From: Paragordius varius | Lineage: Eukaryota > Animalia > Nematomorpha | NCBI GenBank assembly: GCA_964247055.1 | Contig: OZ176052.1 | Coordinates: 7,688,001 to 7,752,000 of the forward strand | Reading direction: 5' to 3' | DNA length: 64,000 nucleotides | Part shown: piece by piece, positions 1 to 64,000 of the stretch | Layout of the letters: each line of letters begins with the position of its first letter | How positions within the stretch are numbered: the first letter of the stretch is position 1 | Position numbers and translations under genes: made by a program | Notes under the pieces: generated by a model | Database searches by the model: none | The model's input: only the letters and a program-made list of their open reading frames with translations | Told to the model about the DNA's origin: nothing

Positions 1-359
1 TAAATATTCTTAAATCGAACATAGAATTAAGCAGTTCATGGACCTTAAAAATCACGATTGATTGAACATAATCATGGAATCGAGTTGAAATTAAAATTTA
101 AGAGAGCATAGGTATCCTAACTCCTTTTACCTAACAAACATTTTTATCAAATAAATAGATCTAAAAAATATTTATGACTTAGATACATCAAAATACCTCA
201 AAAAACGGTTTATATGTTTTTTTAAACAAAAATGTTCATTTTAGTGTTTTAAAAAAAATTAGTATAGATTATAAATAAATCTAAGGAGAGAATGTTTTGT
301 ATATAATTCAAGCCTAGATGCGTAAAAACTATTTTTTAACAATTCTTTACGAAAAGTTA

Positions 360-815
360 AGATATACAGTAAAGAGCATCTTATACAGTCATGTATCCTT
401 TTTTTAAAAAATTTATTTTTTTCGTTAAATGAGTATAACTATTTATTAAAGAATGGAAAAAACAAGAGCTCTATGGTATTTACTAATATCATATTCATCA
501 AAAAAAGTTTGGGGGAAAGACTTCGAAAATCTTATATGGTAAATTCCGTACTCTTTTAACATTAGTTTTAAGATGAAGGGTTAGTTGTTAGTATATTTTC
601 ATTATACTTAAATACATATTTTACCATATACATATTTTTGACGCCTTTCTCCCATATTTCTTTTAATTTTTTGATGAAGATGATATTGAATACCATAGAG
701 CTCTTGTTTTTTCCATTCTTTAACAAATATTTATACCCATTTAACGAAAAAAAAATAAATTTTTGATAAAATAGGGGTACATGACTGTAAGTCATATCTG
801 TATTTAAATGGCTCA
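360..815. mobile_element. Degenerate foldback element / MITE
   Basis: Inverted arms at about 360-520 and 665-815, e.g. AAAGAATGGAAAAAACAAGAGCTCTATGGTATT and its reverse complement. Confidence 0.7.
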
Positions 816-1011
816 AAGGGTAATTTAATTTACATGTGTGTTTGCCATGTATGAGATTTTTTTTATTAGTTTGGTAAAACGTTTAATTAAAAAAATTTAT
901 TTATGAAAAATCTAATACATGTCTATAGACATCTAAAAAACCCCTCTTAGCTAATTAAAAACTGAAGCCAATAATATTTTTATTTAGTGCTGAATTCATA
1001 TATAGGTAAAA

Positions 1012-1288
1012 CAGGGGTGTCCAACACGGATGGCTTCACGAACCGTGTGATCGAAAAATCCGACGGGCCGCAGCAAAATATAAAGGAATTTCCAAATATT
1101 TTATTAGAACATGAGACTATAAAATTACTATTTTATCATTTTTTGCTAGTTCATTGCCGAAATTCGGAAACACTTATTCAGAAAATTTGTTTAAGAAAAT
1201 CACTTTTACTTAAATTTTGTAAAATTTTATATTAAATTTCTCGTGGGCTGCAAAAATATTTTGGGGGGCAGCGTGTTGGACACTCCTG
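1012..1288. mobile_element. hAT-type MITE, copy 1
   Basis: TIRs CAGGGGTGTCCAAC / GTTGGACACTCCTG; decayed 8-bp flanks (aggtaaaa / gtataaaa). Confidence 0.75.
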
Positions 1289-2843
1289 GTATAAAACTTC
1301 CGTGTTTCAAAAAATTGATTATCACTTTCCATTTCTGCGACTTTTTATTTTCTAAATTAACATGTCTGCTAACTCATTTCATCAGTAAAATTTATTAACC
1401 CTTCATTATTTTTGGGTAGTTTTGTTTCCTAGAGCAATTGTTAAATTAAATATTTTAAAAAGCATTTAAGATATTGAGACAAATTTAAAAATATACATAC
1501 CTTAGTCTTTTAGGCACATAAATAAGCTTTAGAAAGATATCCAGCTACATTTTAACAGCAAATTTTTGATGTTATTGGTTTTAAAATCTGGTAGTTGTTT
1601 TGATTTATAAGCTATATATTCTATGCGAAAGATCAATCTTTGATTTCTAAATTTTAAGCCAAAATTTTCATAACATTAGTTTATTTACAAAGAGTTCTCT
1701 ACTACCCTATAATGTAATCAAATATAAAAAAATGAAAAGTTAATAAAGTTCTAAATATAGATATCAATAAAAATTTATTTCATTTGCCCTATCTTTGCAT
1801 ATATAAACGAAAAGATTAAAATATATTTTTTAAGTGCGAAGGGTAATATGTTTTGCAAAAATTAATATGTAGGTTACTTCTCTTAACATGATTTTATATT
1901 GTTATTTTTTAGAGTAACACCCTCTTGATAAAAAAGGCTTTTTTATTTAACATTTAACTATTGATGGCTTAATTTCATTTAGGTCAATGCATAGTTTCTT
2001 TTGAAGATTATTTTAGGGATTAAACTTGTGTTTAGGTTAAAAGCATTTCAATAAAATAGGTCAAAATTTATACATTTCTTAATTTCCAATGGTTCTCTTG
2101 TATATAGAAGTGGGTTGAATTAAAAGTAGAATTTATTGAACGGATCCATTTTTACGTTAACATAAATATAAATAGTTTTTGAAAAGACATGAATGGTATA
2201 TATATGAACCAGTAATTAGGGTCGACCAATCAAAAATAATTAAATAAATAATAAGGTGTTACGAATGTGGTTTTTATATTTTTTTATCTAGGCCGGAAAA
2301 TGACACGAATAAAATGACTAGTGTAAAAAGTTTTTTTTTAAATTTTAACGGATCAAATTATTTATTTTACTTTTCTAATTATGTAAACCGGTCATAACAT
2401 AATTTGACACAATACAGCTTGATTTTTATCAAAAACGTTTATTCTTAAATTATACGGATTCAATCCAAAACTTTCCTTAATCAGATTCTTAATAATATCC
2501 CTGATATATCTTTTTATAATTTGGTGAAAAATTTGAAGTGTTTAAATTTGATCTTTGAAATTACCCGTAATTTTTCCTTTCCACTGTTCTTAACTTAGCC
2601 ATTATCCGTAGCTGGGGGAACTAGACTATAATGTGGTTACACGGAAAATTAAGGTTTATCTGTACCACAATGTTGAATAGTGAGACTCAACCTTGTACTG
2701 AAAAAAATATCTATATAGAGCTCTATTTTGGGAATAAACTTTTTTAATTATGTGTGTACAAAAACATATGTAATTGACACTCACATATACCTTATTCGTT
2801 TTAATTTTAAATTATTTTCGAAAAATAAATGTCTAAATGATAA

Positions 2844-3437
2844 TCTATATATTTATAAAAATGGAAAATGCTGGCTTTGTGATCTGGTACAGGAAAACCG
2901 GTAGACCCATTCAAATCCAAACATCGAAAAAATATAATCATTAATGAATGCCCCGACAATAGCTTCGCCCCTTTTTTGAAATAGGCCCCCAGTTCGGGCA
3001 CACCCCGTGTGAAAAACGGGTTTTTTTTGAAAACAGAAGTCCAAAAAAATCGTGTCTTTGAGACAATTTTCCGGAGAACGTGTTGGTCCATTCAATTTCA
3101 AATATGATTTTTGTTTACTTATTTTTGATCGCGCTGAACATAGTCGACTCACTTTTTTTGATTTAGGCCCTCTTTTTACTCGCTCCCCCTGTAAAATGCC
3201 ATTTTTTCAAAAAACATAATCCACAAAAATAATTTTTTAATTTTTCCCCCAAGTAAACAATAAATTAGTATGAAAGCACCGTTTTAAGATTCCTATGAGA
3301 TCATAGCTATTAAATAATTTTTCGAAATAATCCACATATGTAGATCATTTTATTGTCCCTTTTTTCAAATAACCCCCCCCCCCCCAGAAGTCCGAAGGAC
3401 TTCCTCGGGCTGCGTAGCAGCACGAGATTTACGCTAG
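2844..3437 (+). mobile_element. Complete non-autonomous Helitron (594 bp)
   Basis: Inserted between A and T; starts TCTATATATTTATAAAA; ends with hairpin CTCGGGCTGC-GTA-GCAGCACGAG (3404-3426), 7 nt, then CTAG. Homologous copies at 50372-51406. Confidence 0.85.
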
Positions 3438-4985
3438 TATATAAATAAATAAATATAATATGCATAAAATTCGTTCCATTAATATTTCCCTATATTTATT
3501 TCCAAAAAGTGTATTATATCAATTTAATTAAAAATCAATCATTTTTTGGCAAATTTCGATATAATAGGATCCGTTTTGAAATGCGTTTTTATATAATTTC
3601 CGTAATTTTTTGTATCGTAACAAAATTTATACATATTATATTTTAGAGTAAAAGGAAAAAAGCAATTTTATTCAAAAAGAATTTGATTAGCGTTATTAAA
3701 GAAGTTTTGTTTTTGGCCATCATTCACATATTTTATCCAATACCTTATTTAGGTGGCATATGCAGATTACAAATTATCAATATTTAATATATTACCAATA
3801 TATATATATATATATATGCAAATACAAATTAATAATATTTATTTTAAAATAATTAATAATAATATATATTCGTTTATAACCTTTTTTATATCGTAAAAAA
3901 TCGATAATATTCCCATATATAAGTAAGAATATCACATGTACAAATATATCATATAAGGGGGGCATACAAACAGGGGTGCACACTACAACTTACGTAGGAG
4001 TGTGTTTGTATGCGTGTGTTAACTGTATTGCGGAGGTTTAAACCTAAGAAGGAAATAAAAAAAATATAGACATATTTCCGATAGATATATAGTGATATTA
4101 TTTAATAATATCTATATATATATATTTTTCACATCCAATAAATAATATATGTATAAAAATTAATATTTATTAATTAATTACGTATGATGATATATCTTCT
4201 ATCAGAATATCATATTTATAAGAAATCTCCAAAAAAATATGTTTTTTATTTTGTAAACTATTTGTTAAATGATAATTAATAATGATGATGATATAAATTT
4301 AATTGAATGTGTCTTTTCTGTTTCGTTCCTTGTGAGAAAGTCTCTCCCTCTAATTATATTTTTATTTTACAATAACAAAATGATACTACCTGATTGACGT
4401 AAGCACTTTTGTATTTTTTCCATCATTTTTCGTGAAATTTTTATGTTTCCCAATCGCCATTCTCATGCAAGGATAATGTAATGAGAGTATATTTCATAAA
4501 TATTCAATAAATTTTGATTTGTTTAAATTCCGCGTACTTCTTTTGCCCAAAATAATTATTAGTCATAAATATTGTGATATACTTAATAAAAATCCTTGAA
4601 TTCACTATCCTTTACCCGCTATTTAATTAAAATTTAAGAAAATTCAAACATATTCCATTTTTTAACTACCTATTCTGTATCAAAGATTTTCTTAAATACA
4701 GGTAATTTAAATAAAGTTGATGTAAGAGTATTTAATACATTTTGAATATGGGTTTAATAAGCGGATAATCGATCTGTTAATAATGTAGCTTAATATCTGA
4801 GTATTAAATTTGTCTCACTATTTACAAATGAATTTTCCCATTTAACAATATTTAACTTTTGCTTTATGATGCAGTAATCGAAATATATAGGCCAACGTTT
4901 AAAACTGCAATTTTTTATTATGATATTTGTATCATTTTTGCACCAATTGTAGTCTGCATGAGTATAAAATAAACAGGAATAAAAG

Positions 4986-5248
4986 CAGGGGTGTCCAACG
5001 TGCCGCCCTTCTAGACATTATGCGCGGCCCGCAAATAATTTGGAAATCCGTATGCAAAAATGTGCTCACAAAATCTTAATAAAATTAATGTTTCTTAAAC
5101 AAATTTTCTGAATAAGTATATCCAATTGACAACAAACTAGAAATTGTTTTATTGGGCAGTCATATGTTTGAAACCTAATAAAATATTTTTGAATACCCAT
5201 ATTTATTTCAAATGTGACCAACCAATTTATGTGGGTTGGACACCTCTG
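4986..5248. mobile_element. hAT-type MITE, copy 2
   Basis: Same CAGGGGTGTCCAAC TIR family as 1012-1288, opposite orientation. Confidence 0.75.
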
Positions 5249-5298
5249 GCGTAAAGCTTAAATTAAATCCTATAATATAGTGTCCATATAAAAATAAC

Positions 5299-6520
5299 CT
5301 GATATATATGTATTATGTAAAGAAATAGTATCATGATAATCATGGTGCTTTTGATTTGATCTTACGAGTGAATTAAGAAAGTATTTACACTGTTGTAGAA
5401 AGTGTTCCATATCGTGCTAAAATTGCACTTTTTTTAAAATTTTGTTGTAAGCGAAAGGCTTCATTCCAAAAAATATTACAAAAATATTTCATAAACTACA
5501 TATAAAAAGCAAAACAATATTAATAAAATGATAATTTTTAAATGTGGGTTCCGAAAGTCTCTAATTTTTTCGTTATTCTAAAATAGGCTATTTCTCTTAT
5601 TATACGCTACGAGATTGCGCAAATATTTTGATATAATTATATTATTAAAATATTTTTAAAAAATGCATACATTTCCAGAAATTTTATAATTTTGTTGAAG
5701 CACACCTGTTTTTAAGCATGATGAAATCGGTGTAAAAACGCTTTTAGATATAATAAAAACATCTTTTTATATAATTAGATGACGCTAATTTCTATCACTT
5801 CAGAATTTTGATTAAAATATTCGTTCGTCTTGAATTTAGGCTCAATATGTTTTACGAAGATGCACAAATTAAAAAGCAACGTACCTTTAAATTAAAATTC
5901 TGAAGCGATAGAAATGTTTTGCATCATCGAATTATATGGAAAAGTGTTTTTATAATATCTTAAAGCGTTTTTATAAAGTTTCCATCCAGAGGCGTAGCTT
6001 ACATTTCTGGCGCCCGGTGCATGAATCCGTGATGGCGCCCCTCTCCCCTTCCATGCAACCCTTTGAATTTTTAATAATTAACCGTGATGACCCAAAAATA
6101 GGTGATTTTTTTATTCATCATGCCTCCAAATAGTATAAGTACGCTTCAGCAAAATGTGCTAAAAATTAAATTTTTGATAAAAGTATGCATTTTTTAATAA
6201 ATTATTTTAGTTTATATCATAATTTAAAATATATTTAGCCTTTTTAACGCGTAATCTCGCCATTTTGCATTTATTTTAAGAGAATCAGCTTATTTTAAAA
6301 GAGAAAAGGAATTTAGGACTTTCAAGGCCCTATCTTTAAATTATTTTTTAAAATCTCGTGAGGCATTTAGCTTTCACCAAAAAAAAATAATTAAAAATTA
6401 TGCGCAAATTTTGCCACTTTCTGATATGGAGCACCCACAACAAAAGTGTAAATAACTTTCTTAAATAACTCGTAAGGGCCAAAATCAAAAGCATCATGAT
6501 AATCCTGATACATAATATCA
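5299..6520. mobile_element. About 1.2-kb degenerate foldback element with long inverted arms
   Basis: 5320-5420 is inverse-similar to 6400-6510 and 5545-5690 to 6165-6330; ends CCTGATAT / ATATCAG. Confidence 0.65.
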
Positions 6521-6560
<40 letters not shown>

Positions 6561-6841
6561 CCATTTACAGTTCAAATTCACCCTCGTTTAATTCAAATCC
6601 CTAAAATAAATTATGTGTTTTTTAAGATTAAAAATTACCTTTATTTTTTAATATCTTTAAAATATTAAATCCTGCTTAAAAATTAATATATTGCTGTAAA
6701 AAGTATAAAATATGTGGTAAAAATATATTTCATATTAAAGAGAAGCTATCTTAGAACGAAAACACATAATTTATTTTTAGGGTAAATTTCAATTGTTCAA
6801 GGGTGAATCGAATTGTTCAAGGGTGAATTTGAATTGTAAAT

Positions 6842-6843
<2 letters not shown>
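6561..6843. mobile_element. TA-flanked MITE, copy 1
   Basis: TIR CCATTTACAGTTCAAATTCACCC, subterminal repeats, (TA)n tracts on both sides. Confidence 0.85.
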
Positions 6844-6876
<33 letters not shown>

Positions 6877-7979
6877 TAATCATCAGGTAATTTTCCCCCG
6901 ATTTTGGGAGCAGTATATTTGTTTACTTAACTATTGGAAGTGAAAATAAGGCAGGACCAATGAAAATATCATTTAACATCTTCATTTCAAACCGTTCGAG
7001 AGGAAGCAAAGTCATATTATATGAAGTTTTATATAAAAATTTCAAATAAAGGAAATGGTTTTAGTATATGAGACATTATGAGGGAAAACCTTTTTAAAAC
7101 AATTAAAATACGAATTAAATATGGCCTTCCAAATATAAAATCTAAAATAATTCGATAAAAAATATTTACTTACCATTTACATGGGTTAAGCGCTCTCTCT
7201 ATAAAAAAGGGGAAAAGGTATTTTCCTTTGTTAGATGCTACTAATAGAATTATTTACAGGTAAACGGGGATCTTTTCTAGTAGATGTTAAATAAATCTCT
7301 TAATTTTTTAAAAACACTTTTAAAGATTAATTTCTCATATTACCAATGGTCTTCTCTGTTGGGCAAGTTATTATTAAATGGCTTCTCTTCTATTAATCAA
7401 GAACTAATGTTATAATTTCAAAGGTATAAATTTCGAACATCATATTATTCAAAGTTTTACTTTACACCTAATTAATTCGTCAGGAGTTGGAATATAATTA
7501 TTTTTTTTTATATTTTATTGCTTTTAAAAGCATATTATAAGCAAAATGCCAGTGCTATACCTAACAACGTCCTTGAATTTTCAGCACTTTCTTTCATCAT
7601 TTATGATTTCAAAGGAATATTTAATAATGATAAAGATTTAATATGTTAGGTGCGTAGAGATGCGGAAATATTTATGATATATATATATATTATTGTTGTT
7701 AACAATAATTGGCAAAACTAAATATATATAGCATAGCTAGGAACGTGGTTACCACTATATTAGCCATAATAAGAAATATAACCTTGAAAATTACATATTA
7801 TATATATAAAGCTGCAAATAAATTTTATCAGCTAAAGGCTCTAGAGACATCACTCTATCTAACTTATCCTTTCTCTGCATTTTTAAAATTACGAGAATAA
7901 AAAGTCACACAAAAGATTAATGCTTGTTACAAACTGTCAAAAACAGTTTAAACTATTCCAAAAAATAATTATAATTAGT

Positions 7980-8330
7980 TATTGTAATAATAATAATAAT
8001 AATACGTTTATTAAAGTTACTAAACTTTAGTAAAATTTTAATCTTCTAACAATGCCAAACATAACATTAAAAATATTGATCCTATATGATATAGTATTTA
8101 GCCAGTCATACATTTATTTTTAGTCAGTGTTAGCCTCCTACGCAATTTCTTTTTTCGTATGAAATAATTAATGTTAAAATCAGTTAAATAAAAATATTTT
8201 ATTACACAATTTTATTCCGATCTCATTGCAGCTCTATGTTTTCAATAACTCTGATATATTTATTTTCTCTATTTTAGGGTTATTTCTCTAATGCGTTCAA
8301 TTAAATGCCATATTATTGAATTTAAATTAG
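7980..8330 (-). mobile_element. Possible decayed LINE 3' end with (TAA)n/(TTA)n tail
   Basis: (TAA)n run abutting a degenerate coding-like stretch on the minus strand. Confidence 0.3.
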
Positions 8331-10626
8331 ATTTGATGGATGAATCATGCTAAAAAGATTTAAAAAATAATTTACTTCTAAAACCTCCTAAGGTAAAAGA
8401 ATTTTTTGAAAATTTTTAAAAAGATTATATTGTATAATTTTTAACGCTATGCATTGATTGAAATGCGTACCTAAGACCGATGCCGCTTTTAATTTTGACT
8501 AGTTACTTAAGTATTGTTGATTAGGTTCCATATCAAATATTTTATGCATTGATAGATATCAAATTTAATATTTTGAATTTGAAGCTTTAACATGGCTTGT
8601 TCATTTTTTAAGTATGTCGTAAAAAGCATATTCGAAGCATTTAATTAACACTTATGATAACAATCACTGTAACGCAACAAAAAAATTTGAATAAAATTTT
8701 ATGAGCCTTTTTGGACAAATTAAGGTGATGGAATTTGTTTGCGCTGTTTTTAAGGAGGAATTAGTTGATGGTAATTATTTGAATAGCCAAAATAAAAAAT
8801 CGCAAAATATTATGATAAAAAAATTTAATTAAAGAAGCCAAATAATTTAAAGCAGAATTTTCTGTTAATATACCATAAATTATACAAAATCAAAACATTG
8901 GTTATATATGCAACGATTTAAACTTCAAATTTTTACAATAGTTCCGTAAAATTAAGGCAAAAAATGACACGATTGTTCGATAAACATTTTCTAATTTCAA
9001 AAAATTTAAATTGCATTTTAATTAGCTAACTTTTGTGGAGTGTCATATGGTATATTACATACATTAAATGTATAAACAGTTAAATTAAAAAAACCTTTCG
9101 ACACATTTAATTATTTAAATGTACAAATATTCGGGTTCAAATTCAAACTAAACTTTTGGTAGAAGAACTTTTATACCTTAAATTTAAATCCTAATAATAT
9201 TTTAAATATAATTTTGGGTGGAAATAACTACTGCCGCATAGAATAATTTTATACTATATTCGGTACCCTGGCATAAAATGATTGAAAAATTTTGATGCAC
9301 TGTAACTTTTTTTAGTAAAAACTAACATAAAGTAACAAATTTATAATTTTATTAAGTGGCAGCTATTTGACTAATCTTTTGGACAAAAGCGTATTCTTAG
9401 GTATTAAAGTAGGAACATTTTTAACGGAACGAAAATTTTGCCGCAAAATATTGGTACCAATTCGAGTATTTTTGTAACCAAGCATGTGAGAATATCTGTC
9501 CGAGGGATATAATTTATTATATTTATACTAAAAATTATTTTTAAAATACAATTATCAATTTGATATTTAACTAGACAAAAAAGCCATAATTTTTTACCTT
9601 TTTGTAACTTCAATAATTAACAAAAGTTTAGTTCCTAAAGTGTTTAAGTCAAGCAATCAATTGTTGACATATGATTATACGAGTGCACAGAAAATAAATA
9701 TGTATTCAGGTACCCAGCAGTTGAAAACTTTTGTAAAATAAATATCGAAATAATAAATACGGTTTAAAAACAGCGTAACTAGTGTTTTTTTCCAATTTGA
9801 TAAAATAATTCCTTAAAAATTCTAATTATGCGGTCAAATATTTTAATTTTTTAAATTTTCCCCATTTAAGATACGATCCCACGGAAATGATTGTTCTATA
9901 AAATTAAATCATTCATTTGTGAATAAAGCGTAAATTTACCCTAGCTAAATAATTTAAACTCAATTTCAGTTTATACCTGGATATTACCACCGCAAAGTTT
10001 TCTCAAATATAATAATTCAATCTAATTTACCCCATTTTTTCAGTTTTTTTCTGGATACGAATAATTATAACCAGGAGATGTAGTTAAGTAAATATATTGA
10101 AAGAATCATCAGCTATAGTATTATGTAATGCTGTAAGAATATTAAATTGATTTTTTCATTTCATTAGTTTTTTTACTTTTTTACTTTATATGTATTTCAT
10201 AAAAGCATTTTTGGTTTCGAGGACAGCAAGGTTGACCAAGGTGCGTTATATTAGATACGATTTTTTATTCAACTTTTATTACATACGTGTTTCATTTATA
10301 CTTTCCAACAAAAACACACAATATTAATAACATTACATTTATATATTAATAATGGATATCTATTATTATTTTTATATTTTATTTTTTTCAGATATTAAAA
10401 TGGTTCAATTCATATAAAGCTTGCTTGCTATTTAAGCGAATTCTATCCTCACAAACTTTAACTACAGTCATCGCCTCATGCCTAATTTAATGTGCAATAG
10501 CCATAATAATATAAATAATGCAAAAAGGTGTGTGATGATGTTTTAGGATAAAAAGTATATTGCATACAAGCTTTATCCAAAATCTAGTCCCATTTTCGGA
10601 GTTTTACATCCCCCCTTGAAAAAATA

Positions 10627-13600
10627 ATGATTCCTCATCACATGTTTAAATACGTTTGGAAAAATGTAAATATTCCTAATCGCCTAATCATGTGGTTTGG
10701 AGTAGTGATTTGCGTTTTATGCCAACATCTTCTCAAGTTACATGGTCTTCTTGAAACTCCTTCATCAAGCATAAAGTCAACACCAGATGTAGGTGGAATG
10801 CAAGGCAGGCCCGCTCAAGCGCTCCATTTGGAATATATTCACCCGGAGATAGATTTCGCTATCATGAAACTAAATAAACACCCTCAATCCCGTTATTTTA
10901 CTGGTGATATTTTAATTGTGTTGGTCGCGATACCAGAAACAGAATTCCTGTCTCAAAAATTTGAAAATTCGACAAAGAAAAGAGGAGGAAATACTCCTTT
11001 AGCCCGGCACATTCCACAATCATTGTCTCAACATATTGCTCATGGTTTGGCACAAAAACATGTGCTCCACTACTACGGACCGGTATGGCATTTTTATGTT
11101 TATCTCTGTTATTTTGGTTAAATTATTAGTTCTTGTTTAGGATGTCACTTAGCATTTATTAACTCAAATATGCCGATACGTTTTTGCCTTTATTTTTTCT
11201 CCTTTATTTAAAAACGCCAATGCGAGAAAAATTTTTAAATAACAGAGCAGCCGTTTTCTTATAAACCGTATAATTCTTACGTTCAACCTGACACTACCAA
11301 CTTTCGTTAATTTAATATACTTTGGTCTTCCTAGTGTGAATTCCTTAAATAATACTCCTATAATAGGGTTCGATTTTTCTTTTATAAGGCGTCCAATATA
11401 AATCCTTTTTTAAACTGGAGAAATTGTAAAAAACATGGCCATCAAATAAGATATTGTGTGTCCAATAATATCAATTTTTAAAGATTCAAAATTAATATTC
11501 GAAACCATATGAGCTCTGCAATTAAAACCAAAGCGGTTTTTAATTGCACATCGCATGTTTTTATAAAAAATTGGAAAAAATAGATCCGGTTTAAAGATTT
11601 TTTTTTGAAAAAATGGTGTTTTACTGTTTTTAGTTTTTAGCTCCATTTGATGGAAATTCCAGCGATAACCTAATTACGAATAACTTGCCACACAATTTGC
11701 AAAATCTTGTGTTCTACTCTGTTTAAGATCAAAAATATACATTTAAACTTGAAATTTTATATTATTTTTTCTACAAATAAAATTAACCTGTGCAAAATTA
11801 TTAAACAGTTAAAAGTTTTTTAAAACCGGTTCTTGTGCAAAATTGCCTATAAACATGTATTTATTCATTTTGATATTTATTAACACTATGAACATTGATT
11901 GCCATTATAAAGAAAGGTACTGATACAATTTTTCTTTATACCTTAACAAAACCAAGTATAAATTTGAATATAAATTACTATTTAATTTTACCAACACTTA
12001 CGAGCCATAAAAAGTTACAAAAAAATTACATATACCTGCTTACATACGACGACACATCTATTCTCATCATAGCTTCTATAATTGAGCTGTTTACTCCACA
12101 AAAATATATTAAAAATACATTTTTATATCCTTATTTCGCTATCTAAAACAGATTACTTTTTTGAAAATTCAAAAAATATATATGTATTTATAAAGTACTT
12201 GTATGTTTTGTCTTTATAATTCCAATATTTACTGAAAATTAAAAAACATTAATTAAAATTGAATAATAAATCAAACAATACAAAAAAATTAATTAAATCG
12301 AATGACAAAACATTTTTGTAATATTAAGCCATACATGCGTTTGTGACGCAAAAAAACTATATTTTTTACTGCATACCACCAGACCTTGAAGTAAAACATT
12401 AATAATAATTTATAATGATAAAAGTGGGAAGTGACATATTGTTATTAAAAATTAACGAATAAATTAATACAAAGTATAAATATTTCACAATAAGAATCTG
12501 GATTGCTCTTATTTTTTCAGACAAAAAAGTAAAAAAGTAGTATTTATACACATTGTTAAATATTGAAAAAAAAATGAAACCTGTTATATATATTCAGGCT
12601 AACATAATATGGTGGTGGTGGTGGTATGCTTGTAACATAAAAATCAATATCCACATTGCTTATACATATTTATATTTTAATCTAAATAACTCACATTTTG
12701 GCATCGTTTCAAGAATTATTTTTTGATGCTGCCACATAAAAATTGACACAAAATATAAACTGGACATATTTTTGATTTTTTTGATAAAAATAGAGACATA
12801 AAATACTTAATTTTAAATAGGTTGGACACACATGTATTCACAAAACCATGACTTTTCCATTGATTTTTTTAATAAATAAAAATTCGTCTCATAAGAAAAA
12901 TTTTTTATATACAGTGGACCCCCTTGTAATAAATCCCCACTCATAAATGTGTTTAAAATAAAATCCAGAACTAAATAAATTACATCTGATTATCATATAA
13001 TTTTTCGATGTTAATACAAAGCCCTATTTTTAAATTATAATGGTTCAAAATTGAGAACATCTTCCCATAAACTTTTTAGTTTGTGGGTAATTATGGTCTC
13101 ACATACAAATAAATAACGATTAAAATTAGTCAAACTTTTTTTAATATTTTTTTCAACATCTGTAGAATATTAATAATTATTGGATTTTAATAATCAATAA
13201 ATAATTATTTTATATAATTTTTTAAAATGCGCAAATTGATTCTTTTCCCATGATCGGGATCATAATAGGAGTAGGGGAGGTCCACTGTTTTGCAAATTTA
13301 AAATTCGAAATATAATATATTAAAATTATTTAATCGATTATTATTAGTCATGTAAAATGGTGTTGAAATACAATATCCATAAAATAATTCACTAATCAGT
13401 AAAAACATAACTTATAAATTTGGAATTAAGATAGAAAACGGTACAAAAAGTATATTGTCAGACACACTTTATAAGTTGCTACTTTAAATTTATTGAGTTT
13501 TGAATAATCCTTACAATAAGCACTTTCATTTAAATTAACGTTTAAAAATATAAATATATTTTAATATGATCTTTTTCTACAAAAATATTGACCGGATAAT

Positions 13601-16600
13601 AATATAATATGTTAGACTCCTGTGAAAACCAGGAATTATATTATATAAAAAATTTGTCTTTTTGAAGAAATGGGGCTGTAAACAAAAAAACTACTCCATA
13701 AAAATAAATTTAAAAATTTTTTATGGCTTGGAAAACAATCGGAATACCTGTAAAGTTCTTGTTTTTTCAATTTAACCATAACACTGGACAACAAATTTTT
13801 CTGCCACTTGAGTTTTTTGCATTTTCTGATATTTAGTATCATTCTAACAGTAAATCCGAAATAAAAATTATAACCCGTTGGAAGAATTTTGTATAATTTT
13901 ATTTTTTTGATTATGCGCCCTCTTTATAAATATTTTACTAAAAAATGTTATTCTTTGAAAATATACAAGTAATGCCCTTTTGTAATATATCATTCGAAAG
14001 AGTAATAAAAACTCTTTAAAATGCATACTAATATGTATTACATCGACAGTTAATATTGGACACAAAGAGCGACAAACGCGCGAAGCGAGAGCACTTTTTT
14101 TAATTATTATATTTTTGAAACTAATGGATGAAAATAGCTCAAACTTTGTTTAGATGGTGATGAATGTCCAAAAAAGATAACACAAGAAAGTTTTTTTGAT
14201 TAAAGCCTTTTTTATTGCTTTTATGTCACTCAAAACAGCCATTTTTAAGTTTTTTGTTTTTTAAAAATTACCATCTCATCAATATTAATTTATTTTCTTT
14301 ACGAGGCTGATAATTTCGAAATTTTAAAGATAATAACAAGGTTTAAGGTATTTTTGATCTTTTATAGCCATTATGTAATAAATTTACAGTTATAATTATG
14401 CATTTTTATATCCACTAGGCAAAATATTTATGATAATATTAAATTTTATTAAAAAAGCAAACCAAAAGCTTTTTCAAACATTTTTTTTAAATTAATTACT
14501 AATATAACCCTATTAATTATATTAAAATAATATATATGATTTTCAAATTAGTTTGTCTGTGAAAATTCTTGACTTATTTAAGGATTGAAAATTTCGACCA
14601 TTTAAATCCAAATAACTTTTTACATCCGATTGATTTAAATGACTTATTACCATTTAAAAGATGCAGTTTTTTGCGCTCTTTCGAATGATATAAAATACAT
14701 GGCTTCATATTTAAAACTTTTAATTTTCGAAATTTCGAGTTTAATGTTAAATCGGGGCCAAAAATTATCGATAAACTCTAATATAAAAAAATTCTTTCAT
14801 GCTAGACCAATTTTCCTTTCACATATACTAATTATGTACTTTAATAAAATAAATTTTAAATTTACAAGAATGGCAGTTAAAAAAAGTTAAAATTTGTTGT
14901 CTAGTGTAATTCATTTTTATTCGATAAATAATTCTTATGGAAACCTCAATATTCTATACTATTCTATTTGATTCTAATCTAAACCGTCCGAAGTTCATTG
15001 TAAGCGCCATTTAAAACGGTTTAATAATCAATTGTTACAGGCATTTCATAAATAATAGTTATTAACTAGTCATAGAATTAAATCATTTGGATTTGTGTTG
15101 CTTGCAGGCAACCAAATAATGATCGAATTACATATAAAAAAATTACAATGGCTACGGATTTTAAAACCATAAATTATATCAAATATGTAAATTGGTGGGT
15201 TATATATATATATATTCACACATTTACTTTTAACATTAACAGATAAATGGACATGAAAATCATTTTCACATGAGATTAAAATCGTTTTTTCCAAAACATG
15301 AAACGCAGCAGAAACATCAAAGAAATTTTATTCAAAACACAACTATAGCTAAAGATTTTAACAGAACCATTAACAAAAATGATAATAAGAGAATTACCGC
15401 TAACACATTAAGGTTGTCTAAAAGGGAAAAACGCTCGTTAGATGAACATCATGAAGCCATAATTGCTCAAATAAGGAAAGAAAAATGTGTAAGTTCTTAT
15501 TTTTTTATACTATAAATGTGAGATCGTGGATTTTTTTTGAAATTTTATGATTTTCAATTTCGCGATGCGAATTAATAAAAAAATTAAAAATTTAAATTTT
15601 TTTTAAATATTTACTACAATAGTGACAATTAATATGTAAATTTTTATATCTTTCTACAAACGTAAGACCGTGTTTTTTTTGGAATTTTATGATTTTCAAT
15701 TTCGTTATAAATAAAGAAATTAAAAATAATTATAAGTATTACCTTATCAATGGTAACAATAATCATAACTCATTTTTTATTGCTGGTGAAATCTTTTAAA
15801 AAAGTGTGAAATATCTGTTCGAAAATACCGCTTAAATATGTATTAGGAATAATTAAAAGTAAACATATGATTTCATCGATAATTATAATAAATGATCAAA
15901 TTTAAAATTTTATTTATTAAATTTAAAAAATCTTTGTAAATCAAGGAGTTATTATGTGTTAGTATTTTCATAATTAAGTATTAAATTAATTAAATATTGT
16001 AATAATTAAGGTTCAAGATGTTACACCAATCAGAGGTTTTGTCAGGCAAAAGCGCGGCTTTAGAAAGCTTGATCTGAATTATAAAAAAAGTCAAAATATG
16101 AGGGATCCCAATGATCCTTTATTCCCATATCAATGGTATTTGGTAAGTATTGAAATTTAAATAGTATATGTAAAGAATATATTTGGCAAAATACGTTTGA
16201 TAATTATTTTTTGAGTAAAAAACAGTAAAAAATATACTCTATATAGACATGTAAAAACTAGAAGCAGACACGTAAAATAAAAAACATTTTTTTTGAAAAA
16301 GACAACCATATTTTAAAAAAATTGATCTTTTAAATGTAACTCGTTATGGGTTGCAAAACGGGAAATAGAAATGTAAATTATATACACAATTTAAAATTGT
16401 AATGGAATAGTATATATATGAGAAAAATAAAGTTTTCATTTTTATAGGATGCATTGGTCGTTTAATCTTTACGTTTTATACCTTAATTTTTACTGTATTC
16501 TAATTTGAAATTATTGAATTCGAAAATTAATTTGTAATAGGACAATACAGGACAGAATGGGGGGATTAAAGGGTTAGATTTGCGAGTTAAAGAGGCTTGG

Positions 16601-19600
16601 AATCAAGGAATAACGGGAAAAAATGTTACAACAGCAATTATGGATGATGGTATACCTCTATAAAATTAATCAAAAATTAATATTTGCATATCATACTTTT
16701 TGGTTTTATTTTCAATTGGTAGAATGAATACAAAAATAATTAAAATAATGGTTAAAGATCAAAAATCTTTAAGGCTTAATTTTATATCCTCATTAAATTT
16801 GCGTTCCCTAATATTATTACAATTCATTAAGTAAGTTTAGGTATTTTTACCGTTTAGCGTTTTGTTATTTTAGCATGTATGCGTTAAAGTTATTAGCTAC
16901 ATAATTTTTTGATGCACCCCTTAAAACCATATCTAGATAGCGAAAAAAATATCAATTAAGTATTTGCACTTAGAATTTCGAGCTGAAGTGTATCACTAGC
17001 ACATTGCAGGAAAACATTAAATTAAATTTCTTGCGTAAGTAAGAATCTAGTATTAGAATTATCACTTAATAACAAAAAGGGACGAATTCCGATCGAAGGA
17101 TGCTTTATTTATGGCTAATTAGCCAAAAATAATTAGGCAAAAAATTATATGCTTTCTCCATAGTCCTAATTTGCCTAAATTTAACTATTAAAAAACACCC
17201 TAAACGAATATTATAGGCTATATAATAATAATTGAAATAAATCATATTTTAAATATTATATATATATATATATATATATATTATAGGTGTGGATTATACC
17301 CATGAAGATATGAAAGATAATTATGTAAGTACAAATGTATTTATGCAATTTTGATATAACATAAATCTCGAAAATACCATTGAACTCTTTTAATATTTCA
17401 CTCAAAGGAAAATTTTTTTGTAATAAATTTGACTTTATTCCCAGTATCTATATTTTTATTGGCGAATTGGCTTATAGTTTTAAAATGTTGATTGACCTTA
17501 ATATAAAATACATTTAGAATGCCAAAGCCAGTTATGATTTTAGCAGCAATGATCCATACCCATATCCCCGATATACAGATGATTGGTTCAACAGGTAATA
17601 CATATCACCCTTTTTGCTTAAGTATTTTTCATGCATATGTTACTTTTTTAATTGACAAAATAAGATATGAATATATCACTAACCCATAAAACATTTAAAT
17701 AAATGGCCCATTATAAATAATACATGCCCTGTTCAAATTTGTTTATTCCGTGAATTAAATTGCTACCGGTTTTCATTAATATAAATGAAATTAAAAAAAT
17801 TTTGTTAATCGGTACTTTTACCATAAATCATTATTTTTTTTCGTAGTCATGGTACTCGGTGTGCTGGAGAAGTTGCAGCTAAACGCGATAATGGTATATG
17901 TGGAGTTGGAATTGCCTATGATTCCAAAATAGCCGGAATACGTATGTTAGACCAACCCTATATGACGGATATGATTGAAGCCAATTCCATGGGCCATGAA
18001 CCCAACCTAATCGATATTTACAGCGCATCTTGGGGACCTACGGATGATGGAAAAACGGTAGATGGGCCACGCAATTTGACGATGCGTGCTATAGTCCGAG
18101 GTGTCAATGAAGTGAGTCTATTTTTAAATGCCTTGGTAGAAACGGTAAAGCTAGCTAGGTATAAAAATCAGGATTTTAAACAGTGTAACTTTTATATTAA
18201 CTGTTATTGGGCGGAATTATTGTGCAACTGGAGGGAAGGGTATTAGATGGCATTTTTAGATTTTTTTACTTTCTGAGTATTAATAAATCCGGTTCTTCAG
18301 AAGTTTTAAAAATTTATGGTTATTTCAGACACAATTAACATTGCGATCGTTCGATAGGTAGGTAGCAAAAAATATTAATCAGACAATAAACCATACATTA
18401 AAGAGAGAGAGTTGTGTCCCATATATCACGTTCAATATTCAAGATTGCATTTTCATTATTAATAACAAAGTTTTAAAACTAATTTTTCACAATGTTAGGG
18501 TCGCCACGGTTTGGGCAACATTTATGTCTGGGCTTCGGGGGACGGAGGCAAAGATGATGATTGTAATTGCGATGGGTATGCCGCAAGTATGTGGACCATT
18601 TCTATCAACAGTGCAATCAATACGGGCGAAAATGCTCGGTATGATGAATCCTGTTCTTCAACCTTAGCATCCACGTTTAGTAATGGAGGAAAAAATCCCA
18701 ACTCAGGAGTGGTAAGGAATTAAATGCTGCAAATACAATTGATAATATAAGCGTTTTTTAGATCGATTAAATATAAATACACTATGCACATTAATGTTCA
18801 TTAATTCATATTTATTTTGGTCCATTAACGCAATACAGTAGCATATAGGTAAAAAACAACAAATGGTTGAAATTACAATTTTTCCCTAAGATCATTAAAT
18901 TTTATTTATTATGGACAAAATTTGTTTTATATCATACACTACTGCAGAAACAATTGGCTTACAAAAATGTTAATTGACCAAAACTTATGTATACATAATA
19001 ATAATAATCGAATCATTTATTATTGAAATTAGGCAATATTTGTAGATTAATGTAGTCTATTAATATGTGCCTTTAAAATCGTTTGAAAATATTAATTTAA
19101 ATAGGCCACCACTGATTTATATGGAAAATGTACAAAATCTCATTCTGGCACTTCTGCTGCTGCACCAGAAGCCGCTGGTGTATTTGCTTTAGCCTTAGAA
19201 GCCAAGTATATTTATATTTTTGACATAAAATGTTCTTAATAAAAACCAAAACAATATACCAAATAAAGAAAATATATGATTACTTTAGTTGATCTGAACC
19301 AAGGGTGCTTAACACAAATGGCTTTACCAGCCGCTGAATAAAGAAACTGGCGAGCCGCATTCGCATAATATAAGAATATATATTTTATTTTATAAGCATA
19401 AGACAGTAAAAAGGTTTAGGTAGACAATAAAACTATTATTAATTTCGGCATTTTTCACTAGCTTCTTTGAAAGACTTTTATAAATTTGTTGAAAAATACT
19501 TTTATTAAGATTTGGGGAATTTTTTGCAAAATTATCGTATGTATTGGTAATTTTTCAATTTTTTCGTCGGCTAACATAATTTTGGAGGGGCGTATGTGGT

Positions 19601-21104
19601 TCGGGGGGAACCTGTTAGACAATCCTAATCTACATATTGCTCTCATTTATTAAACTATTTGAAATTGCTAAATATTACCATTGTTTAGGATATAAGCGAA
19701 TAATAATTTTAATACGATAGTTAAACATTAAAATAATTTTTTATTATATTATATATAGCCGAAAACTTACATGGCGTGATATCCAATACCTGACAGTTTT
19801 CACATCCAAGCGCAACTCCCTTTACGATAGCAAAGAAGAATTCCCATGGACTATGAACGGGGTCGGTCTTGAATTTAACCATTTGTTCGGTTATGGTGTT
19901 TTAGATGCAGGGGCTATGGTCGCTTTAGCTAAAATTTGGAAAACAGTTCCGTTGCGCTATCATTGTGAAGCCGGAGTTTTTAAACAGGAAAAGTAATGCA
20001 TTAAATGAGTGTAAATCCATCTTTCATATGCGCTTAAAAGAGAGGATAAAAATTGGACTTTGGGAAAGATTCACTTCCTGAAACTCACTATATAAGCCGT
20101 TTATTCTCTTGGCTTGTAGCTGTTTCATTAGTTTATTTAAAATATGTTTTAAAATATAAGTATTTTATTAACGATATCCTATCCCCTAAAAAATTTATAT
20201 TCTCCCTGCACCTAAGAAGCATATAATATCAGATTTTTATTTTAATATTTAACTGTCATATGAAAGATAGGAGACTAGTTAAAAATCAAAAGTGTTGCAA
20301 CCATAAATTTAAATATATTGGTTTTGTATAGTTACTATGATCGCATCTTCGAGGCCTTGTTGTTAAAGGCAATGTATAATTATTTTAAAAATATGTATTA
20401 GATTAATTCCTTCTCGTGGTTCGCTCATCATAGATTTGGATACCAATAGCTGTGGAGGTCAAGAGAATGAAGTTAATTTTCTGGAACATGTACAATGTAT
20501 AATAACACTAAATAGTACGCGTCGAGGTGATGTCACAATTTTTCTCATATCACCCAGCGGAACTAGGTTAACTTTACTGATTATATGAAATATTTATGAT
20601 ATTTATTGCAAAGATTATGTTTATATTGATTGCGTAATTTTTTGAGAGATTAAATACCTTTACTTGGAAAAGAGAGCAACTAATCTAATAACTGAAATTG
20701 AATTTTCACAAAATTAGCATGTTAATAGACATTATAAGAATATTTGTTTAGATCTATGTTACTGAGTCGAAGGCCCAACGATGATGACAGCCACGATGGA
20801 TTTTATAAATGGCCCTTCATGACGACCCATATATGGGGGGAAGCACCACAAGGCAAATGGACTCTAGAGATTAGATTTAAAGGTATATTTTTTTTATAAG
20901 ATTAAAATAGCTCGGGTCGCATTAAATTGATTCAAACTAAATTTGTTACTTATAGGTGAGGAATTACAAACTGGTTATCTGAAACAATGGACCCTACTTC
21001 TCCATGGTACCAAGGAATCGCCATATGATAAACAAAAAATTACTGATCCCAGATCAAAATTAGCAATAGCAAAAAAGGCCCATGACTTGCGAAAACGAAA
21101 ATAA
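10627..21104 (+). CDS. PCSK2: Neuroendocrine convertase 2 (PC2 / amontillado / EGL-3-like), 13 coding exons: 10627-11082, 15243-15488, 16011-16142, 16541-16649, 17287-17324, 17518-17594, 17847-18111, 18499-18711, 19105-19205, 19759-19992, 20402-20566, 20752-20882, 20956-21104
   Basis: GT-AG exons join in frame. They give the activation site RQKR|[13 protein letters not shown], catalytic Asp (AIMDDGVD), His ([10 protein letters not shown]), Ser (SGTSAAAP), the PC2-diagnostic Asp oxyanion residue (WASGDGG) and P-domain RRGDV. Exons 1-2 (signal and prodomain) are assigned with less certainty. Confidence 0.95.
12912..13287. mobile_element. Tc1/mariner-type MITE in PC2 intron 1
   Basis: TA|CAGTGGACCCCC ... 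GAGGTCCACTG terminal inverted repeats. Confidence 0.7.
14060..14910. mobile_element. Unclassified non-autonomous element in PC2 intron 1
   Basis: Bounded by GC-rich GCGCGAAGCGAGAGC and AAATTTGTTGTCTAGTGTA, ends of a type common in invertebrate repeats; boundaries not confirmed by a second copy. Confidence 0.3.
15525..15800. repeat. Degenerate direct repeat, unit about 140 bp, in PC2 intron 2
   Basis: TTTTTTTG(A/G)AATTTTATGATTTTCAATTTCG occurs at about 15533 and 15675. Confidence 0.5.
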
Positions 21105-21613
21105 ATCTTACAATCTCTTTTAATCAATTTGTTGGGAAAAAAATAAAATCTCTACATCATACTCAAAACTTATTATTATTATTTAACGCTAATTAATTCT
21201 TATATGTATAGTTTTAAAATACATTATTAGATCATATTATCTTTTAAAAAAGAGCCAATTACAAGTGCTAATTTATTTACTACAATTGTAACCAAATAAT
21301 TTAATTTTTGAAAAAAAAGATTTAAATTATTAACTTATACATACATATACAATCCTGGTTATTCATAATAATATAAATTATTGTTATAATTTATTTTTTA
21401 ATTTAATTTTAAAATGTTTCAATTTCACCAAATTTGAATAATAATAAATTACAACCTGTATTTTGTTATTCATATATGATGACACATGTCAAATAGTTTC
21501 AATCAAGAAAATGCAAATTTGAAAATACAATGACAAAGGTTAATTGAAAAAGCAAAATAGGTAGGAGAGTAAAATAAGCAAATTGTGTCCTTTAATTAGG
21601 CATTGTCCAAAAC

Positions 21614-21621
21614 TATAAATA
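21614..21621 (+). promoter_or_regulatory. Putative TATA box of chitin-binding gene A
   Basis: TATAAATA about 80 nt upstream of ATG 21699; the AT-rich background weakens the call. Confidence 0.35.
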
Positions 21622-21698
21622 AGCAGTATCAATCTTGGAAAACATATTTTATTTTAAAAATTTATCAGACCTTAAGCACCATTTTAAACTTCCTAAAA

Positions 21699-22407
21699 AT
21701 GACATTTCTGTTACGCGTAATCCTAGTTTCACTAACGCTCCTAAACTATTATGGCTATTGTCAAATAAATGTTAATGGCGGATTTATCCCAGCGCAAAGT
21801 GGAACTTCCGCTCTAGATTCTTTACCATCGTCTATATCCTCTCTTTCCGATTTATCAGAATTGACAAATTTCCTGAGTTCCGCAACTAATGGAGGTGGAT
21901 TGAGTCAATCACTAACACCCAATGGACAAATCTTGTCTTCACCTCAAGTTGTGTACTCTGCCCTATCGTCGTCAAACCAGGGACCTTTATCACCAGTTAT
22001 AGCGCAACAGAGTCGTTCCCCTTTAGCCCAACCAAGTTTAATTGGCCCGCCGCAAATACCATTTCAAGGACCGGCGGCAACGTTTATACCCCAAGCAAGT
22101 GCAGTGCCGAAACCGGTATATCTCTCAGCCCCCGGAGGTATCGATTATATTTATATTGTTTTATTATTATTATACAAAAAATAAAAAAATATTTTAATGC
22201 GTAGTTAATCCATGTAATTTGTATAACCTTGCTGCCAATGTTATGTACCATGCAAATCCGACCTCCCTTTCGCAGTACATACAATGTGATGAACAAGGTA
22301 TCCCCCATACTTTGAATTGTGCCCCGGGTAGTATATGGAGTCAACCGGCTTATAGCTGTGTTACACCCAGTCAATACATATATTATTCTAGCAAATTTCG
22401 CCGTTAA
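21699..22407 (+). CDS. Secreted Ser/Pro/Gln-rich protein with C-terminal chitin-binding (CBM14/peritrophin-A-like) domain; exons 21699-22137, 22205-22407
   Basis: Signal peptide MTFLLRVILVSLTLL, low-complexity middle, 67-nt GT-AG intron, then NPC...YHANPTSLSQYIQCDEQGIPHTLNCAPGSIWSQPAYSC. Confidence 0.8.
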
Positions 22408-22710
22408 TTTTATTTTATCCAAATAAAAATATATTTAGTATTCAAATGTATGCTATGATGCCATTTTACTTTTTTAACATTGTTATGATGTGTGTAAAAC
22501 CGCACATTCTAATACGCAAATTTTACGTAGATTCATATATGTCTAACCATAATAAATGAAATAGAAAATATATTTTTTACATTTGAATGATATTGTAAAT
22601 ATTTTAGGTTTAAACATCAAAACGTTGTTAAAAACTCGTATTATTCAAATATGAAGTTTTTAACCCTTTTAGCAGTAGCGTGATGTGCATATTTCTGATT
22701 ACTAAAATAG

Positions 22711-22718
22711 TATAAAAG
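22711..22718 (+). promoter_or_regulatory. Putative TATA box of chitin-binding gene B
   Basis: Consensus TATAAAAG followed by GC bases, about 75 nt upstream of ATG 22790. Confidence 0.5.
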
Positions 22719-22789
22719 GCCGCTAACTTTTCCAAAAATTACTTCTTCTTTTTCCTCTATTCATCTCTTATATTAATATTATAACAATT

Positions 22790-23676
22790 ATGATCAAACT
22801 GCTTACTTTGCTTTTGGTTGCAACAGCCTGTTTCTGTAAGGAGGATGGCAAAAGGGTCGTTCGCCAAGCTGGTGTAGTAGGTGAGACTTTATTGATTTTA
22901 ACCGACAAATATAACCTATGCCTATCATTTTAGATCCATCTGGTCAATGCGCTGCTCCATATCAGGCTCATCCAACCGATTACTCCAAATACTTTACTTG
23001 CTCAAATGGTGTGGTAACTCAGATGACTTGCTCTCCTGGTACCTTATGGCATCCACTTAAAATGACATGTGATTTCAAGGATAATGTTTTGGCTTACTAT
23101 GCATCTATGCAAGCGTCTCCAACGGATGTTGCTCTAGGAAAAGGCGGACCATCTCCTCCCATACTTCCAGGTGCACCCATATCAAATATTGATGTGCAAA
23201 CTTTGAAGGCTATCCTGATGAAGATACTTGGTTTCCCCCCAGCTATTGCTGTCCCCCTCCCAGCCCCGTGGTATCCTATCCCAGGCCCTAGTGGCCCGTC
23301 TCAATCATATCCATCTGGTCCTTTTGGAGGTCAAGGTGTAGGTAAAGCTATCGATATCAGTCAATTGCCTTCTCCTCTCCCTGGATTTCCAAGCCAACCC
23401 CCAACAGGACCCGCAGTACAGCCACCACCACCTGGGCAATATCTGCAAGGTCAGTTGCCCACATTTGGCGGTCCAGGTCAAATCCCCAAATATGGTCAAA
23501 TTTCTTATCCATCGGGAGGCTTAATTTCACCACCATACAATCCAAGCGCCGGAGGAAATTTTTTCCCCACTTCAGCTAATCTAGGTCAACCCTCTAGTCA
23601 ACCAATTGTTTTACCACCGGGAAGTCAACAATTGTCTGCAAGTGATTTGCTAAGCATCCTTAATTCACGCAGATAA
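22790..23676 (+). CDS. Secreted protein with N-terminal chitin-binding (CBM14-like) domain and Pro/Gly/Gln-rich tail; exons 22790-22880, 22934-23676
   Basis: Signal peptide MIKLLTLLLVATACFC, basic site KRVVR|Q, 53-nt intron (GTGAG...TAG), then GQC...YQAHPTDYSKYFTCSNGVVTQMTCSPGTLWHPLKMTCD. AATAAA at about 23718 and 23725. Confidence 0.85.
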
Positions 23677-23770
23677 ATGTGTTCGTTAGCGCACTGTGTA
23701 TTTTTCATATACGTATTCAATAAACAATAAATGCTGCATTTTAATATATTTATTTTTTGCTGCTTTTGTT

Positions 23771-24713
23771 ATGCATACTGGGGAAAATATTTTGATAATT
23801 CTGATTCCTTTTTTTATAGTAAATATAATTTTTGGGTTTGTCGGAAATTTTTTATTAATTTTTGTGTGCTTAAGGGGCCGCCGAGTTTCGGCTAAGCCAT
23901 ATCTTATTTTAAAATATTCGGCTTTTGCAAATTTGATCATCTGCATAGGTTACATGATTAATCCGGTTTTGAGGTTTACTCTACCACGGAAATACAATCT
24001 ATTGATTTATGACTGGGTATGGAATATATTTTTATATCGGGTTGTTTTATCTACCCATTCGATTATGAAAAAATTTAGTTTTTCCATGACATTGGCCCTA
24101 AGTCTTGATCGCTACCGTCTGTTATCCTATATTTTATCGTACGAAGTTTTGCATATCTGTTGTTCAAAAAATTGTTGCATCCTTTTTTGCAATTTGCACA
24201 ATTGTGGTTGCGTTTATATATAAACGGTACAAAATCGTAACTATTGACAAGAATAAAAAGTGGTATATTGCAAAGATTAATTATTATAAACGCAATATTC
24301 GTTATTTGCCATATGAAATTTTAATCGAAACCTTGCTTTTGTACATCCCTATTATGATTATACTTGTCTTAAATTTTCGCATTTGTCAAAAGTTTACCAA
24401 TGTAAGAAGAATTAAACACATTTCTACCCCAAGTTCGCGAAAGATTCAAAATTTGCACCGTTTTGGGACAGTTGAACCTCAATTAATTATATCTCTGGTT
24501 ATTACAAGTTTTATTATGGCGATCACTTTGGTACCAATTTCTGTCACTCGGATAGCCATTGTAATACTCAATCAAAATTATCAAACGCCAGTTTTTGTCA
24601 TGTTTAATTTTGTGGAATCGTTTAATTTTACCATGAACTTTTATATTTACTGTTGGATCAATACGGATATCAGACGATTAAGTACAAAAATATTGAAATC
24701 ATGTGCCTTGTAA
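23771..24713 (+). pseudogene. Intronless class A (rhodopsin-like) GPCR, FMRFamide/myosuppressin-receptor-like, frameshifted at about 24116
   Basis: TM1 FGFVGN, TM3 TLALSLDRY in one frame; VCYP and TM4-TM7 (NFTMNFYIYCW) in another. The frame changes just after DRY. Could be a sequencing error. Confidence 0.7.
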
Positions 24714-25970
24714 CAATGTCTTTGTGTAATTTATGTATATTTATTTAATTTTAGTTAAATAAATTGTTATCATTTAACCCGAGTACTTATTAATAGGGTT
24801 GATACAGGATCATAAGTGTACCTTAATATGAAATAATCAAAACCAAACGACCATTCATATCAGTTCTAAAAATAATGTTCAAATTATATTTATCAAAATA
24901 AATCAAATTGATATAAATTTACTTATACCGTTAGTATTTACTAATATTTGGCTAATATGTTGATGTTACTCTAAAAGAGGCAATTCCTAATTGTCATTCA
25001 TGATTCCACTCAAAATCAGTAACACCCAGCCCTGATATATATACAAAGTATTATTTTTTACACCTAAAAATCTATTTAAATGTTATATATGATTTTCGCC
25101 TCAAGACATAATAAATTCTTCTCAGATTTCTTTTTTAAACATTAATCTTTTGTAATTAGATAAAAATTAATTTTTATGAATTTATTTATTTTGTACTTGC
25201 AAGAATATTATAAGCTCAATTTTTCATCTACTTGTTTAAAATCTATATCCCAAATGTAATATGTTGGCTTTGAGACAATTTTCCGAAAAAAGGATAGGGC
25301 CGACATTCAAAAATATAAAATTGAATTTTATACACATATAATATTTTTATTACTTATAATAAACTTATTTAAGAACGCACCGAAAATAATAAGACAGTTC
25401 CCTTTCCCATGACAGTTTTTGCAAAAAGTTGAGTTCATTAAATCAATTTTTAAAGCAATCTATATAATAATTCATCAGTCGTAGTAGATGTTACCAGTAT
25501 AAAGGGGAAAAAAAATATATGGATTTTTTGTTAGACACATGATAAGGTACCACCTCGTAACATATCATAGTAACGTGCCTATGAAGCTAATTAATTTTCG
25601 CCCAAGCTATTGGATCATCTAAATCAATAATGGTTTTAGCTATTTCAACTATTGTAAATATTTCCACACATAAAATGTTGTTCTGAGGCTATTTTTTGAA
25701 TATGATAATCAATCATATGTTTTCCCCGTATAAAAACAACCCCAATTTTTTAAATTGAAACATCTAACCCAGCGATTTTAAATTACTCATAGTAAGATTT
25801 ATCTTGATTCTGGATTACGCCGCAAAACGTGTCTTTAAATCAATCCTCGCAAGTTATGAAGCTATGGAAAATCAAAATTGGTCTTAAGCAAAAGTCTTAG
25901 CTAGACTTTTAAGAGATTCGTCCATGGTGGCCCACCTTAGCAAAATACGCTTCAAACACAACAATAGTCT

Positions 25971-25992
25971 GTGTGTGTGTGTGTGTGTGTGT
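25971..25992. repeat. (GT)n microsatellite
   Basis: Direct reading. Confidence 0.9.
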
Positions 25993-28900
25993 ATTTACAG
26001 AATTTATCATATTGTTGTCAAGTCATAGCAAGGCGTTAGGGCATGTACATTTATATTATATAAATGCATATTGTGAAAATTAATTTGGTATTATTAATTT
26101 TTTCAAAATTAATATTTTAGTTTAAAACACTTAATAATTTAAAATTAATAGATTGTTTTAACCAAATATATCAAAAAATATTACTTTATGATTGATATGT
26201 ATTCAAGTTCAAAGCTTTACAAAATAATAGGCGGTTGTTAACAAATTCGCAAAGTCACAAATGTTTAAAAAGGACAAATTCGAATTGGATATATATTATA
26301 TTTATTATAAAAAATATAACGTTAACCCAGGAGTTGATAATCAACATTACTGTTAATTTACCCATGGTTTCTGCCCTATATTTTTAAGTTATTATATTAT
26401 TTTAATGTTTAAAACATAAATTTTAACTCTAGATTCATATTTAGGTGAAAAAATATGTGTCGCCAAAAAGTGTGAAGAAAATATTTTTTTAGTTATTAAA
26501 AAATTTATAATTTATGCATATGTGAACATAAATGTTAAATGGGTTTTGTTAGATCTTTTTTTGAAATGAACCTCGGCTAGTCAACTATCTCCATTTTGTT
26601 ACGAAGTATTAAATTGCAATTCTATAAAAAATATATAATATCATATGTAAAATTTACTGAAGGATTGTCTCTTTAACAGATGTTAATTTAATATTTTAGG
26701 TTAAATAAATGGGGAATGAGTAGGCGAGTTCTAGAGATTTAAATATTATTTATACAAACGAGGTCCGTACCTACCAAAAATCAATAAAGCTTAGATGTGG
26801 CTATTTAAAATTATAATTAACATATTTGCATCATAATGTGGCAAATGAAAAATTTAATTAGTTTTTTAAAGATTAAATATATAATATATAATCAGATTTA
26901 GGTCATATTAATTAATATTTAGCCGTTAATAATCTTTTATTCAAAAACATGTTTATAAATTTAATAGTCATTATTATCTCGACTAATTGTTAGCGTAAAA
27001 CGAGAAAAATATTGAGTATCAAAATAAATTCAGCCAAACGCATTTGAAATTTTAAATATTTTAACAAATATTAAGACTGAAATATCAGTATCATCAAATA
27101 CATTGCTAATATGTGTAAATATTTCTGCTGATGTTTATACATCCAACTGTAAAAATATTTACTCTACCTCATGCTTGCGCCAATTGCTGATGCAGTCACG
27201 GGTACTACAAATATAAACTTCGCCAAAAAATCTAATACAAGATCTTTCTCAAAACCCCTTTTTCCTGTAGATTTTGGTGGCCGTAAGCTTGAAATGTCTT
27301 TTTTGATTTTTATTATTTAAATAATTTTCTGATTTACATTCTTCTTTAGTAAAATATATATTCAGAAAATAAACATAAACTAATCTAATAAGTGGAACGG
27401 CTCTAGAAAGGTTTTCGGTCATTTGCGCCAATCAAACCATTCCTTGTGGGTAACGCACCGCAGCTTTAAGAAAAAAAGGCATATTATTGATAATTATTTA
27501 AATTGGGGGTTAGCATAATAAATAAGGAACAGAAACTAAGATGAAATAGCGTGAAGTTTTTTAGTTTTTACAAAGTCACATTAATCATATATGATTAAAG
27601 ATATGCTCAAATACTAAAATGAATTTTATATTCAATAGATTCCCTATAATTTGTTATGGTAGATCATTTTGAATTGAATAGGTAAAAGTTGTAATTGCTA
27701 AAATTCTAAGAATATTATTATAGTGAAGTGCCGAAAACAAGTGTGGCTTGAAAATTGAAGTTCTCTTTCTTATCCCCTTTGAGGGTCTGAAACAAGGTTG
27801 CTAATTGACTGAATTTTAAATAATTAACAAACCTAAATAAAAAAAACGCCATAATCCGTTGATAAACATCTGCTTTTCAAGATGTTTATGACAAAGTTAT
27901 TAGAGAATAATCATTTCCGATCAAATATGTATAGGATTTAAACCTCTTGTAGTATAAAACACTTGTTCATAAATTACCGTGGCACATATCAAACTCGGTG
28001 TTAAACCATAGAAATAATTTCTTAACTATAATAAAAATGTGAATTAGATTTATAACATAGTTAGCTATCCGCAAACCTTACCCAACACATAGATTATATA
28101 TAAATAAGCTAATGGGAAAAATTATAGAGACCTTTAAACAGTAATTCCACATTTCTCGCGAGTATGCCCGCTTTTTTAAGTTGGAGAATAATAATTTTGA
28201 ACGGATTACATATTTATACTCAAGTAAATAGTGAGAAATATAATCGTGAATAATAATTTTACAAAAGTCGATATATTCTCGTGAAATATTTTATTTCTAC
28301 TTTTCGTTGTTCCACAGGGTTAAAAATCGTCTTTATTCACTTTGTCCTAATTTAAAATATCTAAATTCGATATTAAAATCAACATGACCTTTCGGTGAAT
28401 ATTATCTATTCCAGTGGTACTCACCAAAAAATTTTAAAGGGCCAAGAAAAAATTCTTGTCTCAAGGGCCATGTACCTAACAAAAAATATTTCAAAGCTGC
28501 TTGGCACAAATACTTTAGGTCCCACCCTCTTGTTCCACCAACAAATCTTTATTTTGACATAACAATAATTAGGTTTGCCTGAGATTTTTATTTAAAAAAC
28601 TTGTATTTTTTTGGAGTCATGGTCAGGTTCGACCGCCAATATTATCACTTAAAATGATCGTCCAAACTCTACCTCTGACCAATTGACCAATACCTTAAAG
28701 TTGATACAGTTATTAACATATAATGGAAAATAAGCCATATTTGTCTTATAAGAGTGGTTACCTGAGACAATTGAATCGCCATAAAGCTCTGTGTATAACG
28801 TCTCTAGCTTAAAGCTTGTAATTTGTCACTCTCTTTATTGTGTCCATCCATCTCTACTCTTCTAAAAACTTATTTTGTTAAAAAAACTTTCATAACACCC

Positions 28901-29689
28901 CATTACTTTTTTAAAAACCTATATCTAAGGTGTTACTTGTGATAGAGTAGCCGCGTCCAACATGCGCCCTCCATTTTGACAACCGCAAAAAAATGAAAAA
29001 ATTAAATAAATACAAAATAATAAAATTTTAGAAATTACTTGGTAAAAATATAAAATTTATGCCATTTACCTCAAATAAATTTCTTTCAATAATTTATCTT
29101 TATCTAATTCTATTTCGTTCAACTTAATTAATTGTTGATTAAAGGGTTATAAGGGCATTCAATACACATTCTAACCACATATTACCCTTTGGGATTGTAA
29201 AGTACTATGATTTAATTGTAAAAATTAACATTTCTTCAAAATCTTCATAGAATACCGTAAAGTTGAATAAATTTAAAATATTTTATTAAGTATGATTTTA
29301 AAAAATGTGCGCAAATATGAATGCCAAGTTTCGACAACATAAATAAAATTAAAATGTTTAGCAGATATATAATGGTTTTTTTTACAGTTGCATGATTGAA
29401 ATATAATATATATTTGAAACGTGCTAGTTTTTTAGAGAGGCCCCCGCCAATAATTTTGTGCAAAATATGAGGCCAAGCCATTATGTTTAAAATTTTAGAA
29501 AAAAACTAATTAAAAGGCTATTTATGCTGGAATTAATTTATGAAGCATTAAATTCGCTTATTAGAAAACATGTTTATACTTTTAGAATTTCAATAACCAA
29601 AAACTTTGATATAATCAAATCGATGCATCAATTCAAAAAGCAATTAACTCCATTTTATAATTAATTAATTTTACATAACAGTAATGTAT

Positions 29690-31543
29690 TTTTTTATCTC
29701 TAATATATTTAATCTAATCTTGTCAACGAATCGCATCCCTAATGATTGGTCAAAAAGCACCATCATACCCATTTATAAAAACAAAGGAGACATACTCATT
29801 TGTTCCTCCTATAGACCACTACAGTTGTTGGAACACCCGTTTAAAATTTTTGCATTATTGAATCAAAACTAAGATCAATCATTAGTATACAGGAATCACA
29901 ATATGCCTATAAACCAAACAGTAGCACAATTGATGCAATCTTCATTTTGAGAAGATTGCAAGAGAATTATTTAGCGAAAAATAAAAACTCTATCATGTTT
30001 TTTTGATTTACAAAGGGCCTTTGATTGTATCCCCAGGAAGTTAATCACATACGAGCCAATAATGTAGATGATTGGATAATCAAATCAATAGAAATGATGT
30101 ACTACAAAACAACAAACTGCGTCAGATTAAAACTAGGCAACACAGCTTTTGTTCCAAACGAATCTGGTCTTCATCAAGGGTCCATCCTAAGCCCTCTATT
30201 TTTCATTTTAATAATGGATAACCTAACAAAAGATATAAAACAAGGCCTACCATGACTTATCTATGCGGACGACATTGTCCTCACTGCAACATCAATGGAA
30301 GAATTAAATCTAAAATACAACACATGGAAATCACACTTAGAAAAGGGTGGAATGAATATAAATATAAGCAAAACAAAGGTGCTGATAACGGGTGAAACTG
30401 TATATGAACGACCTAAGTGAACGAGTTTAATATAGAAATAAAATTTATTATCTCAAATTGTCATTTTATAACTGATTCCTTTGTGATTGTATAGGTTTAT
30501 TTATATATTTTAGCAAGGATAATTGACAATAACTAAATTGGAATACTATTTGTATTAAATACAATGTCACATAAAATATCCATATATATAAATAAAATGT
30601 CATATAAAATATAAATAATAATAATAATAATTTAACTTAAGGTTATAAACTTGGCAACTAACTTAATTAGAATACCATTTGTAATAAATACAATCATACA
30701 AATTATCCATATAAATAATAATAATTTAACCTAAGGTTATAAAGAATTAACACAGTTTCCATGTGGAGTATGTGATTTAGATGTTAAACTCAATTCAATC
30801 CTATGTACATCATGCAATAAGTAGGTACACAAAAAGAGCTAACTTATAAAAGGGACATTAATTTAACAATGATAAATTTATATGTGAATCATGCAAAAAT
30901 AAAACAATAAATCACTCACCCACTTCAATGAATTACCTTTATATGGCAGACGCCAAAATCGAATTGGTGAATAATTTCAAATACTTGGGCGATGTCATAC
31001 GTTGTCTAGGTGGAATAAACCAATCAGTTAAATATAGATCCCAACAGGCTTGGGTAAAATATCATCAACTTAAAATAGTGCTCAAAAATAAACACATATC
31101 AGGAAAAAACAAAGGTTTGATTTACAAAGCGGACATACGTCCCATACTCCTGTATGGAAGCGAGACATGGCCGCGATGACAGATTCAATCGAGAAAAAAC
31201 TAATGAACATACAAAAACGGATGCTAAATTTATTCGACCCCAATGAGTTAAATTCAAATTTGCATAAACTGTACCAAATTGAACCTTTAAATGTTATGTT
31301 CAGAAAAAATAAGCTTAGATATTTCGGACACATCAAACGTGCTCTAGAACAATGGACAAATAAAATTTTATCCCTACATCCCGAAGGTAACAATTGCAGG
31401 GGTAGACCTTCATTTAACTGGGAAAAAAACAATAAATAATGATTTAAGTGTTGTTAACATTGATGATAACGCCTGGCAGGATCGCAAATATTACAGACAG
31501 CTTCTATACGGATACAATGGCTAGCCATTACACAAAGACGATA
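29690..31543 (+). mobile_element. 5'-truncated, mutated RTE-clade non-LTR retrotransposon, with 338-bp insertion at 30419-30756
   Basis: RT motifs [47 protein letters not shown]; Cys-rich insert PCGVC..SILCTSCNK typical of RTE; multiple stops and frameshifts. Confidence 0.9.
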
Positions 31544-31791
31544 TATACATTTATGTAATATTTGGTAGTCAAAAGTTAATCAGAATAATTATTTCTATAA
31601 TGCGCTTACAAGCCAGAAATGTATATTTAATATCGCCCAACATTAAGACGTAATTAAATAATTTATGCTTGTAGTCAGGGGTAAAAACTAACCGAAAAGA
31701 TGATAAACTGTCCTAATAATTCGTTTTACAGAAAACTATATATAAAATTAAGCCATAAAATGCAAATTATTTATTCAATTGTTTTCAAATG

Positions 31792-32335
31792 CTACATATT
31801 GCGGGTTGGGAACCAAGGGATCAGAACTTCGGCAAATTTTTTTCCTATGAAAAATTAAAAAAATGAATTGTACTTGGCATTGGTGGAGGCAATTGATCTT
31901 GATGATTTCGCATATACCATAAAATCCTGTTTCTTTCCTCATATTGGTGTATGTAATAATATTTAACACCGTACCAGGTTGTAGGACCGACAGCAGCAGC
32001 ACCAATAATGTATGGAGAAAAAGCTAGATATAATGTTAATTATAATTCTAACTTATAAAGCGTGGAATATTTGTCAAATTCCTATATGAACATATAACTA
32101 TTGTCATAAGCGCCAAAGTATGAAAAGTGTAATATTTTTGTTGATTCCTAACATAATCATCGGTAAAAAGCATTTTATCAATTTTCTTTTCTAAATCTGA
32201 CCGTTTATCTTTAGAAAAATCGTGGGATTGGGTTGGTAGATGCACGTCCTCATCCCAATTTGGATAAATCGGAGTAATACCGAATCTAAAAGCCCCATCA
32301 AAGCCAAAATATTGACTTTCGTCATAAAACTTCAT
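31792..32335 (-). CDS. NDUFC2: NADH dehydrogenase 1 subunit C2 (B14.5b)-like; exons 32335-32053, 32023-31874, 31844-31792 (161 aa)
   Basis: Removing two 29-nt GT-AG introns gives ...ERNRILWYMRNHQDQLPPPMPRKKFAEVLIPWFPTRNM*. This matches the remembered NDUFC2 C-terminus (human YMKLHPEDFP..KKTYGEIFEKFHPIR) and has two upstream hydrophobic segments. Confidence 0.75.
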
Positions 32336-32409
32336 AGTAAAAACATGCGTTTGTTAACATGCACAGACAAAAACATATTGATTTTGGCAAAAATTCAAAT
32401 TAAAGTTTT
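32336..32409. promoter_or_regulatory. 74-bp gap between divergent start codons of NDUFC2-like and POLE (bidirectional promoter)
   Basis: ATG at 32335 (-) and ATG at 32410 (+). Confidence 0.7.
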
Positions 32410-33928
32410 ATGGACTCAGAATATCAGCTTATAAAACAAAAAACTTTGTTGTCCATTGATGAATATTATGGTTATTATGATGATTGCTATGAATATGAAA
32501 AGATTGGTTGGTTAATTAATATTCAACCGGTATAATTAAAATTATTTTTAAGACCGTTTGTGTAAGCGAAAAGAATACCATAAAAAGCTGTGTAAATTAT
32601 TATTTTCTGGAAAATAATGGGCGAAAATTTAAGTGCACATTGCATTACAATCAATATTTTTATTTGAAAGTAGATCCACATTTTTTCAGAGAAATCGTTG
32701 GATATTTAAATAGAAAATTTCAAGGAATCATCTATGATATTAAATATGAAGCAAGGGAAGACCTGGATGCAGTACCTTTATATATAAAGATAGAAACCGG
32801 ATCATTTATTTGGCTCAAAAACCATATATCTCAAGTTGTTATTTGAAAATGTTCAAAATTTAATGAAAGTTAAAAAGATGTTAAATCCAATTATACGGAG
32901 AAACAAAGAATTCTATTTATCCCAAGATGTCTTTACCAATCGGTACAATTGAATTAGCTTTATTTTGATTCAAATATCTTGAAAGACGTTCTGTATCGAG
33001 ATAAGAAATCGAATCATTTTTATAGGAATCAAAAACTTTTTTTCAGAACAGTTTTGAATCAAAAAAGAACTAAAATCAGTTCCAAAATATTTTTTAGAAT
33101 ATAATGTTTTTTTATATGAATAATAAAAGTATATTTTTTTCTATTTTTCAGAATAGCACACTATTTTTTATGGCCTATATATATATATATATATATTATA
33201 GTTTTTGCGGGTATCTATCAGGGTAAAAATTTTAAATTAAAAACCAATAGAACCGGAAATTTTTTTGCAAAAAAGCAGGAATTAGCAAAAATCTCTAGCA
33301 GAACCTTATCGGCTAAAAAATAATTTGGAAGAACCGAAACTAAATCCAAAAACGGTCTTGATAAAGATTCAACCCTTAAATAGATTATTTTACCGATTAC
33401 ATTAACATATGCTTTATTGTTTTTTTGTTAGCAATATTTCAGTGTCTAACATTCAAGTAATACAAAATACTAACACGGTGAATACTGCTCACCAGAACAA
33501 TGATGATTTAATTGCAACACATATTCTCGATATGTTGGAATATGATGTACCATATTATATCCGCGTATCCATAGATTTAAAAATATTTGTCGGTCATTGG
33601 TACAAGGTGAAGACTAAAACGGGTCAAGAAGAGCATTTAAATCCAGAAATAATTTTGATACCGGATCTTGAGGAAAGGCCTGTAAGTTTTTTTTTTATTT
33701 TGTATAATATACATTTATATCGGCGTAAAAATAATGCATTAACATTTTATTCCGGTTTTTGAGCTTTATGATTGAACACATTTGAATTTGGTATGAAAAA
33801 TATATCATTTCGCTTTAAAGAAGATTGATGGCTATCAAATATATATTTTATAGGATAATGTGAAAAAATATTTTTTTAATAAATGAAGAATTTTTACTGG
33901 TTTGCACAACATTTCCAATTTTATCGTT

Positions 33929-33969
<41 letters not shown>

Positions 33970-36900
33970 ATTTACAATTCAAATCCAATTTTAAACAATA
34001 TAAATATCCCCTGAACAATTCAAATTCACCCTAAAATATATTATGTGTTTTTTTGAGATTAAACATTACCTATATTTTTTTAAAAAATTTGTTTTAAATT
34101 AAAATAATACCGAAAAAATAATAAACTATGCCATCAAGATATATTTCATAATAATAATAAAATATATTAGTTCGAAAACACATAAATTATTAGGGTAAAT
34201 TTGAATTTTTCAAGGGTGAATTTGAAGTGTAAATGGTATATATAAGCAGTAATATCTAGTATATTGTTATTAAATACTATGAACCGTTTACAATTTGCTA
34301 TTTATTATTATGGTTTAAATTATTAAACGGCCTTCAGTAAAGTACCGAAAAAACTATATTAATAGTTTGCAATATGGCTAAAAGAAAAATGACCTTTTTG
34401 TTTATCTTTCTCCTCGCTTTCTGTGATTTATGGCCATTAAAATAATATATATTTTTTGCTAGTTGTTTTTATAAACTACCTTACCTTAAATTGAATATTA
34501 ACTATGGCTATTTTAGGAAACTTTATGATGAATTTAATTTTATGTTTAACATATTAATTTTTACCTAAATCTTAATACTTAATGTAGTTTAATCTGTTGT
34601 AAAACATTATAACGTTAATTATTATGATAGTAATATATTTCTAAATTTCCATAGTTTTTCATAAAGTATTTATTTGATCATTGAATTGATAATTGTAATA
34701 CATTTGAATTAAAGTATTTCTTGCCAATCTTTTTATATTGTAAAACTATATATTACTAGGAACCAATAATTTTAGCCTTTGATATAGAAACTACTAAAGC
34801 CCCATTAAAATTTCCCGATGAAAATATCGATCAAATCATGATGATCTCCTATATGATAGATGGACAGGTTGAATTTTAATTTAATTTGCGAAAACATTTA
34901 TAAAATTCGGACAAAGAATAATTAATTTTATTGACATTTATAAATAATTTACATTTTTTAGGGTTATCTAATCACAAATCGTCAAATTGTTTCCAAAGAT
35001 ATTGATAATTTTGATTACAATCCAACGCCTGAATTTTCTGGTCATTTTAAAATATTTAACGAAGAAGATGAGGTTTATATTTTTAACATTAATATATTTA
35101 AATTATTATATAACATTAAATATATTTTTTGTTATTATAATTTTATAATAAAATCAAGAACATATTGCATGATAGTTTAATATTTTTGTCATATATTTAA
35201 CTCATTTTTGTGATATACAGTGTGATCAAATATACATTGCTGGTTTTTCATTAAATTTTGCCAGATAGCATTTTTAGTAACGGATTTAATTGTGTTCATA
35301 ATTAAAGAAAAAAGAAAGCGATAAATTATATTATTATATGCACCAACTTTCAACCAATAATGCATCTCTTGACTGTTAACATATACCATTTACAAATCAA
35401 ATTCACCCTTGAACAATTCAAATTCACACTAAAAATAATTTATCTGTTTTCGGGGTAATATCATCATTAATATGAAATATATTTTTACCACATAGTTTAT
35501 TATTTTTTCAAAATTATATTATTTAACAGAATTTTATATTTTGAGATAATTTTTAATCTTAAAAACACATAATTTATTTTGGGGTGAATTAGAATTGTTC
35601 GAGGGTGAATTTGAACTGTAAATGGATATCCGGTAATATTCAATAAATAAACTAACATTATTTATTTAGGCACACTCTTTATATAAACTATAATCTTTGC
35701 AGACGTGTATATTTATTATTGCTAATTTTTATACCAATTATTTTATTATTTTATAGTTTTTTTTGCCCTTAGATTGCACTTATAAATCGGTTCATAACAC
35801 ACATTCATGAAGTACAACCTAGTATTATAGTAACGTATAACGGTGATTTTTTTGATTGGCCTTTTGTTGTGGCCCGCGCACGCATTCATGGAATTGATGT
35901 TTTCAAAGTTTTGGGGTTTTCTGAGGATTCTCAAAAAAATTTCACCAGCCGTCCCTGCATCCATATGGATTGCCTTAAGTTAGTATAAATGATGTTTAAA
36001 TAATATAGTTTATTAAATTTAAAAAATTTAGAAAAAAAACTAATGAAAACCAAATTATAGTGTGTTCATGGCCAAAAAATTTTGAATTTATATATTTTTA
36101 AATTGTTGAATATTAAATTACACATTATGTGAAAACTTAAATGCTAATTTTTTGTTTAAAATTGGATGATGTAACAATTATATTAAATTTTTATTGACTT
36201 TGAATAATTATAATTTTAACTAGGCTATGTCCTTTTCCATTGCCCAAAAAAATATATTTTTTCACAGATTCAGATGAGGTATGTTAAATATGTGTTTTAT
36301 AATTTTTATAGATGGGTAAAGCGTGACAGTTATTTGCCAGTGGGAAGTCAAGGGTTGAAATCTGTTGCTAAAGTATGAATATTTTTATATTAATCAGTAC
36401 ATTTCCCAAAATTTCCCAAAAACCGTATTTACTGTAATGAAAATTATTTTTTGTTTCAATTTTAAAAAATTGGTTTTTTTTGTAAACCTTTTAGTTAAAA
36501 CTCAATTATCATCCCTCCGAATTGGATCCTGAACGCATGGTAGCGATGGCAGTTGAAAATCCGCAAGTTTTAGCAAGTTATTCTGTGTCAGATGCTTTGG
36601 CCACGTACTACCTTTATGTCAAATACATTCATTCCTTCATATTTTCCTTGTGTACCATAGTCCCTATGTGCCCTGATGATGTAATGATAATATTTAATAC
36701 AACTTAAATTTGGAAAATGTAGTATGATTAAATATACATTGCTGATAGTTTATAAAATATTGCCAGATATCATTTAAAGAAAAGAAAATATTACTAGTCA
36801 ATAGCAGTAAAAAGCGAAAAGATAAATATTGCCCAATAATATTGCTGTATGCTCCAAATGCTATCTGACAATAATAAATGAAAAACTAGCATTGTATACT

Positions 36901-39900
36901 TACTCATAATGTAATAATAATACGAATATTTTTTAAGATTCCTTATAATAGATGAAGAATGCCTGTTACTTTTTTTTATTTGTGTCAGGGTACATAAAGT
37001 TTTTAGCGGTTTTTTCTGAATAGTGCCTTTTCTGAAAAGCTGATCATTGCATACTTATCAGTTTAAGCTAATTAATTAATTAATGGGCGCTGTTTATTTT
37101 CACAACCTAAAGGCAGTGTGTATATTTGATTAATTAAGTGATTTATAATATTGGATGAAAAACGATCAGAATGTATTAATATTCAAGTTTAATTTAGGGA
37201 TCTTTAATACAAAATTACAAAAACATCTTAATATTGTGTTTTTAACATTACTTCCCAAATTATATATTTTATTTTTCAATCAAATAGTCTGTAAACAACA
37301 ATCATTTACTTGCAAGAAAAAAATTAATCAGTTTTTAACGTTCCCATAGGTGTTAAGGAAAGGCTCCGGGACTCTGTGTGAAACCTTGCTTATGGTTCAG
37401 GCATATCATGCTAACATAATTTTCCCAAACAAACATTTGGAATACGATAATTTGGATGAGGATGATACGGCTGCGCGTAATGAAGCTTCTGAAGAGTTAG
37501 AAGATAATACTGCTGAAATCAGAGGCCATCATAGCAACCAACAAGAAAATTTGGGACATCACAGTTGGACAAAAAGAAAAGTACACTATACTTTTTAAAA
37601 CAAATTTGTAACATCAAAACCCTAATTTGAAGATAGTTATTGCAAATTGTAGTGGGATGTTTGATATATGCGTTAGTGTTGATTCTATGCTTATTTAATT
37701 TGGGTACTAGAGTTTCAAATCAGAATATGTTGTTTATTTTAATATCTTTGACAATAAAAACCGTTATTTTAAAAATAAAAGATAATGGTTAGTTACACGT
37801 AATACAACTTCGCTACTGATTTTTAAATATTCTTAGATAATCGATAAGAGTTTAGGGAGACCAATCAAACAAAAATCTAGCATGAATACTGGCCCTAAGA
37901 ACAATAGTGCATCATCATTCAACAGGTATAAATTCACTAAAGATGGTTATGTACTTGAACAAGAAACTTATATTGGGGCCCATGTTGAAGCCATAGAGTC
38001 TGGTATATTTCGATGTGACATCCCTATGCCATTTAAATTGGTAATTAAGAAATGAGATAAATTTTTATTATAGTTGAATTTGGAATTATACAGAGAAAAC
38101 GTAAATATTAAAAGACAAATCTTTTTTATTAAAACCTTGCTATATACATATATATATTATTACCTATATAATTTCAATTTGGAAATATATTACTGATATA
38201 TTACTAATTAAGATCTATTTTCATTTTTTGCGACATAAAACGATGTGTTATATTAAGGTTTAAAAAATATTTTTTTAAAAAAATATGTTATTATCATTAT
38301 TTTTATAGGATTTGACTTTAAATGGCGGTGCACCTTTGAGGCGTTTTTCCAATCGTTTTATTATCTGACTAATATATATAAATAAAGCGTTTTGAGATCT
38401 TTTGTTATTGTATGTAATGTCTACCGGTGGCAGTTCAATCGAATAACTTTTCATCAGTTTAAGGATATGCGTGTCTTCGTCTTTCAACATGGCCTGCCCA
38501 TTGTGATTTGAGATTTCTTTCAACATTGTTGATGGAGTTGTGATTGAGTATATGGTATGGGTTTATAGTTTCGCTATAGCTAGACTTTGGGATGTGAGCA
38601 AAAAAATTGTTTTTACTAATTTGGATACATCGTATGTAAGTTTATATTTACATGTATTTAACATCGGTCAGGTTTTTGATTCTTATTTAAGGACAAGACC
38701 AATGGCTGTGGTTCAAATGGCACACTTAGTTTATAGTTTGACGAATTTATTATTATTTTTAACAAATGGTATTTTTTCCACAATTATGAAATACGATGTT
38801 TGATAACGTGTTTGATTCCACCTCCAGCTGATATCCTTCCTGAAAGTTAGTGCAATAAGTTCTCTTGGAATCGCATCAAAAGCTTCCATGTCAAGAATTG
38901 CATAGTGCAAAGATAGTTTTTTAATGTGTGTGTTTTGTTGTCTTAATGTGAAGATAGCGTCGATTGTACTTTTATTTGATTGGAACCCGCATTTCATTTC
39001 GTTTTAATGTATTTTGGGTAAGATATTAGAAAGTATTACTTTCAGTTATCGAACACATATCTTGCAACCCTATTTAATAATATAATAAAAGATGAAAAAA
39101 TACGGGCAGACTGGGAAAAAGCCGAGTTATACCCATATACAAAAAAGGTCACCCTCTCCGGCCCACATCCTATCGACCATTTAATTACTAGACCTCACGC
39201 CATGAAGTATATGAAAAACTAATACTCTCTCTAAAATGCGCTTTTCAATCAAATGAAACATTAAGAGAACAACAAAACTTGCACACATATAAAAATCACC
39301 TATATACTGTGCACTTCTAGACATGCCCAGAATAAAACCACACGGACTAAGTAAAAGCTTTTAAAAAATGTACTCCTGATGATGATTTTTATTAAAGTAT
39401 ATATGTCTTTTAATTTTTACATTTTGTCTGTATTAATTTATTTTTACTGTAATTTTGTTTAAATTTTTACCTTTGTAAACCAATTATTCTTTCACTTTTT
39501 CCTATTTTTTTCCTAATAATATAACAATTTAAATATATGGTTAAAGGAACAAACATATGTGGATTATTTGATTGCTAATGTTGGTAAAATAATTGCCAAT
39601 ACCATTGAGCAGGAAGAAGAAATTTCATTGACGCAAATCACTAATTTTTCCGAAGTAACAAATTTTCTTGTTTTACAAATTACATCATTAAGGCTATTAA
39701 ATTTATAACAATTAGGGAGAAGCTTTTCAATGTATATTTATTTTATATTTTCAAATATTATATTATAAATTTGATAACTATATATATTTAAAGGTTTGCG
39801 AACAAATTGAAACTCAATTGTACAAATTAAAGGGGCAAGAAAGCATAACTGAATGCCCAAAAATTTATCATTTGGATGTTGGGGCCATGTATCCAAACAT

Positions 39901-42900
39901 TATATTGACTAATCGTTTGCAAGTAATTTTTAATACGCGAAATTAACGGCATGCATTTATTTAATTTTAAAATTTTTGCAAGGAAAAAATGATTTTAATG
40001 AGACAAAATATCCCTAAATAAAAAATTTTGCATGGTGAAACGATTGTTAATACATTGTTGCGAAAAATTGTTGTGTAAACATATAAATATAACTTTATTC
40101 TTGTTATAGCCGTACGCCATTGTAAATGACATAATTTGTGCCAAATGTGCTTATAATGTCCCCGGCTCCGATTGTCAAAGACCGCTGGGTTGGAAATGGC
40201 GTGGTGAACACATGCCTATCAATAAAACTGAAGCACAACGTATCCTCCTGCAATTAGAAAATGAATCTTTTGTAGCAAAAAATGGTTATTTATTCTTGTT
40301 ATTAACTTCCAAAAGACAGTTTAGTTTGCCTAAAATTAGCCTAGCTCTTTTGACTATTTTATTAAATTTTACATGATTTTCCCAATTTATAAATGGCTTC
40401 TAGAATATAATGAGGGAAAACAACAAGGAACCATCAAATTACCGTTTCATAGATTACCTAAGGAGCAGAGACTTGCCATAGAAAAACAAAGATTAAAAGG
40501 TTTGATTATTTAATGTATTAGTGGTAAATTATAATTTCTTACTTAGTTTACAACAATTAAAATTATAAAGATAAAACAAAAAAAAGTGAAGGGCAAATAT
40601 TTTTTATGAAGAAAACTGTTTTTATCCTTAATTTTTTCTATAAAACCTATGTGGTTGGAATTGTGATATATATAAAATAAAATTGACCAATTTACATCTA
40701 TTCCTTTTTTTCACAACCCAGAACAATGTTATATTTATAAATATCAAGGTTTTGTAAAGTTAGCTTTTATTTTAACAAAATATTTATCTTTTGCTTGATG
40801 TGTTTTTGTCTTTATAATGTTAAATTCTCTTATATGTATATATAGATTACAGTAGACGTGCATACAAACGAATAAAGATTTCAAAAGAAGAGGAAAGGGT
40901 ATCCGTTACATGTCAGCGCGAAAATTCATTTTACATTGACACTATAAGGTATGATTTTAAAGTTTTTTGGAATATTTTATAATTAAAATAAAAATGGTAG
41001 GGCTATTACTACAATCCAAATAATTAAAGCTCAGACGTTTTTGAGTTTTACTTTAAAATGTACCACCATTTCCAAAATTAATCAATGGAACTGTTTTAGG
41101 TTTGACGAAGATTAGTAGATGATGCATGAGAAAACAAATAAATTAGACATCTTGAATTAAACTTTATGCATTTTAACCAATATGATATAACTAACATTTT
41201 TATTAATTAAATTGTATATAGAGCATTTCGAGACCGAAGATATGACTTTAAAAATTTAGTCAAATCTTGCAATAAAAAGTTGGCAGCTCTCAAATCAACC
41301 ACCGCTCATAACGATCCCATGCAAATCAATGATGGCAAATTCGAAAGCATTAAGGATATTGAAAATAAACGTTTGTTGTATGATAGTTTGCAATTAGCAC
41401 ATAAATGTATTTTGAATTCATTTTATGGGTATGTCATGCGCAAGGGAGCCCGTTGGTTTAGTATGGAAATGGCTGGTATAGTTTGTCTCATTGGCTCTAA
41501 CATCATTAAAGAAGCAAGAATTATCATTGAAAAAATTGGTATGAAACACCATATCTTTGAGATATAAAATTATATTTATAAATTTTTTGGAGGATAAATT
41601 ATTTTGTAGGGCGCCCATTGGAACTTGATACTGATGGTATTTGGTGTGCATTACCTTCCTCACTCCCTGAAAATTTTACATTTTCTACCAAAGATCCCAA
41701 GAAGCCTAAACTTGTGATTTCATTTATTGGTGCTTTGTTGAATCTTATGGTTTGGGTACGCAATCTTTCCTTAATATATTTTCCCAATTTATTTTATAAT
41801 GATAGTCAGTAGGATTAATAAGTATTATTTTATAATACAAAAGGAAAATTTCACAAATCATCAATACCAAGAGTTGATGGAAGGACAAGATAAACGATAC
41901 GTTAAACGATCGGAAAACTCCATTTTCTTTGAGGTGGATGGGCCATATTTTGCCATGATCCTACCTTCTGCTAAGGAAGAAGGGAAAAAGCTTAAAAAAC
42001 GGTTAATATTTGGTTAAATTATCTATTTTACACATTAAGTCACGTAAAATAATTACGTAGCGGGTTTCTCGGTTAATAAATCTGATTGCTTATAAATGCA
42101 GTAGCTTTTTCTAACCTGCAAACTAATGCCGACAATACAATGAGTTATAACCAGATAAATATCTAAAATCACCACTCAAAATGCTTTTATTACCGTTTAT
42201 GATGTAGATAATTTTAAAATTATTAATTTTTACATTTAAGTGCTATTTCCTTTTATTATATCACGTAATATACATTTATACATGGTTTTGGACAGAATAT
42301 TTTCAAAAGGCTTATAACAGTCATCAATACATTTATTGCTAAAACTGATCGATTTTTGATATTTAACCCAGTATATGATACTATCTCCTATATTTATATA
42401 GTTATGCGGTATTTAATATGGATCGAAGTTTAGCCGAACTCAAAGGCTTTGAGGTCAAACGACGTGGAGAGTTACCATTTCTTAAACAGTTTCAAAATAG
42501 CGTGTTTGAAGCTGTTCTTCGTGGTTCCACATTAGAAGATGCTTATAAAGCGCTTGGATCCGTGGCCGATTATTGGCTTGATTTCCTTTATTCCAAAGTA
42601 GAAATTTTATATTTTTAAAAATTTAGATTATTTTATATATAAAAGCGTAGTGATAGAAGGATTTTATAAATTATGCCTGTTTGTATATAAGAGTTATCTC
42701 TAAATTGCCCACTTTTTATTACTGTAAACCCTGGGGAGGTGAGTATAAGGTCCAATTATATATTTTAAGTTTTAACCTTTAATAAAAAGAAAAAAGTGAC
42801 AATTAAATATCTATATTATTAATAATCGGGAAAGGGTTTTATTAACTTTTTCACTTTAAGGGTTTCATTAATATGTTTTACTAAGACATTTTGTTTAGGG

Positions 42901-45317
42901 TGCAAACATGTCCGAAGAAGAAATATTTAATTTGGTTGCCGAGAATAAAAGCATGTCCAAACGCTTAGATGAATACGGTGACCAAAAGTCGACATCAATC
43001 AACACCGCTAAAAGATTAGCCGAAGTATATGGCTAATTATTTCATTTTATTATTACATAGTTTCAAATTCAATATATAGTATTGCGAAGCAAACAGAAAA
43101 CACATAAAATTATGATACAAACAAATATTTATGTTGTTTTCATCATTTTTGTTCTTGGTAGATTCGGTAGATTAAGCATTGGACTCGTACGACCATAAGT
43201 TTAGTTTGTGATGCTCTCAGTTTGGGACAGGGAGAGTAACTAGTGGTCCTACATAAATGGCTTCGCGACCGTATTTTTGACTCAAAAATCCAGCGGTCGC
43301 ATTCGAAAAATATAGGGGCCTTAATATTTTTTAGATTTAAACTTTGCATAAAACGCAACTACTATTTATTTCATCAATTTTACTAACATTTTGTAAGCAT
43401 ATTATTCAAATTGTGGAGTTTGTATTCATTTAATTTCCAATTTTTTTGCGGGCCGCACATAGTATCTCGGAGCGTCATATGCGGCCCGCTGGCCGTGTGC
43501 TGGACACCCTGGGTTTAAGCCTTCTTCATGTGTAATTAACACAAATTCTTATTCTCTAAATAAATAGACTATGAATGATAACTCTTATCCATCGTATCGT
43601 ATATTAGTTTTTGGGGGATAGCATAATCCGTGATTCCAAGGGTGGCCTTAACTGTTGTTACATCATGAGCCGGAAGCCTGAAGGTGCACCACTCAGTGAA
43701 CGTGCCGTGCCCTACGTTATTTTTCAAGCTGAAGAAAATGTAAAACGGCATTACCTACGGAAATGGCTTAAAATTGATAGCTTTGATGATAATGGACCAT
43801 ATATTGATACAAAAACGCGACGGGTAGATATTCGTGCCATACTTGATTGGGATTATTATTTGGAACGGATTGGGAGTGCTATACAAAAAATTATAACTAT
43901 CCCTGCCGCTCTACAACACGTAAGGATTTTTAGGATTTTACACAATTTAGTTAATGTACGCAAATTAGTATAGCCTTGTATGCAAAAAAATTTTTTTGAT
44001 TAAATAGCTTATGACCAACGAATTCATTTGTCGCAAAATATTTTTATTTGTTGACGACCTAGTTTTTGAAATTTTGAGGGATCAAAATAAGTGAAAATTA
44101 AGGATAATTAAAAAAATAATGATAAAATTTGAGATATTATGGTTTTTTTATGATTTTAGCAGATATTTACAATTTATAAATAGCCTAAAATCATAAAGTT
44201 TTTATAAAAATTCAGATCAAAAAATCGCGTTTTTCTATCATTGTACTAAAAAAACGAAAAGTTTTTTATAAAACTATATTAAATTTTTTTTAAAATTATT
44301 TCTAGCTAAACTCACTATAAAAATATTAACATTCATATTTTATTCAGTAAAAAAAACTTTATATGTAATTAAAACTAAAAAATTATTGTTTTATTTTTCA
44401 TTTTTTTGTCATCTCGTTTATTTTAGTTTTATTTTGATATATAAGTTTTTTTACTGAATAAAATATGAATGATAAGATTTTAATAGGGTAGCTAGTTGAT
44501 AATTAAAAAAAATTATTTTAATATAGTTTCATAAAAAAATTTTGTCTTTTTAGTACGTTAATAGAAATACGCGATTTTTTTATCTGAATTATAAAAACCC
44601 TAACTATATAATTTTAGGATATCTATTAATTGTGATTATCTGCTAAAATGATAGTAAACCATTCTCAGTTCTATTATATTTTTTTAATTATCCTTAATTT
44701 TCACTCTTTGCCCAATTATGATTTTCTCTCATTATTTCAAAAACTAGGTCGTCAACATAAAATATTTTTCGGCAAATGAATTCGCTGGTCATGAGCTATC
44801 TCATAAAAAAAAATTTTGTTAAAAAAATTAACCCTCTTTTTTGCACACAGTGTAATATTTAAATAAGCGAAACTCATTCTTGATAAACGGGTGTTATATT
44901 TTAAATCTAAACATGAAAAATGTCACAAATATAAATAGGTAAATAATATTAGTAATTATTTGTTACTGCGACATTTATACATTGGCATTTTCCCCACCAA
45001 CAATTAAATATTAATAAAATTTATAAAACCAATTAGTCTATACCCAAAAATGCTTTAAATTTGAACACATTTTTAGATAAAAAATCCTGTACCTCGTGTC
45101 TCTCATCCAGATTGGTTGCATCGTAAGCTAATGTCCATTACTGATGTCTACAAACAAAAGAAAATTAATAACATGTTCATTTCGAAGCCCAATATAAACG
45201 GTTGTGTTAATGGGGTTAGAGATATGGAAGATTTAACCAATAATGTTGGCGATACTATGGATGGTAAATAATTTTTGGATTTTATGTTACTTTATATATT
45301 AGACAATGATCAAATCT

Positions 45318-45351
<34 letters not shown>

Positions 45352-48300
45352 TGGACCCTCGCGTCGCCTATAATGATTTCTTTTATGGGACAAATAACTC
45401 ATGGTCCGCATACAGACCCTTTCCTGAAAAAAATAAGATCAAACATTTATTAAATATAATTTAATAAAATATAGTAAAATAAATAATTAATTTTATTGTT
45501 GGCTCATTAGAAGCGCCCCGTCCAAACTAACTAGTAATTCTATGGAAGGCTAGCTAAACTTTAAACGGTTATAACTTAAAAAATTAGTGGTTACATAAAC
45601 TTTGGAAAAGGTAAGAATGATCAGCATAAGCTTAATTTATAGCCAATGTTAATTTTTTTAATTTTATCATAAAGATGGTCCATTGTACCTAAAATTTATT
45701 AACTAAAAAGTATTAAATACATTACATCCTATGTTGCTAGGTCATCCAAAACGAGTCGAAAATCAAAGACCATGGATTGATATCTTGGGCCCCGCCCCTA
45801 AACTCTATTTTAGTGGTAACAAGGTACGAACAATTTATATCTATTATTTTGCCAAAATTATAATTTGAAATATTATCAAATTGTATGATAGAATAATTAT
45901 GAAGAATGGCTAAATTATCATAAATCAAAGTGGAGATTACAATTAGCATTTAGGCGTAAACGTTTAAGCAACAGTAATTCTGATCGCATTGCCCTTATAC
46001 CAAACTCTATTAATGACGGCGTTAAAGGCAAAAAGAATCAAACCAATCTGATGGCAATGCTCAAGACTGCTGCTCACAAAGAAAATGAAAGGCTCTTTAA
46101 TTATCCGTGGCATGTTTTACAGGTTTTGTTTAATTTACCGGTTATTATATGACATACATTATTTCAAATGATATTTTTTCTAGCAAAAATACATATACAG
46201 ATTACCCATTTTCCCCACATAATAAGTTTGTTTTTGATAAACAATGCCTATTTCATAATTAGTTTATGCTGATATCAACCTTTTTGAAAAGTTTAAAGTT
46301 GAAAAAACCTTCTCACAAACAAACCTACTGGTTTGTTGGTGATGAAAACGCAGGCAAAAATAATAAAAAATGTTAGATACATCTGTCAAATATTATTAAT
46401 CATTATGTAATATAATTTATTATATTAAGGGTCATGATGCAAATAATGTCCCTCTAAGATCTTAAATTATGCAGTTGTCCCTAACAATGTATAAATTTAC
46501 AACTTATATTTAAATGAAATATCTTTAGGACTTAATCGAAATACTTACTTTTTTGATGTATGCCATTATAGGTAATACCTACCCTTGATGCTGGAATCTA
46601 TAAAGTTTGGGCCATTTTAGATGATTGCTTAAAATGTTTGCGTGTTCGCATACCCCGAATATTTTACGTGAATCAGTACGGATTAAAGACTGAACCCAAA
46701 CATGCCAGTGATTTGGTTTGTTGGGAAAAGGTTAATGGATTAACTTTACCTCGTGGGACAGTTTTGCACAATCTTTACCGTTACACAGTATCGGAACAAG
46801 TTTTTCAGGTTTAATATGATGATATAATTGAAGTTTAAACGGGTTTTTTTATTTTCACTAAAGAATGTTTTTTTATTAAAAAATTTAAATTATAATGTTA
46901 CATCGATATTGATAATAACTAAATTAAATTTTACCCATATAAAAAATTTGGTTTACATGTATAGATTATAATCAAATATTCAACTGCATGTCAAATTTAA
47001 ACATTAACTTAAGCGCGCCTTCACATAAAATAAAATTTTCGTAGACTAGTGTGTTTCTATCTATGTCGTCTAAATAAATTTTTGGAAATATAATGTATTT
47101 TTGCTTAATTCAGAAACTGAAATATAGCCTTGAAATGGACATGTGTTCTGCCAACATTGAAGGGTTATACGAAACTAATGTTCCACTTCATTTTCAAATG
47201 TATTCTGAATTAGGGTGTATGTGGCAACTTACATTTCCATATGCTAAAAAGGGCTCTTTCAAAAACAATAAATGTAAGTATTTTTTCTGTACTTGTATAA
47301 TTTTTTCATACATACAGTAAAAATCGAAAGTATACAGATAAAACCTCATAACTAAAAGACAAATATTCAAATCATACTTTTTGGACCTTGATTTTTTTAT
47401 TTAACCTATCGTTTTGGATTAAATAAGGAATAAAGATGTAAATTGGTCCCACAGTCACTCATGTATATATATATTGTAATATAGTTTATGCAAGGAAAAA
47501 TCAAAGTATATAAAAAAGTAAGGTTGTTTTTTTAAAAAAAAGTTTTTCATTATATGCTTACGTTTTATCTATATTTCTATTTTTACTGTAATAATTATTT
47601 CTTACCATTTATTTAGACAACATTAACACATTGAATAACCCTAATCACATTTTTGATTTCGGCGATCTTAAACGATCCGATAATGCCAAGCATAAAAATA
47701 ACCCGATAAAAAAATATTTGCCACCAAAGAGTGTTAAATACCTGTACCTTTATTACCGTGATATGACTAATTATGAAAGTAATCGACAAAAATTGCAAAA
47801 CATGACTCATAATGATGGACAGGAAAAACAACAATCAAATGCAGTAACGAAAGAATTTTGGGCCTTAGCACTTCCACATGATAAAAAAATTTATTTGTAC
47901 ATATATGATAAAAACTGGAAAACGAATACGGCATTAAATAATTCTAACATAACATCAACTCACATACACTTACGAGAGGAGGACGCCAAGAAAATATATG
48001 ACATGGAACGAAAGGTTAGCTTTTAAATTCCGAGTAAAAAGAAGAAATACATATTTAATGTGACCTTATTTATGATCATGTTTCGCAGCTAATAGACTTT
48101 TCAATTTTTTATAGGGGACTATTATTGTAAGTTGATATGTTTCTGGCAAAATGATATTTTTACTTTTTTTATTATACACAATGGCATAAAACGGTTCTTA
48201 TTTTAACATTTATATAAATATTATTTTGAAATTTAATTTATTATTTTATTAATTATCTTAACTCTAATAGTGTGTTCGTAAATGTTTCATATAATATCCA

Positions 48301-51300
48301 AAATTAAATTTCAAGGTGCCTTTTGAAAAATAATTATAAAAATATTATATACATTTATGCGTAATTATGAATACAAAAATGTACTTTAGTTTTTCGAAAA
48401 AAACGTTAATTTCTCTTACTGCAGGAGCCTATATTTTAGTTATTCCCTTTTCACTTCATTAATATATGTGTGGTAATTTTAATTTAAAAAAATTTAATAA
48501 TTGTTACTTTAATATTGCAGAAACTATTGGATCGCCTTGAACATAGTTATGAACAGAGACGAGATGAAATGATTACTGATGACAATAATATTGCTTCAAA
48601 ATCTCTTGAATATATGCTACCTTATCCTAATCACACATTCCTTATCAATAACATTGTAATGGGTACCAATACCGCGACAAATGTCAACAAAAAAAATCAA
48701 ACATTACAAAATATTTCGAACATTAAACAGAGTTCAGGACCTCTTACAAGAGACGCTATACGCAAATCTATAAAGACACTCCTAAAACAACATTCCATTT
48801 TTTATCAAGCAGGGGAAGATGGTATAAATAATGGCAAAATGCTTGGAAAAATTACACAACTTCTCAATCGTGGTATTGATGCTGATGATAGCAATAATCA
48901 AAACGGAGATAAAAGGCAACCTTTGCCAAAAACATTTAACACTTTTCTAGCATATCAATGTCAGGGTAATAGTTTGTCCATAAATTTTATTTGGTAAATT
49001 TTTTGTTCGGATAATTTTATTTATGTTAAACATTGATCATGTTATTCACAGGAATTGACTGGTTAATTCGTTTTTTATATTTTAATATTATTATTTCACT
49101 GAGTAAAATCATGAAAGACCGGTTATTTTTGGATTAATATATAACTCTATAATATGACTTGTAGATTCATTGTTGTCCACAAATGATTCATCAATAACCG
49201 ATCATTTGACCTCAACGACGGATAATATCTCACATTTTTTGCGTGATATTCAAAATTCAATTATGCCCTGCATAAAAATTATGAATAAAACATCGGCAGA
49301 TTTTGGTCGCTTAGGTGAATTAGAAAATACCCAAACTTCTCTAAAATCTGCTTGGTACAACAAAGCATTTCTTCACATGATTGGACAATATCTCTCTAGC
49401 CCACAAATACTAGATGTATGTTGGCCTCTTTTTAGATAAATATATATATATTTGTGTATTCAAAATCAGAAATAAAAATTTGTACCAATTACAATAATTT
49501 AAGATATAAAGACACGAAAAACCTTAAGATAAATGTTTTTTCTAAAATAGACAGCCATGTTTTTTTATAATATAATTGAAATTATGATTTAGAAATATAA
49601 TTATTATATTACTAATATAGATACACATCTATTCTTACATCATTATATAAAATTTATTAAAAATAATCATGTATCAATAGGGTTGCTGTCTTTTTTTTTA
49701 AAAAAAAATATTTGTCTTTTAGTTTTTATAATTAAATTTTATCATTATTTTTACTGTATTGTTATTTATCCCTAGTTACAATTAGAAAATGCGCGGTACA
49801 TTGAATTACCTTTGGGAAATTTACCTAACGATATCCCAATCACTGGTTGCGATCTTGCATTCGCTCGTAAATTACGACAAAATAATTGCATTTTATGGGC
49901 ATCACCATATGATACTCCAGATTTAGGTGGGAAGGAACAGGGAAATGTTTGGTTAGTTTTTTATTGTTATAAACAATAAAAAATTTGTGTATAAAGTAAA
50001 TTGTTGTCTCCCCAAAGTTAATTTATCCACTATAATAATTAAAACTTGAAAAGATAGCGCGCAACCTATGTTAAGTTTAAGCCAGCAAAATAGCAATTTG
50101 TAAAAACTGTCAAATTTTTCATAAAGCTAATAGAATGTTTATTAAAACTGGATTTTTTTGATTGCCACTATTATTACGGTTTTGTGTATGGGGTAAATAT
50201 GGGTATGGGTTGATAGTAAATCATACATTTACAACTCTTATCATGCATATTATTTATAAAAATGAAGGATTTCAAAATATATTGAATTTATTAACAAATG
50301 TCCGCTTTATTAATAAGGGTGTATTTTCTAGATTTTTGCAATAGAATATATATATATATATATATATAACAGAGAAGGTTTTTCGGACTTCCGGGGGGGG
50401 GGGGGGGGGGGGCTATTTGAAATAAAGGACAATAAAATGATCCACATATGTTATTTCGAAACATTATTTAAATATGATTTTATAGGAATTTTAAAACGGT
50501 ACATTCATACTAATATATTGTTTACTTTGGGGAAAAATAGATTTAAAAAATTATTTTTGTGGATTTTGATTTTTGAAAAAAAATGGCATTTTACGGGGGG
50601 AGCGGGTAAAAAGAGGGCCTAAATTAAAAAGCGAGACGACTATGTTCGGCGCAATCGAAAATAAGTAAACAAAAATCATATTTGAAATTGAATGGTCCAA
50701 CACGTTCTCCGGAAAATTGTCTCAACCTGTTTTTTACACGGGGTAGGCCAGAACTGGGGACCTAATTCCAAAAAAGGGCGAAGCTATTGTCTTTATTAAT
50801 GATTATATTTTTTCGATATTTCGATTTGATTGGGTTCACCGGGTTTCCGGAAACAGGTCACAAAGTTACATGAGGAATCAGTTTTTAGCGGGTAGCTCCT
50901 TACCCAGCAGCTATCATCAAAGAAACGCTTGACTAAAATTTTTGCCTTTTAACAGGGAATACGTGGAATCCTTATTGAATTTTTACAGTCTCATACCTTG
51001 GGCAAAAAAATACAATCAAAAAATTATTTTTGTGGTTTTTTTTGAAAAAAATGGCATTTTACGGGGGTAGCGGGTAAAAAGAGGGTCTAAACAAAAAAGT
51101 GAGTCGACTATGTTCGGCGCGATCAAAAAAAAGTAAACAAAAATCATATTTGAAATTGAATGGTCCAACACGTTCTCCAGAAAATTGTCTCAAAGACACG
51201 ATTTTTGTGGACTTTTGTTTTCAAAAAAAACCGTTTTTTACACGGGGTGGGTTCGAACTGGGGGCCTATTTCAAAAAAAGGGCGTAAGCTATTGTCGAGG

Positions 51301-54300
51301 CATCATTAATGATTATATTTTTTCGAAGTTTGGATTTGAATGGGTCTACCGGTTTTACTGTACCAGATCACAAAGCCAGCATTTTCCATTTTTATAAATA
51401 TATAGATTATCAAAACAATTATTAAAGATAATTTTCTCGCCATATAATAAATATATGTTAAATTCATTTCATATATAAAAAAATTTTATTTCCCAAAATT
51501 TACTTTTAATGCCTTATAGTTTGTCCATAGAAGATGACATTAACCTCTTTAATGCAACGCAAAGTAAAGTTTCAACCGACGGTGATACAGATTATAATGT
51601 GTGCTCTAAACCTAATACCTTTAACAGCCCTGGTTTTTATAGGAGCATTTGTTTTGAATTTCATATCGTTGGACTTGCCCTTAATGCTGTAATATCATAT
51701 CATCGAATCCTTGAAAATGAAGGTTATGTTTTTTTATTACTTTTATTTTTTTACAGATAAATATTTTTAGAGAAAATCCAAGATTGTAAATTGTAATTTT
51801 ATATTATGTCCTTTCATCAATAATGGTACGTATTTTATAAATATACCATATTTTACAAAAGGTATCCTCCAATAAATAAATTTATTTTACCACTACCATA
51901 AATACAATTTGAATAATATGGTAGAAATTAATTCAAATTTTTTCCAAAACAAATACCGGAGACCAATTTGGTTCTGATTTCGATCCCTGGAATAAACAAC
52001 TTTTATCAAATTTATAGGCCTGATACCTGCGTTAGCCTTCCCAACGCACACCAATGTTAACAATGATGGGCGAAATAAAATAACGCTCAAAACTACCAGG
52101 AATGCTATTAATATCGATTCATCTTTTGTTTCATCTGCCGAAACTGGTAATCGCATTGCTAAGAAACGAATGAAAGATACTTCAACCACTCCACATAACA
52201 GAAATTTATCAAGCCTGATAGATAGTTTTAATGCCAAATCAAGCAATGGGACCACACTCGACAACAATACCACTGTTCATGACTATTATGATGGTATGGA
52301 CGAAACACTAATAACTGAGAATCGTGCTCTAGATAAAATGGTAGAAACTGAGACAACTACTTTATTTTACGACGAATTAGCGAATGATTCTGAAAGCTTT
52401 AGGTACGTATTTATAATTCTTAAACATAGTTTTGGGTATCTTAAACACTTTTTTATCCGTAAACAAAATTATTTAGTAGAAAAAATACCATTAATGTGTA
52501 TATTTTTTGATGTATAAGTTATTAATTGTTGCCAATCCGTTTTAAAAAGATACCATTTTGTTGAATTAACCAGTTTTATGTATGAAATAGCTAATGAAAA
52601 AATAATTATAAGTTAAAATAAAGAATTTCCCTATATTATTCATGAATAATCACGGTAATATTGAGCATTATTTCGTATCGTCTTTGTGTAATGGCTAGCG
52701 ATTGTATCCGTATAGAAGCTGTCTAAGTGCGATCCTGCCAGGCGTTATCATCAATGTTGGCAACACTTAAATCATTATTTATTGTTTTTGCCCAGTTATA
52801 AGTTGGTCCACCCCTGCGATTGTTACCTTTGGGATGTAGGGATAAAATTTTATTTGTCCATTGTTATGGAGCACGTTTGATGTGTCCGAAATATCTAAGC
52901 CTATTTTTTCTGAGCATAAAATTTAAAGGTTCGATTAAGTACAGTTGATGTAAATTTGAATTTGACTTATTGGGTTGGAATAAGTTTAGCATCCGTTTTT
53001 CAATGTTCATTAGTTTTTTCTCAATTGAATCTGTCATCGGCCACGTCTCGCTTCCATACAGGAGTATGGGACGTATACCGGCTTTGTAAATCAAACCTTT
53101 GTTTTTTACTGATATGTGTTTATTTTTGAGCACAAATTTAAGTTGATGATATTTTACCCAAGCCTGTTGGGATCTATATTTAACTGATTGGTTTATTCCA
53201 CCTAGGCAATGTATGACACTGCCCAAGTATTTGAAATTATTTACCAATTCGATTTTGGCATCTGTATTTTATGATTTATTGTATTATTTTTGCATGATTC
53301 ACATATAAATTTATCATTGTTGATTAATGTCCCTTTTATAAGCGAGTACTTTTTTGTATACCCACTTACTGCAAGATGTGCATAGGATTGAATAGAGTTT
53401 TACAACTAAATCACATACTCCACATGGAAACTTAGGTCGTTCATATACAGTTTCACCCGTTATCAGCCCCTTTGTTTTGCTTATATTTATTTTCATTCCA
53501 CCCTTTTCTAAGTGTGATTTCCATGTTGATTTAATTCTTCCATTGATGTTGCGGTGAGGAAAATGAGTCCGACTCCCACCTCCACGTTGTGCACCCTGGT
53601 TAATACCAACGGGAGCGGCAAAGGAAAGAAATTATCTGTGTGGGATGTGGTGGAAAATGATAACTACCATTTTTTTCCTATAAAATACCACAATACCTGC
53701 ATTCACACAGATGATAAAGCGGGTTTATCTGGCGCTATAACCAGTTGCTAGAAACAACCAATTTGTAATATATGTAAGCGGAGATGGAACTCTGTAAGCC
53801 CAGAAAGGCGATTCCATAGGTCAGGGACACCGAAATAGTCTCTTGATTTGCAAAGGCATGCAAAACAATCGCCTTAATTAAACCGTATATGAAAATAATG
53901 AATTTGAGCATTATTTGTACTTACTTATTATAATTCATTTAATATAATCATATATATTACCTATATATGTATATATCCTATATATATGTATATATATATA
54001 TATAGGATATATAAATATTGATAAAATCATTGTAAACCAAATTTTTCCACTGATATATGTCGCAATAATTTTAATATTTTATTTCTTATAATCAAACCAG
54101 AGCGCTTCGTAATTTACTCCACACCTGGGTCAGGGACGTTGCCAAAGATTATAATGTGTTTGCCGATAATTTAATTCAACATTTTTATCGTTGGTTAAAA
54201 TCGAGTAAATCACTCATGTATGAACCAAGCTTAGCGCATGCAGTAAATCTCTTAACCCAAAAATTACATCAAGCGGTATATAAAAATATATTACATAATA

Positions 54301-57300
54301 TTTACAATTTTATTCATGATCCCTTAATAAATTAATTTTTAAAATTATTTTCTCTGCAAAAATATTAATACTTTAATTTTATTAGGTGTTAAAACTTTAA
54401 TTTTATTTCATAATAACTTTTAACCGAAAAATGTTGTTGGTATTAGATGCTTTGGATCAACAATTTAAATAAAATAATTTTTGTGAAAAGATCATAAAAT
54501 TGTTGCATATTTTTAATTGACCATTTTTTGAAGAAATAATGAAATTCCAGCAGGAAATTACTAATCATACCATATTTTTCCGCCATTTATGTAGCTATAT
54601 AGGGAGCTTAAAAAATTGGATGTTACAGTTATCCATTCCACTTTTGATACGTTGATTATTGAGTGTGGTAAAGCTGAAATGTCCCAAGCTTTGGCCTATG
54701 TTCAATACATTATGAAAGTGCTTAAAGACCATCCGCTATTTCATGGTTTAACCATGCAAATAAATTATGCTTGGGATATTTTACTTTGGTTAGACTCTAG
54801 CAATTATGCCGGGATTAAAGTTTGTTTGTTGATTATGAAATATTTAATTTTTTATAAAAATAAACTAACTCATTTACTCACTTATCAAGGATTTATTTTG
54901 ATAAGAACGTAAATTTTATGTAAAATACAAATTATCAAGATGTATGAATTTAAAACAATAAAAAAATATGATTTATACAATAAACATTTCCTGGTGAAGA
55001 ATATTTTATTACATGACCATTTTATTTCTTAGGCCAAATTTGATCCTAACGAACATGCAAATGCAAATACAAGGCCAATGTTTAGTGAACCCTTTTCTCG
55101 AATATTTATATGTGATGAAACAAACATGAATTCCACTGTTAACAACGGCCAGTATGGCAATGATTCTCAAAATTATCTGTTGGATTCGCTTGAAAGGGCA
55201 CAAGCCAAAATTGAGAAAGAAAGGGAAAAGGTTGATATGAATTGGACACTATCCCGTTATCTGACTGTCTACCCTGATTGTCAATACTATTTTAATGTAA
55301 CATATTTTAATAACAATAATTTTAAAATTTTTTGCTTTTCCATACTAAAAATAGTAAAAGGACGTAAAAAAGTTTAAATTTTTTTAATTGACATATGATA
55401 TAATAGGACCAAAACATTTTTGTTCCCTCATGCGATTGTATTAAAATATGTAACGGTTAACAAAACTCGAAAATTTAGGTGTAACTAACAGTTTTATCCT
55501 AGTACTCTAAAAATTTTAATAATCATAGTAATATACTATGAGATAATAGCAAATTATAATGCGAATAAGTCAAAATTAATATTTCAGTTTTACGGAATTC
55601 TTTGAAATTCTTTTTTTAGATGATAATTGCTTTGTATGTTATGTCGACATATGATTACTTGCAACAAGAATTAATTCTCCAAGAATTACAAGAGAAAGAT
55701 TATTCCCACCAGCGGAATACATTTTATCACAGTCAAGATGCTGAAAATGATATACTTGGTCAATTAACAAAGAACGAGTATAGCACAATTTAATCAATAA
55801 AATTATATAAATGCTAATTTTATATATTAATTCTTACCAAAACTATGTAAACTTTCTATATTAATTATTAACTTTGCAGATTTTAATTTATTATAGGTTA
55901 ACTCTGTTTAAATTTAGGATTTAATTTTATTTCTTATTTTTAGAAATCCTTGCAAGCATTTGTCACCCGGCCTAATATCTCATTGTCAAAATGTTATCGC
56001 AAACGAGTTTAACGAAAAAATATTCAAGTATATTTAATTAATTTTTACGCCTAAGTATTCTTTATATATGTTCTTATATAATATTTTATTACGTAAAACA
56101 AACTTAGAATAATGCAAAAAGTACAAAAAACGACCCAATCCTTTAACTATGATCCTTGTGCAGAGCCAATTGATACAACGAAAAAGATTCAAGCAACGTT
56201 TTACCGCGAATTTGTGGGTGAGGGCAGAAATATTGCCTTGGATTTGGGCAATTTAATTTGTTATGTAAGTATAAATATTACCCTATGAAATATATTTTTA
56301 ACAAACATTTGCCAATCTTGTAATTTTTAATGATAAACAATAATAGTAAAACTCCATGTATTATGTGGTATATTTATTAATATATGCTGGCAAATATGAA
56401 AACATTGATGATTTATATAAATTTAGGTATTGGGATTAGATACAATCATTTCACAACAAGTTCAAAAGTTAAAACGGAACATTTTAACCATTTTGAATGT
56501 CAAGGAATTTTCTGATCAAGCCGATTTCAAATTGAACCATATGTCGTTTATCCTTAAAGAAGTATAATTTTCGTTAATAACTTTCAATAAGGTTAGTAAC
56601 AGGGTTAATAGGCAATTTTGCACAGTAATAACCAGTTACTAATTTGTGTATTATTGGTCTTTAGACAGGTTAGTTTTCGGGTTATATGCTAATACTACCT
56701 TTGTTTTTGTTAGATGCAGGTAATGCAGGTAAACTTGATATACTTATATTTAAAAAACACACATATTATACCAATCCCAATAAATATTTTAATTAATTAA
56801 CCAGCATGCGCATTCGTATTCAAAAAATATTTTTATATATAAAATCTTTCAAAATCAAATAAATAAAAACCGGTTCAGATTTGAGTTCACATTCTCTGGT
56901 CATCACGATATTTTACCCACTTAATTAAATCTTGCTATTTTAGATTATTTGTGAACATTGTCTAACATGTCGAGATTTTGACGTTTGTCAAGACATAACA
57001 CTTGATGAAGACTCCAACGAGTATATAGATAATAATATAATATATAAAAATTCAAAAATTCTTTATGCATTGGAATATTTAGTTATACCATTTACAGTTC
57101 AAATTCACCCTTGAACAATTCAAATTCACCTTTAAACAATTAAAATTCACCCTAAAAATAAATTATGTTATTTCGAACTAATATAGCTCATTATTAATAT
57201 AAAATATATGTTTATGGTTATTATTTTTTCAGTATTATTTTAATTTAAAACAAAATTTTTATTTTTAAAAAAATATATTAAATATAGGTATTTTTTACTT

Positions 57301-58109
57301 AAAAAACATATTTAATTTGAGAGTGAATTTGAATTGTTCGAGGGTGAATTTGAATTGTTCAAGGGTGAATTTGAATTGTTCAAGGGTGAAATTGAATTGT
57401 AAATGGTATATATTTTTGACAAAGGGCAGGGTAAAATAATAAAATGATTTATTCTCACGCTTTTCGCCAAAAAATTGTTATTAATATAAAATATAATTTC
57501 AAAAAGCTGACTAATTACTTAAATTATATTTTTCACTGATATAGATTGTATTGGTCATGTAGTTGTGGCATGGAATTCGATAAATGTGTCATTGAAAAGA
57601 ACATTATTCAATCAATGCAACAAATAATGAATAGTTTTCTTTTGCAAGATATCTCTTGCACAAAATGTTTCCAGGTAATGGTTAGATTACATAATTTAGA
57701 TGTGGTATAAATGTTTTTTATTTGAAAATCGATAGCGAAGTAACTTATCAAAAAAATTTATAGGTGGCTTTTTTATAGTATAGAGTTGAATATAGATTTA
57801 AAAATTTTATTAATTAAAAGGCGTTTTTGGATATTTTTTTGCATCAATATGTTTCAATGTTGCCATATTTAAATAAAAATGATATAAAAGCAAATGGAAT
57901 ATATATAAATTTTATGTTTAATTACAATTGTTTTATAGCTAAAAGATGATACGATGTCCAAATATTGTGTGTGTAATGGTCCATACAAAACACAAATCAA
58001 CAGTCATTCCTTCCATAAAATTTTGGCAACTTTGCGAAAGGTGGCAAAAACTTTCAAAATGACAACATTAATGGATCTCATAACATCAATTTTTGAATAT
58101 AATATATAA
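32410..58109 (+). CDS. POLE: DNA polymerase epsilon catalytic subunit A, more than 40 exons
   Basis: Spliced exons give GWLINIQP, ExoI AFDIETTK, Exo[12 protein letters not shown], ExoIII YSVSDA, Pol motif [13 protein letters not shown], motif [14 protein letters not shown] and motif C PLELDTDG. Also CysX Fe-S ligands (CAKC..DCQR..TCQREN), the DUF1744 region and C-terminal CysA/CysB. Stop at 58107-58109. Exon boundaries in the divergent C-terminal half are approximate. Confidence 0.97.
33968..34236. mobile_element. TA-flanked MITE, copy 2 (POLE intron)
   Basis: Same TIR as 6561-6843; preceded by a long (TA)n tract. Confidence 0.85.
35386..35625. mobile_element. TA-flanked MITE, copy 3 (POLE intron)
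   Basis: Same TIR family. Confidence 0.8.
38200..39360. mobile_element. Two decayed non-LTR RT fragments with adjacent 5' ends, in a POLE intron
   Basis: Minus strand about 38200-39070: [25 protein letters not shown]. Plus strand about 39095-39360: frameshifted W..A..IPIYKKG..SYRP. Confidence 0.75.
43240..43509. mobile_element. hAT-type MITE, copy 3 (POLE intron)
   Basis: Right TIR GCTGGACACCCTG; left end ATGGCTTCGCGACCG...AAAAATCC aligns with copy 1. Confidence 0.7.
43975..44852. mobile_element. About 880-bp foldback element (POLE intron)
   Basis: Arms of about 400 bp each (43975-44385 and 44420-44852), e.g. GTTGACGACCTAGTTTTTGAA / TTCAAAAACTAGGTCGTCAAC. Confidence 0.85.
45349..45685. mobile_element. 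Tc1/mariner-type MITE (POLE intron)
   Basis: TA|CAGTGGACCCTC ... GATGGTCCATTG|TA; TIR related to 12912-13287. Confidence 0.7.
50372..51406 (-). mobile_element. Composite Helitron locus: 5' part-copy (51406-51015), filler of about 145 bp, internally deleted copy (50868-50372)
   Basis: Reverse-complement match to 2844-3437 including the 5' A|TC terminus at 51406 and the poly-G tract; 3' hairpin and CTAG are missing. Confidence 0.85.
52676..53572 (-). mobile_element. Second RTE copy (POLE intron)
   Basis: Highly similar to 30270-31543 without the insertion; shares the 3' end ...CACAAAGACGATA. Confidence 0.9.
57088..57406. mobile_element. TA-flanked MITE, copy 4 (POLE intron)
   Basis: Same TIR; several tandem 21-bp subterminal units AATTTGAATTGTTCAAGGGTG. 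Confidence 0.85.
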
Positions 58110-58700
58110 ATTTTTTGCTATTACCCACATTAATTATTTTATAAAGTGTTATATATAATCAACAAAAATAAATTTTATAGTATATAATATTATTAAATGG
58201 TGTTATGCTTTTACCATCGATGCACACTCGTAATTTTTTGTATTAAATTCTTAAATTTAGGGTTTAAACTTAAACGTACATAGTGCAAAAAATCAGGATA
58301 TTTCCTGATAAAATATAAAAATGATAGACAATGCATCAGGACTCTCATGGCGAGGTTGATTGTGTACTAGTCATTTAAGACAGTTTTTAGAGGTAAAAAA
58401 CAGAGTCACATCCATACTGTATAATTTTGCGCTCTGAGATATAAAACTACCCCCAAAAAGTAATGGAAAGTTATTATCGGCTGTTATTTAATCGTGTTTC
58501 GGAAAAATGAACCTAATATTAAAAAAAGTATAAAATATAATTTTTTATATGTCACAAAAAAGACAGGTTTGATAATTAAATTTTAACAAAAAACTCTATT
58601 ATAATTATTTTATTTACAGGTTTAAACTCTAGGGTTTACTACATCAAATCGCCTTCGTAAAAGGAAAAGAAGTATTATTTAGCAATTAGTTTCCAAAATA

Positions 58701-58940
58701 TTATATAATATGCAATGATTTGGTATTCTGAGAATAAGTAATTAGCAGAAATATGTAAATATTTAAAATGACTCGCAACGCCAAATATATACCAAAAGCA
58801 TCATAAAAATCACCATCTGTCACAAAAAATATTTTTTCATCATGCCAATTTTTGTATGCGAGCTGTGACCTAATACATGTATACTTCGAAAGTCTCGGAA
58901 GCTGCCCCAGAAGATAGTTTAACCCAAAAGGTTGTAACAT
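58701..58940 (-). CDS. Small unassigned ORF (66-79 aa depending on splicing), possible mitochondrial-targeted single-pass protein
   Basis: ATG in AAAAC context, acid-free basic N-terminus, hydrophobic C-terminal part, divergent from DUS3L. No family recognised. Confidence 0.3.
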   Translation of the reverse strand: MLQPFGLNYLLGQLPRLSKYTCIRSQLAYKNWHDEKIFFVTDGDFYDAFGIYLALRVILNIYIFLLITYSQNTKSLHII

Positions 58941-59074
58941 GTTTTCTTTTTATAAAACAAATAAATCCTAGCTGAAAAACGATAATTAATATTTTAATAA
59001 TTATGGAAAAGGTAGCATGGTAAAAGATTGACAACCATGTTAGGTAAAGGAGTAAAAAAATTTAAAACCCTTTT

Positions 59075-62000
59075 ATGTTTTACCATCAGGACAACCATGT
59101 GTTATCAGTCTCCTCGGATTATATATCACAAAAATTTACTGAAGAAGATATTAATGTTAAACGACGCGGTAGAAATAAAAAAAGACCAGTATTTAAAAAA
59201 GTCAGAACAAATAATTATTGCTCAGACGTAATCAATAAAGGTGAATGTAAGACGATAAATTGTAAATCCATTCATGATATTGATAAATGGATTACTGAAT
59301 TTCCCAGTTTGGATTATATATGTCCGAATTTTGAAAATTTTGGATTTTGTAATAGTGGATTAAATTGCAAATTTTATAAATCTCATTTAATAATTGATGA
59401 TAATTACACCAATGCAATAAATTTGGACCTTTGGCAACGTAAACGTCATTTATTCTTTCCGCGAAATTTGATTAACCCTAAAACGTTGGAAAGCTTGCGA
59501 AAAAATGCCTATAGTTTTAATCACTCCAAACAAATAATTGATAAACTGGAATTAGACAACAAACGAGTCACTTTATCTAAACACCTTAAATTAGTAAATA
59601 CATATGATGTCGCCGATGATTATGATTTTCCCGAAATCAATCATAAATTCAATACATATTGGGATACTCAATTGTATTTAGCTCCCCTAACCACTGTCGG
59701 TAATCTCCCATTCAGGCGAATATGCAAACAACTCGGAGCTGATATAACGTGTGGAGAAATGTCGTTGTCCACTAGTTTATTGAAAGGTAACAAATCAGAA
59801 TGGGCTCTCTTGAGGCGACATGCTTCAGAAGACAAATTTGGAATCCAAGTATGTTTTGCGCATTCCCTTTTTAATACAAAAACCGATTTTTGTTAAAAAC
59901 AACGTATACTCCAGTATGTCCAAATTTATATTGATGAAAAAATTAAAACTATAATTTATGTCAATCAAAATATTTTATTTGATATTTTTTTAACAGCGGA
60001 TGATTTATCAGATAATGCTTATTTAATTAAAGGTCCCCAAATCTATAAATTTTGGTTGTTTTATATTTAAGTTATTTAATAATTGATATAAAAAGTATAT
60101 TGAAACGAACTAAATATGTGTTCTAAAAATTTGTTTTTATCGTGGGTTAGATTTCGTTTCAATAGTTTTCAATCATCAGTGGTGTTAGTTTCGCGATTGG
60201 TAAAATACATGATATTTTTTAAAAGTTGTTTATCAAATATTATATGAAAAGGTTTGCGGTTGTCACCTAGATTCTATGACTAAAGTTGCTCAAATAATAC
60301 GGGATTTACAGGATACTTCATATCAAATTTCTCCATTATATTCGTCTAATAATTCAAACGAATTTTATGATGAATGTGTCAGCAATTTTGGCGTTGATTT
60401 TGTCGATATAAATATGGGGTGTCCGCTTGATGAGGTTTGCAATAAAGGAGCTGGTGCCTCTTTAATGACCAGATTGGATCGCACAATGACTATTGTTAAA
60501 GGTTAGTTTTAGTTAAAAATAAATTTAATCATTTTTGGACCGTGTTATATAATATATACATATATTGCGTTACATTTATTTTAGTGAAATTTCATGCTAT
60601 GGAATCTAGATATTTTAATGAAGTCTAAGATTATAAACTGATAACTAATAAGGTTTGTGGATTACGTCTGAATAAAACCATTTTTAATTTTTACATCATA
60701 ATCCTAACGTTTATATTACAATAAATCCATTAATTATCAGGTATATCATTATTGTATATTTTTTAACGAATTTCGAAACATTTGATAATTATATTTCGAT
60801 TTGAACCATATAATTTGTGTTGATTTTTACTACACTTTTTCAAGTTTTTTTATTTTCATGAGTTAGATTTAGATTATGATTGCTAAAGTATCAAAATCAA
60901 TTTGATACCATTAGGTATGAGATCGATGTTGCCTTCAAGTGTTGCCCTTACATTAAAAATGCGGACAGGTATAAAGGATGAAACACATTTGGTGCACAAA
61001 CATATACAACATTTAGCAACACTAACTGATGGTATTAAACGAATAAAGTTATCACCATCACATAACAATAATTCTCCCAATCTAAACAATGATGTGGAAA
61101 ATAAAAATTGGAATTTAGTATCCCTACTTACCATACATGGTAGATCCAAAAATCAACGATATACTAGGCGTGCTGATTGGTCCTACATTAAATCTTGCGT
61201 CGATTTAGTTTCCGAAAACAAAGAAAATTTTACGCTGCCTATATTTGGTGGCGGGGATGTATATACACCCGGAGAATATTATTCTCGCCTTGCAGAATCT
61301 GGTACTTTTTTCATGTATAATTAACCGAAATATATGTATTGTATTATGGTAATTACGAAATTCTTAATGTATTTTATTAGGGATTGGAACCGTTTTCAAT
61401 TTCTTTTCCAAATCAACTTCAATCTCTGGTCCTTGTTCCACATTTTTTTGAATAAAATGCGGTTTTGAGCCAAATGATTTTGGCCCTAAAGATTATTTTC
61501 CTTAAAATAATTAGGTTTTAAGTTTTGTTGTTTTTTGCCAAAATAATTTGTTTGGTTTGTTTTTTCGGTAAATGGTTAAGATTTAGTTTCATTAAATTGG
61601 AATCCTAAAATTTTAACATCAGGATAAAATGTCAAAACAATTATGATATAAAATATTAAAATTTTTATGTTTTGCTTTTTATGAATCGAAAATTATCCAA
61701 AGTTAATAGAGAAATAAAACAAGTAAAGTTTATGTTGTTTTAAAAAGTTATAAAATTTTTACAACCGATGTTTTTTGGTTAAAACAGTTTTTGGAAAGGC
61801 TTTATATTTTTTGATTAGGAGTTTCTGGGATAATGATTGGCCGTGCAGGTTTGATTAAACCTTGGATTTTTACCGAAATAAAGGAGAGACGAGATTGGGA
61901 TATATCAGCTACCGAACGACTTGATATGTTTAAAGAATATGTATCCTATGGTCTTCAGCATTGGGGATCTGATACATATGTAAAAATATTTTTGCAACTT

Positions 62001-62465
62001 TTGTGTTTTTATTATAATTTGTTAATTGATGGAAATGTATTTAAATATATGTTGTGGTATATTTAGGGTCTTGAAACAACACGCCGTTTTTTGCTGGAAT
62101 GGATGTCTTTTACTCACAGATACATTCCGTTAGGGATTTTAGAAAAGGTTCCATCTACCATTGTTGAAACATATCCATATCACCATAACAACCATACTCA
62201 ATTTAATGCGGAATGTATTAAGCTTTTCAATGAGGAAAATGATATTAGGGGACTAGCAAATCATAAGTATATTGGACCTGTAACGATTAATACCAGAACC
62301 CCCTTTCGTCACGCTCAATATGGGAGAACGGATCTTGAACAATTGCTTTCAAGTTCTGATTGTAAGGATTGGATAAAAGTTACAGAAATGCTTTTGGGCC
62401 CTGTTCCCATTGATTTTAACTTTTTACCAAAGCACAAGTCTAACTCGTATGAAAGCAATGGCTAA
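59075..62465 (+). CDS. DUS3L: tRNA-dihydrouridine(47) synthase [NAD(P)+]-like; exons about 59075-59848, 60252-60502, 60917-61303, 61820-61979, 62068-62465
   Basis: KRRGRNKKR, two CCCH fingers, [16 protein letters not shown], catalytic [33 protein letters not shown] and C-terminal [10 protein letters not shown]. Start may instead be 59037. Confidence 0.95.
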
Positions 62466-64000
62466 TTCACAAAATTCTCCCTTATTGTAAACACGTTGTG
62501 CATATAATAAATTTTTCATTATAATATTTTATGTAGGTTTTTTTGTGATATAAAGTATATAATTAAGATTCACACTTTAAAATTATAGGTAATAAATTAA
62601 AAAGAAATTTTTTTAAAATTATACCTAATAAAAACAAAATTATCAGTTAACATTTTGTGGTTAAATGTCAATTGAGAGAAAAAAATTATTAGAAACCTAC
62701 ACAATACTAAATTAATTTTTATTTTTAAAATTGGATCAACTTAGATTAATTAAACTTGACGGCTAGTAAAAATATATTGGTTACTTCAGAGGTTTTGTAA
62801 TAAACATTACAAAAAATTAACCTATTATTATATCGCAGCCTAAAATTTGAATTTTGCCATAATTATGTAGAAAATGCGTTATAAGAATTTTTGACTGGTA
62901 AAGAAAGGAAATTAGCCAATTTACTTTTTCTAATATTAACATTATTTATACGTCAAATTTAAAAACAACCATAGGGTGGCATCCGATCGGTTATGAATAG
63001 AGCCATAAATGCAGGTGACGGTCTTTATCTTATAAATAATTAGCCAAAAACCACCAATATATGTTGATCATGTTTAAAGCTTTATGAAAATAAGGTATAA
63101 AACATCAATAAATTATTTCTTATTAATAAATTTTGCTCTATTAAAACCAATAATTTGAACGGCTAACTACTTAATGGCCAAAACTTGGCAAATTAATAGA
63201 TAATAATAGTAAAATAGGCAATCGGTAAGCATGCATATTAAAAATCTTCTCCACTAAAGGCATGACACCATAATATTCAGTTTTAATTTTAAAATAGAAA
63301 TTTGTGAGGAAATGTAAAAATTTGAATAAAAGTGGGTGTCAAAAACGTTAAGTTACACTCTGACTCTAATTTTTTGAATTATATAACTCAATAGCTGAGA
63401 TGGAGAAACAATAAAGATATGATTTTTTAATCAAACAAAAATTAATTTTTATAAGTTTTAAGGCTTATTAAATATTTTAGTAACCTAATTTAGTTGTTTA
63501 TATTTTTCCATCTTAGGGTAAACGGGTTAATCACATGTTATAATACAAAAAGTTAAATAAATCATTTGCAAAAATTAGTGTTATTAGACAACACGGATAT
63601 TTTATATTATTTTGCAAGCTTTAGCCAATTTTTTTTATAAAGAAAATTCTTCAAAATCGGACAGGTGCCTAAAATCAGTTTTTGGAGTTCATCCACCTTA
63701 TATGCAGCATGGCCCCTAAATTTTTTATCTTTTTCATCGAATTCTGAAAAATGAATTTCCCCATCCAAAATTATTAAAAACAGACTCCAGTTTAAAGTCT
63801 ATGGATATAAATTTGATAATTAAAAAAGTTACTCAATATGTTTTTATTGTATAATATAGCAAAAAAGGAATATCAATGATTTATCAATTAAGAATTAATC
63901 ACATTTATTATAGTCATTTATATGAATCATAGCTTTTGTTATACGTCATCAAACGCTTAACAATCACATTTTATTGCACATCGTTTTTACAATTTTCAAA

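Follow-up and report, generated by a model that had tools for sequence, protein, structure and literature searches.

We find that the minus strand of positions 31792-32335 is best explained as a single-copy nuclear gene for NDUFC2 (B14.5b), consisting of three exons separated by two 29-nt phase-1 GT-AG introns and encoding a protein of 161 amino acids. We estimate the probability of this explanation at about 0.9. All positions are given in the coordinates of the window, by which we mean the entire 64,000-nt stretch of DNA that was analysed. The gene itself is a routine one, a complex I accessory subunit being expected in any respiring animal. Introns this short have been published for only two other animal groups (PMC13644364), and the present gene provides a clean case of micro-introns since its second junction is exact to the residue when compared with an orthologue.

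The coding sequence starts with the ATG at 32335-32333. Exon 1 (32053-32335) contains 94 codons plus one base and is followed by intron 1 (32024-32052), the 150-nt exon 2 (31874-32023), intron 2 (31845-31873) and the coding part of exon 3 (31792-31844), which consists of two bases, 16 codons and the TAG at 31794-31792. Summed by script, the three exons come to 486 nt, corresponding to 161 codons and the stop codon. On the same strand, 16 nt past the stop, an AATAAA hexamer (31770-31775) may act as a polyadenylation signal. The two intervening segments had been proposed in an initial annotation of this DNA as 29-nt, phase-1 elements on the minus strand at 32052-32024 and 31873-31845, and a script confirmed their positions, their GT and AG ends and their phase. 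Each has a GC content of 17%, compared with 32%, 39% and 43% in the exons. Both begin with GT and end with AG, and their removal restores one reading frame; judged from these features and from the comparison with the orthologue described below, both segments are very probably genuine micro-introns. Exon 1 codes for transmembrane helix 1, preceded by a conserved extension at the N-terminus, exon 2 for transmembrane helix 2 and the first part of the C-terminal helix, and exon 3 for the NDUFC2-type C-terminus. Hydrophobic peaks were found at residues 68-84 of exon 1 and residues 1-19 of exon 2, so that the predicted protein combines a double-pass topology with the conserved C-terminal tail.

The gene is not recovered as a unit when open reading frames are taken at face value. 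The ORF-track entry at 31775-32005 is in a frame that differs from that of exon 2 and from that of exon 3, and direct comparison of this ORF with the orthologue from the horsehair worm Gordionus revealed no similarity. It had been described as largely in the wrong frame; the wrong frame is correct, while the qualification falls short, as the ORF is wholly out of frame with both exons. ORF-based or default gene finding splits the gene into a 95-aa stub and this wrong-frame ORF. Because the ORF track is broken in this manner, NDUFC2 could wrongly be counted as missing when hairworm-type genomes are surveyed for 'gene loss'.

The identity of the gene was established through one intermediate sequence. 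Using exon 2 as a query against 1.84 billion representative proteins, we obtained three matches, two of which were repeat proteins matched via several short stretches. The only non-repeat match among these representatives was a 111-aa protein, P0002, aligned over residues 4-49 with 43% identity (E 4e-5). P0002 is a RefSeq entry from Gordionus sp. m RMFG-2023, XP_065321021.1, titled 'uncharacterized protein LOC135928486 isoform X2'. When P0002 was used in a word search, isoform X1 (P0004) was recovered, which at 161 aa is exactly as long as the spliced model. On the Pfam family NDUF_C2 (PF06374), for which the gathering cut-off is 24 bits, P0004 reaches 44.4 bits (E 2e-11, profile positions 13-109). 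In a PDB sequence search it also matches the NDUFC2 chains of solved complex I structures with E values of 1e-7 to 2e-3, among them 8b9z_d from Drosophila (E 9.5e-8), 5xtc_g from human (E 1.2e-5) and 6g2j_d.

All three exons align with P0004 in order. By BLASTP, residues 1-90 of exon 1 correspond to P0004 residues 1-87 (45% identity, E 3e-25), residues 4-49 of exon 2 to residues 99-144 (43% identity, E 7e-13) and residues 1-16 of exon 3 to residues 146-161 (9/16 identical, 56%, E 9e-7). In the reverse direction, a six-frame search of the 110-Mb genome that contains the window with P0004 found this locus alone, exon 1 with an E value of 6e-19 and exon 2 with a match that spans 31872-32018 and P0004 residues 97-145. 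The two proteins are thus reciprocal best matches and collinear over their full length. The NDUFC2 gene is single-copy in this genome, since P0004 matches no other locus. The short exon 3 was also evaluated against all 127,906 six-frame 16-mers of the window. No other 16-mer matches the Gordionus C-terminus as well as the exon-3 peptide, which has nine identities and a BLOSUM62 sum of 60; the runner-up has six identities and a sum of 20. The peptide starts 2 nt past the acceptor AG, and its stop codon coincides with the end of the orthologue. Given this uniqueness together with the placement of acceptor and stop, the result exceeds what chance would produce. The proposal in the initial annotation that removal of both segments gives a 161-aa protein with an NDUFC2-type C-terminus is therefore borne out by collinearity with the 161-aa P0004 and by the Pfam NDUF_C2 and PDB NDUFC2 matches of the latter.

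The window protein was queried one exon at a time throughout, and several other searches were silent. Exons 1 and 2, each taken singly, gave no NDUF_C2 match in Pfam at E<=10 and no NDUFC2 chain in the PDB sequence search. Since the single exons have no Pfam match, the family assignment is made by way of the hairworm orthologue. The whole 110-Mb genome, searched in six frames with PF06374, returned no candidate; the control genomes were equally silent, which makes this search uninformative. A word search with exon 1 returned no candidates and no transcript-derived proteins, a weak negative because the Gordionus protein, which has at least three 5-residue words in common with it, was missed as well. 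Neither exon 2 nor exon 1 gave anything usable in the ESM Atlas, and a search for a processed retrocopy that would display the splice turned up only the locus itself. From the alignments described above, we conclude that the locus is an NDUFC2 orthologue, with family membership reached through the single intermediate orthologue from Gordionus.

Isoform X1 of Gordionus LOC135928486 is the sequence nearest to the protein predicted here. Both proteins are 161 aa long, have the same start and carry two hydrophobic helices in the same places, and they have in common a tail that reads Arg-Lys, then Glu-Val, Pro-Trp-Phe-Pro and Arg-Asn. The tail of the window protein also resembles that of Drosophila NDUFC2. 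The window protein is more divergent than its Gordionus counterpart, and its single pieces miss the Pfam model and fly and human NDUFC2. Both hairworm-type proteins have an N-terminal extension of ~45-50 residues, whereas the fly and mammalian chains (115-123 aa) are without it. This extension lies in the best-conserved stretch between the two proteins (56% identity over residues 1-69), and it found no match in Pfam, in the PDB or among the Atlas clusters. Gordionus was the one relative to emerge from the searches, and its genome and the window genome alike have a GC content of ~27%.

We also compared the two junctions with the orthologue residue by residue. At junction 2 the split codon A|GA encodes an Arg that stands opposite Arg145 of P0004, with zero residues missing or extra on either side. 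Junction 1 is consistent with P0004 as well, but a 3-residue indel of uncertain placement lies close by, so this junction is less exactly supported than junction 2. Of the canonical junctions available there, intron 1 as modelled is nevertheless the only one that loses none of the residues aligned with P0004. Some information on intron positions can be obtained from the Gordionus isoforms. Isoform X2 lacks residues 46-95 of X1, corresponding to 150 nt, which places one exon boundary of Gordionus near codon 45/46 and a second within codon 95 or directly behind it. Intron 1 of the window gene splits codon 95 and is either coincident with the second of these boundaries or three codons away from it, depending on where the indel is placed. 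Exon 1 of the window gene runs uninterrupted across the boundary at codon 45/46, and because there is no intron at that position an exon skip of the X2 type is impossible in the window genome. The 150-nt exon skipped in Gordionus X2 holds transmembrane helix 1, which leaves a one-helix protein. The literature yielded nothing usable on where the introns of NDUFC2 lie in other animals.

When the window was scanned for ORF-bridging segments of 18-60 nt, 158 candidates had GT..AG ends, compared with 139-205 for decoy dinucleotide pairs. Because there is no excess over the decoys, the scan lends no statistical support apart from homology, and no length distribution can be derived from it. Introns 1 and 2 were also considered as duplicates of each other; by an eye count they match at ~15/29 positions, which is near chance for AT-rich sequence, and the idea was rejected.

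Micro-introns are also required by the neighbouring gene on the opposite strand, as the initial annotation had noted. The first three coding exons of POLE lie on the plus strand at 32410-32943 and are interrupted by segments of 23 nt (32530-32552) and 22 nt (32772-32793). The pieces that flank the 22-nt segment match human POLE (9ne9_A) at residues 46-114 and 116-162, and are thus contiguous in the protein. Both segments have GT..AG ends; the first POLE exon alone found no match in the PDB. The observation that a second gene needs such introns had been put forward as an argument against an assembly error, and we have counted it in the same way.

Three other explanations of the NDUFC2 locus were weighed. 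The introns could be real but spliced in the cell at other junctions, giving a shorter protein. The available sites are GT 32091 or GC 32061 joined to AG 32024 (68 or 38 nt) for the first intron and GT 31873 joined to AG 31827 (47 nt) for the second. These pairs likewise keep the reading frames open, and the Gordionus orthologue is itself alternatively spliced into isoforms X1 and X2. However, every alternative junction costs the protein 3-13 residues that have aligned counterparts in Gordionus, some of them in the conserved tail, and only the 29-nt pair yields 161 aa versus 161 aa and an Arg opposite Arg145. We consider the use of other junctions very unlikely. Still less probable, in our estimate, is an intronless gene in which assembly or sequencing indels have produced the frame changes. 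Intron 2 does hold runs of seven and five T, and a one-base error anywhere in its positions 20-26 might suffice to connect the frames of exons 2 and 3; such a read-through, however, would insert ~10 residues at a point where neither Gordionus nor Drosophila has any. At junction 1 no single indel can bridge the gap, because the exon-1 frame stops at bases 3-5 of the intron and the exon-2 frame opens only at 32039. Both segments also have GT..AG ends and 17% GC, and POLE on the opposite strand needs like treatment.

The third explanation, to which we give the smallest weight and which we regard as highly improbable, is that we are dealing with a decaying copy or one that is not expressed, or else with a membrane protein peculiar to this lineage that merely resembles NDUFC2. 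The failure of single exons to reach Pfam or PDB NDUFC2 directly would fit this, as would the N-terminal extension of ~45-50 residues that fly and human NDUFC2 do not have. Decay is difficult to reconcile with three intact frames, canonical splice sites and a single-copy locus. A mere resemblance is likewise opposed by an identity of 43-56% to the orthologue over all exons, extension included, the orthologue being a bona fide member of NDUF_C2. A single-copy NDUFC2 gene with two 29-nt introns remains the explanation that we prefer.

The two NDUFC2 introns raise the upper end of the micro-intron range in the window to 29 nt. The four micro-introns measure 22, 23, 29 and 29 nt, and the identical length of the last two had been taken to hint at a preferred 29-nt size class. 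This suggestion does not hold up: the shared length is most likely a coincidence, because POLE next door has introns of 23 and 22 nt. None of the four lengths is a multiple of three, and retention of any of the introns leads to a premature stop or a frameshift; 0/4 multiples of three is expected by chance about 1 time in 5, and four introns are too few to show avoidance. Ciliate introns of the Paramecium type are 20-35 nt long and are policed by translation and nonsense-mediated decay. The micro-introns of the window are like them in that none is a multiple of three and retention causes a stop or frameshift, and differ from them in belonging to an animal with standard stop codons.

Among animals, a 2026 survey of 51 genomes reported introns of <30 nt from two groups only, myxobolid Myxozoa and Dicyema japonicum (PMC13644364); nematomorphs are unmentioned in that survey (PMC13644364). 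The introns described here are like those of myxobolids and Dicyema in being GT-AG, AT-rich, shorter than 30 nt and located between conserved exons of housekeeping genes (PMC13644364). In both sets, by our own reading, candidate branch-point adenines are also found ~10-12 nt ahead of the 3' AG. They differ in that the median intron in those animals is 22-27 nt (PMC13644364) and that the host here is a hairworm-related ecdysozoan. We believe it likely that the 29-nt segments of NDUFC2, together with the 22-23-nt segments of POLE, are members of a genuine class of spliceosomal introns shorter than 30 nt in an ecdysozoan related to hairworms. Myxobolid Myxozoa and Dicyema would then be joined by a third, independent animal lineage in which such introns occur, and in this lineage they would exist alongside long introns and not be the outcome of wholesale genome compaction.

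The expression of the gene can be pictured as follows. Transcription would start in the short zone common to NDUFC2 and POLE, and the spliceosome would remove both 29-nt introns in vivo, possibly with the adenines 10-12 nt upstream of each AG as branch points. Splicing would join helix 1 from exon 1, helix 2 from exon 2 and the conserved C-terminal tail from exon 3. Human NDUFC2 is a double-pass hairpin next to ND2 whose C-terminal helix extends to NDUFA8 and NDUFB5 (PMC7699753). By analogy, the 161-aa product would take its place in the ND2 module of complex I, as the mammalian subunit does, and form a helical hairpin beside ND2 in the membrane arm; its C-terminal helix would reach NDUFA8 and NDUFB5, as in the human protein. 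If intron 1 is retained, the exon-1 frame ends one codon on, at the TAG at 32050-32048; if intron 2 is retained, nine extra codons are followed by a stop at the acceptor's own TAG. An unspliced transcript would accordingly be cut short directly after exon 1 or, with intron 2 left in, have the conserved tail replaced. In humans, a stop-loss variant of NDUFC2 in which other residues take the place of the last four stalls the assembly of complex I and leads to Leigh syndrome (PMC7645371). As this variant indicates that the tail encoded by exon 3 matters, both splices would be needed for function.

Two further features were observed near the ends of the gene. Just downstream, two overlapping plus-strand ORFs (30928-31439) resemble by eye the C-terminal end of the polyprotein of a non-LTR retroelement, a reading that a Pfam search of these ORFs did not support. 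At the other end, the divergent start codons of NDUFC2 (minus) and POLE (plus) are separated by a spacer of merely 74 nt (32336-32409), which presumably serves both genes as a promoter zone. On the minus strand, a further ATG at 32376, upstream of the main start codon, opens a 14-codon frame whose TGA (32334-32332) overlaps that start codon as ATGA (window 32332-32376). This upstream ORF may lie within the NDUFC2 transcript.

Follow-up and report, generated by a model that had tools for sequence, protein, structure and literature searches.

The window, that is, the whole 64-kb stretch of DNA analysed here, has a GC content of approximately 27% and carries a complete POLE gene on its forward strand. 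The gene extends from 32410 to 58103 (+) and is divided into 46 to 51 exons depending on the guide protein, encoding approximately 2,280 amino acids without stops, as delineated by tblastn and spliced alignments. Full-length POLE queries in tblastn identified exons from 32505 to 58103. Spliced models, built on the POLE proteins of Hydra vulgaris, Priapulus caudatus, Lingula anatina, and Betta splendens as guides, remained open with all four of them, giving products of 2,275 to 2,347 aa. These models were generated with our own spliced aligner, a protein-to-genome dynamic programming procedure that permits only GT-AG introns, of any phase and with a minimum length of 15 nt, assigns a flat cost to each intron, and heavily penalises stops.

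The family-B catalytic motifs of the POLE model are all intact, including Exo I (FDIETT) and Exo II (YNGDFFD) of the exonuclease and ELDTDG of the polymerase, and the model also has the cysteine clusters of the C-terminus. Compared with vertebrate POLE, the predicted protein is collinear over its full length and exhibits approximately 44% identity across approximately 2,330 aligned positions. Over the whole protein, the identity is about the same with every named POLE compared and carries no phylum signal. Even the second exon alone matches human POLE structures in a phmmer search (residues 72-140, E = 1.8e-10). The assignment of the gene to POLE, originally proposed from the letters of the sequence without database searches (hereafter the sequence-only reading), is thus upheld by a complete, open gene with intact motifs and by the match of exon 2 to the human protein.

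Several other features are located in the window, beginning with a divergent neighbour on the reverse strand (31845-32335, -), whose ATG at 32335 is separated from the POLE ATG at 32410 by 74 nt of DNA. The frame of this neighbour becomes continuous once two GT..AG segments of 29 nt each (32052-32024 and 31873-31845) are taken out, which makes them candidate introns; Pfam and PDB searches with pieces of the neighbour returned no match. The POLE ATG lies so close to the coding sequence of the neighbour that hardly any space remains for a 5' UTR, and an acceptor-like TTAAAG at 32400-32409 precedes this ATG by 4 nt, an arrangement that overlapping 5' ends or trans-splicing at the POLE start would fit. 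According to open reading frames only, the window further contains a furin-like convertase exon (17944-18246, +), a proline-rich, secreted-looking frame (22918-23676, +), a seven-helix receptor-like frame (23696-24713, +), reverse-transcriptase fragments (30025-31439, +, and 38731-38997, -), one of which lies inside a POLE intron, and, downstream of POLE, a DUS3-like tRNA-dihydrouridine synthase (59075-62465, +) with an unbroken first frame of 273 aa. Rfam gave no match anywhere in the window.

Two candidate micro-introns at the 5' end of POLE

The coding sequence of POLE is interrupted twice within its first few hundred nucleotides. Exon 1 (32410-32529, +) contains 40 codons, extending from the ATG (MDSEY...) through the conserved GWLIN motif to LINIQP, and its 3' end was placed identically by all four guides. 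It is followed by micro-intron 1 (32530-32552, +), a phase-0 GT..AG segment of 23 nt with a GC content of 9%. Exon 2 (32553-32771, +) comprises 73 codons, from TVCVSEK to EDLDA, and is succeeded by micro-intron 2 (32772-32793, +), which is likewise GT..AG and phase 0, with a length of 22 nt and a GC content of 23%. Both segments were chosen by four of the four guides. Exon 3 (32794-32942, +) starts with KPDHL and leads into an ordinary phase-2 intron of approximately 489 nt, the acceptor of which is not firmly placed, as the guides disagree. Exons 1 and 3 share frame 0, while exon 2 is read in frame 2.

The two frame breaks, mended by the removal of 32530-32552 and 32772-32793, had been noticed in the sequence-only reading, and its sequences, coordinates, and junctions proved exact. 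The three-frame view also bears out its observation that neither length is a multiple of 3 and that retention leads to early stops: retained micro-intron 1 opens with the codons GTA TAA, so that its second codon is a stop, and retained micro-intron 2 results in a stop at 32844-32846, after 24 codons. Once both segments are removed, the product is collinear with the orthologues in the alignment with each of the four guides, and the one extra Lys past the second junction, which had also been pointed out, is real relative to the four orthologues aligned.

The segments can be distinguished from their surroundings by composition, with GC contents of 9% and 23% versus 35% for all POLE exons and 27-29% for the three flanking exons. 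Their ends read GTATAA...TTTAAG and GTACCT...AGATAG, and their 5' splice sites, GTATAATT in intron 1 and GTACCT in intron 2, are of the GTA type found in the long introns of POLE; the 382-nt POLE intron at 56562 also begins with GTATAATT. Micro-intron 1 contains an A run in the middle and a run of five T ahead of the terminal AAG, while micro-intron 2 has no pyrimidine tract and displays A residues 6-8 nt ahead of its AG. A branch point is not assignable from two sequences. U12-type motifs, namely the 5' site (A/G)TATCCTT and the branch site TCCTTAAC, are absent from both segments.

Such a pattern exceeds chance expectation. Given a stop-codon frequency of 0.072 in the window, a 73-codon open stretch would be encountered with a probability of approximately 0.004. 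Based on the dinucleotide frequencies of the window (GT 0.043, AG 0.039), the joint probability of finding GT and AG by chance at both of the exact boundaries defined by the orthologues is approximately 3e-6.

We consider that both segments are removed from the POLE pre-mRNA as true spliceosomal introns of the U2-type GT-AG class, derived from two ancient phase-0 introns that shrank to 23 and 22 nt, with a probability of roughly 85% given the sequence comparisons described here.

Evaluation of alternative splice sites

All frame-restoring donor and acceptor pairs were enumerated and scored with a family profile HMM built from 137 orthologues, which left two serious alternatives. The isoform lacking the 23- and 22-nt segments reaches 136.7 bits, versus at most 122.5 bits for every alternative that does not involve micro-introns.

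The first alternative concerns the acceptor of intron 1. If the donor at 32530 were joined to the AG at 32572-32573, a canonical GT-AG intron of 44 nt would be excised and the frame would also be restored, at the cost of seven more codons (TVCVSEK). The score would then drop by 14.2 bits, from 136.7 to 122.5, and the spacer between GWLxN and YYF, the length of which is exactly 18 residues for 113 of the 116 orthologues, with none shorter, would be shortened, whereas the 23-nt version gives exactly 18. Moreover, the additional 21 nt, directly 3' of micro-intron 1, are exon-like in composition (43% GC), the acceptor is purine-rich, two earlier AGs (32552 and 32566) would have to be skipped, and the 23-nt intron was preferred by four of four guides. 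A 44-nt intron 1 is accordingly regarded as quite unlikely, even with the polymorphisms described in the next section counted in its favour.

The second alternative shifts the donor of intron 2 by 3 nt upstream, to 32769, producing a 25-nt GC-AG intron and the junction EDLD-KPDHL without the extra residue. Here, too, the frame is restored, and the profile score even rises by 4.6 bits, because the one-residue insertion is no longer needed. Nevertheless, the site would be displaced by one codon from the ancestral position, and GC-AG introns are approximately a hundredfold rarer than GT-AG introns in animals, a background that counts against this version. No GC donor occurs among the 32 robust POLE introns, but this is no test, since only GT was allowed by the aligner. 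We judge the GC-AG version unlikely; it would still be a micro-intron, leaving the main conclusion unchanged.

Support from DNA sequencing samples

The interpretation of the two segments as introns depends on the accuracy of the assembled sequence, for which public sequencing data offer an examination. Seven sequencing runs contain the stretch, and the Logan contigs of four of them (X1, X3, X4, and X5) were compared over 32100-38050. The X1 contig shows no difference over 32232-33168; X1 is possibly the sample of the assembly itself and hence does not count as independent support. The X3 contig, from another study and with another organism label, shows no difference over 32558-32857. X4 and X5 represent another sample of the study of X1, from a different and more divergent individual, and their listed differences include only substitutions and no indel. 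In X4/X5, micro-intron 1 is identical, while micro-intron 2 carries at least two substitutions (32776 C>T and 32789 G>T), with its length, GT, and AG all kept.

At least eight polymorphisms were recorded in exons 1-3, of which at least four are synonymous and at least four are conservative or loop changes. Among the listed exon polymorphisms, two of eight fall in the 21 nt directly after micro-intron 1, both of them non-synonymous; these fit a weakly constrained loop and equally fit the 44-nt alternative for intron 1.

These comparisons bear on whether the frame breaks might be assembly indels, or whether the locus might be a POLE pseudogene with a working copy elsewhere. Two shifts of the frame that offset each other (+23 and +22, together 45) might in principle stem from errors. 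However, the contigs of three samples, another individual included, carry the segments with the same lengths and no indel, which answers the check for assembly deletions that had been proposed in the sequence-only reading, and the GT and AG boundaries lie exactly at ancestral intron positions. Decay is further contradicted by a product open over all of its approximately 2,280 aa with catalytic motifs present, by the synonymous nature of four of the eight listed exon polymorphisms, and by the failure of a search of the 64-kb window to find a second copy of the POLE region. Since the same lengths recur without indels in the DNA contigs of these samples, both assembly error and a decaying pseudogene are very unlikely.

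X4 and X5, with a locus share of 0.25, were considered as possible RNA and rejected, as their introns are covered as evenly as their exons; the same holds for X1 and X3, so all four are DNA. Five RNA-labelled runs with the same species label gave a locus share of 0.00, and exact spliced-junction patterns had no matches in metagenome or metatranscriptome contigs. Searches for relatives were conducted at the protein level. Neither exon 2 nor exon 5 retrieved a homologous protein within the permitted length range, a profile of Hydra POLE and the exons of the window recovered distant POLEs only, without a hairworm, and no close relative was present among 269 retrieved proteins.

Ancestral intron sites in other phyla

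The history of the two sites can be traced through POLE in the four guide species: introns were placed in each orthologous locus with the same aligner, and the N-termini were aligned with MAFFT. The site of the 23-nt intron corresponds to alignment column 70 in phase 0, where introns of 2567, 160, 79, and 508 nt are present in Hydra, Priapulus, Betta, and Lingula, respectively. The site of the 22-nt intron corresponds to column 143, also in phase 0, where the respective introns measure 2119, 365, 119, and 219 nt. In the sequence-only reading, both sites had been matched to phase-0 introns of human POLE; this agrees with the vertebrate compared here, which is the fish Betta rather than human. 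The phase-2 site of the third intron, of approximately 489 nt, is common to Priapulus, Betta, and Lingula.

Exon 2 spans two further phase-0 introns of the orthologues, at columns 97 and 112, both of which occur in Hydra and Betta and one of which occurs in Priapulus and in Lingula. As neither is found here, the 5' end of POLE has undergone loss of introns in addition to their shortening, and exon 2 is, by the aligned exon boundaries, a fusion of two or three exons of other animals.

The coincidence of the segments with ancestral intron sites is also informative with regard to bypass without a spliceosome, either by programmed ribosomal frameshifting or hopping or by somatic DNA excision. Nothing specific favours such a process, under which GT..AG ends at ancestral intron sites would have no reason to exist; TAA is, moreover, the second codon of the first segment, and no small DNA excision system of such kind is known in animals. 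Bypass is regarded as extremely improbable.

Distribution of intron lengths across POLE

The introns of POLE on which all four guides agree number 32 and form two separate groups, consisting of the 22- and 23-nt introns, which are the first two of the gene, and thirty introns of 68-1698 nt, with no robust intron between 23 and 68 nt. The expectation that introns would otherwise be long therefore applies to 30 of the 32 robust introns of POLE, the one gene measured. Both micro-introns lie within approximately 400 nt of the putative bidirectional promoter between POLE and its divergent neighbour, the gene with the two 29-nt candidates.

Additional calls of 21, 27, and 30 nt (45201-45221, 51601-51627, and 56198-56227) were rejected as introns and are probably in-frame alignment gaps, as their lengths are multiples of 3, they were proposed by one or two of the four guides, and they fall in the poorly conserved C-terminal half.

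Within the long POLE introns, the segments 33891-34288 and 35284-35681 show word depths of 1e5-2e6 in all four DNA runs, and many joints (direct, inverted, and going back) connect one with the other. These segments are very high-copy repeats, perhaps MITE-like.

Proposed mechanism of excision

Studies of the two segments suggest a mechanism that can be divided into two aspects, namely the origin of the introns and their recognition. With respect to origin, two ancient phase-0 introns, still 79-2567 nt in other phyla, would have been reduced to 23 and 22 nt. With respect to recognition, excision would proceed by intron definition via minimal signals, comprising a 5' GTA, a 3' (A/T)AG, and an AT-rich interior, with a putative branch adenosine approximately 10-13 nt ahead of the AG, the acceptor being whichever AG comes first past the branch point. 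With signals of this kind and a branch adenosine so placed, we infer that the spliceosome tolerates a distance of approximately 10 nt from the 5' splice site to the branch point, and it would thus be able to process introns of approximately 22 nt. Transcripts left unspliced would be non-productive, since translation would stop at once in intron 1 or after 24 codons in the case of intron 2.

Comparison with known tiny introns

Introns of comparable size have been described in a limited number of lineages. A survey of 51 animal genomes in Mol Biol Evol (September 2026) found introns below 30 bp to be restricted to Dicyema japonicum and the myxobolid Myxozoa, where the splice signals are pared down to GTa/AG, and did not mention Nematomorpha (PMC13644364). 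The sequence-only reading had located introns this short mainly in ciliates, nucleomorphs, and dicyemids; the dicyemid part stands, with Dicyema in the survey, while the list has to be extended by the myxobolid Myxozoa, now published too (PMC13644364). Judged by length and sequence, both candidate introns of POLE fall within this published animal ultra-short class, being shorter than 30 nt and having reduced GTA/AG signals.

The resemblance extends to several other characteristics. The introns of the Myxozoa (Henneguya, Thelohanellus, and Myxobolus) and of Dicyema are likewise 20-30-nt GT-AG introns at conserved positions between conserved exons, AT-rich and approximately of the form GTA...AG (PMC13644364), and these animals are, like the present one, members of parasitic lineages. 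In contrast, the genomes of the Myxozoa and Dicyema are compact, with a median intron length of 22-27 bp (PMC13644364), whereas here two of the 32 robust POLE introns are tiny, namely the first two of the gene. The remaining POLE introns measure 68-1698 nt and contain very high-copy repeats, unlike those of the Myxozoa and Dicyema, and the lineage differs as well.

Ciliates (Paramecium, approximately 25 nt, and Stentor, 15-16 nt) and the Bigelowiella nucleomorph (18-21 nt) have introns in the same size range, the retention of which also leads to premature stops. In these protists and relic nuclei, introns are tiny almost without exception, whereas two separate length classes occur in POLE here. 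The ordinary short introns of animals, of approximately 45-90 nt as in C. elegans, Drosophila, Oikopleura, and flatworms, share AT-richness and removal by intron definition, but the two introns of POLE have less than half of the usual minimum length.

No published report of tiny introns in hairworms was found in the literature; the hairworm genome paper of Cunha et al. was not among the results, and absence from print is therefore unproven. We raise tentatively the possibility that introns below 30 nt have arisen independently in Metazoa a third time, here for the first time in a genome that is large and rich in repeats, and that they form a separate, promoter-proximal class that does not extend past the first few hundred bases of genes, with long introns downstream; on present indications this possibility is rather doubtful. 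Were such a promoter-proximal class true, it would speak for a recognition or evolution of micro-introns that depends on position, through a link with the cap or the start of transcription, and not for compaction of the genome as a whole.

If confirmed by RNA, the two introns would place one lineage more beside the two published animal ones (PMC13644364). An essential replication gene would then rely on the removal of introns of 22-23 nt, hardly longer than is physically needed to form a lariat, and extreme intron shrinkage would be possible without genome compaction. There are also practical consequences for genome annotation. Gene finders and aligners commonly set the minimum intron length at 30-50 nt, and in this genome such a minimum would leave genes with shortened or broken 5' ends. 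A preprint on the hairworm Gordionus montsenyensis gives a GC content of 26.93%, the same as that of the present window, and a BUSCO score of 71.6%, without mention of introns; missed tiny introns might contribute to the low BUSCO score of that assembly.
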